Source: Terrimicrobiaceae bacterium (lineage in GTDB: Bacteria > Verrucomicrobiota > Verrucomicrobiia > Chthoniobacterales > Terrimicrobiaceae). Taken from it: a stretch of 64,000 nt of DNA. The DNA lies in the NCBI GenBank assembly GCA_044342325.1, contig JBIIPZ010000004.1:36418-100417 (forward strand), given 5' to 3'. The notes beneath the pieces are model-generated. The model saw only the letters and a program-made list of their open reading frames with translations. It had not been told where the DNA came from and did not search any database. The translations under genes and the position numbers were made by a program. Of this stretch, positions 1 through 64,000 are shown piece by piece. Each line of letters opens with the position of its first letter. Positions within the stretch are counted from its first letter, which is position 1.

Positions 1-585
1 ATCCATGTGATGGCACTCGTGCACATCGCGGAAGGGTTGGTTATTCCAATAATCGTTACCGTAAATCGAGAGCGCACGAAGCCAAGGGCGGGATGCCGCG
101 AGGGATGCCGTGCCATTTCCATAGTGCAAGTCCATGTCGAGAATGGCTGCCGTGCGGATTTTGCCTTCCGCGCGCAGCGCCTCCAGCGCCACCACAAGGC
201 CGTTGAAAGTGCAGAAGCCCTCGCCGTGATCTGAGCAGGCGTGATGGAATCCGCTGGCCAAGGCCGCCGATGCACCGCTCTCCAACGCACTCCGCGCCGC
301 CGCCAGAACCCCGCCGCCGGTCAGGCAGACGCTTGGAAAAAGCAAGTCGCTCCAAGGGAATTTTTGCGACTCTGCGAGGTCTCGAGGATCGCCGGTTCTC
401 ACCGCATTGACATACTCGGCCGTGTGGACCCTCAACAAATCTTCCTGGGTCAACGGCTCGTTTTTTTCAATAATCACCTGCGGCAGCCACGCTCTCACCT
501 CGCCGGCCACGAGCGCAAACTTCCGCATCGGCATGATATGCTCGCCAATTGGCGCCGCAAATCCGGGGTCATAGAAAAATTTCAT
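1..585 (-). CDS. Histone deacetylase family protein (3' part runs off the window)
   Basis: Not in the ORF track. Translated by hand from ATG 585: MKFFYDPGFAAPIGEHIMPMRKF...LASGFHHACSDHGEGFCTFN...AILDMDLHYGNGT, matching the HDAC/AcuC motifs HHA, GFC-FN and DxDxHxGNGT. Confidence 0.9.
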   Translation of the reverse strand, partial: MKFFYDPGFAAPIGEHIMPMRKFALVAGEVRAWLPQVIIEKNEPLTQEDLLRVHTAEYVNAVRTGDPRDLAESQKFPWSDLLFPSVCLTGGGVLAAARSALESGASAALASGFHHACSDHGEGFCTFNGLVVALEALRAEGKIRTAAILDMDLHYGNGTASLAASRPWLRALSIYGNDYWNNQPFRDVHECHHMD

Positions 586-634
586 GGGAGTGAGTGGAAC
601 CTCTGCTGTAGGACTTTTTCCGATCTGATAGCGC

Positions 635-879
635 CTATAGGTCAAGTTTCTCGAGCAACTCTTCAACAGTCAAAGTGTGGTGAACAGCAACAAGTTTGAG
701 TATGCTTTTGAAGGCGTGCCGAGCCGTGGCAGTGCGTGGTTGGGCACAGTGATGTGAAACTCGCCGTCAAGCTGGGTGGTCAGGCGAATATGGGAGCCGA
801 CCTGTCGGCTGCTTTCATAGACCAAGACCTGCAGCGATTTGATCAAATCCGAGCCAGAGACATTGCGAGGCGTCCTCAC
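635..879 (-). pseudogene. hicA: HicA-family toxin, apparently frameshifted near codon 56
   Basis: ORF 670-879 has the RQVGSHIRL...HITVPNH HicA motifs. The expected helical C-terminus (FKSILKLVAVHHTLTVEELLEKLDL*) lies in another frame ending at 635. Confidence 0.75.
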
Positions 880-1094
880 GCTGCCAGAACTTCATCACGA
901 ACAAAGTGAAGTTGAATCACTCTAAGCTTATGACCGAGAGCGTGATCACTAAAGTGGCAATGCGCCGATTCTTTAACCATCTCACGCAATTCCTCGAGAG
1001 TGCAGCCTTCAGTGACGATGCCGTATCCCAAGGCCGTGGCGACATAGCCGCCATCTACATCGTCTTCCTGAACCTCGAAGATGATTTCGCTCAT
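876..1094 (-). CDS. hicB: HicB-like antitoxin (short form, no DNA-binding domain)
   Basis: 72 aa with EIIFEVQED-DGGYVATA...TEGCTLEELREMVKE; 4-nt overlap with hicA. Confidence 0.8.
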   Translation of the reverse strand: MSEIIFEVQEDDVDGGYVATALGYGIVTEGCTLEELREMVKESAHCHFSDHALGHKLRVIQLHFVRDEVLAA

Positions 1095-1140
1095 AACTGC
1101 AAACTAAGGGGATTGCTGCACACCCGCAAGTCGCGCTTGC

Positions 1141-1310
1141 TTGGGATGATTCTTCACTGCCCGCGTCGGGGGCACAAGAGGGATGCGCGCATCCGGCGAG
1201 GGCTAGCAGCAAAGGGTCTCGAGAACGGCTCGCATATCGCATTTGCGAAAGCCTCGACCATACATTTTGTAGAGGGCGTTGACGGACTGGCGCACCTCGG
1301 CGCCGCTTAC
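1141..1310 (-). pseudogene. Degenerate second copy of the 3' end of the gene at 2440-3297
   Basis: Translates as VSGAEVRQSVNALYKMYGRGFRKCDMRAVLETLCC*PSPDARIPLVPPT, versus VSGAEVCQVVNALYKMYGRSFRKQDMQAVFETLKNYPPPHTRIPLVPPT at 2444-2610; contains an in-frame stop. Confidence 0.9.
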
Positions 1311-1422
1311 GGGAGTTTTCCGTAATGCGACAGCCCGCACGAAGCATCCGATTGAAGTTGCAGCACGAAGGGTAGCCAAGAAGAAGATTGGCTGTCGGGG
1401 ATGCTCGCGCAGATGGTCCCAG

Positions 1423-2349
1423 CTACCCGAGAAGCTTGGCGCGGGCGTCTTTCTCGCTCAGACCACCAGCGACAAGCATCGAAATGGCTTTCTCGATCAC
1501 CGCGTCTTTTTCTGTGAGAGCAGCGTCTTTCTCGGCAAGGGCAGCGTCTTTCTCCGCAAGAGCGGCGCTTTTTTCTGCGAGGGCTGCATTTGTTTCCGCG
1601 ACTAGGCGTTCCATGTCCTCGAGGTCTTCGAGGTAGTCGTCCTCGACCTCCATCGTTTCGCGCACATCGGGTTCGCTGATGGCTTTGATCAGGCGGCGGA
1701 TGACTCCGTGGAATTTCTCTGGGTAATCTTCCTCTCGAATGCTGAGCGTGTGGGCGTCGGCGGGATCTTTCTGGCTTTGGTCGAAGATTCCGAGCAGGGA
1801 TTCCAGATCATTTTGGCGGCGCTGCTTGAGGTGGGGAATTTGCACGATGATGCTGTCGTGGGTGAGGCTCTCGATGAAGTCCTCTTGGTGTGCAATTTGT
1901 TCTCGGCCGGTGGCGTCAAGATACTGACGGACGACTCGGATCACCGGTGATTCGGTATGCTCGAGCGAATGCCCGAGCAGGTAGATGCTCAGGATCGGCA
2001 TGGCGCGCAGTTCGCCATCGACCATGTAGGAATTCTCCTTCGAGAGGTATTGCCGACCGAGATATTTGCGAAAGCGCATGATGTCGGACGCAAATTTCGC
2101 CTTCTGGATTTCAATGATGACGAGCTTTTCTCCGCCGTTGGGCAGTGCGATACGGGCCGAGAAATCGATCCGGAACACCGTGACATTGCGTTGCTCGACA
2201 TCGGTGCGGTGCTCGGTCGGACGAAACGTCAACTCCACAATCTCCTCACCGATCATCGTCGAGAGAAAAAGCCGAGCGACCCGGTTGTCGTCCAGTAGGT
2301 ATTTGAACGCTCCGTCGTAAATTGGATTGGCGATGCGCGTTAAGCCCAT
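1423..2349 (-). CDS. PD-(D/E)XK nuclease family protein (Rpn/PDDEXK_2-like) with coiled-coil tail
   Basis: Motifs NPIYDGAFKYL, RIDF, IIEIQK, RFRKYL. Start placed at ATG 2349 (the track uses TTG 2385). Confidence 0.75.
   Translation of the reverse strand: MGLTRIANPIYDGAFKYLLDDNRVARLFLSTMIGEEIVELTFRPTEHRTDVEQRNVTVFRIDFSARIALPNGGEKLVIIEIQKAKFASDIMRFRKYLGRQYLSKENSYMVDGELRAMPILSIYLLGHSLEHTESPVIRVVRQYLDATGREQIAHQEDFIESLTHDSIIVQIPHLKQRRQNDLESLLGIFDQSQKDPADAHTLSIREEDYPEKFHGVIRRLIKAISEPDVRETMEVEDDYLEDLEDMERLVAETNAALAEKSAALAEKDAALAEKDAALTEKDAVIEKAISMLVAGGLSEKDARAKLLG
1502..1587 (-). repeat. Four imperfect 21-bp tandem repeats encoding AAL(A/T)EK(D/S) heptads
   Basis: Protein reads AALAEKS-AALAEKD-AALAEKD-AALTEKD. 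Confidence 0.85.
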
Positions 2350-2439
2350 AGAGCCAACCTCGCCCTCAAGACACGGGCAGGTCAAGTCAAAGGACTATCC
2401 AAAGAAAGAGGCGAGAGGTCTCCCGCAGACAAGCAGACC

Positions 2440-3297
2440 TTATTTGGGATTCTTCAGCTCGCTTGTGGGCGGCACGAGTGGGATGCGGGTATGCGGCGGT
2501 GGGTAGTTTTTGAGGGTTTCGAAGACGGCTTGCATGTCCTGTTTCCGGAAGCTGCGGCCATACATTTTATAGAGGGCGTTGACGACCTGGCACACCTCCG
2601 CGCCGCTGACAAATTCCTCCTGCTCCCTGCCGATGCGGCGCAGCATGAGGCAGAGGGGGATGGGTTTCGGGCCGTTATCCTGGTCGATGACTTGCGGGTC
2701 GCGGAAATCCGGTTGCCAGTAGTCCACAAGCTCGGGGTCTACCATTTTGTATCCGGCCTTCTCATAAGCGGTGAGACGGATTTCTGTTGCGGCGTGGCTG
2801 GGGTTGAAATGCTCCATCTCGCCGACCAGCGTCACAGGGGCATCAATCGGACGGCCTGCCGCCGCGAGGGCCTCAAGCGCGGTCGAGACTGGTAGGGCAC
2901 GGAGCCAGCCGGCGATGCCGCTGCGCCTCCATGCGGGGGCGACCAGATTATGGGCCAAGTGGACGATGGCACCGGGCTCCTCTGCGAGGAGGATGGCTGT
3001 TTGGTCCCTCACCGCAACAAACTCGCCGTTGTGGGTGATGACTTGCATGGCATAAAGTAGAGCGGCTTCGTCGTGAATTTGCGAGGGATGCCATTTCATT
3101 CGCTCGGCAATAACTTCCTCCTGCTCCATTTCGCCTGCTGCACCGAATTCCTTCCAGAGCGCTCCGAAGGCGGTTTCGAAAAACAGATCGTCCGTGGAGC
3201 GGATCGTGTGCAATTCCAGTCCGCTCCAATCGCCTTGCAGGCTTTTGGTATCGCCCGGAGCGAGGTGCTCCGGTCGCATCCATGGCTGGAGGTTCAT
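2440..3297 (-). CDS. Hypothetical protein, probable GNAT-like acetyltransferase
   Basis: 285 aa; LVAPAWRRSGIAG resembles the acetyl-CoA-binding motif, followed by RLTAYEKAGY...YWQP; TAATG overlap with the msbA stop. Confidence 0.6.
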   Translation of the reverse strand: MNLQPWMRPEHLAPGDTKSLQGDWSGLELHTIRSTDDLFFETAFGALWKEFGAAGEMEQEEVIAERMKWHPSQIHDEAALLYAMQVITHNGEFVAVRDQTAILLAEEPGAIVHLAHNLVAPAWRRSGIAGWLRALPVSTALEALAAAGRPIDAPVTLVGEMEHFNPSHAATEIRLTAYEKAGYKMVDPELVDYWQPDFRDPQVIDQDNGPKPIPLCLMLRRIGREQEEFVSGAEVCQVVNALYKMYGRSFRKQDMQAVFETLKNYPPPHTRIPLVPPTSELKNPK

Positions 3298-5129
3298 TAC
3301 ACAGTCACCGAGGGGGCAGGGCCCTCGCTGTGGTGGAATTGGAGTTCATAGAGGCTGCGGTAGAGGTCGGATTTCACGAGGAGTTCCTCATGGCGGCCGG
3401 TGGCTGCGATACGGCCGTGGTCCATGACGACGATGCAGTCGGATTTGAGAATGGTCGAGAGGCGGTGGGCGATGGCGACCACGGTGCGGCCCTCGGAGAG
3501 GCGTTCCAGCGCGGCCTGGACCATGCGCTCGCTTTCGGAGTCGAGTGCGGATGTGGCCTCGTCGAGGAGCAGGACGGGTGCGTTCTTGAGCAGGGCGCGG
3601 GCGATGGCCAGGCGTTGCTGCTGTCCACCGCTGAGCATGCAGCCCTTGTCGCCGACGATGGTTTCGTAGCCGTCTGGTTGGGCCATGATGAAGTCGTGCG
3701 CGAAGGCGGATTTGGCGGCGGCGATGACCTCGTCCTTGGTCGCATCGAGCCGTCCGTAGCGGATGTTCTCAAAAATCGTGTCGTGGAACAAAAAGGTCTC
3801 CTGCGTGACCATGCCAACTTGCTCGCGGAGCGAGTGCTGGGCGAGGTCGCGGAGATCGGTGCCATCGAGACGCACCACGCCGTGTTGGGGATCGTAGAAC
3901 CGCATGATGAGCGAGAGAATCGTGCTCTTGCCCGCTCCGCTTGCTCCTACCAGTGCGTATTTTTTCCCCTGCTCGATATGGAGGGTTACATTTTGAACGG
4001 CGGCTTTATCCGTGCCGTAATCGAAGCTTACATTTTCCAAATCGATGCGACCTTCGCAATGCGTGAGAACGTTGGCGCCAGGCTTGTCCGTGATGCTTGG
4101 CGTCATGCTCATGAGAGAAAAAACATTCTCTGCCGAGACCATCGACTTTTGCATAAGCATCGGAATGCGGCTGAGATTTTTCACGGGGTTGTAGAGCATG
4201 AAAATTCCCCCGCAGAGGGCGGCGAATTTGATGAAACTGATGTCGTAATAGTAGACATAGATCATGGCCAAAACGACCCCGAAGGCTGCGACGGATTCGA
4301 TGAGGGGCTGGACGATGTCGGAACTTCTGCGCACTCGAAGGCTGTTGCGGCATTGGGTGTCGCTGGATTTCGCAAATTGCGCGGTCTGGTAGTCCTCGCG
4401 GGCAAAGCTTTTGATGACTCTGACGCCTGCAAAAGTTTCTTGGAGGATGATCGACATTTGCGCCGCTTCTTTTTCCTCCGCCTTGCCCGCCGAACGCACT
4501 TTGCGTCCAAAAACAACGACTGGAATAATGCAGAGTGGGAAAAGAACCAGCGTGGTGAGGCTGAATTTCCAATCAATCGCAACCAGCACGCCGACTTGCG
4601 TGAGAATAGCAATCGGATCCTTGATAATATCTCCAGAGATCGAGGTGAGTGCGTTTTGCGTGACGCGGGTGTCACTCATGACCCGCGACATGAGCTTGCC
4701 GGCCTTTTCGCGATTGAAAAAATCGAGCGACTGCGACATCAGACGAGAGAAAAGCTGGGTACGGATGTCGCGCAGAACACGCAGGCTGACCCACGCAAGA
4801 TAATAGACATTCAGGTAGGAAAAAAGCCCGCGCAGAACCATAACCAGAGGGATGAGCAGGCTTATCCAGATCACCCCCTCGATACCAGGGCCGTCGTTCG
4901 AGATCGCCCCCGGCACAAGGGCTGATTTGTCGACTTTGACGCCGATGGATTCCCCGGCCTTCAGGATGACCAGTGTCAACGATCCACTCACGATGCCAGC
5001 GAGCACGCCAAAGAGAATGCCAAGAAAAAACCGCCTCCTATAGGGCTTCATGTATCCGAGCAAGCGCAGATACGGACTCCAAAAGGCCCGCAGCAGTTGC
5101 GGGAAGGGAAGCTTGGCAGGTTTAGACAT
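3297..5129 (-). CDS. msbA: MsbA-like ABC exporter (fused permease and ATPase)
   Basis: Transmembrane domain plus GASGAGKST, LSGGQ and LLLDEATSALD. Confidence 0.8.
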   Translation of the reverse strand: MSKPAKLPFPQLLRAFWSPYLRLLGYMKPYRRRFFLGILFGVLAGIVSGSLTLVILKAGESIGVKVDKSALVPGAISNDGPGIEGVIWISLLIPLVMVLRGLFSYLNVYYLAWVSLRVLRDIRTQLFSRLMSQSLDFFNREKAGKLMSRVMSDTRVTQNALTSISGDIIKDPIAILTQVGVLVAIDWKFSLTTLVLFPLCIIPVVVFGRKVRSAGKAEEKEAAQMSIILQETFAGVRVIKSFAREDYQTAQFAKSSDTQCRNSLRVRRSSDIVQPLIESVAAFGVVLAMIYVYYYDISFIKFAALCGGIFMLYNPVKNLSRIPMLMQKSMVSAENVFSLMSMTPSITDKPGANVLTHCEGRIDLENVSFDYGTDKAAVQNVTLHIEQGKKYALVGASGAGKSTILSLIMRFYDPQHGVVRLDGTDLRDLAQHSLREQVGMVTQETFLFHDTIFENIRYGRLDATKDEVIAAAKSAFAHDFIMAQPDGYETIVGDKGCMLSGGQQQRLAIARALLKNAPVLLLDEATSALDSESERMVQAALERLSEGRTVVAIAHRLSTILKSDCIVVMDHGRIAATGRHEELLVKSDLYRSLYELQFHHSEGPAPSVTV

Positions 5130-5190
5130 GGGATTTGTGCAAAACTAACGCAACCGCGTGCAGGTGCGCCACACTGATCATCGGGATGCG

Positions 5191-5222
5191 AAAAAGGCAG
5201 GGCATCGCTGCCCTGCCTTTTT
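5191..5222. terminator. Intrinsic terminator downstream of rhaEW (symmetric, possibly bidirectional)
   Basis: AAAAAGGCAGGGCA-TCGC-TGCCCTGCCTTTTT, a perfect inverted repeat with A/T tails. Confidence 0.85.
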
Positions 5223-5243
5223 GAGTTGGGATTTTTCCTTGGG

Positions 5244-7472
5244 TTAACGCAGGAACGCCTCGTGCAGGCCGCCATCCACCGTCACGATCTGTCCGGTTGT
5301 TTTGGACAGCCTATCGGCGATGAGGAGGAAGTAGGCTTCCGCCTGATCGGCCGGGGTGATGGGCGAGCGCGTGAGTGTGCGGTCGGCGTAGAACTGCGCG
5401 AGCTTGGTCGTAAGCGAATCGGTGGCTTCGTCGTCGGTGTAAGGAATGCCGTATTTTGCGAGCGAGCCGATGACGCGGTCGCGAGGGAACATGGCGCTGC
5501 CTTGAACGACTGTGGCCGGGGCGACGCCGTTGACACGCACGAGCGGGGCGAGTTCCATCGCGAGTTCGCGCACGAGGTGGTTCGCGGCAGCCTTTGAGGT
5601 GTCGTAGGCAACGCTGCCTTTCTTGGCGACGGCGGCGTTTGCGCTCGTGGTGAGAACCATCGATCCGCGCAGGCCTTGGGCTTTAAAGTCCTTCGAGGCT
5701 TCGTCGGCGACGAGGTAGCTGCCGGTGACATTGATATTGAAGGTAAGCGCCCACTTGTCGTCGGGGATGTGCCCAGTCGTGTCGCTTGGCACAAAAATGC
5801 CGGCTGTGACGGCTATGGAATCGAATCCGCCGTAGGCAAGGATGACTTGGTTGAGCATGGCGCGGATGCTTTCGCGCTTGGTGACATCCGCCTGCAGGCC
5901 GATGGCCGATCCGCAGCCTGAGATGCCGGTTCCGGCGACACCGATTCCGAGGCCGGTTTTGGCGAGGATTTCATCCGCCGTGGCTTGTGCCGCTGCTTGG
6001 TTGAGATCTACGCAAACGATGTGCGCGCCCTCGCGAACGAGGCGCAGGGCGGTTTCGCGGCCGATACCACTGCCGGCACCGATCACTATGACAACACGGC
6101 CGGCAAGTTCTTTGTCCGCTGGCATGCGGCGGAGTTTGGCCTCTTCAAGGGCCCAGTATTCGATATCGAATGCCTCTTGGGCTGGAAGCGAGATATAGCC
6201 ACCGAGAGCCTCGGCGCCGCGCATGACTTCGACCGCGCAGTTGTAGAATTCGGCCGTGACGCGGGATTCCGATTTGTCTTTTCCAAATGCCACCATCCCG
6301 AGGCCGGCGATGAGAATGACGGTTGGGTTCGGGTCGCGCATGGCGGGAGAATCGGCCCGCTTGCAGGCATTGTAATAGTCGGCGTAGTCGGCGCGGTATT
6401 TCTCGAGACCCGCGGCGAGTTGGGTTTTCAGCGAGGCGACGATCTCGTCCACTGGCGTGTCCGCCTTGGGAGCGGTGCCGATGTAGAGGGGCTTGATCTT
6501 GGTGCGCAGGAAGTGGTCGGGGCAGCTGGTGCCAAGCTCGGCAAGGCGCGGGGCGTCCTTCGAGTTCACAAAGCGCAGGATTTTTTCGTTATCTTGGATT
6601 GTCGCGATGAAGCGTTTCTTTTGGCTCACCTGGCCGCGAAGCCATGGCAGCAGGGCGGCGAAGACCTCGCGGCGTTTTTCCTCGGGCAGGGCGGCTTGGA
6701 CGGCTCCGCCGAAAATAGAGGCCTCGCCGCCGCGTTCAGCCTGCTTTTTCTCAATATGCTCGGCAGCTTTTTCGATCAGTTCCAGAGTGAGTTCGTAGCA
6801 CTCGCGGCCGGTTTTTCCCCAGTTGATGAGGCCGTGCTGGCCCATGATGAAGCCTTTGGCTTGCGGATGATTTTTGCAGGCTTCCTGCATGGCGAGTCCG
6901 AGTTCGAAGCCTGGGCGCATCCAAGGAATATGCACGACATCGTCGCCGTAGATTTCCTTCGTCACCTCGACGCTCTTCGCGCAGGCGGCCACGGAAATGG
7001 CGGCGTTCGGGTGTGTGTGGTCCACATGGGCGTGCGGGATGAAGCTGTGGAGCGGCGTGTCGATCGAGGAGGGGCGGGGATTCAGGTTGAAGGTGCAATG
7101 CGAGAACATGCCGACCATTTCGTCTTCGGCGGGCGATTTCAGGCCTTTCTCGGTGCGGGCGGCATAGACGCGCTGGAGATCGAGGAGTTTGGATTGGTAG
7201 AGGGAGGAGAAGTTTTCTTTCTTCGATGTCCGCAAGTCGCCGCCGGAGCCCTTCACCCACATCACTTCGACCATCTCGCCGGTCAGCGGGTCTTTTTCGG
7301 AAATCTTGGACGAGGTGTTGCCTCCGCCGGTGTTGGTGATCCGCTGGTCGGTGCCGAGGCAATTCGAGCGGTGAATGAGTTCTTCCACGGAATCCGGCGC
7401 GACGGGGTCTGCGGGATTCCAGTGCATGGTGACATGTTTCATGTTGGATGGGGTGGGGCTTGTTGTTGGCAT
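5244..7472 (-). CDS. rhaEW: Bifunctional rhamnulose-1-phosphate aldolase / short-chain (lactaldehyde) dehydrogenase
   Basis: Class II aldolase motifs GGGNTSSK, KGSG, SIDTPLH, HTH and CPDHFLRTK, plus SDR motifs GAGSGIG and YDTSK. Confidence 0.9.
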   Translation of the reverse strand: MPTTSPTPSNMKHVTMHWNPADPVAPDSVEELIHRSNCLGTDQRITNTGGGNTSSKISEKDPLTGEMVEVMWVKGSGGDLRTSKKENFSSLYQSKLLDLQRVYAARTEKGLKSPAEDEMVGMFSHCTFNLNPRPSSIDTPLHSFIPHAHVDHTHPNAAISVAACAKSVEVTKEIYGDDVVHIPWMRPGFELGLAMQEACKNHPQAKGFIMGQHGLINWGKTGRECYELTLELIEKAAEHIEKKQAERGGEASIFGGAVQAALPEEKRREVFAALLPWLRGQVSQKKRFIATIQDNEKILRFVNSKDAPRLAELGTSCPDHFLRTKIKPLYIGTAPKADTPVDEIVASLKTQLAAGLEKYRADYADYYNACKRADSPAMRDPNPTVILIAGLGMVAFGKDKSESRVTAEFYNCAVEVMRGAEALGGYISLPAQEAFDIEYWALEEAKLRRMPADKELAGRVVIVIGAGSGIGRETALRLVREGAHIVCVDLNQAAAQATADEILAKTGLGIGVAGTGISGCGSAIGLQADVTKRESIRAMLNQVILAYGGFDSIAVTAGIFVPSDTTGHIPDDKWALTFNINVTGSYLVADEASKDFKAQGLRGSMVLTTSANAAVAKKGSVAYDTSKAAANHLVRELAMELAPLVRVNGVAPATVVQGSAMFPRDRVIGSLAKYGIPYTDDEATDSLTTKLAQFYADRTLTRSPITPADQAEAYFLLIADRLSKTTGQIVTVDGGLHEAFLR

Positions 7473-7539
7473 TGGTTTTGTTTATGTTGTTTTTTTATTG
7501 TTTGTCGAATAAAAAAGGATTTAAACAAAGAAAAAACCA
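7473..7539. promoter_or_regulatory. Divergent rhaEW/rhaR control region with AAACAA-type repeats, probable DeoR operator
   Basis: Very AT-rich 67-bp spacer with repeated (A)AACAA units on both strands between divergent starts. Confidence 0.5.
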
Positions 7540-8301
7540 ATGCTCGCTCTGGAACGCCATCGCAAATTAATCGAATGTCTGAACGCCCGAGGCAGCGTGC
7601 GAACCGCTGAGGTCGCCACCGAACTCGGCGTGACAGAAGAAACCGTGCGCCGTGATTTCGAGCGCCTAGAAACGGATGGTCAACTCGTGCGCACGCATGG
7701 CGGGGCTTTGCGATTGGATGTGAGTCGGCGGGAGTTCCCCATGCGCGAGCGCATGGCGCAGAATGCCTCCGCTAAGGCGCGCATCGCCCGTGCCGCACTG
7801 GCCCGCGTGGCCGAGGGAAGCACGGTTTTTTTCGATGCCAGCACCACAGTTCTCCAACTGGCAGCAATTCTTCCCGACAAGCCGCTCACGGTGATCACGA
7901 ACTCGCTCCAAGTCGCCCTTTCCCTGGCAGAAAAAAATCACATTTCCGTTTGTCTTCTCGGCGGTCGCTTGGCGCAGTCTTCGCTTTCCTGCACTGGTTG
8001 GGCTGCTATGCAGGGTCTTGAAATGAACCGCATCGACTCCGCTTTTATCTCATGCCGTGGACTCGACCCCGCGCTCGGGCTCAGCGACGCCACTGAGGAG
8101 CAGGCCCAACTCAAAAGGCAGGTTGTTCTGAGAGCCTCTGAGGTCGTTCTTTTGGCCGATCAGACGAAAGCCGGCTTGTCCTCGAGTTTTTTCTTCGCCA
8201 AAAATTCCGATGTGGATTTTTGGATCACTGATTTCCCCCCGCAGGATGATGTGCGCGATGCTGTCGTTTCACAGGGAGTGCGCTTGGAGGTGGCAGAATG
8301 A
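7540..8301 (+). CDS. DeoR/GlpR family transcriptional regulator (rhamnose)
   Basis: HTH segment GVTEETVRRD, then RTHGGA and FFDASTT. Confidence 0.9.
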   Translation: MLALERHRKLIECLNARGSVRTAEVATELGVTEETVRRDFERLETDGQLVRTHGGALRLDVSRREFPMRERMAQNASAKARIARAALARVAEGSTVFFDASTTVLQLAAILPDKPLTVITNSLQVALSLAEKNHISVCLLGGRLAQSSLSCTGWAAMQGLEMNRIDSAFISCRGLDPALGLSDATEEQAQLKRQVVLRASEVVLLADQTKAGLSSSFFFAKNSDVDFWITDFPPQDDVRDAVVSQGVRLEVAE

Positions 8302-9782
8302 GTGCCGCCAGTAAAACCTTTCTGGCTGTCGATCTGGGCGCTTCAGGTGGCCGCGTGATGGCTGGACATTTCGATGGATCCCGACTCGAAATCGAAGAGG
8401 GCGCGCGATTTCCGAACAGTGGCATGCAAACAGCCGACGGGTGGCATTGGGATGCGGAGGGTCTTTTTAAGGAAATCACACAGGGCCTCGCTGCCGCCGG
8501 CGCGCGTTTCGGGGGTAATATCGTCTCCGTGGCGGTTGATACTTGGGGAGTGGATTACGCATTGATCGGGCCGGAGGGCACGGCTCTTAACGAACCTTGG
8601 ATGTATCGGGATTCGCGCACGGATGGCATGATTTCCGAAGCTGCCCGCCTCGTCGGCGAAGAAAAAATCTGGAACCGCACGGGGATTCAGCCGCTGTTCT
8701 TTAATACGATCTACCAGCTCATGGCTGAGTCCAGGCTGACGCCGCAGGTATTAAAACAAGCGCAGAGCCTGCTTTTCATGCCAGATTACCTGAATTACCG
8801 GCTTTGTGGCGTGAGGGCCATCGAGCGGACCATCGCGAGCACATCTGGCCTCCTCCGTGCGGGCACGGCGGAATGGGATGCCGAACTGGCCGAAACACTC
8901 GGAATCCCCGCTCACATTTTGGGCAAAGTCACCGAACCGGGCGTCATTCTTGGTGAACTCACCGAATCCCTCGCCGCTGCTGCCGGCCTGCGAGGCGTGA
9001 AAGTATCCACCTGCGGAAGCCACGACACCGCGTCGGCCGTGGCTGGCGTGCCATCGCGCTCCAATCCGCTCTTTTTGAGCTCCGGCACCTGGTCGCTTTT
9101 AGGAATCGAGTTAGCAGCCCCAGTCCTCAGCCAAGAAGCCTTTGACGCGAAATTCTCCAACGAGCAAGGCCTCGAGGGCACCACGCGCTTCTTGACCAAT
9201 ATCGCAGGCATGTGGCTCCTCCAGGAATGCCGCCGCGTCTGGGCTGAGCAGGGGCATGCGATGGAGTATGGCGAAATGGTCGAAATGGCTCGAAATGCCA
9301 GCGCCGTAGCATTGATTGATCCCGATGCAGCAGAGTTTGGCAAACCCTGCGATATGCCACAGGCCATTTTGGACTGGATCAAAAAAACGAACCAACCCAC
9401 CCCGGCATCCAAGGCCGAAATCATCCGCGTCATCCTGGAGAGCCTCGCCGTTAAATACAGCCTGATGATTCAGAGGTTGAAAAACATGATCCCGGACCTG
9501 CCGGACACCCTTCAAATCGTCGGCGGAGGCTGCCGCAATGCATTGCTCAATCAAATGACCGCTGACGCCACCGGTCTCCGCGTGGAAGCAGGCCCCGTCG
9601 AGGCAACGGCTTCAGGCAACATCATCGCACAGCTCATCGCCACCGGAGAAATCAAATCCCTCGCCGAGGGACGCGAAATTTTGCGCAATTCCTGCAATCC
9701 TCAAATCCACGAGCCTGTTCGCAGCGTAACATGGTCTGAGAAGGTTCAGCGTTTCCTCCACATCCAATCAACACTTTCATGA
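8298..9782 (+). CDS. rhaB: Rhamnulokinase
   Basis: LAVDLGASGGR, DTWGVDY, YRDSRT, SHDTASA, SSGTWSL. Confidence 0.9.
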   Translation: MSAASKTFLAVDLGASGGRVMAGHFDGSRLEIEEGARFPNSGMQTADGWHWDAEGLFKEITQGLAAAGARFGGNIVSVAVDTWGVDYALIGPEGTALNEPWMYRDSRTDGMISEAARLVGEEKIWNRTGIQPLFFNTIYQLMAESRLTPQVLKQAQSLLFMPDYLNYRLCGVRAIERTIASTSGLLRAGTAEWDAELAETLGIPAHILGKVTEPGVILGELTESLAAAAGLRGVKVSTCGSHDTASAVAGVPSRSNPLFLSSGTWSLLGIELAAPVLSQEAFDAKFSNEQGLEGTTRFLTNIAGMWLLQECRRVWAEQGHAMEYGEMVEMARNASAVALIDPDAAEFGKPCDMPQAILDWIKKTNQPTPASKAEIIRVILESLAVKYSLMIQRLKNMIPDLPDTLQIVGGGCRNALLNQMTADATGLRVEAGPVEATASGNIIAQLIATGEIKSLAEGREILRNSCNPQIHEPVRSVTWSEKVQRFLHIQSTLS

Positions 9783-10537
9783 CACAAAGCCCCGCCCGCA
9801 CCACTGGACGCACTGTTCAGCTCATGGCCACTTGCCTCTGCGATGCTTTTTTCGACGATGTAGCAAAAGCGACCGTCGAAGTGCTCGAACACGCCGGCTG
9901 CGAAGTCGAGTTCCCGGAGAACCAGACCTGCTGCGGCCAACCGGCCTTCAATTGTGGCGACTGGCCGGCCTCGCGCGAGGTCATGCGCCACACCACGCGC
10001 GTGTTCGAGGGCGACAAGCCGGTCATCGTGCCATCCGGTTCCTGCGCCGCGATGCTCTTCCACGGCGCCCCGCTCGAGTTCGAAAAGGAAAAAGACCTCC
10101 CGACCGTGCAAAAACTCGCCAACCGCACTTGGGAGCTTGCCGATTTTCTCGTGAATGGCCTCGGCATCGAAAAATGGCCCGGTCGATTTCCGGCCCGCAT
10201 CGCCTTTCACCGAGCCTGCCACACGCGCGGCACCGGCAGCGGCGAGGCGGCTTTGAAGCTCCTCCAGTCCATCAATGGACTCGAGGTCATTCCATTCGGC
10301 GAGGCCGAGCAGTGCTGCGGCTTTGGCGGCACATTCTCGGTAAGCTTCCCGCATGTTTCATCGTCTATGGGATGTCTTAAACTTGAGCACATGACAGCGG
10401 CCAATCCCGACTTTATAGTCTCCGGAGACATGAGTTGCCTCATGCACCTCGGCGGCTTGGCCGATCGCGGTGGGCAGCCGGTCAAAACACTCCACTTCGT
10501 GCAAATCCTCCAAAGCGCCCTCCACCGTCATGCCTGA
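9779..10537 (+). CDS. lutA: L-lactate utilization protein A (CCG-domain Fe-S)
   Basis: QTCCGQP, PSGSC, CCGFGGTF, SCLMH. Confidence 0.88.
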   Translation: MTQSPARTTGRTVQLMATCLCDAFFDDVAKATVEVLEHAGCEVEFPENQTCCGQPAFNCGDWPASREVMRHTTRVFEGDKPVIVPSGSCAAMLFHGAPLEFEKEKDLPTVQKLANRTWELADFLVNGLGIEKWPGRFPARIAFHRACHTRGTGSGEAALKLLQSINGLEVIPFGEAEQCCGFGGTFSVSFPHVSSSMGCLKLEHMTAANPDFIVSGDMSCLMHLGGLADRGGQPVKTLHFVQILQSALHRHA

Positions 10538-11918
10538 ACAAAAAATCGAACTCTTCGCACGCCGCCTCGATCGGGGCGTTCAGCAAGCCGTCCACAACAA
10601 CAGTGCGGCCGGCACCGAGAAGCGTTACAGCGTCCTCGGCACAGACTACTCCGCTCCCGACGATCTCCGCCGCCTCGCCGGACAGATCCGCCAGCATTCG
10701 ATCGAGCACCTCGATACCTATCTCGAGCAGGCCGAGCAAAGCCTCAAACGCCAAGGCGCTCAGGTTCACTACGCTGTCACGGCCGAGGACGCCTGCCGCG
10801 CGGTATCGGATATTCTTCAGAAAGCCGGCGCCAAAAAGGTCGTGAAGTCGAAGAGTATGATCTCCGAGGAGATTCATCTGAACGACCACCTCGGATCCGT
10901 CGGCATCGAGTCCGTCGAAACCGACCTCGGCGAATACATCATCCAGATCGATGGCGACCACCCCAGCCACATCGTCAAACCGATCATCCACAAAAACCGC
11001 CGCGATATCGCGAAGAGCTTCGAGCGCGAGGGCCTAGGCGACTACAACGACGACCCGGAAACAATCACCCGCCGCGCCCGTGTTTTCATGCGGGACAAAT
11101 ACCTGCAAGCGGATGCTGGCATCACCGGCGCGAACTTCGTTTCCGCCGAGAGCGGTCGCCTCGTGTTGGTGACCAACGAAGGTAACTCCCGCTTCTGCCT
11201 CGCCGCTCCGAAGATTCACATCGCCCTCGTGGGAATCGAGAAAGTCATCCCCTCGGATGCCGAACTCGCCGTTCTTCTGAACCTTCTTGGCCGCTCCGCT
11301 ACCGGCCAGCAGCTCACTGTTTACACCGAGTTCATCAACGGCCCCGCCCGCACGGACCGGCCCTCCGGCCCACAAGAAATGCATGTCATTTTCGTGGACA
11401 ACCAACGCTCGGAAATTCTCGCTTCCGACTGCCGCGAAATCCTGCGCTGCATCCGCTGCGGAGCCTGTTTGAATGTCTGTCCCGTTTATCGCCAAGCCTC
11501 CGGCCACGCCTACCGTAGTGTTTACCCTGGCCCTGTTGGCGCGGTTCTTTCACCTCTCCTCGCCGGCAAGAACTTCAAACAACTCGCCGATCTTCCCAAA
11601 GCCTCCAGCCTCTGCGGCGCCTGCAATGAGGTGTGCCCGGTGGATATCCCGATTCCTGACCTGCTCCTCAAGCTCCGCAACCGTGGGCATGAGGAACACG
11701 CTCCTTCGCCCGGCACGCCGCCAATGGGCGCCTTTGCCAAGCTGGCCTCCAGCCCGATGCTCTGGCGCTTCGCCATGAAGAGCAACAAGGTCATGAACCT
11801 CGTGCCTCTGGAAAAACTTCCGCTTCCCTACCTGCAACCCTGGCTGAAAACCCGCACGCTCCCCGAGTGGCGCGGCGGTGAGTTCCGCTCTTGGATGAAA
11901 GACCGCCGCAAAAAATGA
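10530..11918 (+). CDS. lutB: L-lactate utilization protein B (Fe-S)
   Basis: KSKSM, ETDLGEYI, TNEGN, CIRCGACLNVCP; start placed at ATG 10530. Confidence 0.9.
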   Translation: MPEQKIELFARRLDRGVQQAVHNNSAAGTEKRYSVLGTDYSAPDDLRRLAGQIRQHSIEHLDTYLEQAEQSLKRQGAQVHYAVTAEDACRAVSDILQKAGAKKVVKSKSMISEEIHLNDHLGSVGIESVETDLGEYIIQIDGDHPSHIVKPIIHKNRRDIAKSFEREGLGDYNDDPETITRRARVFMRDKYLQADAGITGANFVSAESGRLVLVTNEGNSRFCLAAPKIHIALVGIEKVIPSDAELAVLLNLLGRSATGQQLTVYTEFINGPARTDRPSGPQEMHVIFVDNQRSEILASDCREILRCIRCGACLNVCPVYRQASGHAYRSVYPGPVGAVLSPLLAGKNFKQLADLPKASSLCGACNEVCPVDIPIPDLLLKLRNRGHEEHAPSPGTPPMGAFAKLASSPMLWRFAMKSNKVMNLVPLEKLPLPYLQPWLKTRTLPEWRGGEFRSWMKDRRKK

Positions 11919-12523
11919 GCACCGCCCGCGAACAAATCTTCTCCAGCCTCCGTGCCGCCCTCGCCCCATTGCCTGAACGCACAGCTCGCCCTGTTTTCTC
12001 AAAAGATGTCGCCGAGCCGCACTGGCTCGCCGCCGCGGCGGATTCCCTCGCCCTCTTCCAGAAACGGGCTGAGGCCACCGGCACAAAATGTTTTACTGAT
12101 CTGGAGTCCTGCGCCGCCTGGCTTCGCGGCCAAGGCGTCCGCACCGTTTACATTCCAGCCCCGCTGACTCGCCTCGCTGCGCTCTGTTCGGAATTCTGTG
12201 AAGTCACTTCCGAATACAACCGCGCCCGGGTCAATGAGATCGACGCCGCTTTCACGCCCGCCGCCGGAGCCATTGCAGAATCCGGCTCCATCATTCTAAG
12301 CGACGAATCCACCCCCGACCGCCTCGCAGCCCTTGCCCCATGGCATCACATCGCCTTGGTAAGCCGCGCCGAGATACACCGCACCATCGCCGATGCTCTC
12401 GCGGCCATGCCGGACGATCCCAACCTCATCTGGGTGACGGGTCCCTCGAAGACAGCCGATGTCGAAGGCATCCTCATCCAAGGCGTCCACGGCCCCGGCG
12501 CCCAAGCGTGTTTGATTCTTTAA
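11915..12523 (+). CDS. lutC: L-lactate utilization protein C (LUD domain)
   Basis: AIAESGS, TGPSKTADVE...GVHGP; ATGA overlap with lutB. Confidence 0.88.
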   Translation: MSTAREQIFSSLRAALAPLPERTARPVFSKDVAEPHWLAAAADSLALFQKRAEATGTKCFTDLESCAAWLRGQGVRTVYIPAPLTRLAALCSEFCEVTSEYNRARVNEIDAAFTPAAGAIAESGSIILSDESTPDRLAALAPWHHIALVSRAEIHRTIADALAAMPDDPNLIWVTGPSKTADVEGILIQGVHGPGAQACLIL

Positions 12524-14436
12524 AAATTCCGACCCGCCGAGTCAGTCAGGCTCTCTGTCTGGCGGCTTTTTCTGCTCTTTTTGCGATCCCTTCAGCCTGC
12601 GCGTTCGATCCCGCAGTGGCGCCCTCGGCGGAGGATCGCCGGAAAGTGCTCGAGCAGGGATTCGCTGCATCGCTCCAAGAGATCGAGAGGGCTTTGACTC
12701 TTGCCTACAGCCCTGAAAAAAACGCCTCCTCCGCAAAGAATGCCGCTTTTGTCCAGTGGATGGACCTCTGGCGTTGGTGTGATCTGCTTTCGAGGGATGT
12801 CGCATCTGAGGAACGCGGGCTTGTGCAGCGCCACTTCCTCCGCCGAAGCGGATCGGGTGAAATCATTCTCTGTCCACCGGGAGTCGTGCCGCCACCGGAT
12901 GCCGCACCGCTGCGCTCGGACGAGGTCGCTTCATTGACTGCTGCGTCCAATGTGCGCCAGGCCGTTGCTGCGCAGCTTCTGCCTCCAGGTGCCCCCGCCA
13001 CGGCCGGCCAGCTCGCCGATATTGCCGGGACACCGCTTGCCTCAGCAATCATGTCCGATCCCGATATCCTGCGGTCCTTCCTTTCCACATGGGACTCCCG
13101 GGATTTCGCTCCGCTCGTCTTAAAAAACCTCAGCTCCATTCACGAGGCGCATCCCTCCAAATGGCGCGAGTATGCCGACCTAGCCATCGCCATCGCCGTG
13201 GTGAACGACTCCGCGCTGCCCCCCCACTGGCCCCACCAGCAGGTCCGTCCCGACCTCGTGCCAAGGGATATTCCATCCCCCGCAGAGCAATTCCGCCGCT
13301 GGGTCGATGCCAACGAGCGTGGCCGCCTCCTCCTCGACCTGCGCCGCTTCACCGCCGACCAGCTCACCTTCGTGGTCGATGCCTTCCTTCCCCCCTCGGA
13401 GACCGCTTGGGCCCAACAAAACATTTCGCTGCATGTCGGAGTTTTCGCCCGAGCCTTCCGATCGATCCGCTATCGAGAAGACCGCATCAAACAAGGGCGC
13501 TTCTTTTGGACCCAGAGTCCCTACACCTTCGCCGCCATCCGAAAAAACGGCGGCATCTGCATCGACCAGGCGTATTTCGCTGCCTACACCGGCAAGGCAC
13601 TCGGGCTCCCCACTGTTCTCTTCAATGGCCAAGGCAGCAACGGCGGCCACGCCTGGTTCGGCTACATGGGCGCTCCAAACAAATGGGAACTCGATTGCGG
13701 CCGCGACCCCGTGCAGAACCTCGTCACCGGCATTGCCTTCGATCCCCGCACATGGGAACCGGTGAGCGACCACGAACTCCGCCAACTCGTCGCCCGCTTC
13801 CGCAGCACCCCGGCATTCCTTGCCTCGACGAACGACCTCGCCATGGCGCGCATCTTTTTGAAATCCGGCGACACTGCCCGCGCCGCCGCCGCGCTCGAAA
13901 ATGCCACCCGCACCTGCCCGCAAAATCCCGAGGTCTGGCTGCGATGGACCGAGTTTCTGGAGACATCCGGCGCCCCCCTCGAGCGCCGCATTCGCATTCA
14001 CGAGCAGGCCGCAAAAGCCCTCTCCCGCGACCCCGACTCCAAAGTCGTCCATCAAAAAGCCGTCGCCACCCTGCTGCGCCAGAGCGGAAATTCCGCCCAG
14101 GCCACAGCCGCCGAGCAGCGCATTCTCTCGCAAAACCTCGGCAAGCGAGCCGATCTGAGCTGCGAAGCCGCCGCCTCCCGCGTCCGCGAGGCCCTCGCCA
14201 CCGAAGGCATCGACCAAGCCGCCACCGTCTTCCACGCCCAACTCCGCACCATCGGAAAAACAGGCGGTGGTAATTTCGTGAAGGAAGTCGGCCTCCCCTT
14301 CGTCAGCGCCCTCATCGAAAAAGGCCAAAAATCCCGAGCCCTGCGCACTGTGGACATCATGCGCCAACAATTCGCCCCCCAAACCGGCAGCCCCCTCGAT
14401 CTCGTCCTCAAAGAAATGACCCGCGAGTGCAAGTGA
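12508..14436 (+). CDS. Secreted hypothetical protein with transglutaminase-like core and TPR-like C-terminus
   Basis: Signal-like segment ending SACA; GGICIDQAY...GHAWF...WELD; start uncertain (GTG 12508 chosen). Confidence 0.55.
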   Translation: MFDSLKIPTRRVSQALCLAAFSALFAIPSACAFDPAVAPSAEDRRKVLEQGFAASLQEIERALTLAYSPEKNASSAKNAAFVQWMDLWRWCDLLSRDVASEERGLVQRHFLRRSGSGEIILCPPGVVPPPDAAPLRSDEVASLTAASNVRQAVAAQLLPPGAPATAGQLADIAGTPLASAIMSDPDILRSFLSTWDSRDFAPLVLKNLSSIHEAHPSKWREYADLAIAIAVVNDSALPPHWPHQQVRPDLVPRDIPSPAEQFRRWVDANERGRLLLDLRRFTADQLTFVVDAFLPPSETAWAQQNISLHVGVFARAFRSIRYREDRIKQGRFFWTQSPYTFAAIRKNGGICIDQAYFAAYTGKALGLPTVLFNGQGSNGGHAWFGYMGAPNKWELDCGRDPVQNLVTGIAFDPRTWEPVSDHELRQLVARFRSTPAFLASTNDLAMARIFLKSGDTARAAAALENATRTCPQNPEVWLRWTEFLETSGAPLERRIRIHEQAAKALSRDPDSKVVHQKAVATLLRQSGNSAQATAAEQRILSQNLGKRADLSCEAAASRVREALATEGIDQAATVFHAQLRTIGKTGGGNFVKEVGLPFVSALIEKGQKSRALRTVDIMRQQFAPQTGSPLDLVLKEMTRECK

Positions 14437-14456
14437 GTTTTTACAGAAGAAGGGGG

Positions 14457-14558
14457 CACGGGCGTCCCGTCCGTGAAGCGTGCCTGCGGAAATGTCCTGC
14501 CGCAGCCGAGCAGAGCTTCTTCTTCTCCTGAAAACTGAACCTCTGAAAACTGAAAACT
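14457..14558. repeat. REP-like hairpin plus CTGAAAA heptamer repeats
   Basis: CACGGGCG-TCC-CGTCCGTG at 14457-14475; CTGAAAA CTGAA CCT CTGAAAA CTGAAAA at 14528-14556. Confidence 0.5.
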
Positions 14559-14622
14559 CATGCGGCTCCGCATGCGCGCGAATTTTTTTCCCAACGCATG
14601 CTGCTTTGCTACGCTCCTCTCG

Positions 14623-15492
14623 ATGCCCAAGCCTTCCACTGTTTCCAACCCTGCTGAGTTACTGGCTTATTGTTTCGAGGCTTGGCCGGATCTGAAGAAG
14701 AAGCAGATTCGCACTTGGCTGAAATTTCAGGCGATCACGGTGAATGGGCGTCCGATCTCGCAGTTCAACCATCCGCTCGAGCCTGGAGATGTTGTCGCGG
14801 TGCGGAATGATCGCTATGCCGCGCCGCGATCCTTGGTCGGCTCGGGCATTCGCGTGTTTTTTGAGGATGCGGATATCATCGTCATCGACAAGCCGCCGAA
14901 CCTGCTCAGCATTGCCAGCGAGGCGGAACAGGAGCGGACGGCATACCATCAGCTCACCGACCATGTGCGCAGCGGCAACCCGATGGCCCGTGCGAGAGTT
15001 TGGATCGTGCACCGTCTGGACAAGGAGACCTCGGGCCTCATGGTTTTTGCCAAGACTCCCGAGGCGAAGGAAATCCTGCAATCCCGCTGGGACGATGCTG
15101 AGAAACGCTACGAAGCCGTTGTGGAAGGCCGCCTGCGGCAGAGTTCGGGCATTTTTGAGTCCGACCTGGATGAGACAAATCCCTACAAAGTTTTCAGTGT
15201 CGCCCGCAGCGAACACACCCGCCATGCGGTGACCCATTTTCGTGTGTTGGCATCGATTCCAAACCGCTCACTGGTCGAGCTGACCTTGGAAACCGGCCGC
15301 CGCCACCAGATTCGCGTGCAGCTTGCTGAAGCTGGCTGCCCGATCATCGGGGACAATAAATACGGAGCGAAGAGCAATCCCGCGAAGCGCCTAGGCCTGC
15401 ACTCAAGCGCGCTACGGTTTCCGCATCCTGTGACTGGCAAGGACATGGTATTCACCTGTCCGCTGCCCAAGGACTTGGCTCGGCTGGTGTAG
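14623..15492 (+). CDS. RluA/RluD family pseudouridine synthase
   Basis: IDKP, HRLDKETSG, TGRRHQIRV, PIIGDNKYG; start ATG 14623. Confidence 0.92.
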   Translation: MPKPSTVSNPAELLAYCFEAWPDLKKKQIRTWLKFQAITVNGRPISQFNHPLEPGDVVAVRNDRYAAPRSLVGSGIRVFFEDADIIVIDKPPNLLSIASEAEQERTAYHQLTDHVRSGNPMARARVWIVHRLDKETSGLMVFAKTPEAKEILQSRWDDAEKRYEAVVEGRLRQSSGIFESDLDETNPYKVFSVARSEHTRHAVTHFRVLASIPNRSLVELTLETGRRHQIRVQLAEAGCPIIGDNKYGAKSNPAKRLGLHSSALRFPHPVTGKDMVFTCPLPKDLARLV

Positions 15493-15519
15493 AGGGTTTT
15501 CTGCAGTGTGAATGATCAG

Positions 15520-17895
15520 CTATTCGCCGTCCCAGAGGAAATGTTCGAGGCGGAGTTGTTTGATGCGGTTTTTGGCTTCGAGGGAACGGGGACCATCGGT
15601 TGCGGCGAGGGTTTCGTAAACGCGGATGGCCTCGGGCCATTTTTGGGTGGACTCGAGGATGCGTGCGGCGGCGAAGCCAGCTTTGTAGAACCAGAAGAAC
15701 TCAGTGGAGGCTTGCGCCGTGGGTTTGAAGACATCGTAGTAGGTGGCAACGGCGGTATTGAGGTCGCCGGTTTTTTCGAGGGCGGTGCCGATGCGGGTCA
15801 GAGCCTCGTTGCGCCAAGCGGGGTCGGTGGGGTGCTCTGCTGCGATTTGTTTCCAGACTTCGATGGCAGCGCGGTAGTTGGCAGGGTCGTTGTCGCCGAG
15901 GGAGTAAAGGTTTTTGCCTTTTTCGATAAGTGCGGTGGCTCTGGTGTCGGAAGGGGGATTTGAGGAGAGGATTTTGTCGAGGACGAGATTTGCCTCGAGG
16001 GGCTTGCCTTGGGCGGCGATGAGGGAGGCTTGTTCGAGACGGGCTTGAGCTGCGAGGGCGCCGTTAGCGCTGGCGACTTCCTCGAAGAGTAAAATGGCCT
16101 CGTCAGGCGCGGTGGCGGAAGGTATGCGCGATACAGATTGGGCCGCTAGGAAGAGGGCGGGTTCGTCGTAGTCCGAGTCGGGGAATTTCCGGGCGAGGGT
16201 TTCGAGTTCGACACGGGCCGTAGCGAAGTCCCCCTGACGGTAGAGAAGTTCGCCGAGCTTCATTCTTACGGATGCTTCAGATTCGGTATTCTGGTAGGCG
16301 CCAAGAAAAGTGCGAGCCGTGGCGATGGCTTTTTCGGTGCTGGCGGGATTGCCATCATCGGTGAGGAAAACTTTGAGCGCAGCTTCCCGAGCGGGTTCCG
16401 CCTGAGTGGAAATGCGGCGGAGTTCGGCATCCGCCCCTGGGTAGTCGAGTTGCTGGTATTTCCACTCGGCGAGGGCGAGGCTTGCGCGGGATGCGATGCC
16501 TGGAGCGGGCGATCTTGCCAGGGCCTGGAGGGTGGACTCAGTGCGGGGATCGCCTTGGCGGGCGAGGTGGAAGGCCTCCTGCATGCGGAAGGCTGGAATG
16601 CGGGGACTGGACGGGAAATTTTTTGCCAGTTCTGCAAGTGCAGTATTTGGTGTGATCCCGGCGAAAAGTTGGCAGAGGGCGGCATTAAAAAGGGCGGACT
16701 CGGTGAGGTCGGAACTCGTGGCGGCGGAGGTGAAGGCGGTCGAAGCGGCAGCGTGGTCGCCTTTGCGCGAGAGGGCGAGCCCACGCAGGAAATCCGTGTG
16801 GGGCGATGAGCCTGCAGGCGGGAGGAGCGAGAGAGCCTCGTCGTTCCGGTTTAAACGAATGCGGAGGGCGGCAAGTTCGAAAAGCGTTTCCTCTGCAAGA
16901 GGGTTCGACGCCGGATCGGATGCTAGGCGTTCCAGAAGGGCAAGGGCGTTTTCCGGCGTCTTCTGGCGGGCTTCGAAACGGGCGAGGTAGTAGGTGGCGA
17001 GCCTCTGGCGTAGGCTCGGCTCCGGATCGCTGGACCAGCGTTTGAGTTCGCTCGAGGACGGGCTTGTCGCGCCAGAGTAGATTTCATCGAGTGACGCAAA
17101 GACATCTTTCAGGCCTGGCATGGAGGGGTGGGCGGCGATGAATTCCTCGAGAAGCGTCTCGGCTTCGGCGTTTCTCGAGAGGCGCTGGAGGGCTGTGGCT
17201 TGGAGGGTGATGGCTGAGACGGCCATGTCTGCATTGACTGGGGCCATTGATGCCAGAAGGCTAAGAACAAGGTCGTCATTCTCCTCCTGTGCGGCGGCTT
17301 TTGCGAGGAGGATGGTTTTGCGGGAGTTTTGGGAGGTGCTCTCGCTTGGAACTCTCTCGAGGTAGGCGCGGGCGTCAGTCAGCTTTTTTTGATCAAGCTG
17401 GATTTCCGCTAAATCCAGAAGCGCGGAGGATTTGATTGTGCCAGTTGGCCAGTTGGCGGTAGGTGCCAATGCGGAAGCTGCCTCCTCGAGTTTCCCCAGA
17501 TTTTTCAGCATCCGGGCGTTGCCGATGGCGGCCTCCTTTTGAAATTCAAAATCCGAAACGCGCGCCGCGCTGGCGTAGGCTTGGGCGGCATTGAGCCAAT
17601 CTCCGTTGGCGGCGAGTGCTTGGCCGAGCCAGAAATCGCGGGCGGGACCAGAAGGAATCCCAGACGAAGTGATCAGGGCCACGGCGGCCTCTGATTGGCG
17701 GGCTTCGATCAAGGCGCGGGCATAGAGAAGGTTTGCCTGGGCATCCGCCGTAGGGCTTCCGATTGATGGAATTTGCTGCTCAAGTTTTACCAGTGCAACC
17801 TGCGGGAATCCGTTCTCGAGGGCTTCACGGGCTTCGTCGAGAGGTGAGGCGCAGGCGAGGATGGGAGTGAGAAGAAGCGGCCAGAGGCGTTTCAT
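15520..17895 (-). CDS. Exported tetratricopeptide-repeat protein
   Basis: Signal peptide [16 protein letters not shown], many TPR-like helical repeats; ATGA overlap with the uvrA stop. Confidence 0.75.
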   Translation of the reverse strand: MKRLWPLLLTPILACASPLDEAREALENGFPQVALVKLEQQIPSIGSPTADAQANLLYARALIEARQSEAAVALITSSGIPSGPARDFWLGQALAANGDWLNAAQAYASAARVSDFEFQKEAAIGNARMLKNLGKLEEAASALAPTANWPTGTIKSSALLDLAEIQLDQKKLTDARAYLERVPSESTSQNSRKTILLAKAAAQEENDDLVLSLLASMAPVNADMAVSAITLQATALQRLSRNAEAETLLEEFIAAHPSMPGLKDVFASLDEIYSGATSPSSSELKRWSSDPEPSLRQRLATYYLARFEARQKTPENALALLERLASDPASNPLAEETLFELAALRIRLNRNDEALSLLPPAGSSPHTDFLRGLALSRKGDHAAASTAFTSAATSSDLTESALFNAALCQLFAGITPNTALAELAKNFPSSPRIPAFRMQEAFHLARQGDPRTESTLQALARSPAPGIASRASLALAEWKYQQLDYPGADAELRRISTQAEPAREAALKVFLTDDGNPASTEKAIATARTFLGAYQNTESEASVRMKLGELLYRQGDFATARVELETLARKFPDSDYDEPALFLAAQSVSRIPSATAPDEAILLFEEVASANGALAAQARLEQASLIAAQGKPLEANLVLDKILSSNPPSDTRATALIEKGKNLYSLGDNDPANYRAAIEVWKQIAAEHPTDPAWRNEALTRIGTALEKTGDLNTAVATYYDVFKPTAQASTEFFWFYKAGFAAARILESTQKWPEAIRVYETLAATDGPRSLEAKNRIKQLRLEHFLWDGE

Positions 17896-20783
17896 GATTT
17901 GAGATATTTTGCGAGGTAGCGGGCGGTTTCGCTTTCTTTGACACGGGCGACTTGCTCGGGCGGGCCTTCCGCAACGATGCGGCCACCGCCGGAACCTCCA
18001 TTGGGGCCGAGGTCGATGATCCAGTCCGCGCATTTGATGACTTCGAGGTTGTGTTCGATGACGATGAGTGTGTTCCTGGCGTTGCGAAGTTTCATAAGAA
18101 CCTCGAGGAGTTTGTGAATGTCGGCAAAATGCAGGCCGGTCGTTGGCTCATCCAGAAGGTAGATCGTGCGACCAGTGGCACGCTTGGAGAGTTCGGCGGA
18201 AAGTTTGAGGCGCTGGGCCTCGCCACCGGAAAGCGTGGTGGCGGATTGGCCGAGGCGCAAATACCCGAGGCCCACATCTTGCATGGTTTCCAGCTTCGCA
18301 CACAGCGCGGGGACATGGCGGAAGAAGCGCGAGGCGTCATCCACTGTCATCTCCAGCACATCGGCGATATTTTTCCCCTTGTAGGTCACCTCCAGGGTCT
18401 CGCGGTTGTAGCGGCGACCGTGGCAGACTTCGCACTCCACATAGACATCGGCGAGAAAGTGCATTTCGATCCGGATGAATCCATCGCCTTGGCAGTGTTC
18501 GCAGCGGCCTCCTTTGTTATTAAATGAGAAACGCCCCGAGTCGTAGCCGCGCACTCGGGATGCTGGGAGTTCGCTAAAGAGGTCGCGGATGGGACCGAGT
18601 GCGCCGGTGTAGGTTGCCGGGTTCGAGCGGGGCGTGCGTCCGACGGGGCTTTGGTCGATGACCACGACCTTGTCGAATTGCTCGATGCCGGTGATCGATC
18701 GGTGTGCTCCAGGCCTTGCTTTTGCGCGGTGGAGGTCCCGCTCGAGGGCAATGCGGAGGATGTCATTGACGAGGGTGGATTTTCCGCTGCCAGAGACGCC
18801 GGTGACGCAAGTGAGGCAGCCCACGGGGAATGCGGCATTGATATTTTTGAGATTGTTTTCCGTCGCGCCTTGAACGCGGAGCCAGCCATCGCCGATCTCA
18901 CCTTCGGCTGCTCCGGTCTTGCGTGGAGCGGTGCGCAGTTTTGGGATGGGAATGCGCACTGTGCCTTTGAGGTATTGGGCGGTGAGGGATTGTTCGCTTT
19001 GGAGGATGTCGTCGAGGGTGCCTTGGGCAACGAGTTGACCTCCTCGTGGGCCTGCTCCAGGGCCGATGTCGAGGATGTGGTCGGCCGCGCGGATCGTGTC
19101 TTCGTCATGTTCCACCACGATGACGGAATTCCCGAGGTCGCGAAGGTTGCGGAGGGTTTGGATAAGGCGGTCATTGTCGCGCTGGTGGAGTCCGATGCTT
19201 GGCTCGTCGAGGACATAGAGGACGCCGGAAAGCCCGGATCCAATTTGCGTGGCGAGACGGATGCGCTGGGCCTCGCCGCCGGAAAGCGAGCCGCTCTCGC
19301 GGTTGAGTTGCAGGTAATCGAGGCCGACTTCGTTGAGAAAATGCAGCCTCTGCCGGACCTCGCGAAGAACATCCTTCACGATGCCCGCATCAGTCTCCGA
19401 GAGTTGGAGGTCAGCCATGACATCCGCCGCCTCGCGAATCGTGAGCCCGCAAACCGCTTGAATGCCGAACTCCGCGCCTGACTTTGTTGCCACGGTCACA
19501 GCGAGGATTTCCGGGCGGAGGCGGGCGCCCGCGCAGACGCGGCACACGCGCTTCCCCTGAAGCATCCGCAGGCGCTTGCGGGAGAACTCGCTTTTGGTGG
19601 TTTCGTAGAGATTTTCGAGCTGGGCGAGGACGCCCTCGAACGGCTTGGTCGAAGTGCGGTTGGCGCCAATCGCGATCGAGATGTTTCGTTTTGCCGAGCC
19701 GTGGAGGACTAGGTTGCGGAAATTTTCTGGCAAATCTCGCCACGCTTTTTCCACGGGAGCGGGCGTGTCGGCAAGGAGGCCATTGAGGAGAGATGCGTAG
19801 TAGGCCTTCATGCGCTTGTTGGCTTGCTTCCAAGGCCGAACCGCTCCCTGTGCGATCGTCTTCTCGGCATCAATCACAAGATCGGGATCGAAAAAACTCT
19901 CTGTGCCGATGCCTTGGCATGCGGGGCAGGCGCCGAGGTGGCTGTTGAAGGAAAAATGCTTCGGCGTGAGTCGAGGCATGGTGAAGCCCGTCGATGGATT
20001 GCAAAAATCGGTGGAGAATTTTTCTTCGATCCACTGTGCCGCTCCAGGCTCTTGGCGGCTTGTGGAGAGGTGTCCACCGCCCAATCGCAAGGAAGTCTCC
20101 ACCGAGTCAGCGAGACGCTGGCCGAGGTCGGGACGCACGCTCAGGCGGTCCACTACGGCCTCGATAAAGTGAGCTTTTGCTTTATCGAGACGGATGTTTT
20201 TTGTGTCCGCAAGTTCGATGACTTCGCCATCGACGCGAAGCCGGACAAAGCCCTCGCGGCGGGCTTTTTCAATGACATCGCGAAACTCGCCGGTCTGGCC
20301 AGTGACCAGTGGCGCGAGGACGAGAAACTTTGAGCCCTCGGGCCAGCGCAGGATGGCATCCGCGATTTCCTGCGGCGTCTGGCGGGCGACGCGCTGGCCG
20401 GTTTTCGGATCGTGGGGAATGCCGACTGCCGCGTAGAGAAGGCGGAGGTAGTCATAAATTTCGGTTGTCGTCGCGATGGTCGAGCGGGGATTGGCCGCCG
20501 AGATGCGCTGCTCAATCGCGATGGCCGGGGAGAGGCCTTCGATGTAGTCCACATCAGGCTTTTGCATCTGATCCAGAAACTGTCGCGCGTAGGCCGAGAG
20601 ACTTTCGACATACTTGCGCTGCCCTTCCGCGAACAGGGTGTCGAAGGCAAGCGAGGATTTGCCCGAGCCGCTCATGCCGGTCACCACCACGAGCTGGTGG
20701 CGTGGAATTTCGACATCAAGGTTCCGCAGGTTGTGCTGGCGGGCGCCTTTGATGCGAATCACGGAATGTTTCTCGTTGGCCAT
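17892..20783 (-). CDS. uvrA: Excinuclease ABC subunit A
   Basis: GARQHNL, two GxSGSGKS P-loops, two LSGGEAQR, Zn fingers; start ATG 20783. Confidence 0.97.
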
Positions 20784-20889
20784 AGGGCGTTCGGTAGTTT
20801 GGAACAGACTGCGCGTGAATCCAAACGCAAATCCCTCGCCTCTTTGAAAATGCCTTGCGAACCGGAGCGGGAGTCTTAGCTTTTCGGAC

Positions 20890-21633
20890 ATGTCCCCCGC
20901 ATTGGCAGAATTCATTGGAACCACCTTGTTGATTGTCCTCGGAAACGGCGTTGTGGCCACCGTCGTTCTCAACAACAGCAAGGGTCAGGGCGGTGGATGG
21001 ATCGTTATAACAGCTGGTTGGGCGATGGCCGTTTTTGTAGCTGTCTTTGCTGTTGGCCGGGTGAGCGGCGGACACTTGAATCCCGCTGTGTCCGTGGCCA
21101 TGGCGCTTTCGAATCATTTCCCTTGGGAGAGTGTGCCCTCCTACATTCTGGCGCAGATGCTCGGTGCGATGACTGGTGCGGCTATAGTATGGGTCGCATT
21201 TTTTCCGCACTGGAAAATCACGGATGACGCCGAGGCAAAGCGGGCGGCCTTTTGCACGGCCCCAGCGATTCGCTCCATTCCATCGAATCTGGCTTGTGAG
21301 ATTATCGGAACTTTCGTCCTGATCTTCGGTGTCTTTTGCATGAAGGGTGCGAGCGGCGAGCCGCCGGGTATCGGTGTTTTTCCGATCGATCTGGGAGCGC
21401 TTGGAGCTTTGCCTGTCGGGCTTCTGGTATGGTCCATCGGCCTCTCGTTGGGTGGGCCCACTGGATATGCCATCAATCCCGCGCGGGATCTCGGGCCTCG
21501 CCTCATGCATGCCATTTTGCCGATTTCCGGAAAAACGGGAAGCGATTGGTCGTATTCTTGGATTCCGGTGGCAGGCCCCTTGATCGGAGCTGTTCTTGCA
21601 GTATTGCTTCACAAGGCGCTCGGGCCCTTTTGA
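20890..21633 (+). CDS. glpF: Glycerol uptake facilitator (MIP family)
   Basis: [10 protein letters not shown] and AINPARD. Confidence 0.93.
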
Positions 21634-21637
21634 TTTT

Positions 21638-23134
21638 ATGAAATACATTCTCGCCCTCGACCAGGGAACCACGAGTTCGCGGTCAATCGTCTACGACGAG
21701 TTCCTGCAACCGGTCGCGTCCGCCCAGCGTGAGTTCACCCAGTATTTTCCCCAGCCCGGTTGGGTGGAGCATGATGCCTCGGAGATTTGGGACTCTATTG
21801 TTTCGACCGCCCGGGAAGCCGTGGTAAAGGCGGGAATCAAGCCGCAGGATATCGTTGCTGCAGGCATCACAAATCAGCGCGAGACTGTGGTGGTCTGGGA
21901 CCGCGCGACTGGCGAACCGGTGCATCCGGCCATAGTGTGGCAAGATCGGCGAACGGGGGAGTTCATGGATGAATTGCGCAGGGAGGGCAAGGAGGCACCC
22001 GTCCAGCAGCGCACGGGGCTTCTCCTCGATCCCTATTTTTCGGCGAGTAAAATCCAATGGATTCTGAGCAAGATTCCAAACGGTCACACACGCGCTCTTC
22101 TCGGCGAGTTGGCTGTCGGAACCATCGATAGCTGGCTCATCTATAAGCTCAGTGGTGGCAAATCCCATATCACGGATGTGAGCAACGCCTCGCGCACGAT
22201 GCTCATGAACATTCGCCTCGGTTGTTGGGATTCCGAGCTATTGGCCCTTTTTGGAATTCCCGAAGCGGTTCTGCCCAAAATTGTCTCCAGTAGCGGCAGG
22301 TTGGCTGAGATCGATGCCTCGTTTTTGGGGCATTCGGTGCCGATTTGCAGCGCGATTGGCGACCAGCAGAGCGCGCTCTTCGGGCAACTTTGCACCAAAC
22401 CAGGAATGGTGAAGTGCACCTATGGCACGGGATGCTTTTTATTGGTTTTTACTGGAACGGAGGCCATCGCGAGTTCGAATCGCCTTCTCACAACGGTGGC
22501 GTGGAGGATTGGTGATGGTCGCATGGAATACGCACTTGAGGGCAGCGTGTTCATGGGCGGAGCCTCGATCCAATGGCTTCGCGATGGACTGGGAATCATC
22601 CGCTCCGCCCCCGAGGTCAATGAACTTGCCTCGCGCGTGCCGGACAGCGGCGGTGTCGTGCTTGTTCCCGCTTTCACTGGACTTGGAGCGCCGTATTGGG
22701 ATTCTTCGGCGAGGGGCGCACTGCTTGGCATGACGCGTGGAACGACTGCCGCGCACATAGCCCGCGCTACGCTCGACGGCATCGCCTTTCAGGTGGCTGA
22801 CCTCGTAGCCGCCATGGGAAAAGACTCCGCAAAAAAAATCACAACCCTCCGGGTGGATGGCGGCGCCTGTGCCAGCGACCTGCTCATGCAAACGCAGGCT
22901 GATATTCTTGGAGTCGCAGTCGAGCGTCCATCGAACATCGAAAGCACGGCCCTCGGTGCCGCGATGCTGGCGGGCCTCGGCGCTGGCATTTGGCCTGATA
23001 TCGACGCCCTCTCTGCAATCCGAAATACGGAGCGCCTTTTCGAGGCTCAAACCCGGCCTCGTGACCGCAAAGCCAAACTGAAAACCTGGAAGCGTGCTGT
23101 GAAGCGCGCTCAAAAATGGGAGACAAAGTCATGA
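21638..23134 (+). CDS. glpK: Glycerol kinase
   Basis: [30 protein letters not shown]. Confidence 0.96.
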
Positions 23135-24705
23135 ACCGAAAAAAACTACTGCAGCAAGTCGAACAAGCTCCCGAGTGGGATGTGGCCATTATTGGCGGTG
23201 GGGCTACTGGCCTGGGAGTGGCGGTGGATGCCGCCACGCGCGGCTTCCGCACAATCCTTCTCGAGGCCTCTGATTTTGCGAAAGGCACATCCAGCCGCAG
23301 CACCAAGCTCGTGCATGGCGGGGTTCGTTATCTCGAGCAGGGTGACATCCCGCTCGTCCTGGAGGCCCTGCGCGAACGCGGACTCATGCACCGCAACGCG
23401 CCGCATCTCGTGCACCATCTCTCTTTCATCGTGCCGCGCTACCAGTGGTGGGAGGGACCATTTTTCGGCATCGGACTCAAAGTTTATGATGCCCTAGCTG
23501 GCAAGCTGAACCTTGCGCCGTCGCATTTGCTCTCGCGCGAGGAAACGATGGCACGGATTCCAAATATCGAGGCGGAGCACTTGCTTGGAGGCGTGGAGTA
23601 TTTTGACGGGCAGTTCGACGATGCCCGACTAGCGATCACTCTGGCGCAAACGGCAGTTCATCACGGGGCCTGTGCGCTCAATCACGCGCGTGTAACCGGC
23701 CTCGTAAAAACAGACGGCCTCGTGAGCGGTGTTCATTTCACGGATGTCGAAACTGGCCGCGACTATCAGGTCAAGGCCCGTGTGGTGGTGAATGCCACTG
23801 GCATTTTCAGCGACGAGATTCGTCTCATGGACGACGCCAAGGCTCAACGCGCCGTGCAGCCCAGCCAAGGTGTGCATTTGGTTTTTGACCGCTCTTTTTT
23901 ACAGGGTGATTCAGCAGTCATGGTTCCCCACACGGACGATGGACGTGTTCTCTTTGTGATCCCGTGGCATGGCAAGGTGCTGGTTGGAACCACCGATACG
24001 CCGATGGATCATGCCGATCTGGAGCCACGTGCCTTGAAGGAGGAGATTGGTTTTATTCTGCGCAATGCCGCGCGGTATTTGGCCCGCGATCCAGAGGAAA
24101 AAGACATTCTTGCTGTGTTTGCAGGTCAGCGTCCGCTAGTTCGCCCACCTGGCAAGGATGGCACGGCGACGAAAGCGATTTCGAGGAATCACGAGGTTCT
24201 TGTTTCGAATGGCGGTTTGGTCACGATTGTCGGAGGAAAGTGGACGACTTACCGGCAAATGGCGGAGGACACGCTCGATAAAGCCATCACTCTCGCGGGT
24301 CTTGAAGATCGTCCATGCGTCACTGAAAATCTGCAACTGCACGGTTGGCGTAGTCCCAATGCGGAAGCTCTGCCGGATTGGCTTGCCGTTTATGGCAGTG
24401 AAGCAGTCGATGTGCTCACGCTTGTGCAGGAGGATGCCTCATTGGGAGAACTTCTGCACCCCCGCCTGCCTTACCAGATGGCGTCTGTCGTCCAAGCCGC
24501 CCGGCAAGAGCAGGCGCGCACGGTGGAGGATGTGCTTTCCCGCCGCACACGGGCGCTTCTTTTGGATGCCCGCGCTGCCATCGAGTCAGCTCCGAAGGTC
24601 GCCGTCTTGCTGGCCAAAGAACTTGGCCGCGACAAGGCTTGGGCGGAGGCTCAAGTGGCCGATTTCACCGAATTGGCCCAAGGCTACTTGCAGCCGGAAT
24701 CTTGA
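23131..24705 (+). CDS. glpD: FAD-dependent glycerol-3-phosphate dehydrogenase
   Basis: [33 protein letters not shown]. Confidence 0.95.
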
Positions 24706-24710
24706 GGGTC

Positions 24711-25304
24711 TCAGTCGCTGAAGCCAGCGCGCACCTCGTTCACGCCATCCAGCGACAGCATTTTTGCAATCAAGACCGATGCTGTGCCGGAGTTGATCTT
24801 GGGGGGGAAACTCACGGTTGCCGTTCCGTTGTGAAATGTGACGGTTTGGTTGGCTGGGGCGGCGGCTAATTTTAAAAACGAACGAAGCTTGCCGAGAACG
24901 ATGGCTTCTTCGAAGAGCGAAGGTGCGGCGGTTTCGGCTGTGGATTTGCGAACCCGGATGCTTTTGCCATCAATGTCTGTGACTGCAAAGGATGAGCGCA
25001 AACGCTCACTGACCTGCAACGAAAGTGGCTTGGACTGCGTTGGCGGAACGGGACCTGGTTGTTTCCGATCCTGCCGAGAAGGCAAAACCTTCGGCTTGGG
25101 TGCGGGCGCAACCGTCGAGCGCAATAGTGAGTCCTGAGCTTCGACTCTTGTGACCGTAACCCCAGACGGCGTCTGAGATCCCTTTTTCGTTTGGCAGGCA
25201 CTCAAAAGCCCAAAGCAAACCAGAGTCCGGGCTGCTAAAGGCCCGGCTTTTCTCAACCATTGAAACGCAGGTGATGGTGACCGCTTGAAACGGTAGGCTC
25301 TCAT
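24711..25304 (-). CDS. Putative lipoprotein with C-terminal BON-like domain
   Basis: Lipobox LLSAC, Pro-rich linker, C-terminal LSLDGVNEV; start uncertain. Confidence 0.45.
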   Translation of the reverse strand: MRAYRFKRSPSPAFQWLRKAGPLAARTLVCFGLLSACQTKKGSQTPSGVTVTRVEAQDSLLRSTVAPAPKPKVLPSRQDRKQPGPVPPTQSKPLSLQVSERLRSSFAVTDIDGKSIRVRKSTAETAAPSLFEEAIVLGKLRSFLKLAAAPANQTVTFHNGTATVSFPPKINSGTASVLIAKMLSLDGVNEVRAGFSD

Positions 25305-25386
25305 GCGAACAGGAGGCGGGATTTTTGTAAACCCGCAGGCAACTCGTGGGAATGGAAGGTCCGCCGCGCGAGGCGGCGGAGCCATT

Positions 25387-25491
25387 CTACGACTTGTAGC
25401 GTAAACGCTTTTTGTGGCGGTTTTCTTTCATCCGCTTGCGGCGTTTGTGTTTTGCGATTTTTGACTTTCTCTTCTTTTTAATGGAACCCAT
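25387..25491 (-). CDS. 30S ribosomal protein bS22-like (AURKAIP1/COX24 family) small basic protein, 34 aa
   Basis: Below the ORF-track cutoff. Hand translation: MGSIKKKRKSKIAKHKRRKRMKENRHKKRLRYKS*; a GC hairpin follows at 25360-25380. Confidence 0.85.
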   Translation of the reverse strand: MGSIKKKRKSKIAKHKRRKRMKENRHKKRLRYKS

Positions 25492-25526
25492 GGGATTTCG
25501 GGACTGCGTTGTAAACTAATCTTGAA

Positions 25527-26405
25527 CTAATATACGACTTTGTTGAGTGGATACTCGATGATCCCTTCAGCGCCGAGATTTTTCAGGCTGGGAATGATCT
25601 CGCGCACGATTTTCTCTTCGATCACCGTTTCGATGGCGACCCATCCGGGTTGGGCCAAAGGCGAAACGGTAGGATTCCGTAATGCGGGCAATGCCTCAAG
25701 CAATTTTTTCAAGCCGGACTCGGGAAGGTTCATTTTCAAGCCCACAAGATCTCTCGCGGCAAGGGCGCCTTTGAGGAGAAGCGCGAGGTGGCGAATCTTT
25801 TCCTGCTTCCATTCATTCGTCCATGCAGAGCTGTTCGCAAAGAGCGCGGGATAGGATTCCATGAGAGTGTCCACGATGCGGAGTTTGTTCGCGCGGAGCG
25901 AAGATCCGGTCTCTGTGATGTCCACAATGGCATCGACGAGATCGGGCACTTTAACTTCAGTGGCACCCCACGAAAATTCGACTTCAGCCTTCACTCCGGC
26001 GCGTTCGAAGAAGCGGCGGGTTATACCGACTGCTTCGGTCGCGACGCGCTTTCCATCAAGGTCGCGTGTTGTTTTGATCGGTGAATCCTCGGGCACGACG
26101 AGCACCCAGCGGGTCGGATTTGCGGTGGCCTTGCTGTAGGGAAGTTTGACGACCTCTTCGACCTCCGAGCCATTTTCTTCGACCCAGTCATGTCCCGTGA
26201 TGCCGCAGTCCAGATACCCGTGCTCGATGTAGCGGCTGATTTCCTGAGCGCGGAGAAGGCGGATGCGAAGCTCTGGGTCATCTACCGAAGGACGGTAGGA
26301 GCGGCTGGAACCGGAAATCGCGTAGCCTGCTTTTGCAAAGAGCGCGATCGTCGGTTCCATGAGGCTGCCTGAGGGGAGGCCGACTGTGAGAATTTTTTGT
26401 TCCAT
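25527..26405 (-). CDS. hisG: ATP phosphoribosyltransferase (long form)
   Basis: LPSGSL, RAQEI, GITGHDW, GATE, DITETGSSL, PTVSPL. Confidence 0.95.
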   Translation of the reverse strand: MEQKILTVGLPSGSLMEPTIALFAKAGYAISGSSRSYRPSVDDPELRIRLLRAQEISRYIEHGYLDCGITGHDWVEENGSEVEEVVKLPYSKATANPTRWVLVVPEDSPIKTTRDLDGKRVATEAVGITRRFFERAGVKAEVEFSWGATEVKVPDLVDAIVDITETGSSLRANKLRIVDTLMESYPALFANSSAWTNEWKQEKIRHLALLLKGALAARDLVGLKMNLPESGLKKLLEALPALRNPTVSPLAQPGWVAIETVIEEKIVREIIPSLKNLGAEGIIEYPLNKVVY

Positions 26406-26465
26406 GAGAAATAATGAGTCTAAAGTTTGCGACGGAATGCTGAAAAGCTCGGTTTTGCCAGCTGG

Positions 26466-27278
26466 TCAGATCGTTTGGGAGAGGAAGCCGCCATCGATGC
26501 GGATGTCCGTTCCGGTAATGAACGAACTGGCATTTGGGCTCGCGAGGAAAATAACGGCGCCGGAGAGTTCCTCGGCTTCGCCAAATCGAGCCATGGGCGT
26601 GTGGCCGAGAATCGCTGCGGCTCGCGGAGTCGTCGAGCCATCGGGATTGAAGAGGAGGCGGAGATTTTGTTCAGCTGGAAAGAATCCGGGAGTAATGGAA
26701 TTCACGCGCACGCCTGCGGTCGCCCACTCGCGAGCGAGGAAATTCGTGAGATTCAGAACGGCGGCCTTGGCTGCCGAGTAGGCCACCACGCGGGAGAGAG
26801 GAATGTGTGCGGAGGCGCTGGCGACATTGATGATGCTGCCTCGGCCGGCATCGACCATGGCTTGGCCGATCACTTGGCATGGAAGCAACGCGCCGCCGAC
26901 GAGATTGAGATCGAAGCTCGAAGTCCAATCCTCAGCGGCGATCTGCGAGAATGGATTTTCAGGGGTCACAGTGACACGGGGGTCATTTCCACCGGCGGCA
27001 TTGACCAGAACGGATGGAACTCCGAAGCGCTCTGTTGTTGCCTTGAGAAGCTCCTCAAGGCTCTCGCGGTCGGTAGCATCGCATTCTATGAATGCCGCAC
27101 GCCCGCCGGTTTTTTGGATTTCGGCTGAACGCTGGGCACCGCGCTCCGCATTGCGTCCGGCCACCACTACGGTGGCTCCGGCGGAGGCGAGGGCGATTGC
27201 CATGCTGCCGCCAAGGACGCCTGTTGCGCCGATGACCACAGCGACTTCTTCGGAGAGATCAAAAAGGTTTGTTGCCAT
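26466..27278 (-). CDS. SDR oxidoreductase (D-mannonate / gluconate 5-dehydrogenase-like)
   Basis: GATGVLG, NAAGGN, YSAAK, PGFF, TPMARFG. Confidence 0.8.
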   Translation of the reverse strand: MATNLFDLSEEVAVVIGATGVLGGSMAIALASAGATVVVAGRNAERGAQRSAEIQKTGGRAAFIECDATDRESLEELLKATTERFGVPSVLVNAAGGNDPRVTVTPENPFSQIAAEDWTSSFDLNLVGGALLPCQVIGQAMVDAGRGSIINVASASAHIPLSRVVAYSAAKAAVLNLTNFLAREWATAGVRVNSITPGFFPAEQNLRLLFNPDGSTTPRAAAILGHTPMARFGEAEELSGAVIFLASPNASSFITGTDIRIDGGFLSQTI

Positions 27279-27367
27279 ATATCTGGCCACTAAAAACAAA
27301 GCCGCCTGCGCCCGCACGGTTTTTTTTGACTTGGAGTCGCGGATGCAGCGGTAAAAATACGCTGCTC

Positions 27368-28144
27368 ATGTTGAAAGATACGCAAAACGAACGGGACGAG
27401 CGGCGCATGCCGATCGATCGTGTGGGAGTGAAGTCTCTGCGCTACCCGCTGCAGGTGCGCGACAAGGAGCACTCTGTTCAAAGCACGGTCGCTACCATTC
27501 AGCTCACGGTCGACCTGCCGCATCATTTCAAAGGCACCCACATGAGTCGATTCATCGAGGTTCTCTCGGAACATGGTCCCGTGATCCATGTGGAAAACAT
27601 CCGCGACATCCTCGAGCAAATGTGCCGGCGGCTCGAGAGCGGTTGCGCACATCTCGAAATCGAATTTCCTTTTTTTCTCGGTAAAAAAGCACCCGTGAGC
27701 GGAGCGGTCGGCCTGATGGATTACACCGTCCGCTTCAGCGCGACCCTCGAAAACGGCGAGATGGATTTTGTTGTCACCACCATCGTGCCTGTGACCACCC
27801 TCTGCCCTTGCTCCAAGGCGATCAGTGCGGCTGGTGCGCATAACCAGCGTGGGCATGTGACACTCTCGGTTCGCTGTAAAAAGCCGATGTGGATTGAAGA
27901 TATGGTGCGTCTTGCCGAGGAGTCCGCCAGCGCCGAGCTTTTCAGCCTGCTGAAGCGTCCCGATGAAAAACATGTCACCGAACAGGCCTACGAGAATCCG
28001 GTCTTCGTCGAAGACCTGGTGAGGAATGTCGCCGTTCGTTGCGAGGCGGATCAGAATATCCTCTGGTATCGCGTGGAGGTGGAGAATTTCGAGTCGATCC
28101 ACAATCACAGCGCTTACGCGCTCATCGAGAAAAAAGGCGTCTGA
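27368..28144 (+). CDS. folE2: GTP cyclohydrolase IB
   Basis: KGTHMSRF, TTLCPCSK, AHNQR, LKRPDEK, FVED, ESIHNHSA. Confidence 0.95.
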   Translation: MLKDTQNERDERRMPIDRVGVKSLRYPLQVRDKEHSVQSTVATIQLTVDLPHHFKGTHMSRFIEVLSEHGPVIHVENIRDILEQMCRRLESGCAHLEIEFPFFLGKKAPVSGAVGLMDYTVRFSATLENGEMDFVVTTIVPVTTLCPCSKAISAAGAHNQRGHVTLSVRCKKPMWIEDMVRLAEESASAELFSLLKRPDEKHVTEQAYENPVFVEDLVRNVAVRCEADQNILWYRVEVENFESIHNHSAYALIEKKGV

Positions 28145-28147
28145 CGC

Positions 28148-28573
28148 TCAGGCTTCGTTGATTTCTTTCGTCTGGAGTTTGGCAACGAGGACTCGAAGCA
28201 AAACCACTCCAGCGAGCGCGCCGCTCATGTCTGCGATCCAATCCTCAAGGCTCAACCCTGAGCGTCCGGGGATGAATTGCTGGTTGTATTCGTCGAGCGC
28301 GCCGAGCAACCCCATTATTAGCGCTACTGCCAAGAGCAAACGGATGCCTTGCAGCTTGGCTAGAAGGTGCAGAGAGGCCGCAAGGACGGTTCCGCCGCCG
28401 AGAAAAAATACGAAGTGCAGAATTTTATCCTGCTGAGGAACGACCATTTGAGGCATCTCCGTCGGCACGCTGTTTGAGACATGATAAAGAATAGCGAGCC
28501 AGATTCCGAAAAGCGCCGTCGGCACTGCGGGGCGGTTGAGTGTGAAATCCAGAATTCGGGAAATGGTAGCCAT
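28148..28573 (-). CDS. VanZ family membrane protein
   Basis: DKILHF...DEYNQQFIPGRS...DWIAD. Confidence 0.85.
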   Translation of the reverse strand: MATISRILDFTLNRPAVPTALFGIWLAILYHVSNSVPTEMPQMVVPQQDKILHFVFFLGGGTVLAASLHLLAKLQGIRLLLAVALIMGLLGALDEYNQQFIPGRSGLSLEDWIADMSGALAGVVLLRVLVAKLQTKEINEA

Positions 28574-28763
28574 GCAAATGAGTGCGGCATTTTTACCAGT
28601 TGGAGAGCGAAGTGGAGCTTTTTCACCACCGTATTGGTTTTCAGCTTTTGCGTGCTACGGGGATTTTTTAGACAGAATTTACAGATTTTAAAAAATTTAA
28701 GGGCAGTAACTTGCTTTGAAATTGTTTCGTTTGATGCGCGAGATTTTGCGGCTGGCGAAGACT

Positions 28764-28779
28764 TGGCACAGGGGTTGCT
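28764..28779 (+). promoter_or_regulatory. Sigma54 (-24/-12) promoter
   Basis: TGGCAC-AGGGG-TTGCT with exact GG-N10-GC spacing, intergenic, with an AT-rich tract about 60-100 bp upstream. Confidence 0.85.
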
Positions 28780-28789
28780 TAATTAGGCA

Positions 28790-28872
28790 TCAAAGAACAG
28801 CCCGGCCGTAGGGAGGGTAAGCTCACAAACTTGGGGGAGGGAGTGAGCTTGGGACGGCCGGGTTGTTTTTTT
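28790..28872 (+). ncRNA. Putative sigma54-dependent small RNA (about 80 nt, family not recognised)
   Basis: Starts at the predicted +1. Outer stem 28796-28809/28854-28867, inner stem 28819-28826/28843-28850, ends in T7; no credible ORF follows. Confidence 0.7.
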
Positions 28873-29250
28873 GCTGCCACCGCCAACTCATTCATGGAGA
28901 TATCCAGTATTCCTCCTGGTTGCGGATCGCGCCAAGTCTGTAGGGTCCAGTGCTCTAATCCTATGGCTCTGCCTTGAGTCTTTCGTGGCTGTAGTGCTTG
29001 TTTGGCGGGGTGGTGTCTGGGGGTCGTCCGGTGGCTTCCGAGGGAATATTTGGGTCAAGCCGGAGGTCGACCCTCCAAGGACTGCGCGCTGCCGCGCTGG
29101 CGCTGTAGCGGCGTCTCTATGAGCGCCGGGAAAAAGGGCGGATAAAATCCTTTGTTTTGGTCAATCGCAGAAGCGCTTTGCTGCTTCGGCATGACATGCG
29201 AATATCGTGTCCGCACGTCCCATTTGTTCTGTCGCCGCCTCGCCGGGAAC

Positions 29251-29802
29251 TCAGTGTCCCCTCAACAAAAACCATCCTGCGATACCGCCGAGGAGCATCA
29301 GCAGAGCAGGGTTGATGTGTTTGGCGAAGAGAATTCCTGTGACGGCGAGGGCGGTTATGCAGGTGATGGTGTTGAAGTGTGTGCTGTGGCTGGGATTGAT
29401 GCAGGCCGTTTTTCCGACGGCGTGGACGCCTGCGAGCATGAGGCCGATGGTGATGGGGGCCATGCCGCGTTGCACGGAGGCGCGCCAGGGGTTGTCCTTG
29501 AAATGGTCCCAGATGTAGCTGCAGCCGTAGGTCAGGAAACTCGAAGGCAGGTAGAATGCCACGAGTGCGATGATGAGGCCTGCCGCGCCGGCTGCCTGCC
29601 AGCCAATAAGGGCAACCATCGACATGTTCGGGCCCGGAGCCATCTGGCCCAGACTGTAAATCGTGGCGAATTGGTCGCCGGTGACCCAGTGGTGAAGAGT
29701 AACGGTCTCGTGTTCCATCTGTGGCAGCACGGCGCTACCGCCTCCTACGGCGAGCAGCGAGAGGAGGCAGAAGACATTCAGGATTTTTACGAGGTCGCTC
29801 AT
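29251..29802 (-). CDS. Chromate transporter (short-chain CHR), subunit 2
   Basis: AVGGG, HWVT...F...LGQMAPGPN. Confidence 0.88.
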   Translation of the reverse strand: MSDLVKILNVFCLLSLLAVGGGSAVLPQMEHETVTLHHWVTGDQFATIYSLGQMAPGPNMSMVALIGWQAAGAAGLIIALVAFYLPSSFLTYGCSYIWDHFKDNPWRASVQRGMAPITIGLMLAGVHAVGKTACINPSHSTHFNTITCITALAVTGILFAKHINPALLMLLGGIAGWFLLRGH

Positions 29803-30362
29803 GGGTTTGGCTTCGCCGACTTCGGGCGGCAGAGAATGATGGCGACGGGGGCTATGAGAAAAAGCACCACTGGCAGGGACACATGGTGGAAGGCCACGAG
29901 ATAAAAAGTGCCCAAGACGAAACACAGGTCACGGAGGTTCAGGAATTGCTTCGCGCCGATCTTGAGGGTGACCTGCAGAAGTAGACCCACAGCGGCTGCG
30001 GCGACTCCTGCCAGCGCGGCGGCGACATTCGGATTGTGGCGGAAGCGGTCATACAAAATTCCCAACACCAACAAAAGCAACACACCAGGAAGAATCAGGC
30101 CCAAAGCTGCCGCAACAGCGCCTTGTGGGCCGGCCAGTTTCCGCCCGGCAATGATCGCTACATTCACGGAGTTCAGGCCTGGCAGTGTCTGGCCGATTTC
30201 CAGAGCGGCGAGGAATTCCTCCTCGTCCATCCACTTTTTATCGGTGACCAGCGCATCGCGCAAGTAGGCGACGAGACCGCCGCCAAAGCTGGTGATGCCG
30301 ATCTTGGCAAAAACGCGGAAGATTTCCGGCACGCCCGGCATATTACTCGCTGCGGGTGGCAT
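29799..30362 (-). CDS. Chromate transporter (short-chain CHR), subunit 1
   Basis: TSFGGG, KKWMDEEEF...GQTLPG; start 30362 or 30341. Confidence 0.88.
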   Translation of the reverse strand: MPPAASNMPGVPEIFRVFAKIGITSFGGGLVAYLRDALVTDKKWMDEEEFLAALEIGQTLPGLNSVNVAIIAGRKLAGPQGAVAAALGLILPGVLLLLVLGILYDRFRHNPNVAAALAGVAAAAVGLLLQVTLKIGAKQFLNLRDLCFVLGTFYLVAFHHVSLPVVLFLIAPVAIILCRPKSAKPNP

Positions 30363-31215
30363 GGGGAGACTGTCCGAGTTGGTAAACAAGCGCTGTCTTG
30401 GTGGTGCCGAGCGAGACCCACTCGTGGGCGTCGAGTTGGAGCGTTTTGTAGAAATCCTCCGCACGCTTCAGGCTCGACTTGTGGATTTCATCCTCGCTGT
30501 CAAAGCGGCACTGGAAGGCGAATTCACCGCAGAAGGCCCGCTCGTATTTACGCGTGCGCCACACGGCGATTGTTGTTTTGCCATTGAAACCTCCGCCGAA
30601 GTGCAGTTCGCCCACATCCACCTGCACCTCTTCCACTGCCATGTCATTGACGAGCCGGAGCGGAGTCTCATGGTCCGCTCCGACCTGGTGGATCGCTGGA
30701 AACGCCCCGGCCAAATCCTTCACGGCGACTTCCAAACCCTCGCGCGGTTTCGCCAGCACGCAGTTGTGCGAAAAAATGGAACGCGCCCCGCCCAGCGTCT
30801 CCCGCAGCGGCAAGAGCTCCTCTTTGAATTTAATCTTGGCGATGCCTCCCGATGTCGCCGGACGCACATCCACCGCTGCGGCTTCTTTAAAATCCGGATG
30901 CCGGAATTTGAATGTGAGTTCTGGAATCCCCTGCGGCCAACCGCCTTTGTAATGCGTGCGCAAACGCAGGATGAAGTGGTTTTTATAAAGCGCAAAATCC
31001 TCTGTGTCGTAGAAAAGAACCTCCCGCACATTGCTCTCAAAGGCGTTCTCAGCCTCCTTCACCTTCACATCAAACTTCTTCGCCGTCACCCGGACAATGC
31101 TCCAGAAATCTACGAATGCCTGCGGCGAAGTGAAATGCTGCGCCTGCAAAATGATCTTATACTCGCGATACTGAATCCGGTCCTGGGGGGTATTTTCGAT
31201 TTCGTGCTTCGACAT
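30343..31215 (-). CDS. Hypothetical protein, CYTH/triphosphate-tunnel-like
   Basis: N-terminal REYK, FYDT-DF-LY...ILRLR, LTFK, late E-F; start ATG 31215. Confidence 0.55.
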   Translation of the reverse strand: MSKHEIENTPQDRIQYREYKIILQAQHFTSPQAFVDFWSIVRVTAKKFDVKVKEAENAFESNVREVLFYDTEDFALYKNHFILRLRTHYKGGWPQGIPELTFKFRHPDFKEAAAVDVRPATSGGIAKIKFKEELLPLRETLGGARSIFSHNCVLAKPREGLEVAVKDLAGAFPAIHQVGADHETPLRLVNDMAVEEVQVDVGELHFGGGFNGKTTIAVWRTRKYERAFCGEFAFQCRFDSEDEIHKSSLKRAEDFYKTLQLDAHEWVSLGTTKTALVYQLGQSPHATRSE

Positions 31216-31377
31216 GCAGCACATCAACGCACAGTCGGTTCACCATGGCAAAAAGCTTTTCGTTGTTCAGTTAGAGTTCCAGATGAAGGGCGGAGTTGAG
31301 TTGTTGGCTATGGGTTTCTGTTTTGCAGCCAAACTAAATCCGCGCCAGATTTGAGCCAGTTCGGTAGGCTTGTGGGC

Positions 31378-32307
31378 ATGAAACAAAAGTCTGTGGCTTT
31401 GATTGGGGCCGGGATGGCTGGGATTGGTGCGGCGCGTTTGTTGGTGGATGCGGGTTGTCGGGTGGTGGTTTTTGACAAGTCCCGCGGATTGGGTGGGCGG
31501 TGTGCGACGAAGCGCTGGGAGGGGCATTCGGTCGACCACGGTGCGCAGTATTTCACGATGCGGGATGCGGATTTTGAGCGGGAGGTTCGCTTGGCCAGCG
31601 GCGGGGATTTGTTGGAAATTCAGGCGCCGATTGTGGATGAGGCCAGTCGGGAACTGCCCAGCGAGGAGCGTTTTTTTCATGCGCAGGGTAATAGTCGCCT
31701 CGCGCGTGCGCTTGCCGAAGGACTCGATGTCAGGACGGGCATGACGATTGAAGCCGTGAAAGATCGGCGTGTGGGTGGTGAGGACTTTGATGTTATTCTT
31801 AGCACGGCTCCTTGGCCGCAGACCGCCAAGCTGGCTGGAGTTCAGAATTCCCAAAATCCCTACGCTCCCTGTTTGGCGCAGCTGCTTCTTTACGAGGGCG
31901 AGTGGCTTGGTGCGACAGCGGCACGATATGCCATCAGCGACCGTTCGGGCCATGCGCTGGCTTGGTCGGCGTGCGAGAATCACAAGCCTGGGCGTGTCGG
32001 CGCGGGTTTCACTGTGATGGTTGTCCATGCTGCGGAGGGCTTCAGCCGTGCGCGGCTCGAGGATGAGCCCGCGAGCTGGGCGGCGGAGCTTCGGAGTCTT
32101 ACCGAGGCGCGTTGGGGGATTCCGGCTGCCGCCTTCCGAACGATGCATCCGCACCGCTGGCGGTATGCCCGAATTTCGCAGAAAATAGAAATCCCGACCC
32201 TGCCGGAGGGATGGTATTTTGCGGGGGATTTGCTTACGGAGTCGCGGGTGGAATCGGCTTGGATGGCCGGGCGCGAAGCAGCGCGGCAGATTCTTTCTGG
32301 CGCTTGA
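31378..32307 (+). CDS. Renalase-like FAD-dependent oxidoreductase
   Basis: IGAGMAG, FDKSRGLGGRCATKR, DHGAQYFT, HRWRYA, AGD...VESAW. Confidence 0.88.
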   Translation: MKQKSVALIGAGMAGIGAARLLVDAGCRVVVFDKSRGLGGRCATKRWEGHSVDHGAQYFTMRDADFEREVRLASGGDLLEIQAPIVDEASRELPSEERFFHAQGNSRLARALAEGLDVRTGMTIEAVKDRRVGGEDFDVILSTAPWPQTAKLAGVQNSQNPYAPCLAQLLLYEGEWLGATAARYAISDRSGHALAWSACENHKPGRVGAGFTVMVVHAAEGFSRARLEDEPASWAAELRSLTEARWGIPAAAFRTMHPHRWRYARISQKIEIPTLPEGWYFAGDLLTESRVESAWMAGREAARQILSGA

Positions 32308-32335
32308 GAGTTGCGGGGAGCATCTTGTTTCCATC

Positions 32336-33187
32336 ATGAACATCGGAGTCATCGGAGCGACGGGTTATGTGGGCAAGCGGCTTTCGCGACTGGCCGCAGA
32401 AGCTGGGCATGGCGTGGTGCCGTTTTCCCGAACTGCGCGTGCCGGATTTCGTCGGATTGAATCCTCAGGCTCTCTGGATTTTTCAGGCATGGACGCCGTG
32501 GTAAATCTGGCAGGCGAGCCGATTCTGGGACTTTGGACAGCGTCCAAGAAAAAGAAAATCCTGAGCAGCCGCGTCGAAACCACGCAGAAGGTTGTAGGCA
32601 GCCTGCACGCGGGCATTGGCGTGCTGATCAACGCCTCGGCGATTGGATTTTATGGTGATACGGGCGAGCGGGAGGTCGATGAATCGGCTCCGGCGGGAAG
32701 GGGGTTTTTGGCCGAGGTGTGTCAGGCTTGGGAGGCTGCAGCGATGCCTGCCGTGGGGCTTGGATGCCGCGTGGTGCGACTGCGAATTGGTTTTGTGACC
32801 GGCCCCGGTGGCGCGATGGGTTTGGTGCGGCCGGTTTTTGAACTCGGCTTGGGAGGAAATCTCGGCAACGGGCGGCAGTGGATGAGTTGCATCCATGTGG
32901 ACGATGTCGCCGGGATGATACTTTGGGCGCTGGAAAACCCAGCGGTGAGTGGTGCGGTGAATGCCGTGAATCCACAGCCGGTGCGGAATACCGAGTTCAC
33001 CCGCACACTGGCGCGCGTGGTGCGGCGTCCCGCGATTCTGCCCGCGCCCTCCTGTGCACTCAAACTCGCACTCGGCGAGTTGTCGCATGTCATGCTCGAC
33101 AGTGTGCGCGTGCGTCCGGCGGTGGCGGAGAGCTTGGGCTATTCGTTTCGGCATCCCACGCTGGAAGTCGGTCTGCGTGCAGGCTGA
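32336..33187 (+). CDS. TIGR01777 family NAD-dependent epimerase-like oxidoreductase
   Basis: GATGYVG, NLAGEPI, ASAIGFYG, FLAEVCQAWE, GNGRQWMSCIH. Confidence 0.88.
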   Translation: MNIGVIGATGYVGKRLSRLAAEAGHGVVPFSRTARAGFRRIESSGSLDFSGMDAVVNLAGEPILGLWTASKKKKILSSRVETTQKVVGSLHAGIGVLINASAIGFYGDTGEREVDESAPAGRGFLAEVCQAWEAAAMPAVGLGCRVVRLRIGFVTGPGGAMGLVRPVFELGLGGNLGNGRQWMSCIHVDDVAGMILWALENPAVSGAVNAVNPQPVRNTEFTRTLARVVRRPAILPAPSCALKLALGELSHVMLDSVRVRPAVAESLGYSFRHPTLEVGLRAG

Positions 33188-33228
33188 TACCATCTTGCGC
33201 GCGGGGTGGAATCCGCTAAAAACACCGC

Positions 33229-34155
33229 ATGGAAAAAGCGGCGAAAGTTTTTGTGGCGGGTCATCGTGGCATGGTCGGCAGTGCCGTTGTCAGGCGGTTC
33301 CGGCAGGCAGGCTTTCAGAACATCCTCACCCGCACACGGCAGGAGCTTGACCTTATGGATCGCGCCGCCGTGCGTGGTTTCTTCGAGCTCGAGCGTCCGG
33401 ACTATGTGGTCGATGCCGCCGCGAGGGTGGGGGGCATCGCTGCCAATTTCGAGAAGCCTGTCGAATTCCTCATCGAGAACCTCACGATCCAGAACAATGT
33501 CATTCAGGCGGCAGCGGACTTTGGTGTGACGAAGCTCCTCTTCCTCGGCAGCTCCTGCATTTATCCAAAAATGGCCCCCCAGCCGCTCACGGAGGATGCT
33601 TTGCTCACCGGCCCGCTTGAGCCGACGAACGATGCGTATGCGATCGCAAAGATCGCCGGTATCAAGCTCTGCCAAGCTTATGCCCGCGAGTATGGAAAAA
33701 ACTTCATCTCCGGGATGCCGACCAATCTTTATGGGCCGAATGACAATTTCGATCTGCACACCTCGCATGTTCTCCCCGCGCTTATCCGCAAGGTGCATGA
33801 GGCAAAGCAGGGCGGAGCGAAGGAGGTGTCGGTGTGGGGTAGTGGCACGCCGCGTCGCGAGTTTCTGCATGTGGACGACCTCGCGGATGCCTGTTTTTTT
33901 CTCCTCGAAAACTACGACTCGCCCGAGATTGTGAACATCGGCTGCGGCGAGGATGTCTCGATCCGGGAACTCGCGGAGATCGTCTGCGAGGTGCTCGGCT
34001 TCGAGGGGTCGCTTGTCTTTGACACCTCGAAACCGGATGGCACACCCCGGAAACTCATGCATGTGGGCCGACTTCTTGCCCTTGGCTGGAAGCCCCGCAT
34101 CGCTCTCAAGGAAGGTATTCGGGATTCCTACGCCTGGTTTTTGAAAAGCCTTTGA
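33229..34155 (+). CDS. fcl: GDP-L-fucose synthase
   Basis: [49 protein letters not shown]. Confidence 0.96.
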
Positions 34156-34168
34156 GCCGTCAACCTGC

Positions 34169-35335
34169 TCAGGCGAGCAGGCTGTTGATGTAGGCGGATG
34201 GCTCGAAGTTCTCGATGAGAACGACCGTCTGCCCCTTTCTGTGCATGCGGGCTTGGGTAACTAGGATTTCAGGTGTTTTGTGAGGCGCGAAGAGAATGTC
34301 GTCGTGTGTGGCGTTGAGGTGCTCAGCGAATTTGTCTGGTGTCAGCGAGCCGCCCAGATGGTCGCTGCGGCCGGTGGCCACATGGATGGTTCCCCGGATT
34401 TTTTCGTCCTGGATGTCGCGTCCTGAAACAGGGAGGACTTGTGTGCCGAAGCCGAGTTCGCCCAGTTCGCCAGTGACGGGATCGGAGACGAGTTTTTTGT
34501 TGTGGGCTTCGACGAGCGAGGCATCGCCGCTGAGGAGTTCGGCTTTTTGGATGCGGCCGCCGGCGACATGCATGAGGCCGATCGTGCCGTCCTCGTAGCG
34601 CATGGGAAACTCCCCGGAAGCGCCGGTCGGCACATAATAAATCTCGCCTGCCGGGAGGTTCGCCACATCTGGCTCGTCACCGCGACAGAGGCCGTGGCTT
34701 TTTTGCGCCTCTTGGCCGCCGAGTTCGAGTCGGAGCGTGTGGGTTTTTCCATTGAAGAGAAAATCGATTTCCACCCAATCCGCGTTTGTCATGCCGAGGC
34801 GCATTTTTTCGGCATCAACGCTCACATCGTCGTAACTCACCGCGAGACCTGTGCGGAGGATGGTTTGATTGACCCCGTGAAGAGTGGCGCCTCGGAAGCC
34901 ATATTGTTTGGCAAAGGCAGTGAGAGGCGCCGTGGCGGAGTAGGTCGAGATGCAGAGAATGATGTCGTAGTTCGGGTAAACATCCTTTTCCAAACTAAGT
35001 ATGCGTCCCTCGGGGGTGTGGGCCTCATCGGGGAGGTCGAGGTTGCTGCCGCCTGTGATCTTGTAGGCATACATCTCGCCGCCACCGAGCCCGAGTTCCG
35101 CCAATGTGCCATCGCGGAGCGGCTCGAAGAAGAACTTCACGGCGTTTTTTTGGATCGTGAGTTCTGCATTTTTCAAAAAAGCAAAGTCTTTGATCTGCGA
35201 GGCATCTGGCAGGTCGATCAAAATGCAAATTTTTTGTCCGGCCTTCGGCTCAAAAGTGCTTTGGAGAAGGTTTGCGAGGAGAAATGGTGGGAAAACGCGG
35301 CGCGCGGCTTGTGTGGGAATAGTCATAGGATGCAT
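34169..35335 (-). CDS. M29 (thermophilic metalloprotease) aminopeptidase-like protein
   Basis: NLPAGEIY, GELGFG, QDEK-GTIHVATG, H-D; start 35335 or 35326. Confidence 0.6.
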   Translation of the reverse strand: MHPMTIPTQAARRVFPPFLLANLLQSTFEPKAGQKICILIDLPDASQIKDFAFLKNAELTIQKNAVKFFFEPLRDGTLAELGLGGGEMYAYKITGGSNLDLPDEAHTPEGRILSLEKDVYPNYDIILCISTYSATAPLTAFAKQYGFRGATLHGVNQTILRTGLAVSYDDVSVDAEKMRLGMTNADWVEIDFLFNGKTHTLRLELGGQEAQKSHGLCRGDEPDVANLPAGEIYYVPTGASGEFPMRYEDGTIGLMHVAGGRIQKAELLSGDASLVEAHNKKLVSDPVTGELGELGFGTQVLPVSGRDIQDEKIRGTIHVATGRSDHLGGSLTPDKFAEHLNATHDDILFAPHKTPEILVTQARMHRKGQTVVLIENFEPSAYINSLLA

Positions 35336-35382
35336 GCGGAGAATCTCTACGCATTGAGTGTTGGTGACGATTCAAAAAAAAG

Positions 35383-37323
35383 ATGCCTCAGTCGCAGATC
35401 ACTATTTCTGTGACGGTGGATTCTGGTTTATGGATGCGCGGAGTGAATTTCCTGCCTGCGGTTCTATGTGGCCTTGCGCTTCTCCTTGCCCAGTATTTTG
35501 TGGGCCGGGGGCCGTATCCATTTTTGCCTCTAGCGGCCTATGCGGTTCTATGCTTGGCCGCATTCGCGAGTGCTTGGAAGCTGAAGCAGCGCGAATTTTC
35601 CATCCCGCGCTGGGTCTGTGTTTCCTTCACTGCGGCGCTTGCGGCATGGATTGTAATTCCGCTGGCAGGCCAATCCGACTTGTGGCTGCAGGGCGCGATT
35701 CTGCGCCTCGTTCTTGCGGCTTGGGTTCTTTATTGCTTGCTCGTTTTTGTCATCACGGGGCCGGGGGAAAGGCTCATTCTTCTCGCGATCCTGCTTGTCG
35801 GATCTTTTGTGCAAGCGTCGTTGGGGATTTTTCAATATTTCTTTCCAGATGCGCAGCCCCACCTCGGCTTGATCACAGATCTCTGCCCCGAGCGGATGGA
35901 GGGGCATGCCTTTCGGGCGAGGGGATTTTACTACAATGCCAACCATCTCGCTTGGTTGCTGAACTTCGCCGGAGCGTTTGCGCTATCGATCGGTGTATGG
36001 GGGCGTGTGGGCCTTTGGCCTCGGGTTCTGCTTCTCTATGGCGCGGCAATGTTCTTCGGCGCGGGAATCCTCACCCAGAGCAGGGGCGGACTGCTCGGGG
36101 CGGGGGCGGCACTGGGAGTTTTTCTGATCCTCAGCGCCCGCGGGCTGCTGCTCGGCGCTTGGGGCAGCCGGGGCCGCATGTTCGGATTGGTCGCATTCGC
36201 GCTGATAGTGTGCCTTGGCGCTGTGTGGCAGGTCTATGAGTCCAGTGACCTCGCACAGTTTCGCATTCTGAAAGCGGGGGAAGAAACCTACCGCGCGACT
36301 GTCTGGAAAACGGCTTTCCGTCAGTGGCAGAGCGATCCGCTTGTGGGAACCGGCATCGGAACATTTACCAACTACTCCCGCCAATACAGGTTCCGTGCCG
36401 ATGCGTTGGATGATGTGTTCGCCCACAACGACTGGGTGCAGGCGCTTGCCGAGATCGGTTTGATTGGCGCAGGACTTGGCCTTTGCGTTCTGCTGGTGCA
36501 TTTCTCCTCGGGATGGCGTTCGGTGGTTATTGATATTCGTCAACGAATTGCCGCAGGCAGTTCGCCTGTCAGTCTCAAAGCCGCGATGCAGATGGGGGCC
36601 TTGTCCTCGCTTGCTGCGTTTGCCGTTCATTCCTTTTTTGACTTTAACATGCAGGTTCCCGCCAACGCGCTCCTGGCTTGTGTCTCTCTGGCCATCCTTG
36701 CATCACCGGGGCGGAGGGTTTGCTCCGGGTCGCTACCTGTTTCGGCCTTCCGCGTGGCTCTCGCAAGCGCCCTTGTGGCGGCGATTGGGATTGTTTGGAC
36801 ATCTTGGAATTGTCTCAACGCGGAGTTCGCCTGGATCCGGGCGGATGCCGCACTGGCGCGCGGTGCTACTGGGTTGGCACGGGAAATTGCGGAGTCAGGA
36901 ATTCAGGCGAATCCGAATCACAGTGCCCTCGCCGCCACCGGGGGGCGCGCCTCGCTGATTCTTGGCAAACAAACGCAATTGACAGAAATCGAGCGTCGGC
37001 GCCTGCTGGAGCGCTCTGCCGAGTTATCCTCGATGGCCAGTAAACGAGAACCCGGCGATGCTTGGCATTTGATCAACCTAGCCCACGCTTACGATAATCT
37101 TGGAAATTTCGAGCAAGCCGCTCCGCTCCACAGGGCGGCCATAGCCAAGGCCCCTTATTATGCCACGCCGTATGAATTCTACGCCCTGCACCTTGAGCTG
37201 TCCGGTTCGCAGACCGAGGCAGTCCGTTTCTACGAACTCGCCCTCAATCTTCCTGAGTCAACTTTCTCCGCTCAGCGGCGGGAAGCGCTTTTGAAAAATT
37301 CCCCTTTCGCGCCTTTGCGGTAG
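35383..37323 (+). CDS. O-antigen ligase (Wzy_C) family membrane protein with C-terminal TPR
   Basis: GFYYNANH, TQSRGG, PLVGTGIGTF, AHNDWVQ-LAE-G, HSFFDFN. Confidence 0.85.
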   Translation: MPQSQITISVTVDSGLWMRGVNFLPAVLCGLALLLAQYFVGRGPYPFLPLAAYAVLCLAAFASAWKLKQREFSIPRWVCVSFTAALAAWIVIPLAGQSDLWLQGAILRLVLAAWVLYCLLVFVITGPGERLILLAILLVGSFVQASLGIFQYFFPDAQPHLGLITDLCPERMEGHAFRARGFYYNANHLAWLLNFAGAFALSIGVWGRVGLWPRVLLLYGAAMFFGAGILTQSRGGLLGAGAALGVFLILSARGLLLGAWGSRGRMFGLVAFALIVCLGAVWQVYESSDLAQFRILKAGEETYRATVWKTAFRQWQSDPLVGTGIGTFTNYSRQYRFRADALDDVFAHNDWVQALAEIGLIGAGLGLCVLLVHFSSGWRSVVIDIRQRIAAGSSPVSLKAAMQMGALSSLAAFAVHSFFDFNMQVPANALLACVSLAILASPGRRVCSGSLPVSAFRVALASALVAAIGIVWTSWNCLNAEFAWIRADAALARGATGLAREIAESGIQANPNHSALAATGGRASLILGKQTQLTEIERRRLLERSAELSSMASKREPGDAWHLINLAHAYDNLGNFEQAAPLHRAAIAKAPYYATPYEFYALHLELSGSQTEAVRFYELALNLPESTFSAQRREALLKNSPFAPLR

Positions 37324-37398
37324 AGGCGACGCTCGCACTAAAAATTTGTTGGCTTGAAAATATCGTTTCGATATATGCTTGCGTCCTTGTTTCCGCTT

Positions 37399-38694
37399 AT
37401 GCAGAAAAAATTCCTCCTATCCACCTTTGCAACCCTTCTTCTGCTGGTTGTTTTTCGTGCCCAGGCTCAGCAATCTGCTGAGGAGTTTTATGGAGCTCCT
37501 GCCCCTGCCGATTTTCCACAGGAGGAAGGCGTGCCTGTGGATGACAATGCTTCGGCCCTTGAAAATGTCCCGGAGCAGACTTCCGGAGGTGTATTTGAGA
37601 AAAAGCCTTTCACATTGGCATTTGCTGTTCGTGAAGGGTATGACGACAATTTGTTCACTACTGAAACAGACCGCGCGGCAAGTTTTTACACCAACATGGC
37701 TGGAGGGATCACCTACGCGGCGGAGAGTTCCCGTTTGCAGTTGTCCGCAGCCCTGAATGGAGGAGTGACATATTATTACACGCGTCCCGGCAATAAATAC
37801 GACTACACAGGTGCTCTGAACCTGCAGGGTGCCTATAAGTTGACGCAGCGCCTTACGATAAATTTCTCAACCAATACGGCTTACCTTGCTCAGCCTGACT
37901 TGACCATCGCCGGCGGAACCAACCGTCAGAATGGCGACTACATTTATTCCTCAACCACTGTCGCGGGTGCCTACGAGTGGTCTGATAAATTCTCAACGGA
38001 TACGAAATACAATTTCACACCATTCGTTTATGTTGATAACTCTCTAAATGACAGTCAGGGACGCATTGAGCAAACCCTCAGCCAATCCTTCCGCTGGCTC
38101 GTGCTTCCAAAGACAACCGGCGTCTTGGAATACCGCGCCAACCCTGTGACATACTTCAGTGCTCCGTTGAACAACTTTGGGCAGTTTTTCCTTCTTGGTG
38201 TGGACCAGATTTTCAGCTCCAAATTTAAAATCACAGCTCGTGGGGGTGCGGAGTTGAGGTTCTACAACACGGACAATGACAATCCTGACTACTTCGGCCC
38301 GTTTGGAGAACTCAATGGATCGTATGAATACCAGAAGGCTTCCAGCATTGGCCTTAATATGCGCTATGGCACGGAAGGCTCGGGATTAAATGGAGCGCCC
38401 ACGCGTCAAACTTTCCGCGTCGGATTTAATCTTGTTCAAGGCATCACGCCCAAGCTTTCCTTCACCGGAGGCATGAATTACCAAAACAACTTCTACAACG
38501 AGTTCGACAAGCAGGATGCCTCGCCAGAGTTTTACGAAAATATCATCGAGTTCTCACTGGGAGCGAACTTCAAGATGACGAAAAACATGATCCTTCAGGG
38601 TGGATATACCTATACAATCGATATGGCTCCCGAGTCTGAAAAGCTTAGCTACCAGCGAAATGTGGCTTTTGTTGGCATGAATTTGGACTTCTGA
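37399..38694 (+). CDS. Outer-membrane beta-barrel associated with polysaccharide export
   Basis: Signal peptide, GYDDN motif, alternating aromatic strands, C-terminal F; lies upstream of wzc. Confidence 0.75.
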   Translation: MQKKFLLSTFATLLLLVVFRAQAQQSAEEFYGAPAPADFPQEEGVPVDDNASALENVPEQTSGGVFEKKPFTLAFAVREGYDDNLFTTETDRAASFYTNMAGGITYAAESSRLQLSAALNGGVTYYYTRPGNKYDYTGALNLQGAYKLTQRLTINFSTNTAYLAQPDLTIAGGTNRQNGDYIYSSTTVAGAYEWSDKFSTDTKYNFTPFVYVDNSLNDSQGRIEQTLSQSFRWLVLPKTTGVLEYRANPVTYFSAPLNNFGQFFLLGVDQIFSSKFKITARGGAELRFYNTDNDNPDYFGPFGELNGSYEYQKASSIGLNMRYGTEGSGLNGAPTRQTFRVGFNLVQGITPKLSFTGGMNYQNNFYNEFDKQDASPEFYENIIEFSLGANFKMTKNMILQGGYTYTIDMAPESEKLSYQRNVAFVGMNLDF

Positions 38695-38808
38695 TGCAGT
38701 GTCTCAATTGTTCACTTGTTTTTGCATCCACCATCTAGAAAACGGGCTACAAATCAGATGCGATATTTGATAGCCTTCGCTCTCTGTGCTTAATTGTCCC
38801 TCCTATCA

Positions 38809-40962
38809 ATGAACACGGAAGACTCCAACGAAATCCAACTCCACTTTCTCGATTATTGGCGCGTCATTCGCATACGCTTTCCGCTTATCGTTTTGGTTTT
38901 TCTCTTGGTGGTAATCACAACGGGCGTCGTTACTTATTTTCTTCCTAAGCAATACGAATCCAGCGTCACGATGCAGATCAACCAGAATGCCACCTACATG
39001 AAGGTGTTCGATGATGGTTCGGGGGGCAGAGGTTTTGATCCGCGCTTCATTACGACGCAATTTGAGATCATTCAGCGAAAGGAAATCCTTTATCCGGTCA
39101 TAGAGGCTCTGGGTCTTGAGAAAACATGGAAAAAGCTATATGGCGTTGTTGGAAAGGAACAAACGCTTTATCGTCTCCGGCGGATGATCGACGTGCGGGA
39201 AATCCGTAATACCGAACTCATTCAAATCAGTGTTCTCGATCAGGATAAAAACGAAGCCTCGGAAATTGCCAATCGCATCGCTGAGGAATACCAGCGCCGC
39301 CGCATCGGGGAACAGCAGGGCACCGTCAATCGCTCACTCGTCCAACTTAAAGACGAGGTTGCCAAGCAAAGTCGTCGGGTGGATGAATTACGGGCAGAGG
39401 CGCAAAGAATCCGGATCGAAAATGAAATTCAGGATTTGAATCCCGACAGCGTTGTGGACCCCATGCAGGCGGCGAACGAGGTGCTCCTTTCTGTGGAGCA
39501 GCAGGTGAGCACGGAGCGTTTGCGTGTTTCCTCGCTACGCGCCAAATACGAACAGATCAGCAAGCTCTCTGATGACCAGATCATGCGCAGCATCAGCACC
39601 TTGGATGTTCAAGATCCCACGATTACCCAGATGCTTCCGCAATATCAGGAGGTGGCTTCCGAAGAGGCTCGCATGCTGAATAGTGGATTGGGAATCAACC
39701 ATCCCACGGTTAAATCCCTTCGCGCCAAAAAGGATGTTATGGCCACACAGTTGGCGGCTCAAATTGCATCGCTTCGCGCTAGCATGGAAGCAAATATTCG
39801 GATTGGCGAGGAATCGACCAAGGAACTTGAACAGCGGCTCCGCGAGTCCCAGACGAAACAGCAGACCTCCAAAACCCGTGCATCTGGATACTACGAGGCC
39901 AAGAATAGTTACATTCAGGCCAAAAAAATCCTTGAGGCCGCTGAGATGCGTCTCTCTACCGAAACCATGCAGCGCACTATGCCTCAGGATCCTGCAGTGA
40001 TCTGGGAACGCGCAGAACCGGCTGATTTCCCTTCACGCCCGCGAGTGCTTCTCAACATGTTACTTGGCGTAATCGTGGGACTGGGATTCGGTATCGGGTT
40101 GGCTTTTTTCATTGAGTATCTCGATACCAGTGTGAAGACGCTTCAGGACTTGGAGAAGATCCTGCAGGTGCCGGTTCTTGCGGTCATTCCGAAGGATATC
40201 AGCCTATTGATCAAAGGAAGCGACGACAATCCAGATGCCGAGGCCTACCGCATCATGCGAACCAACATAGAATTCAACCGCAAATCCCCTGCGGCAAGCT
40301 CGATTACGATAGTGAGCGGTGGTGCGGGAGAGGGCAAGTCAACCACACTGAATAACTTGGCTTACACATTTGCGAAAGGTGGTTACTTGACGCTGGTCGT
40401 GGATGCCGATTTAAGGCGTCCTTCGCAACACCGCCTTTTTGGTGTCGAAAATAAATTTGGCTTAAGTGATTGTTTGACAAAACAAATGGATTTGGAGGAA
40501 GTCATCCAAACTACGAAACTGGAGAATCTTTACTTTCTGCCCAGCGGTCAACTTCCAAGGGATGCCGTGGGAATTTTGAACTCCCAGCGCATGCTGGATT
40601 TCATTCAAGATGTGAAAAGCCGGTTCGACATTGTCTTTTTTGATTCACCGCCAATCCTAGGCGTCAGCGATGCTTCGGTGCTTTCAAGCGAAATGGATTT
40701 GACGATCATCGTTGTTCAACATCGTCGGTTTCCAAAAACGATGCTTCAACGGGTTAAACAGGCAATCGATAATGTGGGGGGCACCACATTGGGTGCTGTT
40801 CTCAATAATGTCGATATCCGCCACGATCAATCCTACGAATACTACACAAGTTATTACAACTATTATAGTAAACCTCAGGACTCAGCGCAGAAAAGTGGCT
40901 CCGATGCCAAGAAATCCTCATTAAATTCAGTAAAAACCAACAACAAAACCGGTGAATATTAA
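38809..40962 (+). CDS. wzc: Polysaccharide co-polymerase / tyrosine autokinase
   Basis: Two TM segments flanking a coiled coil, AEAYR, GEGKS, VDADLRRP, DSPP, C-terminal Tyr cluster YEYYTSYYNYY. Confidence 0.9.
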   Translation: MNTEDSNEIQLHFLDYWRVIRIRFPLIVLVFLLVVITTGVVTYFLPKQYESSVTMQINQNATYMKVFDDGSGGRGFDPRFITTQFEIIQRKEILYPVIEALGLEKTWKKLYGVVGKEQTLYRLRRMIDVREIRNTELIQISVLDQDKNEASEIANRIAEEYQRRRIGEQQGTVNRSLVQLKDEVAKQSRRVDELRAEAQRIRIENEIQDLNPDSVVDPMQAANEVLLSVEQQVSTERLRVSSLRAKYEQISKLSDDQIMRSISTLDVQDPTITQMLPQYQEVASEEARMLNSGLGINHPTVKSLRAKKDVMATQLAAQIASLRASMEANIRIGEESTKELEQRLRESQTKQQTSKTRASGYYEAKNSYIQAKKILEAAEMRLSTETMQRTMPQDPAVIWERAEPADFPSRPRVLLNMLLGVIVGLGFGIGLAFFIEYLDTSVKTLQDLEKILQVPVLAVIPKDISLLIKGSDDNPDAEAYRIMRTNIEFNRKSPAASSITIVSGGAGEGKSTTLNNLAYTFAKGGYLTLVVDADLRRPSQHRLFGVENKFGLSDCLTKQMDLEEVIQTTKLENLYFLPSGQLPRDAVGILNSQRMLDFIQDVKSRFDIVFFDSPPILGVSDASVLSSEMDLTIIVVQHRRFPKTMLQRVKQAIDNVGGTTLGAVLNNVDIRHDQSYEYYTSYYNYYSKPQDSAQKSGSDAKKSSLNSVKTNNKTGEY

Positions 40963-41509
40963 ACTTTTCATTGGAGCAATCGCTTTTGTTCTTCTATCAG
41001 TTACTCTCTTTGCGCAGGATGCGGTGCTGCGGTCTGGAGATTCTTTGGAGATCCGTATAGGAGGAGTGCCTGCTGAGGAAGTTCAGCAAGTTTCTGGAAC
41101 TTATACAATTGATGGTGATGGGTATGTGAATCTCCCTCATATTGGAAAAGTGCGTGCTTCTGAGGCTACGCAGTCGGAATTGCAGAGGGCTATCGAGTCG
41201 GCCTACATCTCACGCCAGATTTATACAAATCCCTCGATCACACTCACTATTCCAAATATGGCGCGTTTTGTGAATACAGGTGGCGAGGTGAAAGCTCCTC
41301 AGCGTGTTCCTTTTACAGCGGATCTTACGCTGCTCGGAGCCATCAGCGCCTCTGGCGGCTTCACGGATTTTGCGGATCAAGGAAAAGTTCGCCTCTTGCG
41401 GGATGGAAAGGTCACGGTCGTGAATGTCAAGGAGGTTCGAAAAGACCCCGAGAAGGATATCCGCCTCAAACCTGGCGATCGGATCGAAGTGCCGCAAAGT
41501 TTTTGGTGA
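40952..41509 (+). CDS. Short polysaccharide export (OPX/Wza-like) protein
   Basis: Poly_export motif (GDSL...IDGDG-VNLPHIG) plus one SLBB domain (GEVKAP, GGFTDFA, LKPGD). Confidence 0.85.
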   Translation: MNIKLFIGAIAFVLLSVTLFAQDAVLRSGDSLEIRIGGVPAEEVQQVSGTYTIDGDGYVNLPHIGKVRASEATQSELQRAIESAYISRQIYTNPSITLTIPNMARFVNTGGEVKAPQRVPFTADLTLLGAISASGGFTDFADQGKVRLLRDGKVTVVNVKEVRKDPEKDIRLKPGDRIEVPQSFW

Positions 41510-41528
41510 GTCTGAGGGTAAATTTTTA

Positions 41529-42071
41529 ATGAACGATTTCGAAAACGAGGAGCTCCAGTGGTTTTGCGTCAAATGCAAGCCTCGTCAGGAATCCACGGCT
41601 AAGCGGAGTATCCTGAGGGATATTGGCGCGGAGGTTTTTTGTCCGATGCTTCGCTTTGAGCGTGCGCGGCGCAGCGGTCGGGTTCGTGTTACGGAAGCGA
41701 TGTTCCCGGGTTACTTGTTCGCGCGCTTCAACTACCGGACCCAGCATCGCCATTTAGGGGCATGCCATGGCGTTTCCCACATCGTTAAGTTTGGTGGAAT
41801 CGCGGCGGTGGTCGGTGAGGATATCATTAAGGCTCTACGCGAGGTGGTGGTTGATGAGGAGACTGTTGAAATTCGCACGCAGATCGAAGTTGGTAGCGAG
41901 GTGCAGGTTCTGCAGGGACCATTCAGCGGAATCAGGGCGCTTGTCACGCAGGTGCTTCCGGCACAGGCGCGCGTGAAGGTGCTGCTAGAGCTTCTTGGCA
42001 TGGAGCGGGAAGTAGAGATCGATGAGAGCGGCGTCCTGCCTCACATCGCTCATCCTCTTGCCCCGAATTAG
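41529..42071 (+). CDS. NusG paralog (RfaH/UpxY-like antiterminator)
   Basis: WFCVKCKPRQE, MFPGYLF, KOW motif GPFSG...RVKVLLELLG. Confidence 0.85.
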   Translation: MNDFENEELQWFCVKCKPRQESTAKRSILRDIGAEVFCPMLRFERARRSGRVRVTEAMFPGYLFARFNYRTQHRHLGACHGVSHIVKFGGIAAVVGEDIIKALREVVVDEETVEIRTQIEVGSEVQVLQGPFSGIRALVTQVLPAQARVKVLLELLGMEREVEIDESGVLPHIAHPLAPN

Positions 42072-42637
42072 TTTCTTTTCAAAAAATCAGGCTCTTGCTT
42101 TGTCGGCGGGGTTTTCAGCATCGGCTTGGCAGCAGGAGGCTTCGGGGGATTGATGGCTCTCACATTCGACTTGGTCAGGAGCGGGATTTCACGCAGGGCT
42201 TCGATTCGGACTCTCGCGATTCCTCGGTCGTAGGTGCCCAATTTTTTCGCGGCGGCAACACTGAGGTCGATGATGCGACCTTTGACAAAGGGCCCGCGAT
42301 TGTTGATGCGCACGATCAGCGAGTTGCCGGTTTTCAAATCCACAACCCTGACTCGTGTGTTGAACGGGAGTTTCTTGTGCGCTGCCGTGACATCGCCGGC
42401 GCGGTAGGTCTCGCCGTTTGCGGTCAAGCGTCCGACCCAACGCCCGCCATACCAGGATGCCACCCCATACTCCACTAAAGTCGGCGTGCCGGAGTAAACC
42501 TGTGCATGGCGTCCATTGGGCGATGTATCGATAACCATTCGCGTCTGGCAACCCGCGAGGAACAGGCAAAGAACGAGAAACAAACCACTACGCCATCCTC
42601 TCGATGTCGATTGATCGCGCTGTGATTCGGGGGTCAT
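42068..42637 (-). CDS. rlpA: RlpA family septal lytic transglycosylase lipoprotein
   Basis: Lipobox FLAGC, GVASWYG, TANGE, TAAHKKLP, RINNRGPF, IIDLS. Confidence 0.88.
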   Translation of the reverse strand: MTPESQRDQSTSRGWRSGLFLVLCLFLAGCQTRMVIDTSPNGRHAQVYSGTPTLVEYGVASWYGGRWVGRLTANGETYRAGDVTAAHKKLPFNTRVRVVDLKTGNSLIVRINNRGPFVKGRIIDLSVAAAKKLGTYDRGIARVRIEALREIPLLTKSNVRAINPPKPPAAKPMLKTPPTKQEPDFLKRN

Positions 42638-43518
42638 GGGGTTTGGGAGTCCAATAGGGCGAGGGCGGCCGAAAGCGCGGCTTCGGGAGTGGTCGATCCG
42701 CTTAAATTCAACGAAGGAAAAGTAAATTGCGTGCGCCCCCAGGTCAATTGGCGTTTCGCGTAGCGCTGTGTCGCTAGCACCATGGCGGATTTGCAGGCGC
42801 TCTCGGTGATTTCTCTTTGGAGGAGTTGCTGGATTTCCCGGAAGCCGATGGCGCGTGCGGCGCCATCCCCCGCATGCGTTGCGTCCTTCACTTCCTCAAC
42901 GACACCGGAGGCAAACATGGCATCGACATTCGCTGCAATTCGGCTTCGCAGATCCTCGCGATCCCGCGTGAGCACAAGGCCTCGAAAGAGTCCCTTGTCT
43001 TCGCTCCAAGCGCTTCGGGATTCCGCCAAGGGGCGACCGGTGAGCAGCACGATTTCGAGAGCGCGCCGAACTCTCACGGGATTGCGTGTGTCGATCGCAG
43101 CAGGCGCGGCGGGATCTTTTTCAGAAAGTGCCGCCAGCGCATCCTCCAGTGGCATGGCCCAGATGCTGGCGCGCAAATCGGCATCCGCCTTCGGCATTTC
43201 GGCCAAGCCGTGAGTGACGGCTTTCAAATAAAGCCCGGTGCCTCCCGCTAAAATCGGCACGCGACCGCGTGACTGGATATCTCGAATGCAGCGCCAGGCC
43301 TCTTTTGCATACATCGCGGCGTCGAAGCCCTGCCGGAGATCTAAAAAACCAACGAGATGGTGGGGAACAAGCGCATGCTGATCTTTTGTCGCCTGTGCCG
43401 TAAGAATCGGCAGCCCGGCATAGATTTGAAAAGCATCCGCACCTACGACTTCTCCTCCAACGCGGAGGGCCAGCGCAATGGCGAGGGCGGATTTCCCTGC
43501 GCCTGTGGGCCCCGTCAC
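42634..43518 (-). CDS. miaA: tRNA dimethylallyltransferase
   Basis: GPTGAGKS, DAFQIY, PHHL, GGTGLY, RYAKRQLTW; the true start may lie upstream. Confidence 0.93.
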   Translation of the reverse strand: MTGPTGAGKSALAIALALRVGGEVVGADAFQIYAGLPILTAQATKDQHALVPHHLVGFLDLRQGFDAAMYAKEAWRCIRDIQSRGRVPILAGGTGLYLKAVTHGLAEMPKADADLRASIWAMPLEDALAALSEKDPAAPAAIDTRNPVRVRRALEIVLLTGRPLAESRSAWSEDKGLFRGLVLTRDREDLRSRIAANVDAMFASGVVEEVKDATHAGDGAARAIGFREIQQLLQREITESACKSAMVLATQRYAKRQLTWGRTQFTFPSLNLSGSTTPEAALSAALALLDSQTP

Positions 43519-43558
43519 GATGATCGGACGGGACCCTTGGGCGAAGGATGTTTGAGAC

Positions 43559-44149
43559 TTACTCAGCGGCCTGGGCGGGGCGCTCCGAGCGGCGCTCTTC
43601 GAGCGCTTTGGCTCCGCTCACCACGAGTTTGCGGCTCATGAATTCCTTGTCGTGGAGCTCGGAAACGGCGCGTTTCGCTTCATCCACCGACTGCATTTGC
43701 ACGAAGGCAAATCCCTTCGAGCGCATGTTGTGGCGATTAACGACGATTTCCACATTTTGCACCGATCCGACTCCGTTGAAGAGGTCGAACAGGTCGCTTT
43801 CGCCGGCGTCGAATGACAGGTTGCCCACATAGAGACGGGACGAGGTGACCTCTACAAGCTCCGGCGTGCGCATGCCGGTTGGTCGTTCGCTGCGGCTCTG
43901 GCGCTCGCGGGCGGGGCGCTCGGGGGAGGCGCTGTCGCTGCTGCGGGCAGAGCGTTCCTCGCGTGCGGGTTTTTTTGGTTCCTCTTGTTTACCGGTCAGG
44001 AATCCGAGGATTCGTGCGAGGAGCGATTTTTTTGCTTTGGGTTTGTTTTCGTGCTGGGCGGAGCTGGATCGGTTGCCTCGATCGGAGCGTCGGCCGGACC
44101 CGCGGCGCGACGAACGGCGTGTTCCGCTGGGTGAGTATTCTGATGACAT
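43559..44149 (-). CDS. RRM RNA-binding protein with Arg/Ser-rich N-terminal extension
   Basis: RNP2 LYVGNL and RNP1 KGFAFVQM; start ATG 44149. Confidence 0.88.
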   Translation of the reverse strand: MSSEYSPSGTRRSSRRGSGRRSDRGNRSSSAQHENKPKAKKSLLARILGFLTGKQEEPKKPAREERSARSSDSASPERPARERQSRSERPTGMRTPELVEVTSSRLYVGNLSFDAGESDLFDLFNGVGSVQNVEIVVNRHNMRSKGFAFVQMQSVDEAKRAVSELHDKEFMSRKLVVSGAKALEERRSERPAQAAE

Positions 44150-44486
44150 GGTTTCTATTATTGCGTTGCATGGCCGACCCGCCGCGCGGAGATATCCTCC
44201 CCGCAGGAACGGCACGGACGGCAGTTCTATTTCCGACGGTGCGCACCCCCTTGCAAGTGTGTGCTTAACGCACACTGCAAAGAACATGAGTGACGCGATG
44301 AATTCAGACCTTGGACCGAAATGAAATGGGTCGCAGGAGCCGTATTGCATAATATGATAGCGTCGGAAACGCTTTAAACATTCCCTATTTAAAACGGAAA
44401 CTCAAGGCGGAAATGATGCGTGATTTTTGTCAACGCGCATTTATTTTGCTTATGTTGGCTGTTTTTTGTTCGATAGAATGAATTCT

Positions 44487-44897
44487 ATGAAATGTCTGCT
44501 TCTTCTCATTGCTGTGTTGGTGTCCGGTTGTGCAGCGATCGAGCAAGCTGATCGCTCGAACACGGAGAGACTCTTGGCGGCTGCCGGATTCAAGGTTTTG
44601 CCCGCCAATACGCCCGAGCGCCAACTCTCTCTCGAGGCGATGCCCTCTTATAAGGTCGAACGCAAACTCAAAGGCGATGAGGTTTTTTATTTCTACGCGT
44701 GTCCGGATCAAAGCATCGCCTACATCGGAAATCAGACTGACTACTCGAAATACCGCGAACTCGAGCTTCAGCAGGAAATCGCCAATCAAAACACCGCCGC
44801 TTCCGAAAATACCATGCTCGCTGCCCAGCAATGGAACGACTGGCGAGTCTGGGGACCATCCGCCGCCCTACCTCCGCCTCGCATGGGGCATCGCTGA
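44487..44897 (+). CDS. Hypothetical lipoprotein
   Basis: MKCLLLLIAVLVSGC lipobox; LLAAAGF...AYIGNQTDY. Confidence 0.7.
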   Translation: MKCLLLLIAVLVSGCAAIEQADRSNTERLLAAAGFKVLPANTPERQLSLEAMPSYKVERKLKGDEVFYFYACPDQSIAYIGNQTDYSKYRELELQQEIANQNTAASENTMLAAQQWNDWRVWGPSAALPPPRMGHR

Positions 44898-44964
44898 GCC
44901 TGTGTGACGCGGTCTTCGAAAAGTCTGGCCGCAACTTTGGTGGGAGATGTGTGTTTAAATAAAC

Positions 44965-46341
44965 ATGCTCGCCCCGCTTCCTGCCAACGAATGGACTCTT
45001 CAAGCTGCTGCCCATCTTTTGAATCGCGCGGCCTTTGGCGGTTCGCCTGAGGAAATTCAGAGACTCCACGCCATGGGGCATGCCGCCGCTGTGCGCAGTC
45101 TCTTGCATGCGGGTGAGGATGAAGATCTCTATCCCGCTCCGGAGATCCAGCCGATGAAAATTCAGCGTCCTCGAAACGACTCGATGACACCGGAAGAGCT
45201 CGCGGAGAAGAGAAAACTCATGCAAGCGCAGGCGAGGGAACAGACTCAAGTCGCCCGGTTTTGGTGGATTCAGCGCATGGCTACAACGCCCTACCCGGCA
45301 CGCGAGAAGTGTGTCCTTTTTTGGCATGGTCACTGGGCGACAAGTATTCAAAAGGTCAACGATCCATTCCTGATTTTGCAGCAGAATCAAACACTGCGCG
45401 CCCATGCCTTCGGTCCGTTTGCTCCTTTTGCGAAAGAGATGTCGAAAGACCCTGCGATGATACGCTACCTCGACCTCAACTCGAGCAAGGTAGGGTATCC
45501 GAATGAAAATTTCGCGCGGGAATTCTTGGAGTTGTTCACTCTGGGTGAGGGTTGCTACAGCGAGGAAGACATCCAAGAGACAGCGCGAGCTTTCACCGGA
45601 TATCGCATCAATCCTCAAACAGGCGCGTTTTTGTTCTCTAAAAAAAACCACGACGCAGGCACGAAAAAAATCTTCGGGAAGACCGGCGCGTTCGATGGGG
45701 ATGCAACGGTGGATCTCATCGTGTCCAAGCCCGAGTGCGCGGAGTTCCTCTCGGCGAAAATCTGGAATTTCTATGCGGGTGAAAAGCCTGCTGGCCCACT
45801 GAATCAGGTTCTCGCCTCGGAATACCGTGCATCGGGCATGCAAACCGGGGATTTTCTCGAAAGGATTTTTTTAAGCCGTGAGTTTTACTCGCCAAAATAT
45901 CGGCGGCGTCAGATCAAGAGCCCTATTCAGTGGCTCATCCAAACTTGCAAAACTCTCGAAAGACCACTTCCGGATAGGAGAGCGATCCACGCGAGCCAGG
46001 AGCAACTCGGCCAAGTTCTCTTTGCTCCACCCAATGTGAAAGGTTGGGATGGTGGACGCGCTTGGATCAGTTCCTCCTCGCTTCTGCTGCGTTACAATCT
46101 CGGAGGAGCGCTCGTGCGAGGTGGCGGTGACGCTGCGCCGGATATTGAAAAAATCCTGCCTGTCGGCATCGCACCTTCGCAGGCTTGCGACCTGCTGGCG
46201 TGGCGCCTTTTTCAGGGCCCCATGAGCCCCACGCTGCGTGAAAAGACCCTTCACCTCCTCGAAAAAAATGGAAGCTCGCCCGCTGCCCGTCGCGACATTG
46301 TCCATCTCTTGATGAGCACCCCAGAATTCCAACTGACATGA
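44965..46341 (+). CDS. DUF1800 family protein
   Basis: AHLLNRAAFG, EK-LFWHGHWAT, DPAMIRYLD, NENFAREFLELFTLG, PPNVKGW, PEFQL. Confidence 0.9.
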   Translation: MLAPLPANEWTLQAAAHLLNRAAFGGSPEEIQRLHAMGHAAAVRSLLHAGEDEDLYPAPEIQPMKIQRPRNDSMTPEELAEKRKLMQAQAREQTQVARFWWIQRMATTPYPAREKCVLFWHGHWATSIQKVNDPFLILQQNQTLRAHAFGPFAPFAKEMSKDPAMIRYLDLNSSKVGYPNENFAREFLELFTLGEGCYSEEDIQETARAFTGYRINPQTGAFLFSKKNHDAGTKKIFGKTGAFDGDATVDLIVSKPECAEFLSAKIWNFYAGEKPAGPLNQVLASEYRASGMQTGDFLERIFLSREFYSPKYRRRQIKSPIQWLIQTCKTLERPLPDRRAIHASQEQLGQVLFAPPNVKGWDGGRAWISSSSLLLRYNLGGALVRGGGDAAPDIEKILPVGIAPSQACDLLAWRLFQGPMSPTLREKTLHLLEKNGSSPAARRDIVHLLMSTPEFQLT

Positions 46342-47642
46342 AACACACCCTCCACACACGCCGACAGTTCCTTCGCACTTCCCTCCTTGGCGGGGCCGTC
46401 TCCTGGACAATTCCCGCCTTTCTGGAGCGCACCTTTTTCACGCTCGATGCCATGGCTGCGGACTCCGCCATCCAGACCGCAACGGGAAAGGACGGCCCGA
46501 TCCTGATCGTCCTCCAGCTGGCGGGCGGCAATGATGGCCTCAACACTTTGGTGCCGTTTGGTGATGATGCCTATTTCCGCGCTAGGCCAACTCTTGCCAT
46601 CCCTGGCGGAAAGACGCTGCGCTTGACCGATCATTTTGGATTGAATCCCAAGCTTGTCGGCCTCAAGTCGCTTCACGACGAGGGGCACCTTGCGATTGTG
46701 CAAGGTGTGGGCTACCCGAATCCAAACCGCTCGCACTTTCGTTCCACCGAGATTTGGCATACCGCCTCCGATAGCAGCGTGACCGAAAAGTATGGATGGA
46801 TGGGGCGCTACTTCGACTCCTGCTGCAAAGGGGAGGAGCCCGCCATCGGAGTCAGTATCGGAGGTCAGCCTCCGCAGGCCTTTGCAGCTCCAGAACCGCG
46901 TGGAATCACATTCTCTCGGCCGGAGCAATTCCGCTTCGACCTGAAAAATACATCCGACCGCAATGTCGCGGACGATTTTTTTCGCTCAGTAAATGATTTC
47001 GAATCCGGTGAGATGGATGGGGCGAGTATCGGGATGCTTCCTGGTCATGCCGATGGAGCCGGTGATACGCTGGATTTCCTTCAACGAACCTCCCTCGATG
47101 CCGTTATGAGTTCCGACAAGATTGCCGAGATCACTAAACGCACCCGGCCAGGGGCCTCCTACCCGTCGAACAGGCTTGCCGACTCCTTCAACCTCGTCGC
47201 CAGACTCATCGGAGGGGGAATGCCCACGCGGGTCTACTATGTGGCTCAAGGCGGATACGACACACACAGCAACCAGACTGGCGCCCATGAAAGGCTCATG
47301 GCGGAACTCGACTCCTCGCTCACCGCATTCTGCACGGATCTGAAAGCACAGGGAAATTTCGAGCGGGTTCTTGTGATGAGCTTCAGCGAATTCGGCCGCC
47401 GGGTTCAGGAAAATGCCAGCGGCGGCACGGACCACGGCGCCGCCGCGCCACTTTTCGTAGTTGGAGGAAAAGTCAAACCCGGCATCTACGGAGCGGCTCC
47501 CAGCCTTACGAAATTGCACGATGGCGATATCATCCACAGCGTCGACTTCCGTAGCGTTTACGCGACCGTTTTGTCGAAATGGCTCAATGCCCCCGTCGAG
47601 CCCATCCTGAAACGCAACTTCCCCGTCCTGCCTTTTGTTTGA
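46338..47642 (+). CDS. DUF1501 family protein (Tat signal)
   Basis: TRRQFL, LAGGNDGLN, NRSHF, GGYDTH, SEFGRR-EN-GTDHG, DFRSVY. Confidence 0.9.
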   Translation: MKHTLHTRRQFLRTSLLGGAVSWTIPAFLERTFFTLDAMAADSAIQTATGKDGPILIVLQLAGGNDGLNTLVPFGDDAYFRARPTLAIPGGKTLRLTDHFGLNPKLVGLKSLHDEGHLAIVQGVGYPNPNRSHFRSTEIWHTASDSSVTEKYGWMGRYFDSCCKGEEPAIGVSIGGQPPQAFAAPEPRGITFSRPEQFRFDLKNTSDRNVADDFFRSVNDFESGEMDGASIGMLPGHADGAGDTLDFLQRTSLDAVMSSDKIAEITKRTRPGASYPSNRLADSFNLVARLIGGGMPTRVYYVAQGGYDTHSNQTGAHERLMAELDSSLTAFCTDLKAQGNFERVLVMSFSEFGRRVQENASGGTDHGAAAPLFVVGGKVKPGIYGAAPSLTKLHDGDIIHSVDFRSVYATVLSKWLNAPVEPILKRNFPVLPFV

Positions 47643-47699
47643 TCCCCAGCCTTGAGCGCGGGATTGATGCGGCGGCGTGTTTGCAGTCTACTCGTGAGG

Positions 47700-49076
47700 A
47701 TGTCCGCAACGCTGCTCATTGTTGATGACGAAAAAAATACCCGTGACGGTCTCCGCAATGCGTTGGATTCCGAGTTCGAGGTCTATGTCGCGCCGGATGC
47801 CGATGGCGCGCTGGCCACGCTCGAGAGCGTGCCGGTGGATGTCGTGCTCACCGACCTGCGCCTCGGCGGGGATGATGGCATGTCGCTGATCGAGCGGATT
47901 GTCAAAAAAGCGAATCCGCCAATTTGCATCATGATGACAGCCTACGGATCGGTGGATACCGCTGTGGAGGCGATGAAGCGCGGAGCCTATGACTTTGTCA
48001 CGAAGCCCGTGAATATCGACCGACTGGAAATTCTCATCAAGCGTGCTCTCCGCGAGCGTAACACCAACCGCGAAAACAAGGAGCTTCGCTCGAAGGTTCA
48101 GAACCAGTTCCGCGTCGATGGCATGATCGGCCGATCGCCCGCGATGGTGGAGGTCTTCGACACCATCAAGCAGGTTGCTCCCTCGCGCGCCACTGTGCTC
48201 GTGCAAGGCGAGAGCGGCACCGGCAAGGAACTCGCCGCCCATGCGATTCACGAACTCAGCCCACGCTCGAAGGAGAGATTCGTGGCCGTCCACTGCGCAT
48301 CTCTCACTCCCGAACTCCTCGCTAGCGAGCTTTTCGGCCATGAAAAAGGCGCCTTCACCGGAGCCTTTGAACGCCGGATCGGCCGCTTCGAACAGGCCAA
48401 GGGGGGCACACTTTTCCTCGATGAGATCGGCGAGATTGACCTCACCACACAGGTCAAAATCCTTCGCGTCCTGGGCGAAAGAACCTTCGAACGCGTCGGA
48501 GGAGGGGAGACCCTCTCCGCCGATGTGCGCCTCATCGCCGCGACAAACAAAGATCTCTCCAAACTCGTCGCCGAAGGAAAATTCCGCGACGACCTTTTCT
48601 TCCGCTTGCATGTGGTTCCCATCACCATGCCGCCCCTGCGCGACCGCAAGGTGGACATCCCTCTTTTGGTGGACGCATTTCTGGGAGAAACCGCACTCGA
48701 AAACGGGAAGCCCCATCGCGAACTCACCCCAGAGGCCATGCAGCAGATTCTCGAATACGATTGGCCGGGGAATGTCCGCGAATTGCGCGCCGCGGTGGAG
48801 CACGGGGTCGTTATGGCCTCAGGTTCACAAATCACTCTCCGCGATTTGCCAGCGACCCTTCGCGCCCCCAAAAGCCAGCCTGCCGTCCCAGGTCCGCCAT
48901 CCGTTCATTCCAGCGGATTGAATTTGCGCGACACCGAGACATCGCTTATCCTCCGCGCGCTTGAGGATTGCCGGGGCAACCGGAGCGAGGCTGCCAAGAA
49001 ACTTGGTATCAGCCGCCGCACACTTCACCGCCGCCTCAGGGAATTGAATCTCTTCAAACGCTCGTCACACTTGTAA
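47700..49076 (+). CDS. Sigma54-dependent response regulator (NtrC/AtoC family)
   Basis: Receiver domain (VDDE, TD), GESGTGKE, GAFTGA, WPGNVREL, Fis-type HTH. Confidence 0.93.
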   Translation: MSATLLIVDDEKNTRDGLRNALDSEFEVYVAPDADGALATLESVPVDVVLTDLRLGGDDGMSLIERIVKKANPPICIMMTAYGSVDTAVEAMKRGAYDFVTKPVNIDRLEILIKRALRERNTNRENKELRSKVQNQFRVDGMIGRSPAMVEVFDTIKQVAPSRATVLVQGESGTGKELAAHAIHELSPRSKERFVAVHCASLTPELLASELFGHEKGAFTGAFERRIGRFEQAKGGTLFLDEIGEIDLTTQVKILRVLGERTFERVGGGETLSADVRLIAATNKDLSKLVAEGKFRDDLFFRLHVVPITMPPLRDRKVDIPLLVDAFLGETALENGKPHRELTPEAMQQILEYDWPGNVRELRAAVEHGVVMASGSQITLRDLPATLRAPKSQPAVPGPPSVHSSGLNLRDTETSLILRALEDCRGNRSEAAKKLGISRRTLHRRLRELNLFKRSSHL

Positions 49077-49077
49077 A

Positions 49078-50796
49078 ATGGCACAATCAGGAAAAAGTCT
49101 GCAGGATGTGGTCCACTCCCTCGATCAAGGTGGGCTTGTTCCAATCATCCGGGTGGCCATGTTTGGTGCACTGATTCTCACGCTGACGCTCCTTTATCTC
49201 TTCATTCAGTTCCGTGGACTCTCAAGCGCCACGGCGATGGATCAGGCTCAAATCGCTCGTCAAATTGCCATGGGAAATGGATTTTCCACGCAATACATCC
49301 GTCCCCTAGCGATTTGGCAGCTCGAGACGGCAGGAAAAAAGATTCCCAAGGACGAGTTCCCGGATTTTTTCCAATCCCCGCTCAATCCTCTTATCAATTC
49401 CATCCCTCTCAAAATGGTCGAGTCTTCTTGGAAACTCACTCCGATCGACTTGGTCTATGTCGGCGACAGGGTGATCGCCGGCACCGCCATCCTGCTTTTT
49501 TTCCTCTCCGTGTGGATTTGGTATTATGTGGCATGCCGTCTTTTTGACAGGTTCATTGCCTTGCTGGGCTGCTCCATCGTGCTTCTCAGCGATCTGATGT
49601 GGCAATTTTCGCTTTCGGGTTTGCCTCAAATGCTCCTGCTGCTCCTGCTTTCCGCCGCCTGCTGGCTCACGCTCAAAGCCATGGAAAAGCGCGACGATTT
49701 TGTCTCCTCCTTGATGTTCCTTTTCGCCGCCGGGGCGGTTTTTGGACTCATGGTTCTCACGCACGGCGCGGCATTCTGGATTTTTGTGGGCTGGCTTGGT
49801 TTCACGCTTTTTTACTTCCATCCGCGAGGCATAGCCGGGTTGGTGGCGCTGGCTGCGCTTTTGATCGTGACGCTGCCTTGGGCGGTTAGAAACTACGCCG
49901 TCTGCGGGAATCCGCTGGGCCTTGCCGGCTACGAACTCGTTGCTCCCGTAAACACCGCCGAGAGCGTTTATCTGCGTTCGATCACCGAGGCCCCGCCGCT
50001 CTCGGGAATCCACCCCTTCAATCGCCTGAAAAATGCCGTCTTCGCCCAGTCGGAAAAAATCTTCCCCTTTCTGGGAATGAACATCGTTGCAGTGGCCTTT
50101 TTTATATGTCTTCTGCATCGCTTCAAGTCTCCGTCGACCTCTGCCTTCCGCTTGTGCGTGGTGCTGATGTGGCTCGGAGCCTTTGTTGGCATGGGCCTCT
50201 GCGGGGTTGAGGGCGTGGTTTCCTCAAACCAATTCCATGTTCTATTCATCCCGCTTTTCGTCTTCTTCGGACTGGCATTTTTGATCGTGCTTTGGAACCG
50301 GCTTGAAATATCAATCCCCATGATGCGCAGTGTTTTCGTGGGAGTGTTGGTTTTTCTCTGCGCCCTGCCAATGCTAGCCACACTCTTTGCCGGAAAGAAT
50401 ATGGCCATCCAGTGGCCGCCCTATGTGCCGCCATTCATCGCCGTTCTGGGAGAGTGGTATGGCAAGGATGAAGCCATCGCGACCGATATGCCCTGGGCGA
50501 CCGCGTGGTATGCCCAGCGCAAATCCCTACTCCTTCCGAAGACCATCAAAGACTTCAACCGCATCAGCGATTTTCGTGTTCTGGGCACGACGATCACCGG
50601 ACTCTACCTCACGCCTGTCACTGGTAATCGCCCGCTCTTCAGCGATATTTACAAAGGCCCCTACACCGATTGGGTGTTCATGATCACCCGCCCGCCGAAT
50701 GTTCAGGGCTTTTCGTTGCCCGTCTTCACGCCTCTGCCGATCGATGGCGAGTGCATCCTTTTCGCGGACCGTGACCGATGGTCGCGCCGAGAGTGA
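49078..50796 (+). CDS. GT-C fold membrane glycosyltransferase (GT39/ArnT-like)
   Basis: Many TM helices, first-loop MDQAQIAR, PWAVRNY-CGNP. Confidence 0.65.
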   Translation: MAQSGKSLQDVVHSLDQGGLVPIIRVAMFGALILTLTLLYLFIQFRGLSSATAMDQAQIARQIAMGNGFSTQYIRPLAIWQLETAGKKIPKDEFPDFFQSPLNPLINSIPLKMVESSWKLTPIDLVYVGDRVIAGTAILLFFLSVWIWYYVACRLFDRFIALLGCSIVLLSDLMWQFSLSGLPQMLLLLLLSAACWLTLKAMEKRDDFVSSLMFLFAAGAVFGLMVLTHGAAFWIFVGWLGFTLFYFHPRGIAGLVALAALLIVTLPWAVRNYAVCGNPLGLAGYELVAPVNTAESVYLRSITEAPPLSGIHPFNRLKNAVFAQSEKIFPFLGMNIVAVAFFICLLHRFKSPSTSAFRLCVVLMWLGAFVGMGLCGVEGVVSSNQFHVLFIPLFVFFGLAFLIVLWNRLEISIPMMRSVFVGVLVFLCALPMLATLFAGKNMAIQWPPYVPPFIAVLGEWYGKDEAIATDMPWATAWYAQRKSLLLPKTIKDFNRISDFRVLGTTITGLYLTPVTGNRPLFSDIYKGPYTDWVFMITRPPNVQGFSLPVFTPLPIDGECILFADRDRWSRRE

Positions 50797-50797
50797 C

Positions 50798-51868
50798 ATG
50801 GAAGCTCTCTCGTTGACGAAAACCGATTGGGAGGAGCGCCTGGCCGCATGGGGGCAGCCTGCCTATCGCGCTGCGCAGGTGCTGGAGTGGATTTACCAGC
50901 GCCGGGTTCGTGACTGGCGGGAGATGTCGAATCTCCCCACCACACTCCGTGAGAGGCTGGAGGCCGAGTTTCCCGCTGCCCGCCTCTTGAAAATCCGCGA
51001 AACCGGCGCGCGGGATACGACTCGGAAATTCCTTTTCCGCTTGGCTGACGGCCAACTCATCGAGAGCGTTCTCATCCCCGCTTCTCCGGCGCTTTATGGC
51101 GAGGCTTCAGACCGGCGCACGATCTGCATTTCCAGCCAGGTCGGCTGTGCCTATGGCTGCAAATTCTGCGCCAGCGGGCTCGAGGGTTGGAAACGAAATC
51201 TCACCGCTGGCGAGATTGTTGACCAATTCCTCCAAGTCGAAGCCGAGAGCGGAGAGAAGATCAACAACATCGTCTTCATGGGCATGGGCGAGCCGATGGC
51301 AAACTACGACAATCTCCTTCGTGCCATTGGCATTCTCAACGCGCCTTGGGGCGTGGGCGTCGGCTCCCGCCACATGACGGTTTCGACCTCCGGCCTCGTG
51401 CCGCGCATTCGCGATCTCGGCGAGCAGCCGCTCCAAGTGCGGCTCGCCATTTCCTTCCATGGGGCGACGGATGATGTCCGTGGACGCATCATGCCCGTGA
51501 ATAAAAAATACCCCGTCGAGGAACTCCTCGCCGCCTGCGAGGATTATGTGCGTCTAAAAAAACAACGCCTCACCTTTGAGTTTATTCTCATCCGCGACAT
51601 CAACGACTCCCCCGAGCAGGCCCGCCTCCTCGCCCGCCAGGCCCGCCGCGTCAACGCCAAGGTCAACCTCATCCCTTACAACACCGTCGAGGGGTTGGAA
51701 TGGGATCGCCCAGACGAAGGCCAGCAGGAGGCGTTTCTCAAAATTCTCCAGCAGGCCGGAACCGAGGCCACCCTCCGCCGCGAGAAGGGACATGACATCG
51801 CCGCAGCCTGTGGACAGCTCCGCCTGCAGGTTGAAAAATCCGTTGCCGAGACCCCTGTCTTGATTTAG
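50798..51868 (+). CDS. rlmN: 23S rRNA m2A2503 methyltransferase
   Basis: CISSQVGC-GCKFC, MGMGEP, VSTSG, NLIPYN, DIAAACGQL. Confidence 0.95.
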   Translation: MEALSLTKTDWEERLAAWGQPAYRAAQVLEWIYQRRVRDWREMSNLPTTLRERLEAEFPAARLLKIRETGARDTTRKFLFRLADGQLIESVLIPASPALYGEASDRRTICISSQVGCAYGCKFCASGLEGWKRNLTAGEIVDQFLQVEAESGEKINNIVFMGMGEPMANYDNLLRAIGILNAPWGVGVGSRHMTVSTSGLVPRIRDLGEQPLQVRLAISFHGATDDVRGRIMPVNKKYPVEELLAACEDYVRLKKQRLTFEFILIRDINDSPEQARLLARQARRVNAKVNLIPYNTVEGLEWDRPDEGQQEAFLKILQQAGTEATLRREKGHDIAAACGQLRLQVEKSVAETPVLI

Positions 51869-51878
51869 CGGTTTAGTG

Positions 51879-52538
51879 ATGTCCGACGAAAACCAATTTC
51901 CGAACGAGGAGGCCTGGGACGAATACAAATGGGAGCGCTTCCTCCAGCAGCAGGATCAGAATACGGAAAAATATTTTCAGCTGCTTGAGAAATATATGGA
52001 CCACCCGGACTGCGATGAAATCGTTGCCGAGGAAATGGGCTGGAGCATTTTTGAAGAAGCCGAACAGGCACAGGAACAATTCGAGAACTTCCTGAGCGAG
52101 GCGGCGGAATACCTCACCGACGAGGAGGAGCAGGAATACGACGACGAGTTTGAGGAGTTCACTCACTCCGCCGTTTACGAGGATACCCTGCGCCTGCATC
52201 GCTGGATCAACCGTCTCCTTGATACGCGCGAGGACCTGCGCGAGAACCCGGAGGCCGTCCGCTTCGCTACGCGTTCCGCCATCTGCGGAGCCAAGTTGGC
52301 AGCAGGTCTGTGCGGTCACGACACTTCGGAGATCGGAATGACCATTGCCTATCTCAAGCGGGCCCTGAAGGCGGCGAACGACGCCCTTGATGCCATGAAC
52401 AACCTTTTGGAATCCGGTCTCATCGACCGTCGCCGCGCCAACCATGCCCGCCGTCTCGTTTTTAAAATCCGCGACCGCATCGTGGATAATATGGGCACCT
52501 ACCGCCTCAAGTGGCGCAACCGCCACGGCAACGCCTGA
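51879..52538 (+). CDS. Hypothetical acidic alpha-helical protein
   Basis: 219-aa ORF filling the rlmN-ffh gap with coding-like composition. Confidence 0.7.
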   Translation: MSDENQFPNEEAWDEYKWERFLQQQDQNTEKYFQLLEKYMDHPDCDEIVAEEMGWSIFEEAEQAQEQFENFLSEAAEYLTDEEEQEYDDEFEEFTHSAVYEDTLRLHRWINRLLDTREDLRENPEAVRFATRSAICGAKLAAGLCGHDTSEIGMTIAYLKRALKAANDALDAMNNLLESGLIDRRRANHARRLVFKIRDRIVDNMGTYRLKWRNRHGNA

Positions 52539-52624
52539 TTCCCCCTCTCGCATTTACCCCCAAAGCCCTCGCGGATTCAAAAATCCCCTTCCCATCGCGT
52601 TCCCTCCACTTACATTGACCCCCC

Positions 52625-53947
52625 ATGTTTGGCAGACTCTCGGATAAACTTCAGGATGTTTTCAAAAACCTCCGCGGCCAGGGCAAGATCAGCGAATCGA
52701 ATGTCACGGACGCCCTCCGCGAGGTTCGACTCGCTCTACTCGATGCCGATGTCCACTTCCAGGTTGCGAAGGATTTCATAGCCAAAGTCAAGGAGAAGGC
52801 CCTCGGCGAAGCGGTGCTCCGCAGCGTGACCCCCGGCCAGCAGATTGTAAAAATCTTCCACGAGGAACTCTGTGCACTCCTCGGAGGCAATGCCGCCGAG
52901 CTGAATCTCGACAAGCCCGCACGCATTCTCATCGTGGGCCTCAACGGTGCTGGAAAAACCACTTCCTCCGCCAAGCTGGCCCGCCTTTTAAAATCCCAAG
53001 GACGCTCGCCACTCCTCATCGCTTGCGATCTCCACCGCCCCGCCGCCATCGATCAACTCGCCGTCCTCGGCGGGCAAATCGATGTCCCTGTTTTCCGCCC
53101 CGAAAAAGGTGAGACCGATGTGCTCAAGGTCGCCAAGCTGGCGCTCGACTGGTGCGCCGCGACAGGCGGCAACGTGCAGATCTTCGACACCGCCGGCCGA
53201 CAGGAACTCGACGAGCCACTCATCGAGGAACTCAAGCAGCTCCGTGATTTTCTCCAACCGCAGGAAATCCTTATCGTCTGCGATGCCGCTACCGGACAGC
53301 AGGCCGTAAGCGTCGCCGAGCGCTTCCATGCCGCCCTCGGTCTTACCGGCATCATACTCACCAAGCTCGACGGCGATGCCCGTGGCGGCGCCGCCCTCTC
53401 GCTTCGCTCTGTCACAGGTCAACCGATCAAATTCGCAGGCACGGGCGAAAAACTTGAGCAGTTCGAGGTCTTCCACCCCGACCGACTCGCAGGCCGCATT
53501 CTTGGCATGGGCGATGTTGTGAGCCTTGTCGAAAAAGCCGCCGAGGCCATCTCCGAAGACGATGCCCGCCGCATGGAGCAGAAGCTGCGCACCGCCTCGT
53601 TCGACCTCACCGATTTCCTCCAGCAATTCAAAATGCTCAAACGAATGGGCCCCCTCGAAAATATCCTTGGCATGATTCCCGGAATGGATAAGATCAAAGA
53701 TTCCTCGGTTGATGAAAACCAACTGAAACGGGTCGAGGCGATTATCCTCTCGATGACTCCGCAGGAGCGCACGCGTCCGGATATCCTGAACGCACGCCGC
53801 CGCCAGCGGATCGCCCGGGGCAGCGGAGTATCCGTCAGCGAGGTGAATAATTTAATCCTGCGTTTCAACCAGATGCGCAAGATGATGAAAAATATGGGCG
53901 CCATGAAAAAACTCATGGGCCGTGCCGGTGCCGGACTACCCTTCTGA
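52625..53947 (+). CDS. ffh: Signal recognition particle protein
   Basis: LLDADV, GLNGAGKTT, DTAGR, TKLDGDARGG, SMTPQER. Confidence 0.96.
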   Translation: MFGRLSDKLQDVFKNLRGQGKISESNVTDALREVRLALLDADVHFQVAKDFIAKVKEKALGEAVLRSVTPGQQIVKIFHEELCALLGGNAAELNLDKPARILIVGLNGAGKTTSSAKLARLLKSQGRSPLLIACDLHRPAAIDQLAVLGGQIDVPVFRPEKGETDVLKVAKLALDWCAATGGNVQIFDTAGRQELDEPLIEELKQLRDFLQPQEILIVCDAATGQQAVSVAERFHAALGLTGIILTKLDGDARGGAALSLRSVTGQPIKFAGTGEKLEQFEVFHPDRLAGRILGMGDVVSLVEKAAEAISEDDARRMEQKLRTASFDLTDFLQQFKMLKRMGPLENILGMIPGMDKIKDSSVDENQLKRVEAIILSMTPQERTRPDILNARRRQRIARGSGVSVSEVNNLILRFNQMRKMMKNMGAMKKLMGRAGAGLPF

Positions 53948-54003
53948 GCCTCCGATATGCAGCCCGACCACCAAAAACGAATTTCCAACAACACAAACAC
54001 ACT

Positions 54004-54255
54004 ATGGCAGTAGCAATCCGACTCCGCCGCGAAGGCGGTAAAAACCACCCGTATTACAGCATCGTCGTCGCCGACCAGCGCAGCCCGCGCGATGGCAAAT
54101 TTATCGAAATCATCGGTAAATACGATCCCAAGCAAGAGGGTGAAAATTTCAACCTCAAGCTGGACCGCGCAGAATATTGGATCCAGTGCGGCGCCCGCCC
54201 GAGCCAGACTGTCGGCAGCATGGTCAACAAGGCCCGCAAAAAAGTCGCGGCCTAA
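54004..54255 (+). CDS. rpsP: 30S ribosomal protein S16
   Basis: [32 protein letters not shown]. Confidence 0.97.
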   Translation: [83 protein letters not shown]

Positions 54256-54267
54256 GCAAGCCCCGTC

Positions 54268-54501
54268 ATGGAGGAGTTCCTGCGCTACGTCATCGGATCG
54301 CTGGTGGAATTTCCCGAGGACGTCGTCATTAAGAAGACAGAGACGCCCTCGACAGTGAGCTTTCTCGTCGCAGCCAAGGCATCCGACATTCCGAAAATCA
54401 TCGGCAAGAGCGGCCACACGATCCGTGCCCTGCGCACACTCCTCAGCGCCTCCGCCGACAAGCGCAACATGACAGCGACACTCGAAATTATCGAACCATG
54501 A
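54268..54501 (+). CDS. khpA: KH-domain RNA-binding protein
   Basis: LVEFPEDV...KIIGKSGHTIRALR; canonical position after rpsP. Confidence 0.88.
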   Translation: MEEFLRYVIGSLVEFPEDVVIKKTETPSTVSFLVAAKASDIPKIIGKSGHTIRALRTLLSASADKRNMTATLEIIEP

Positions 54502-54698
54502 AATCCCTAGCCACCACACTCCTTGTTGCTTTCGCCCTCGTCGCCATCCAGTCCGGATGCGAGCGCCATCCCGCATCGGAGACCGTTCCCGGTTACGCCG
54601 AGAAGATGGAAAAAAAAGAGGCGCAGGCTGAGAAAAAAGCCACCCACAGCGAAAAAGCGGATCCTCACGCACCATCCTACTTCCCGCCAAAAAACTGA
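54498..54698 (+). CDS. Small putative lipoprotein
   Basis: 66 aa, signal peptide ending QSGC; ATGA overlap with khpA. Confidence 0.6.
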   Translation: MKSLATTLLVAFALVAIQSGCERHPASETVPGYAEKMEKKEAQAEKKATHSEKADPHAPSYFPPKN

Positions 54699-54866
54699 TC
54701 TCGGTCCGTCCTGGTGGGAGCTTGCCTGCAGAATTGGTCTCACTTTATTCCTTCGGCGTCAGCACGCCCCGCTTCGCGTTCAGCAATCTCTACTCGGTCA
54801 CGCCGGAGTCGCCCACCTCGTAGGCTGATCAGCCCATCCCACACGCCACTCTCCAGTTAGGATTTC

Positions 54867-56162
54867 ATGTCCTCCACCGAAACACCGTCCGCTCCATCTC
54901 CTGCCCCGCTTGTGATGAACGAGCTCCAAAAGCTCCCGCTCACTGCATTGATCGAGCTATCTGTCGAGGCCGGACTTCGCATTCGGACCGACCTTACCCG
55001 GCGGCATCTGGTTGTGGATCAGGTTCGACACGGCCTGCATAAAGGTGGAGTCGTGACCGCCACAGGCCTTCTCGAGCGAGATCAGGAGGGCTCCAGCTTG
55101 CGTTTCACCGCCTACGACCTGCGTCCGGGAGTCGATGATCTTCTCGTCCCCCACGCCCTCATCAAAAAATTCTCCCTCCAGTCTGGCCTCATGCTTCATG
55201 TAAGGGTCCGCCTGCCACGCGACCGCGAACATGGCCTTGTCGTGGATGAAATTTTATCCATCGAAGACATTCCCTCCGGCGAGTGGCAGCCCCCGCTGGA
55301 GTTCGACAAACTCACGCCTCTTTTTCCCAACCGCCGCGTCTTCTTGGAAACACCCAGAGACTCCGAACTCGCCGCCCGCGCCGTCGATCTCGTCGCCCCG
55401 CTCGGTATGGGCCAGCGAGGTCTCATCGCCGCACCGCCCCGAGCCGGAAAGACGATTCTCCTCCAGACCCTCGCTCGCAGCATCCGGATCAATCATCCCA
55501 AGGCCGCCCTCATCCTCCTCCTCGTGGACGAGCGCCCTGAGGAAGTCACCGACATGCGGCGCTCACTCGATTGCGAAATCTACGCATCCACATTCGATGA
55601 GCCCGTGGCCCGCCATGTCCAGATCTGCGAAAGCGTCGCCAACCGTGCCCAGCGCCTCGTCGAACTCGGTCGTGATGTCATCATCCTCCTCGATTCCATC
55701 ACTCGCATGGCCCGCGCCTACAATAATCTCCAACCTGGAAAAGGCCGCACCATGAGCGGCGGCGTCGATGCCAAGGCCCTCGCCAAACCTCGCAAATTCT
55801 TCGGAGCCGCCCGCAACACCGAAGAAGGAGGCAGCCTCACCATCCTCGGCACCGCCCTCATCGAAACCAAAAGTCGCATGGACGACCTCATCTTTGAAGA
55901 GTTCAAAGGCACCGGCAACATGGAGCTGCACCTCGACCGCTCCATCGCCGAAATGCGAATCTTTCCAGCCATTCAAATCGTCAAATCCGGAACCCGCCGC
56001 GACGAACTCCTCCTGCACCCCGACGAATACGAGCGCATCCTCCTCCTCCGCCGCCAACTCTCCGAACTCCCCGCCGCCGAGGCCATGGAAATCCTAGTCA
56101 GAAATCTTCAACACACCCGCTCCAACGCCGAACTCCTCCTCACCGGCCTCCGCGGTGTTTAA
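54867..56162 (+). CDS. rho: Transcription termination factor Rho (divergent N-terminal domain)
   Basis: [58 protein letters not shown]. Confidence 0.9.
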
Positions 56163-56252
56163 AGTGGGGGCTGGGCAGCAACATCATTCTTGGTGTTACA
56201 AAAAGCCTTTCATGTCATCTGACCCTTTTGCTTGGTTTCGTCTTTTCTAGAC

Positions 56253-57269
56253 TCAAGTCAGAAGCTCGCGGCATACGAGATTTTTTGCCCAATGCAGTGG
56301 AATCGCTGCGCCGCTGGCTCCGACCAAGGCACCGACGACAATTCCCCGGTGGCAGTTGTCACCTCCGAGGTTTGTGTTGGCGATGAGCGCGGACTCGAGG
56401 TTGTTCGAATATTTCCAAGCAAGGAAGATTGAGGCGGGAAATGCGTCCTTCAGGTAGCAAGCGGGGCTGAGGATCGATCCAATGACCTCTTCATCGGGTC
56501 TCTGCGCCAATGCTTCCAATTTCCGGCGTCCTATCCATCCGTTGCCGAATTTTTCGATACTTTCGCGCACACCACTCCCGTTGAGGATGGCGATGAGCAT
56601 TTTGGTGAGATCGCGCGCGGCTGTCTCCACAAGTTCACCCCGATGGGTCACCCTCACATGTTCGCGAACGGCTTCCAGGGCGGCGGATTCGTTGTCGGCA
56701 TACCACGCGGCCAGAATCGGGACATGAGCCAATCCGCCGATGTGGATGTCATCACCGCCGCAGTCCTCCGGTTTTTTGCCGCGAGCGTATTTGGTGAAGA
56801 AATTTCTGTGGCATTCCTCAATGTAGGTGTCCCGGTGTCGACCGGGCGTGGTCATGAAATCGATGTAGCGTTTGAGATAGTCGGCCCGGTTGTAACTTCT
56901 GTGCTCGCGCAGCACGGCGAGCAATTCCAAGGCGAGTTGCATATTCAGCGTGTTTTCTCCGGCCCTCAGAAACTGGTGGTAGTGGATGCCGCGCCTTCCC
57001 CAGTATGCGGCTTGCTCGTGTAGGATTTCGCCTTTGGGATTTGGAGCCGTGTAGGTCGAACGCCAAAGGATGCTGTCTGCATGTGGGTTTTTTGGGGCGA
57101 CAAGATTGGCCACGCGACCGTAGTCCCGCGCCAAGGCCACCCGGTCGTAATACCAATGAACCGGCATTGCCAGCGCATCCCCGAGGAAGGCGCCCAGCAG
57201 ACAGTTCCGCCTTCTTGCCTCGTCAACATGACATGGTTGATTCAATTCGCCTGATGATTCCTTATTCAT
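56253..57269 (-). CDS. ADP-ribosylglycohydrolase family protein
   Basis: LLGAFLGDALAMP, VTH, NTNLGGDN; ATG directly follows the trmD stop. Confidence 0.82.
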   Translation of the reverse strand: MNKESSGELNQPCHVDEARRRNCLLGAFLGDALAMPVHWYYDRVALARDYGRVANLVAPKNPHADSILWRSTYTAPNPKGEILHEQAAYWGRRGIHYHQFLRAGENTLNMQLALELLAVLREHRSYNRADYLKRYIDFMTTPGRHRDTYIEECHRNFFTKYARGKKPEDCGGDDIHIGGLAHVPILAAWYADNESAALEAVREHVRVTHRGELVETAARDLTKMLIAILNGSGVRESIEKFGNGWIGRRKLEALAQRPDEEVIGSILSPACYLKDAFPASIFLAWKYSNNLESALIANTNLGGDNCHRGIVVGALVGASGAAIPLHWAKNLVCRELLT

Positions 57270-57971
57270 TTATCGTAGATCGCGTGCCCCATCGGTGCTG
57301 TATCCCTCCAGCAAGTCCGGTCGCCTCTTTCCTGTGGCTTCGAGTGCTGTCTGATGTCGCCATTTCTCAATCGCCGCATGGTTGCCGCCGAGGAGGATTT
57401 CAGGAACCTTCCAGCCTTTGTATTCGGCAGGGCGGGTGTAGTGGGGATGGTCGAGAATGCCGGATGAGAAGGAGTCTTGTTGGGCTGATTCCTCGTCGCC
57501 AAGGACACCGGGGATGAGCCGCACCACGGCATCCGTGACGACCAATGCGGGCAGCACCCCGCTGGTGAGGACATAGTCGCCGATCGAAATCTCGTCATTG
57601 ACGAGGTGGTCCGCCACGCGCTGGTCGATGCCTTCATAGTGGCCGCAGAGAAAAATGAGGTCGGTTTCCTTGGCGAGTTCGCGGGCGATGGAGTCGGAAA
57701 ATTTGCGTCCCTGCGGGGTGAGGAGAATCACTTTGGATGCGGGGGAGCGGATTTCAGAGAGCGCGAGGTCGATGGGTTCGATCTTCATAACCATGCCGGG
57801 CCCGCCACCGTAGGGGGCATCATCCACCGTGCGGTGGCGGTCCTTGGTCCATTTGCGGAGGTCCACCGCTTCGAGCGTGGCGAGGTTTTTTTCCTGAGCC
57901 CGTTTGAGAATGCTCTCCGAAAAAACGCTTCGGCAGACATCAGGGAAGATGGTGAGGATTTGAATTTTCAA
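57270..57971 (-). CDS. trmD: tRNA (guanine37-N1)-methyltransferase
   Basis: VDDAPYGGGPGM, CGHYEGIDQR, SIGDYVL, YTRP. Confidence 0.96.
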   Translation of the reverse strand: MKIQILTIFPDVCRSVFSESILKRAQEKNLATLEAVDLRKWTKDRHRTVDDAPYGGGPGMVMKIEPIDLALSEIRSPASKVILLTPQGRKFSDSIARELAKETDLIFLCGHYEGIDQRVADHLVNDEISIGDYVLTSGVLPALVVTDAVVRLIPGVLGDEESAQQDSFSSGILDHPHYTRPAEYKGWKVPEILLGGNHAAIEKWRHQTALEATGKRRPDLLEGYSTDGARDLR

Positions 57972-58028
57972 TGGTGGTCAGGAAGAATGCGTGTCGGATT
58001 TCTCTGTAAAATGCTTTAATCCCCTCCA

Positions 58029-59951
58029 GTGCCCAAGCCCAAATCCAGCAAAAAGCCGCGCCGCGCCGCAAAGCCGCTCGCCAAGGAGCGCCGCAAGAAG
58101 CGCCATGTTCTGCTCGTCTCCTTGTTGAAAATCGGCCTCGTCACAGCGCTGCTCTGGTCGATCGTCGGGGCCGGCTACTACGCTTGGGCGCATTTCTTCG
58201 ACTTGAAGGAAATCCACAAAATGGACGAGCGCTCGGTGATTTACGACCACGAGGGGAAATACTATTCCCGTCTCGCCGGCGAGAATCGCATGGCTGTGCC
58301 GTTCGACAAGGTCTCGAACGATTTCTACAACGCGCTCATCAGCCGCGAGGACACGAGGTTTTACAAACACCACGGCATTGATCCCATCGGCATCGCCCGT
58401 GCCGTGGTGCGCAACCTCTTTCTCGGAGGCTTTCGCGAGGGCGCCAGCACGATCACACAGCAGCTGGCCAGAAACAGCTTCCCGCTCGGGGGAAAGAACC
58501 TCCACCGCAAACTCATCGAAGCCGCGCTGGCCTTCCGCATTGAGACGGAACTGACGAAGGAGGAAATCCTGGCTGCCTATGTGAACCGCATTTACTTCGG
58601 CTCCGGCACTTACGGCATCGAGGCGGCAAGCCAGACCTACTTCGGGAAACCGGCTTCGAAACTCAATCTTCCCGAGTCCGCAACTCTTGCCGGTCTCATC
58701 CGCAGTCCCAACCGCTTTTCACCCCTCAATAATCCCGATGGCTCCTTGCGCGAGCGCAACACAGTGCTTGGACGCATGCGCGATCTAGGGCTCATCACAA
58801 GCGTCCAATACGACGAGGCCTCGGCCAGTCCCCTCCTCGCCATGCCGCGTATCAAAACTTCGCCGGAGGACAATTGGGCGATGGATGCCATACTTCGCGA
58901 GTTGGAACTCGTGCTGGAACCGGGACAGATGAACGAGGGTGGGCTAAAAATTTACACCACGATCGACGGCCCGCTCCAAGCCGCCTCGGAGCAGGCTGTG
59001 CGAGACCGATTGCAGGCGGTAGAGGCGCAGCCAGGCTATCCGCACAAGCCGATGAGTGAATTCGCGGGCGCTGTTTTGGATGGTGAAAAATCAGCGCCCT
59101 ACTTGCAAGCGGCGGCCATTGCGCTGGACAACAAAAGCGGCGGCATCCGCGCCATCGTCGGAGGGCGTGACTACGAAAACAGCAAGTTTCACCGCGCCCT
59201 TTTTGGAAAACGCCAGGCCGGTTCCGTCATCAAACCCTTCGTTTATGCCTGCGCCTTCGAGTCCGGCATCGCGCCGAACGAACCGGTCTCCGACGACCGT
59301 ATCCAGCCAGGAGAAATCCCACGCAAATTCGGGTCCTACGATCCTTCAAACTCGGATGGATCCTATCGCGGACTCCAGCCTGCTGGAGAAGGATTGATCG
59401 AGTCCCGCAACACCATGACCGTGCGTCTCGGGATGCGCTCGGGGCTGGATCGCATCGCCAACATGATCGTGAAGGCCGGCATAGCGGCGGATCCTCCACG
59501 CTATCCCGCTATCTGCCTCGGGGCGTTCGAGACCAATCTCAAAGATATCACCTCCGCCTACACGGCCTTCGCCACCGGCGGGGTGAAGCTTCAGCCCTAC
59601 CTGATCGACCGCGTCTTCGACGCACGGGGAAATGTCCTCTACAAATCCACACGCGGGCGGATTCAGGTCATCAACCCCGCAGCCGCCCGCATGACGACTT
59701 CGTTATTGGAGGATGTCGTAACGCGCGGCACCGCCGCCCACGCGAGGGAATTTGGCCTGACTGGAAAAGGTAGTGGAAAAACCGGAACAACGAACAACTA
59801 CCTCGACGCCTGGTTCGTTGGATTCGATCCATCGCTCACCTGCGGAGTCTGGGTCGGCTTCGACAAGCCGCGCCCCATCAAGCCAGGCGGTTACGGTGGA
59901 GCGCTGGCCCTGCCGATCTGGGTGGATATCATTGAGGCCGCGAAGCGCTGA
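58029..59951 (+). CDS. Class A penicillin-binding protein (transglycosylase/transpeptidase)
   Basis: EDTRF-HHG, GASTITQQL, RKLIE; SVIK, SRN, KTGT. Confidence 0.93.
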   Translation: MPKPKSSKKPRRAAKPLAKERRKKRHVLLVSLLKIGLVTALLWSIVGAGYYAWAHFFDLKEIHKMDERSVIYDHEGKYYSRLAGENRMAVPFDKVSNDFYNALISREDTRFYKHHGIDPIGIARAVVRNLFLGGFREGASTITQQLARNSFPLGGKNLHRKLIEAALAFRIETELTKEEILAAYVNRIYFGSGTYGIEAASQTYFGKPASKLNLPESATLAGLIRSPNRFSPLNNPDGSLRERNTVLGRMRDLGLITSVQYDEASASPLLAMPRIKTSPEDNWAMDAILRELELVLEPGQMNEGGLKIYTTIDGPLQAASEQAVRDRLQAVEAQPGYPHKPMSEFAGAVLDGEKSAPYLQAAAIALDNKSGGIRAIVGGRDYENSKFHRALFGKRQAGSVIKPFVYACAFESGIAPNEPVSDDRIQPGEIPRKFGSYDPSNSDGSYRGLQPAGEGLIESRNTMTVRLGMRSGLDRIANMIVKAGIAADPPRYPAICLGAFETNLKDITSAYTAFATGGVKLQPYLIDRVFDARGNVLYKSTRGRIQVINPAAARMTTSLLEDVVTRGTAAHAREFGLTGKGSGKTGTTNNYLDAWFVGFDPSLTCGVWVGFDKPRPIKPGGYGGALALPIWVDIIEAAKR

Positions 59952-59972
59952 AATCGAGGGGCTCTGGATTTC

Positions 59973-61304
59973 TTATTGTCGCGATTGCTTCAAGGTATCC
60001 AGCATGCGGGGTAATGCGGGAAGGGCGTATAGTGGAATATTGAGGATCGAGCCGTCGAGTCGGAGGTTTTGCAGCGAGGCGCGAAGAGCCACGGAGGGGT
60101 GAAACTTCATTGTGTAAATCCCGAGGCTGTGGCTGCGGACATTGGTTCCGGCTTTGATTTCAAGAGGAAGAATCTCTGGTCCGGACTGTCTCAGGAAGTC
60201 CACTTCGGTATCGCCTGTGGGGTTTTTCCAATAGTGCAGGGTGCGCTGCCCCAGAGCGAGGAGGTGCTGTGCGGCGAAGTTTTCTGCGAAGGCGCCATGG
60301 TGGCTGCCGAGAATGGAGATATCGCCGGAAAGCGCCACAGGAGGAACCTCGGCAAGCGCTCCCAGAAGGCCTACATCCAAAGCGTAGATTTTAAATGTAG
60401 AGGCCTCCGTTGTTGCGGTGAGTGGAATTTCCGGCTTCATGGCCAGGGCGCAGCGATGCGCGAGACCGGCATTTTCAAGCCAGGTGAGCGCATTTTCGTA
60501 TTCGCGGGCGCGTGCTCCGTGCTTCACGAGGGAAAACAGAAATTTTTTGTTTTCGCGTGCGAGCTGCGTTGGTAGAGATTTCCACAGAAGTGAAAGTTTG
60601 GGAATATCTGCGGCTGGCGCATGTTTGGCGAAGTCGAGTGTGTAGGAATCAAGAATCCCCCGCTGGATCGAACGGCAGGTTTCGCCGTCGGCTCCAGCAG
60701 CATGGCGGGCGACGACCTCTGGCATTCCTCCCGTGAGGTGGTAGTTCCTCAAAAGTTGAATGAGTTCCAGGTGGAGAGCCTCGGGGAGGGGTTCTAAACG
60801 CTCCGGATTTTCGAGCCTTTCCCGGTATCCCGATGCGCCAACGGCATCAAGAAATTCGAAGAAAGTCATCGGATGTAAATCCAGAAAATCAACTTTTCCC
60901 ACGGGAAATGAGGGAGCCTGCGACATGCGCACGCCTAGCAAGGACCCCGCAGCGGCAATGTGATGGTCGGCGGACTGCTCGTGGAAATACTTCAAGGCCG
61001 TCAGCGCCCGGGGGCATGCTTGTATCTCGTCAAAGAAGACCAAGTCCATGCCAGGCGCGATCAGGGTGCGGGCATAGGTTTCCAGATCGCGCAAGATTCT
61101 TTGCGGATGCAGGTCGCTTTCGAAAATGGTGCCCAGTCGCGAATCCTGCTCAAAGTTGAAATAGTGGCATCGTTGGTAATCAGACGCTCCGAACTCGCGC
61201 AAAATATGGGTTTTCCCCGTCTGCCTTGCTCCACGCAAAATCAACGGCTTCCGATTCACCGATGCCTTCCACTGCCTCAATTCTTTTGTGCAATCCCTTT
61301 TCAT
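59973..61304 (-). CDS. AAA_14 ATPase with DUF4143 domain
   Basis: LRGARQTGKT, FFDEIQ, AAGSLLG, FPVGKV, GGMPE, EVDF...LEIKAG; start ATG 61304. Confidence 0.88.
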   Translation of the reverse strand: MKRDCTKELRQWKASVNRKPLILRGARQTGKTHILREFGASDYQRCHYFNFEQDSRLGTIFESDLHPQRILRDLETYARTLIAPGMDLVFFDEIQACPRALTALKYFHEQSADHHIAAAGSLLGVRMSQAPSFPVGKVDFLDLHPMTFFEFLDAVGASGYRERLENPERLEPLPEALHLELIQLLRNYHLTGGMPEVVARHAAGADGETCRSIQRGILDSYTLDFAKHAPAADIPKLSLLWKSLPTQLARENKKFLFSLVKHGARAREYENALTWLENAGLAHRCALAMKPEIPLTATTEASTFKIYALDVGLLGALAEVPPVALSGDISILGSHHGAFAENFAAQHLLALGQRTLHYWKNPTGDTEVDFLRQSGPEILPLEIKAGTNVRSHSLGIYTMKFHPSVALRASLQNLRLDGSILNIPLYALPALPRMLDTLKQSRQ

Positions 61305-61319
61305 AAAGAAAAAATGGAG

Positions 61320-61366
61320 AAAAATCACATAATAGCAAGGTGTAGATGTGAAAAAAATCACATAAT
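61320..61366. repeat. 14-bp direct repeat AAAAATCACATAAT (two copies) in the promoter region of the AAA/DUF4143 gene
   Basis: Copies at 61320-61333 and 61353-61366, 33-bp period. Confidence 0.85.
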
Positions 61367-61445
61367 TGGCAGGTTTCCGTAGCGGAGAGTCAGAAGCCGC
61401 CATTTTTGCGTTCAGGAGGCTTTTGATGAGAAATCCTCTTCCGAA

Positions 61446-63260
61446 CTACTGCAGGCGGACATTGAACTCGAGTTTCCAGCTTTCGCCCGAGGCTGGGTGG
61501 AGGAAGTGGAGTTCGAGGTTGCCGAGTTCGGTGACGCGTGCTTCGAGGCGGACGGGGATTTCCTCGCCCGGTTGATGTCCGGCGGGCGGAGGGATTTCAA
61601 TTTGCAGGCGAGCGGACTCTTCGAGTTCTGCGGCATCGGGCAGCATTTGGCCGGGCTGATCGCCGGCTCGGACTTCGGATTGGAAGAAGCGGAATTCTGA
61701 GGCTTCGCCGGTGTAGAGAAAAAATTCCTGTCCTGAGATTTCGAGTCGGCTTCCCTCTTCCATTCCCTGCGGAGCGACGCAGAGCGCTTTCGTGGGAGGG
61801 CGGCGGCCTGGCACGGCCATGGCGGAGGATTCCATGCCGATGTAGTAGGAGCGTGCGGTGCCGGACTTGATGCGGAGCCCCTCACCAGTGGCACGCAGAC
61901 GCGCATAGGCGGCGGCTCCGAGGGCCACTGCATGGTCGGGGCGCGAGCCTTCAAGTTCGCGGATCGGAGTGCCTGCCCATTGGCTCAGTTGTTCGAGCAC
62001 ACGCTGGCGGAGTGCGGAAGCATTGAAGACGCCTCCATTAAAGAGGACGGCATCGGGCAGCAGGAGCGGTGAGCGGTCGAGGCGCTCGCTTCCGCCAATG
62101 GCTTCGATGAGTTGGGTCGAGGACGCGGTATTGGCTTTAGCGCGCGAGAGGAAGCGGGCGAGATGTTTGGAAATGGCGGCATCTGCTGCATAAGGCAGGC
62201 CGGATTCCCTGAGGGCTCCTGCGCGTCGCAGGATCGGCATTTCGTCGTTTCCTACGATGGGGAAAAACCCATCAACTGCGATTTGTTGAACATCATCCCT
62301 CGTGAGGACTGCGCTGATGGTGGATGCAATGAGTTTGCTTCCGCGCGATGGGATCGAGATGGGCGTCTCTGGCAGCGCGGGATTCGAAAGTAGCGCTTCT
62401 TTGGCGGCGCGCACCGCTTGCACGAGGGCGAGGAATTGCCAGTCGTCGAGGGTGGTTCCTGCCGCGACGAGTTTCTCCGAGACGGCGTGGGCCAGCGCGA
62501 GGTCCATGTTGTCGCCGCCGAGCAGGAGATGCTCGCCGACGGCGATGCGCTCCAGCGCGAGGTTGCCGTCTTTTCCTGTCACAGCGATGAGGCTGAAATC
62601 CGCTGTTCCGCCGCCAATATCGCAGACGAGCAGGAGGTCGCCGGATTTTACCTGTTTGCGCCATTCGGTGCCTTGGTTTTCGAGCCAGGCGTAAAAGGCC
62701 GCCTGTGGTTCCTCCAGAAGTGTAACTTCACTCAGACCCGCTTGTGTCGCGGCTTCGAGTGTCAGTGCACGGGCAACTTCGTCGAAAGACGCGGGAACTG
62801 TGATCACCGCATGCTCAAGTATTGCGGCGGGATTTGCCGCGCGGATGTTGGCGAGCAGGTGGGAGAGGAGTTCGCGCGAGACTTCGAGAGGGGAGAGCTT
62901 TTTCTCCACTGCAGTGCTACCCCATGGAAGAATCGGGCCTCGCCGGTCGGCATGCGGGTGGCAGAGCCAGCTTTTTGCGGAAGCGATCAAGCGGTCGGGT
63001 TGCAGGGCTCCGCGGTCGCGGGCGATGGTGCCGAGGAAGGAATGGGTTTCTGCTTGTTGTTGCCAGGGGAGCTGCGGGCCGCCGTCGGGAAACTCCCCTG
63101 CAGCGGAAATGTAGAGCGATGAGGGGAGCAGCGGGCGCTCCCCGATGCCACTGGCGTTGATCACCTGCGTGATGGGGAGGATTTCGGGCAGCCCGGCATC
63201 CGTTGCCCTTGCAATGGCGCAGTTGCTCGTGCCCAGGTCGATTCCGAAGTAGTCGCTCAT
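61446..63260 (-). CDS. Atypical Hsp70-family protein
   Basis: GIDLGTSN, TVPASFD, EEPQAA, DIGGGTAD, LGGDNMD, LFNGG; no DnaK-type lid; start ATG 63260. Confidence 0.88.
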   Translation of the reverse strand: MSDYFGIDLGTSNCAIARATDAGLPEILPITQVINASGIGERPLLPSSLYISAAGEFPDGGPQLPWQQQAETHSFLGTIARDRGALQPDRLIASAKSWLCHPHADRRGPILPWGSTAVEKKLSPLEVSRELLSHLLANIRAANPAAILEHAVITVPASFDEVARALTLEAATQAGLSEVTLLEEPQAAFYAWLENQGTEWRKQVKSGDLLLVCDIGGGTADFSLIAVTGKDGNLALERIAVGEHLLLGGDNMDLALAHAVSEKLVAAGTTLDDWQFLALVQAVRAAKEALLSNPALPETPISIPSRGSKLIASTISAVLTRDDVQQIAVDGFFPIVGNDEMPILRRAGALRESGLPYAADAAISKHLARFLSRAKANTASSTQLIEAIGGSERLDRSPLLLPDAVLFNGGVFNASALRQRVLEQLSQWAGTPIRELEGSRPDHAVALGAAAYARLRATGEGLRIKSGTARSYYIGMESSAMAVPGRRPPTKALCVAPQGMEEGSRLEISGQEFFLYTGEASEFRFFQSEVRAGDQPGQMLPDAAELEESARLQIEIPPPAGHQPGEEIPVRLEARVTELGNLELHFLHPASGESWKLEFNVRLQ

Positions 63261-63271
63261 TTTTTGATGGA

Positions 63272-63874
63272 TCAGTTTCCGCTGACTTCGACTTCTGCCG
63301 GAGCTAGAACCGGCCAAGGGCGTTTCTCTGTGGTGCCGGTGACGCGCGGGAGTTTCACGCTTTGGGCGACCCAGCCTGGATGGAGAAGTTTGCCTTTGTA
63401 GGGTGGGTGCTCTGGAACCGAGCCTAGCAGACGGAAGGTCGGTGCGTCGTAGCCTGCCTCCAGCGTGAGGGAGGTTCCCTCGGCGGCAGTTTGTAGCGGG
63501 TTGATCTCAAAATACTCGTCGAGGACTTTTCGGCAGCCGGCGTGGACGACGCGGGCTGCGGATCCGATTTGGGCATCGGATGCGGCTGCAATGTCTTCTT
63601 TGGCGAAATCCACCAACCGGCCGTGCTCCTGCAGCAGCGCAAGGAATGCGACAATCTCCGCTTCTGCGCGGGGAGGCGGCGTTGCGGGCTTCACTGGTGC
63701 GGTGGTCTCGGTTTTTTGCTTGGGCTGCGGGCGGATCGCAAGAAACACGAGAACCATGCCAATGGCGGCGGATACCGTCTGCGCGGCGAGTGTGAGATTT
63801 TGTTCAGGAAAATAAACTGCAGCGGCGTTGAGGCCGAGAAGGACGGCACCGCAGGCAATAAGGCTGTTTTTCAT
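63272..63874 (-). CDS. DUF2760 domain membrane protein
   Basis: Two N-terminal TM segments, LLQEHGRLVDF-EDI...DAQIGSAARVVH-GC, G-L-HPGW, APAEVE; start ATG 63874. Confidence 0.85.
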   Translation of the reverse strand: MKNSLIACGAVLLGLNAAAVYFPEQNLTLAAQTVSAAIGMVLVFLAIRPQPKQKTETTAPVKPATPPPRAEAEIVAFLALLQEHGRLVDFAKEDIAAASDAQIGSAARVVHAGCRKVLDEYFEINPLQTAAEGTSLTLEAGYDAPTFRLLGSVPEHPPYKGKLLHPGWVAQSVKLPRVTGTTEKRPWPVLAPAEVEVSGN

Positions 63875-64000
63875 ACGGGGCGGGATAGTGCGAGATGCCG
63901 CATTTCTTGGCAATGGAGATTCCACCCCACGCATGTGGGCTTTTGCGTTTGATTTTTCAACGGTCGTGGAGAATGATGACCGCATTCAGCACCCGTAGCT

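Follow-up and report, generated by a model that had tools for sequence, protein, structure and literature searches.

A predicted sigma-54-dependent small RNA family with conserved G-tracts in one order of Verrucomicrobiota

Several bacterial small RNAs (sRNAs) are transcribed by sigma-54 together with an enhancer-binding protein (EBP). In the Vibrionaceae, sigma-54 and LuxO drive Qrr1-5, small, terminator-ended, trans-acting sRNAs that are present in one to several copies per genome, depend on Hfq, fold into four stem-loops, use a long conserved seed not rich in G and are encoded beside luxO. The enterobacterial GlmY and GlmZ, driven by sigma-54 and GlrR, work differently, one as a decoy and the other by an anti-antisense mechanism. 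Pseudomonas CrcZ/CrcY are driven by sigma-54 and CbrB and titrate Hfq/Crc through a repeated, unpaired A-rich motif; CrcZ is ~400 nt long and lies beside cbrB. The P. aeruginosa NrsZ is an NtrC/RpoN-dependent nitrogen-stress sRNA. The CsrB/Rsm RNAs, which sequester CsrA by means of GGA motifs, have GacA/UvrY-dependent sigma-70 promoters. The CbrB regulon is the subject of one paper (PMC6296734) and an NfeR1-NtrBC loop in rhizobia that of another (PMC10746234).

A search of the full-text literature yielded no regulatory sRNA described for the group of Verrucomicrobia considered here. These bacteria are abundant in fresh water and soil; most relatives lack CsrA, and Hfq was not found in the 86%-complete genome from which our sequence derives.

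The locus lies in a 64-kb window, by which we mean the whole stretch of DNA that was analysed (64,000 nt). A preliminary description had placed a sigma-54 promoter in the gap between opposite-strand vanZ and chromate genes, followed by a hairpin with an outer stem, an inner stem, internal and apical loops and a T7 run. Inspection of the window bore this layout out in every described feature, with a gap of 677 bp, and the parts are as follows.

28148-28573, - strand: vanZ-like gene (PF04892), divergent, its position beside the RNA gene being conserved
28764-28779, + strand: sigma-54-type promoter, with -24 element TGGCAC (28764-28769), 5-nt spacer AGGGG and -12 element TTGCT (28775-28779)
28790-28872, + strand: predicted sRNA of ~83 nt, its 5' end taken from promoter geometry and its 3' end from the U7 tail
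28796-28809, + strand: outer stem, 5' arm, AACAGCCCGGCCGT, pairing with 28854-28867
28810-28818, + strand: 5' internal loop, AGGGAGGGT, family-wide core AGGG
28819-28826, + strand: inner stem, 5' arm, AAGCTCAC, pairing with 28843-28850
28827-28842, + strand: apical loop, AAACTTGGGGGAGGGA, order-wide core U-G5-7-A
28843-28850, + strand: inner stem, 3' arm, GTGAGCTT, pairing with 28819-28826
28851-28853, + strand: 3' internal loop, GGG, extended to GGGA in the window's genus only
28854-28867, + strand: outer stem, 3' arm, ACGGCCGGGTTGTT, pairing with 28796-28809
28866-28872, + strand: T7 run, the predicted U7 tail of an intrinsic terminator (from the sequence and a terminator scan)
29251-29925 and 29799-30464, both - strand: two half-size chromate-transporter ORFs
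47652-49076, + strand: sigma-54 enhancer-binding response regulator (REC-AAA+-HTH_8), candidate activator, one of three and not adjacent to the RNA

The segment 28785-28875 has a minimum free energy of -48.2 kcal/mol, whereas its shuffled versions average -26.85 (sd 2.91; z -7.34), and none of 200 shuffles folded as well. The site was also picked up by the terminator scan. Because an A-rich stretch precedes the stem, the hairpin resembles a terminator when read from either strand. A small ORF with a TTG start (28831-28977) overlaps the RNA; we rejected it as a real gene, as it is not conserved, the downstream sequence diverging with indels. No conserved ORF lies inside the RNA in the copies compared, and no conserved same-strand gene lies downstream of it in the loci compared.

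Comparison of copies from related genomes argues that the fold itself has been maintained. When 30 copies from the window's genus were aligned with MAFFT blind to structure, 98.4% of cells proved to be paired and compensatory changes appeared at 11 of the 17 pairs, a level that none of 500 shuffles reached and that contrasts with the 23-42% paired cells of slid controls. The ten core pairs of the outer stem are 100% paired in these 30 copies, five of them with compensatory changes, and six of the seven counted pairs of the inner stem are likewise compensated. Order-wide, in an alignment that was fitted to the model, pairing holds in 95.5% of cells and 16 of 17 pairs show compensation (outer stem 9/10, inner stem 7/7). 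Several stem positions contain G-U and U-G pairs; read from the opposite strand these would become A-C mismatches, so the RNA that folds is that of the + strand. The preliminary description had proposed a search for the same promoter and fold in relatives; both were found, with covariation in each stem and with the promoter at a fixed distance.

The sequence TGGCACAGGGGTTGCT at 28764-28779 matches the TGGCAC-N5-TTGCW consensus with exact spacing, GG at -24 and GC at -12, and -24/-12 geometry would place the start site near 28790, ~11 nt 3' of the promoter. Taken alone, the promoter string could have arisen by chance in 64 kb: the pattern matches once in the window, against 0.27 expected, and at least one match occurs in 22 of 100 shuffles. 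Its significance comes instead from conservation across copies, as TGGCAY-N6-TGCW is present in 30/30 copies of the genus, in 36/37 copies of other genera and at 18/20 loci of other families. Within the family the promoter lies 14-22 nt from the outer stem, and the sequence between the two, like that farther upstream, is free to diverge. The same pattern also matches 5' of flagellar, amtB and glnA-like genes in this genome.

We next consider how widely the RNA is distributed. A search of 27500-30500 against Rfam 15 in E-value mode, listing to E<=10, gave no family match (the best overlap being rnk_pseudo, with 20.8 bits against a gathering threshold of 55 and an E-value of 2.3), and five homologous loci, drawn from four families and scanned in gathering mode, returned 0 matches. 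With no family at gathering threshold and no description of this RNA in the full-text literature, the novelty proposed at the outset stands. BLAST located the RNA in 32 of 36 genomes of the genus. Within the family (record titles Terrimicrobiaceae), covariance models detected it in 74 of 102 genomes, always as a single copy, and in 14 of 16 genera. Of 151 genomes sampled order-wide, 74 have it, and these represent 11 of 16 families; 131 genomes drawn from other orders of the class gave no match. Record titles read Terrimicrobiaceae, Spartobacteria and Chthoniobacter, and GTDB names the order Chthoniobacterales. A pattern scan of a public collection returned 44 loci, of which 32 were confirmed by the model, all in MAG records with Verrucomicrobia-type titles. 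The other 12, unconfirmed by the covariance model, were set aside as chance pattern matches; their titles are Pelobacter, Bacillota, Chloroflexota, Actinomycetes, Terriglobales, Woesearchaeota, two Alphaproteobacteria, Lichenihabitans, Isosphaeraceae, a proteobacterium and an unnamed bacterium. The preliminary description had also proposed a check for paralogues, and the RNA proved to be single-copy in this genome, with no paralogue found. Some genomes of the order contain two to three copies, including one tandem pair, a pattern familiar from sibling sRNAs. By these sequence comparisons the RNA constitutes a new predicted sRNA family, restricted, within the set of genomes searched, to a single order of Verrucomicrobiota.

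Conservation of the unpaired positions is confined, order-wide, to runs of G: AGGG, G5-7 and GGG. The GGG of the 5' internal loop is present in 29/30 copies of the genus and 35/36 copies of other genera. The apical loop is near-invariant in the 30 genus copies and retains its G-run in every inspected copy from other genera and families, with order-wide conservation extending over only ~7 nt. The 3' internal loop contains GGA in 30/30 genus copies versus 5/36 copies of other genera of the family, so that in the window's genus GGA occupies three exposed sites (29/30, 30/30 and 30/30), and the apical loop there has a second GGA. The two GGGAGGG loops of the preliminary description are thus a property of the window's genus; elsewhere the conserved motif is AGGG, G5-7 and GGG. 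We consider it quite probable that the G-tracts form the functional surface of the RNA, one that is unusual in being the inverse of the C-rich seeds of many sRNAs.

Gene neighbourhoods vary around this conserved core. The promoter had been termed an orphan, which is accurate insofar as no same-strand gene follows in the window; a divergent vanZ(-ligA) neighbour is nevertheless retained across the order. At many loci of the family and of other families the promoter side of the RNA is occupied by vanZ and/or ligA, with divergent ligA at 13/20 loci of the other families. In the family, a gene encoding a BadF/SIS kinase-etherase fusion precedes the RNA by 40-70 nt at 22/37 loci, an amino-sugar-type linkage that is absent in the window's genus and in other families. 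PilT-like ATPases flank the RNA at 9/37 loci: at eight, the PilT-like gene is convergent and ends just past the RNA, and at the ninth the ATPase is one gene farther. Downstream genes vary among loci and are mostly on the opposite strand, and a gene on the same strand as the RNA begins 42-92 nt 3' of it at some loci of other families. The predicted RNA gene is, on this evidence, independent of neighbouring genes, and it combines the attributes expected of an sRNA gene, namely its own promoter, its own intrinsic terminator, no ORF, a covarying structure and this independence.

The genome contains both rpoN (on contig C44) and csrA, two genes whose presence the preliminary description had proposed to check. 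It also encodes three EBPs with the architecture REC-AAA+(Sigma54_activat)-HTH_8. In an EBP tree, in which three mis-picked ORFs (L177, L188 and L192) sit on long branches, the clade of the 47652-49076 protein is conserved in 4/5 other genera examined. All three EBPs score under every NCBIfam equivalog cut-off; the most conserved scores best to NtrC, with 442.7 bits, under the curated cut-off of 558.6. Ortholog-level matches to this EBP are missing in 28 of 151 genomes of the order, 26 of which are also without the RNA, a link that is co-occurrence only and phylogenetically non-independent. The neighbours of the three EBPs gave no pointer to the activator of the RNA, and no EBP gene adjoins the RNA among 147 + 40 flanking ORFs. 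Upstream of the promoter, we detected no enhancer motif common to all copies, and an inverted-repeat count found nothing family-wide; conserved blocks at -60 to -150 are specific to sub-clades. The top 8-mer, CAAATTGG (20/63 upstream regions), lies inside TGCGCAAATTGGRACAT at -107 to -120. We rejected it as an enhancer site, as it falls in C-terminal codons (LQCANWDI) of the BadF/SIS gene and recurs because of coding constraint on that gene. A 12-mer common to the regions upstream of the RNA and around the glnA-like promoter and a 16-mer (1 mismatch) common to the region upstream of an RTX gene are of marginal significance.

The preliminary description had read the locus as a complete transcription unit for a sigma-54-driven sRNA whose family it did not recognise. 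Our analyses uphold that reading: no Rfam family matches, promoter, fold and terminator are conserved together in changing neighbourhoods, both stems contain compensatory changes, and the genome holds rpoN and three EBPs. The RNA is very probably a real sigma-54-dependent sRNA, transcription itself being something we infer from these features. The best overall explanation, to which we give a probability of roughly 0.6, is a sigma-54/EBP-dependent, trans-acting sRNA that works through its G-tracts. Because the promoter is of the sigma-54 -24/-12 type, transcription would require RpoN and an activated NtrC-family enhancer-binding response regulator, and the RNA would be made only while the two-component signal is on; transcription would stop at the RNA's own intrinsic terminator. 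The product would be one long hairpin whose stems, free in sequence to covary, would serve as mere scaffold for three single-stranded G-tracts (four in some families), with AGGG opposite GGG across the internal loop and the apical loop presenting U-G5-7-A. Trans action is most likely. The tracts may then pair with C/pyrimidine-rich (UCCCCCA-like) stretches in targets to alter their translation or stability, a base-pairing mode that we hold only tentatively, at somewhat less than even odds.

Target searches covered this genome and selected leaders. The genome-wide search for the apical-loop complement produced 0 exact matches and 30 12-mers with one mismatch, none convincing; of the 275 TCCCCCA sites, 30 lie close to the start of an ORF of 100 aa or more, and none is remarkable. 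The vanZ leader pairs with the RNA no better than shuffled leaders do, ligA leaders have no C-run in common, and two glmS leaders contain no C-rich anti-Shine-Dalgarno (SD) sequence and nothing else of note, whole-RNA duplex energies being meaningless here. In one freshwater metatranscriptome (0.17 of sampled words), contigs cover vanZ at 28322-28559, where they are identical to the window, along with two short unrelated pieces. No contig covers 28742-29047, a gap that is uninformative either way because the run is stored as assembled contigs and an RNA of 80 nt would escape assembly.

The reiteration of a short motif with only ~7 nt conserved does not speak specifically for base-pairing and fits a protein decoy equally, in which the repeated G-tracts would sequester an RNA-binding regulator, possibly CsrA in the window's genus and a GGG-binding protein elsewhere. 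An identical short motif is displayed unpaired three to four times on a compact scaffold with freely varying stems, all three sites read GGA in the window's genus (with the second apical GGA in addition), csrA is present in 34/40 genomes of that genus versus 3/61 elsewhere in the family, the window itself encodes an RRM-domain protein, and Hfq was not found in this genome. Against this, csrA occurs in 2/16 genera of the family and the RNA in 14/16; with csrA missing from 14/16 genera, CsrA is not the conserved partner and its titration is not the ancestral role. CsrA titration by loop GGA motifs, as first suggested, therefore retains its GGA sites and its csrA gene in the window's genus but is not the general function of the family. 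Moreover, csrA here adjoins fliW. CsrA of the fliW-linked type is antagonised by the FliW protein, and we know of no sRNA antagonist of this type. Three csrA-bearing genomes of a second genus have no extra GGA (L131 and L148 versus L123, L127, L136 and L145), the GGA gain in the window's genus is a single evolutionary event, and no candidate GGG-binding protein was identified; on balance we regard a decoy as rather unlikely. An extension of this idea, bolder and in our estimate improbable, is that a regulator recognising GGG triplets, akin to CsrA and GGA, is titrated by this sRNA in a global post-transcriptional system of Verrucomicrobia, the genus scaffold having been retuned to GGA after gain of fliW-csrA. 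The window's genus is flagellated and, on this view, acquired its fliW-csrA pair; most genomes with the RNA have no csrA, and Hfq was not found in the one genome checked. If the extension were true, the retuned RNA would also be the first sRNA found to antagonise a FliW-type CsrA.

The G-runs could alternatively act on the ribosome as an SD mimic, pairing with CCUCC at the 3' end of 16S rRNA to hold or mark 30S subunits under a sigma-54 signal. GGGGGAGG and GGGAGGG in the window's genus are SD-like, G5-7 could pair with CCUCC via one G-U, and the few leaders read (flagellin, amtB, glnA-like and vanZ) lack an SD, so strong SD-like strings are unusual in this genome, as far as a handful of leaders can indicate. 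An sRNA of ordinary abundance could not titrate ribosomes, however, GGAGG is not conserved beyond the window's genus, and the proposal is purely inferential; we judge it very unlikely. Equally little probability attaches to the view that the locus is not an sRNA gene at all, the hairpin being a bidirectional terminator and the sigma-54 site either idle or serving a leader or attenuator of a downstream gene. The A-rich and U-rich flanks that make it terminator-like on both strands would suit that view, as would the eight convergent PilT-like genes ending just past the hairpin, its position after the BadF/SIS gene at 22/37 loci and the closely following same-strand gene at some loci of other families. 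Terminators, however, do not keep invariant loops and an internal-loop architecture across an order, almost every copy has its promoter at the same set distance irrespective of what is upstream, and the downstream genes vary and are mostly on the opposite strand, with none on the same strand in the window.

The trans-acting sRNA that we favour would provide a first handle on RNA-based regulation in little-studied Verrucomicrobia. Its promoter type is silent without a specific two-component signal and only three activators are available, which offers a genetic handle, and the RNA could mark an order-specific regulon in lake metatranscriptomes. With more than 100 members, a structure and a promoter, the family is ready for Rfam.

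A comparison with known systems reveals partial likenesses to each. The RNA resembles the Qrr RNAs in that the sigma-54 promoter is most conserved across the taxon and in having an intrinsic terminator and sibling copies; it differs in having no Rfam match at E<=10 and no adjacent EBP gene and in the failure to find Hfq in this genome. GlmY/GlmZ are likewise sigma-54 sRNAs, and the RNA here follows a fusion of a BadF-type kinase and a MurQ-like SIS domain at 22/37 loci, but it is shorter and of another fold, with no homology detected. Reiterated G-rich loop motifs on stable hairpins recall CsrB and RsmX/Y/Z, particularly in the window's genus with its GGA sites and csrA; in contrast to those RNAs, ours has only three to four sites, a predicted sigma-54 promoter and no Csr/Rsm match in Rfam, GGA is unconserved outside the genus and csrA is absent from most RNA-bearing genomes. 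CrcZ, also driven by sigma-54 and an EBP, shares the display of a repeated short unpaired motif, though that motif is A-rich rather than G-rich, the lengths are ~400 nt versus ~83 nt, and no homology was found. NrsZ and NfeR1 have no sequence relationship to this RNA, but all three possibly follow the same physiological logic.

The preliminary description of this locus had proposed a sigma-54 promoter followed by a hairpin RNA, flanked by vanZ and chromate genes on the opposite strand, and had named as checks an Rfam scan, a search of related genomes, a covariation test, and a look for rpoN, csrA and paralogous copies in the genome. Its promoter, stems, loops and T run were all found in the window, and its neighbours were borne out as a vanZ-like gene and two Chromate_transp ORFs, all on the minus strand.

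Features of the window (window positions)
28148-28573, minus strand: vanZ-like gene
28764-28779, plus strand: sigma-54-type promoter (TGGCAC at 28764-28769, AGGGG spacer, TTGCT at 28775-28779)
28796-28809 with 28854-28867, plus strand: outer stem, 14 bp
28810-28818, plus strand: internal loop AGGGAGGGT
28819-28826 with 28843-28850, plus strand: inner stem, perfect, 8 bp
28827-28842, plus strand: apical loop AAACTTGGGGGAGGGA, 16 nt
28851-28853, plus strand: GGG facing the first internal loop
28866-28872, plus strand: T7 run
29251-29925, minus strand: half-size chromate-transporter ORF (224 or 221 aa; Chromate_transp, PF02417)
29799-30464, minus strand: half-size chromate-transporter ORF (224 or 221 aa; Chromate_transp, PF02417)
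47652-49076, plus strand: sigma-54 response regulator gene (enhancer-binding protein; locus L199)

The GG at -24 and GC at -12 place the start at about 28790 and thus predict a transcript ~83 nt long. The hairpin folds at -48.2 kcal/mol, versus -26.85 ± 2.91 in 200 dinucleotide shuffles (z = -7.34; 0/200 as good), and a terminator scan likewise flags the site. The promoter string by itself is not improbable, occurring once against 0.27 expected per window and at least once in 22 of 100 shuffles, so the case depends on comparison with other genomes. The chromate ORFs (224 and 221 aa) are adjacent and overlapping, and look like a split pair of short-chain chromate transporters rather than one full-length ChrA. 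No feature is assigned to the ~380 nt (28873-29250) that separate the sRNA terminator from the end of the chromate-transporter gene, where the ORFs listed are short and unconserved.

In the window's assembly, which is 86% complete at 2.93 Mb in 78 contigs, the RNA has a single copy and no paralogue. Among the other members of the genus, BLAST recovered the unit from 32 of 36 genomes (72–95% identity); it recovered none from 24 genomes outside the family. Scanning the whole collection for the pattern gave 44 loci, 32 of them confirmed by covariance model at 92–130 bits; these are all MAG records, titled mostly Terrimicrobiaceae, Spartobacteria, Chthoniobacter or Verrucomicrobia (three just 'bacterium'), with many isolate names pointing to lakes. 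The other 12 are chance matches in unrelated phyla, unconfirmed by the model. A covariance model built on 30 genus copies (R1) detected one copy each in 74 of the family's 102 genomes (43 of 58 high-quality genomes), spanning 14 of 16 genera, and found the RNA in 51 of 151 genomes of an order-wide sample. A broader model (R2) detected the RNA in 74 of the same 151 genomes and in 11 of 16 families, with 15/15 in each of the numbered families f6 and f16, 0/15 in f14 and none in the 0.9-Mb genomes of f9. In genomes of the class outside this order, it detected the RNA in 0/131. Some f6 genomes (G133, G144, G164, G173, G195, G209 and G216) carry two or three copies; in G209 a tandem pair (L228:2501-2729) includes a second copy without its own promoter.

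Covariation was evident when the 30 genus copies were aligned by MAFFT with no structural input. Pairing holds in 98.4% of the cells of the two helices, compensatory double changes occur in 11 of 17 pairs, 0 of 500 shuffles reach any main measure, and sliding the partner by 1–3 columns reduces pairing to 23–42%. Inner-stem variants showing compensation include AAGCTCAC/GTGAGCTT, GAGTTCAC/ATGAACTC, GACTTCA/TGAAGTC and CGCCCAC/GTGGGC. An alignment of 54 copies from eight families, fitted to the model and biased toward the structure, has 95.5% of cells paired and compensatory changes in 16 of 17 pairs, and copies from six other families, each folded singly, show the same architecture. Several stem positions hold G-U and U-G pairs in both genus and order-wide alignments; since these would turn into A-C mismatches in a minus-strand RNA, the folded molecule is the plus-strand RNA.

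Conservation extends to the promoter and the loops. TGGCAY-N6-TGCW precedes 30/30 genus copies and 36 of 37 copies from other genera (the single exception has a spacer 1 nt shorter), at 14–22 nt from the outer stem, while letters in this interval and upstream diverge freely. A sigma-54 promoter is also present in 18 of 20 loci of other families. In f5, f6 and f11 it lies ~25–30 nt further upstream, and the predicted transcript has an additional small hairpin at its 5' end, after which comes a fourth G-run, GGGG(A)AAA. The 5' internal loop AGGG retains GGG in 29/30 genus and 35/36 other-genus copies, the apical loop U-G5-7-A occurs in every copy inspected, and the 3' internal loop is GGG. The two GGGAGGG loops highlighted initially are present in the window, but GGGAGGG is a genus-level elaboration of a wider motif, the G-tracts. 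These comparisons show conservation of a predicted plus-strand promoter-hairpin-terminator unit in which the stems form a scaffold and the exposed G-tracts are invariant.

Flanking genes vary between loci while the unit stays intact. The RNA adjoins vanZ in the window's genus. At 22 of 37 other-genus loci a gene for a ~590-aa fusion of a BadF-type ATPase with a MurQ-like SIS domain lies 40–70 nt upstream of it, and vanZ and/or ligA are found farther upstream in divergent orientation; at 9 the RNA abuts convergent PilT-like ATPase genes and at 6 it is placed otherwise. The fusion, seen among loci L117-L149 (e.g. L119:1190-2944) and thus in most of the family's genera, joins a sugar-kinase-like BadF/BcrAD-type ATPase to a GKRP/MurQ-like SIS domain; a tblastn search of the window's genome gave no counterpart. 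At 13 of 20 loci in other families, a divergent gene for NAD-dependent DNA ligase lies on the promoter side, preceded in at least one case by a vanZ-like ORF; further ones show a vanZ-like motif by eye. Based on these ligase and vanZ neighbours, the ancestral arrangement seems to be an sRNA divergent from vanZ-ligA. No conserved same-strand downstream gene was found among the compared loci and no conserved ORF inside the RNA, which excludes a leader or attenuator.

The window's genome encodes RpoN and three proteins of REC - Sigma54_activat - HTH_8 architecture, one of them the L199 regulator of the window; for two of the three, orthologues from other genera group in tight clades. The 147 + 40 ORFs scanned around RNA loci include no gene for a sigma-54 activator. 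The L199 regulator lies in an apparent operon (DUF1800, DUF1501, the regulator, then a 572-aa ORF without Pfam or NCBIfam match); just upstream, on the opposite strand, are genes for a 263-aa RRM_1 protein and miaA. The most conserved activator scores best against NtrC (442.7 bits, under the 558.6 cut-off). Of the 151 order genomes, 123 have ortholog-level matches to it (59–96% identity), and 72 of these 123 have the RNA; the RNA is also missing from 26 of the 28 genomes without such matches, the two exceptions being 84% and 89% complete. This co-occurrence is a lead rather than a demonstration, since the 28 genomes amount to about three independent losses.

Genome-wide, TGGCAY-N6-TGCW has 34 sites against roughly 22 expected by our own estimate. 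The site ahead of the flagellin gene, AGACTTGGCACGGGGTTTGCT, closely resembles the sRNA promoter, and others precede flagellar rod and hook genes, amtB, a glnA-like gene and a gene for a 2104-aa RTX-repeat protein. Upstream regions yielded no enhancer motif common to all RNA copies. A 16-mer, TTTTTTAGACAGAATT (28666-28681, ~-98 of the sRNA promoter), recurs with 1 mismatch upstream of the RTX gene's site and may be an activator site or chance. That gene (contig C9, ORF 49000-55314) is preceded by repeated ATTCTGTC-type units; the sRNA upstream block in the genus's closer relatives is GACAGAATTTACAGAAT.

Synthesis of the RNA would require RpoN together with an activated response regulator at the promoter; the RNA would then act in trans through its G-tracts. 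We favour pairing of the G-tracts with C/pyrimidine-rich RNA (probability roughly 0.4). Base-pairing sRNAs usually combine a dedicated promoter with a terminator and a conserved single-stranded stretch, the anatomy seen here, and U-G5-7-A would offer a 7–9-nt seed. A protein decoy, in our judgement somewhat unlikely, fits nearly as well as base-pairing, since what is conserved is a short, repeated element. Target searches returned nothing usable. At the few translation starts read, the leaders of flagellin (C12), amtB (C42), the glnA-like gene (C39) and vanZ (window 28574-28600) are A/C-rich, without Shine-Dalgarno; if such leaders are general in this genome, the SD-like G-runs of the sRNA would stand out.

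CsrA titration, raised in the preliminary description, does not explain the conservation. The genome has csrA, directly adjoining fliW (contig C24:604-1163, minus strand; loci L039/L232), on a 19.7-kb contig with flgH and a flgE/F/G-type gene behind sigma-54-like sites. Within the family, however, csrA is confined to 34 of 40 genomes of the window's genus and 3 of 17 of one other genus, whereas the RNA spans 14 of 16 genera. Flagellin has nearly the same pattern as csrA (40/40 genus genomes, 4 elsewhere): the genus is a flagellated lineage in a mostly non-flagellated family. In this csrA-bearing genus GGA occupies every exposed site of the RNA, including the 3' loop (30/30 genus versus 5/36 other-genus copies) and a second GGA in the apical loop. 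This gain is one evolutionary event, with no parallel in the few genomes of the other genus that carry csrA, and leaves room for a putative secondary recruitment to CsrA. Hfq was not found in the 86% complete genome.

A permissive Rfam scan of 27500-30500 (E up to 10) gave sub-threshold noise, the best overlapping match being rnk_pseudo (20.8 bits versus a gathering score of 55), and five homologous loci of four families had 0 matches at gathering thresholds. Nor did literature searches on Verrucomicrobia/Chthoniobacter sRNAs, non-coding RNA and sigma54-dependent sRNAs turn up such an RNA in listings and abstracts. We conclude that the locus represents a genuine new sRNA family with good support, order-specific within Verrucomicrobiota and with an unusual G-tract surface. 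It belongs to a known kind, the sigma-54/enhancer-binding-protein-controlled riboregulators, alongside Qrr, GlmY/Z, CrcZ and NrsZ, and shows homology to none of them.
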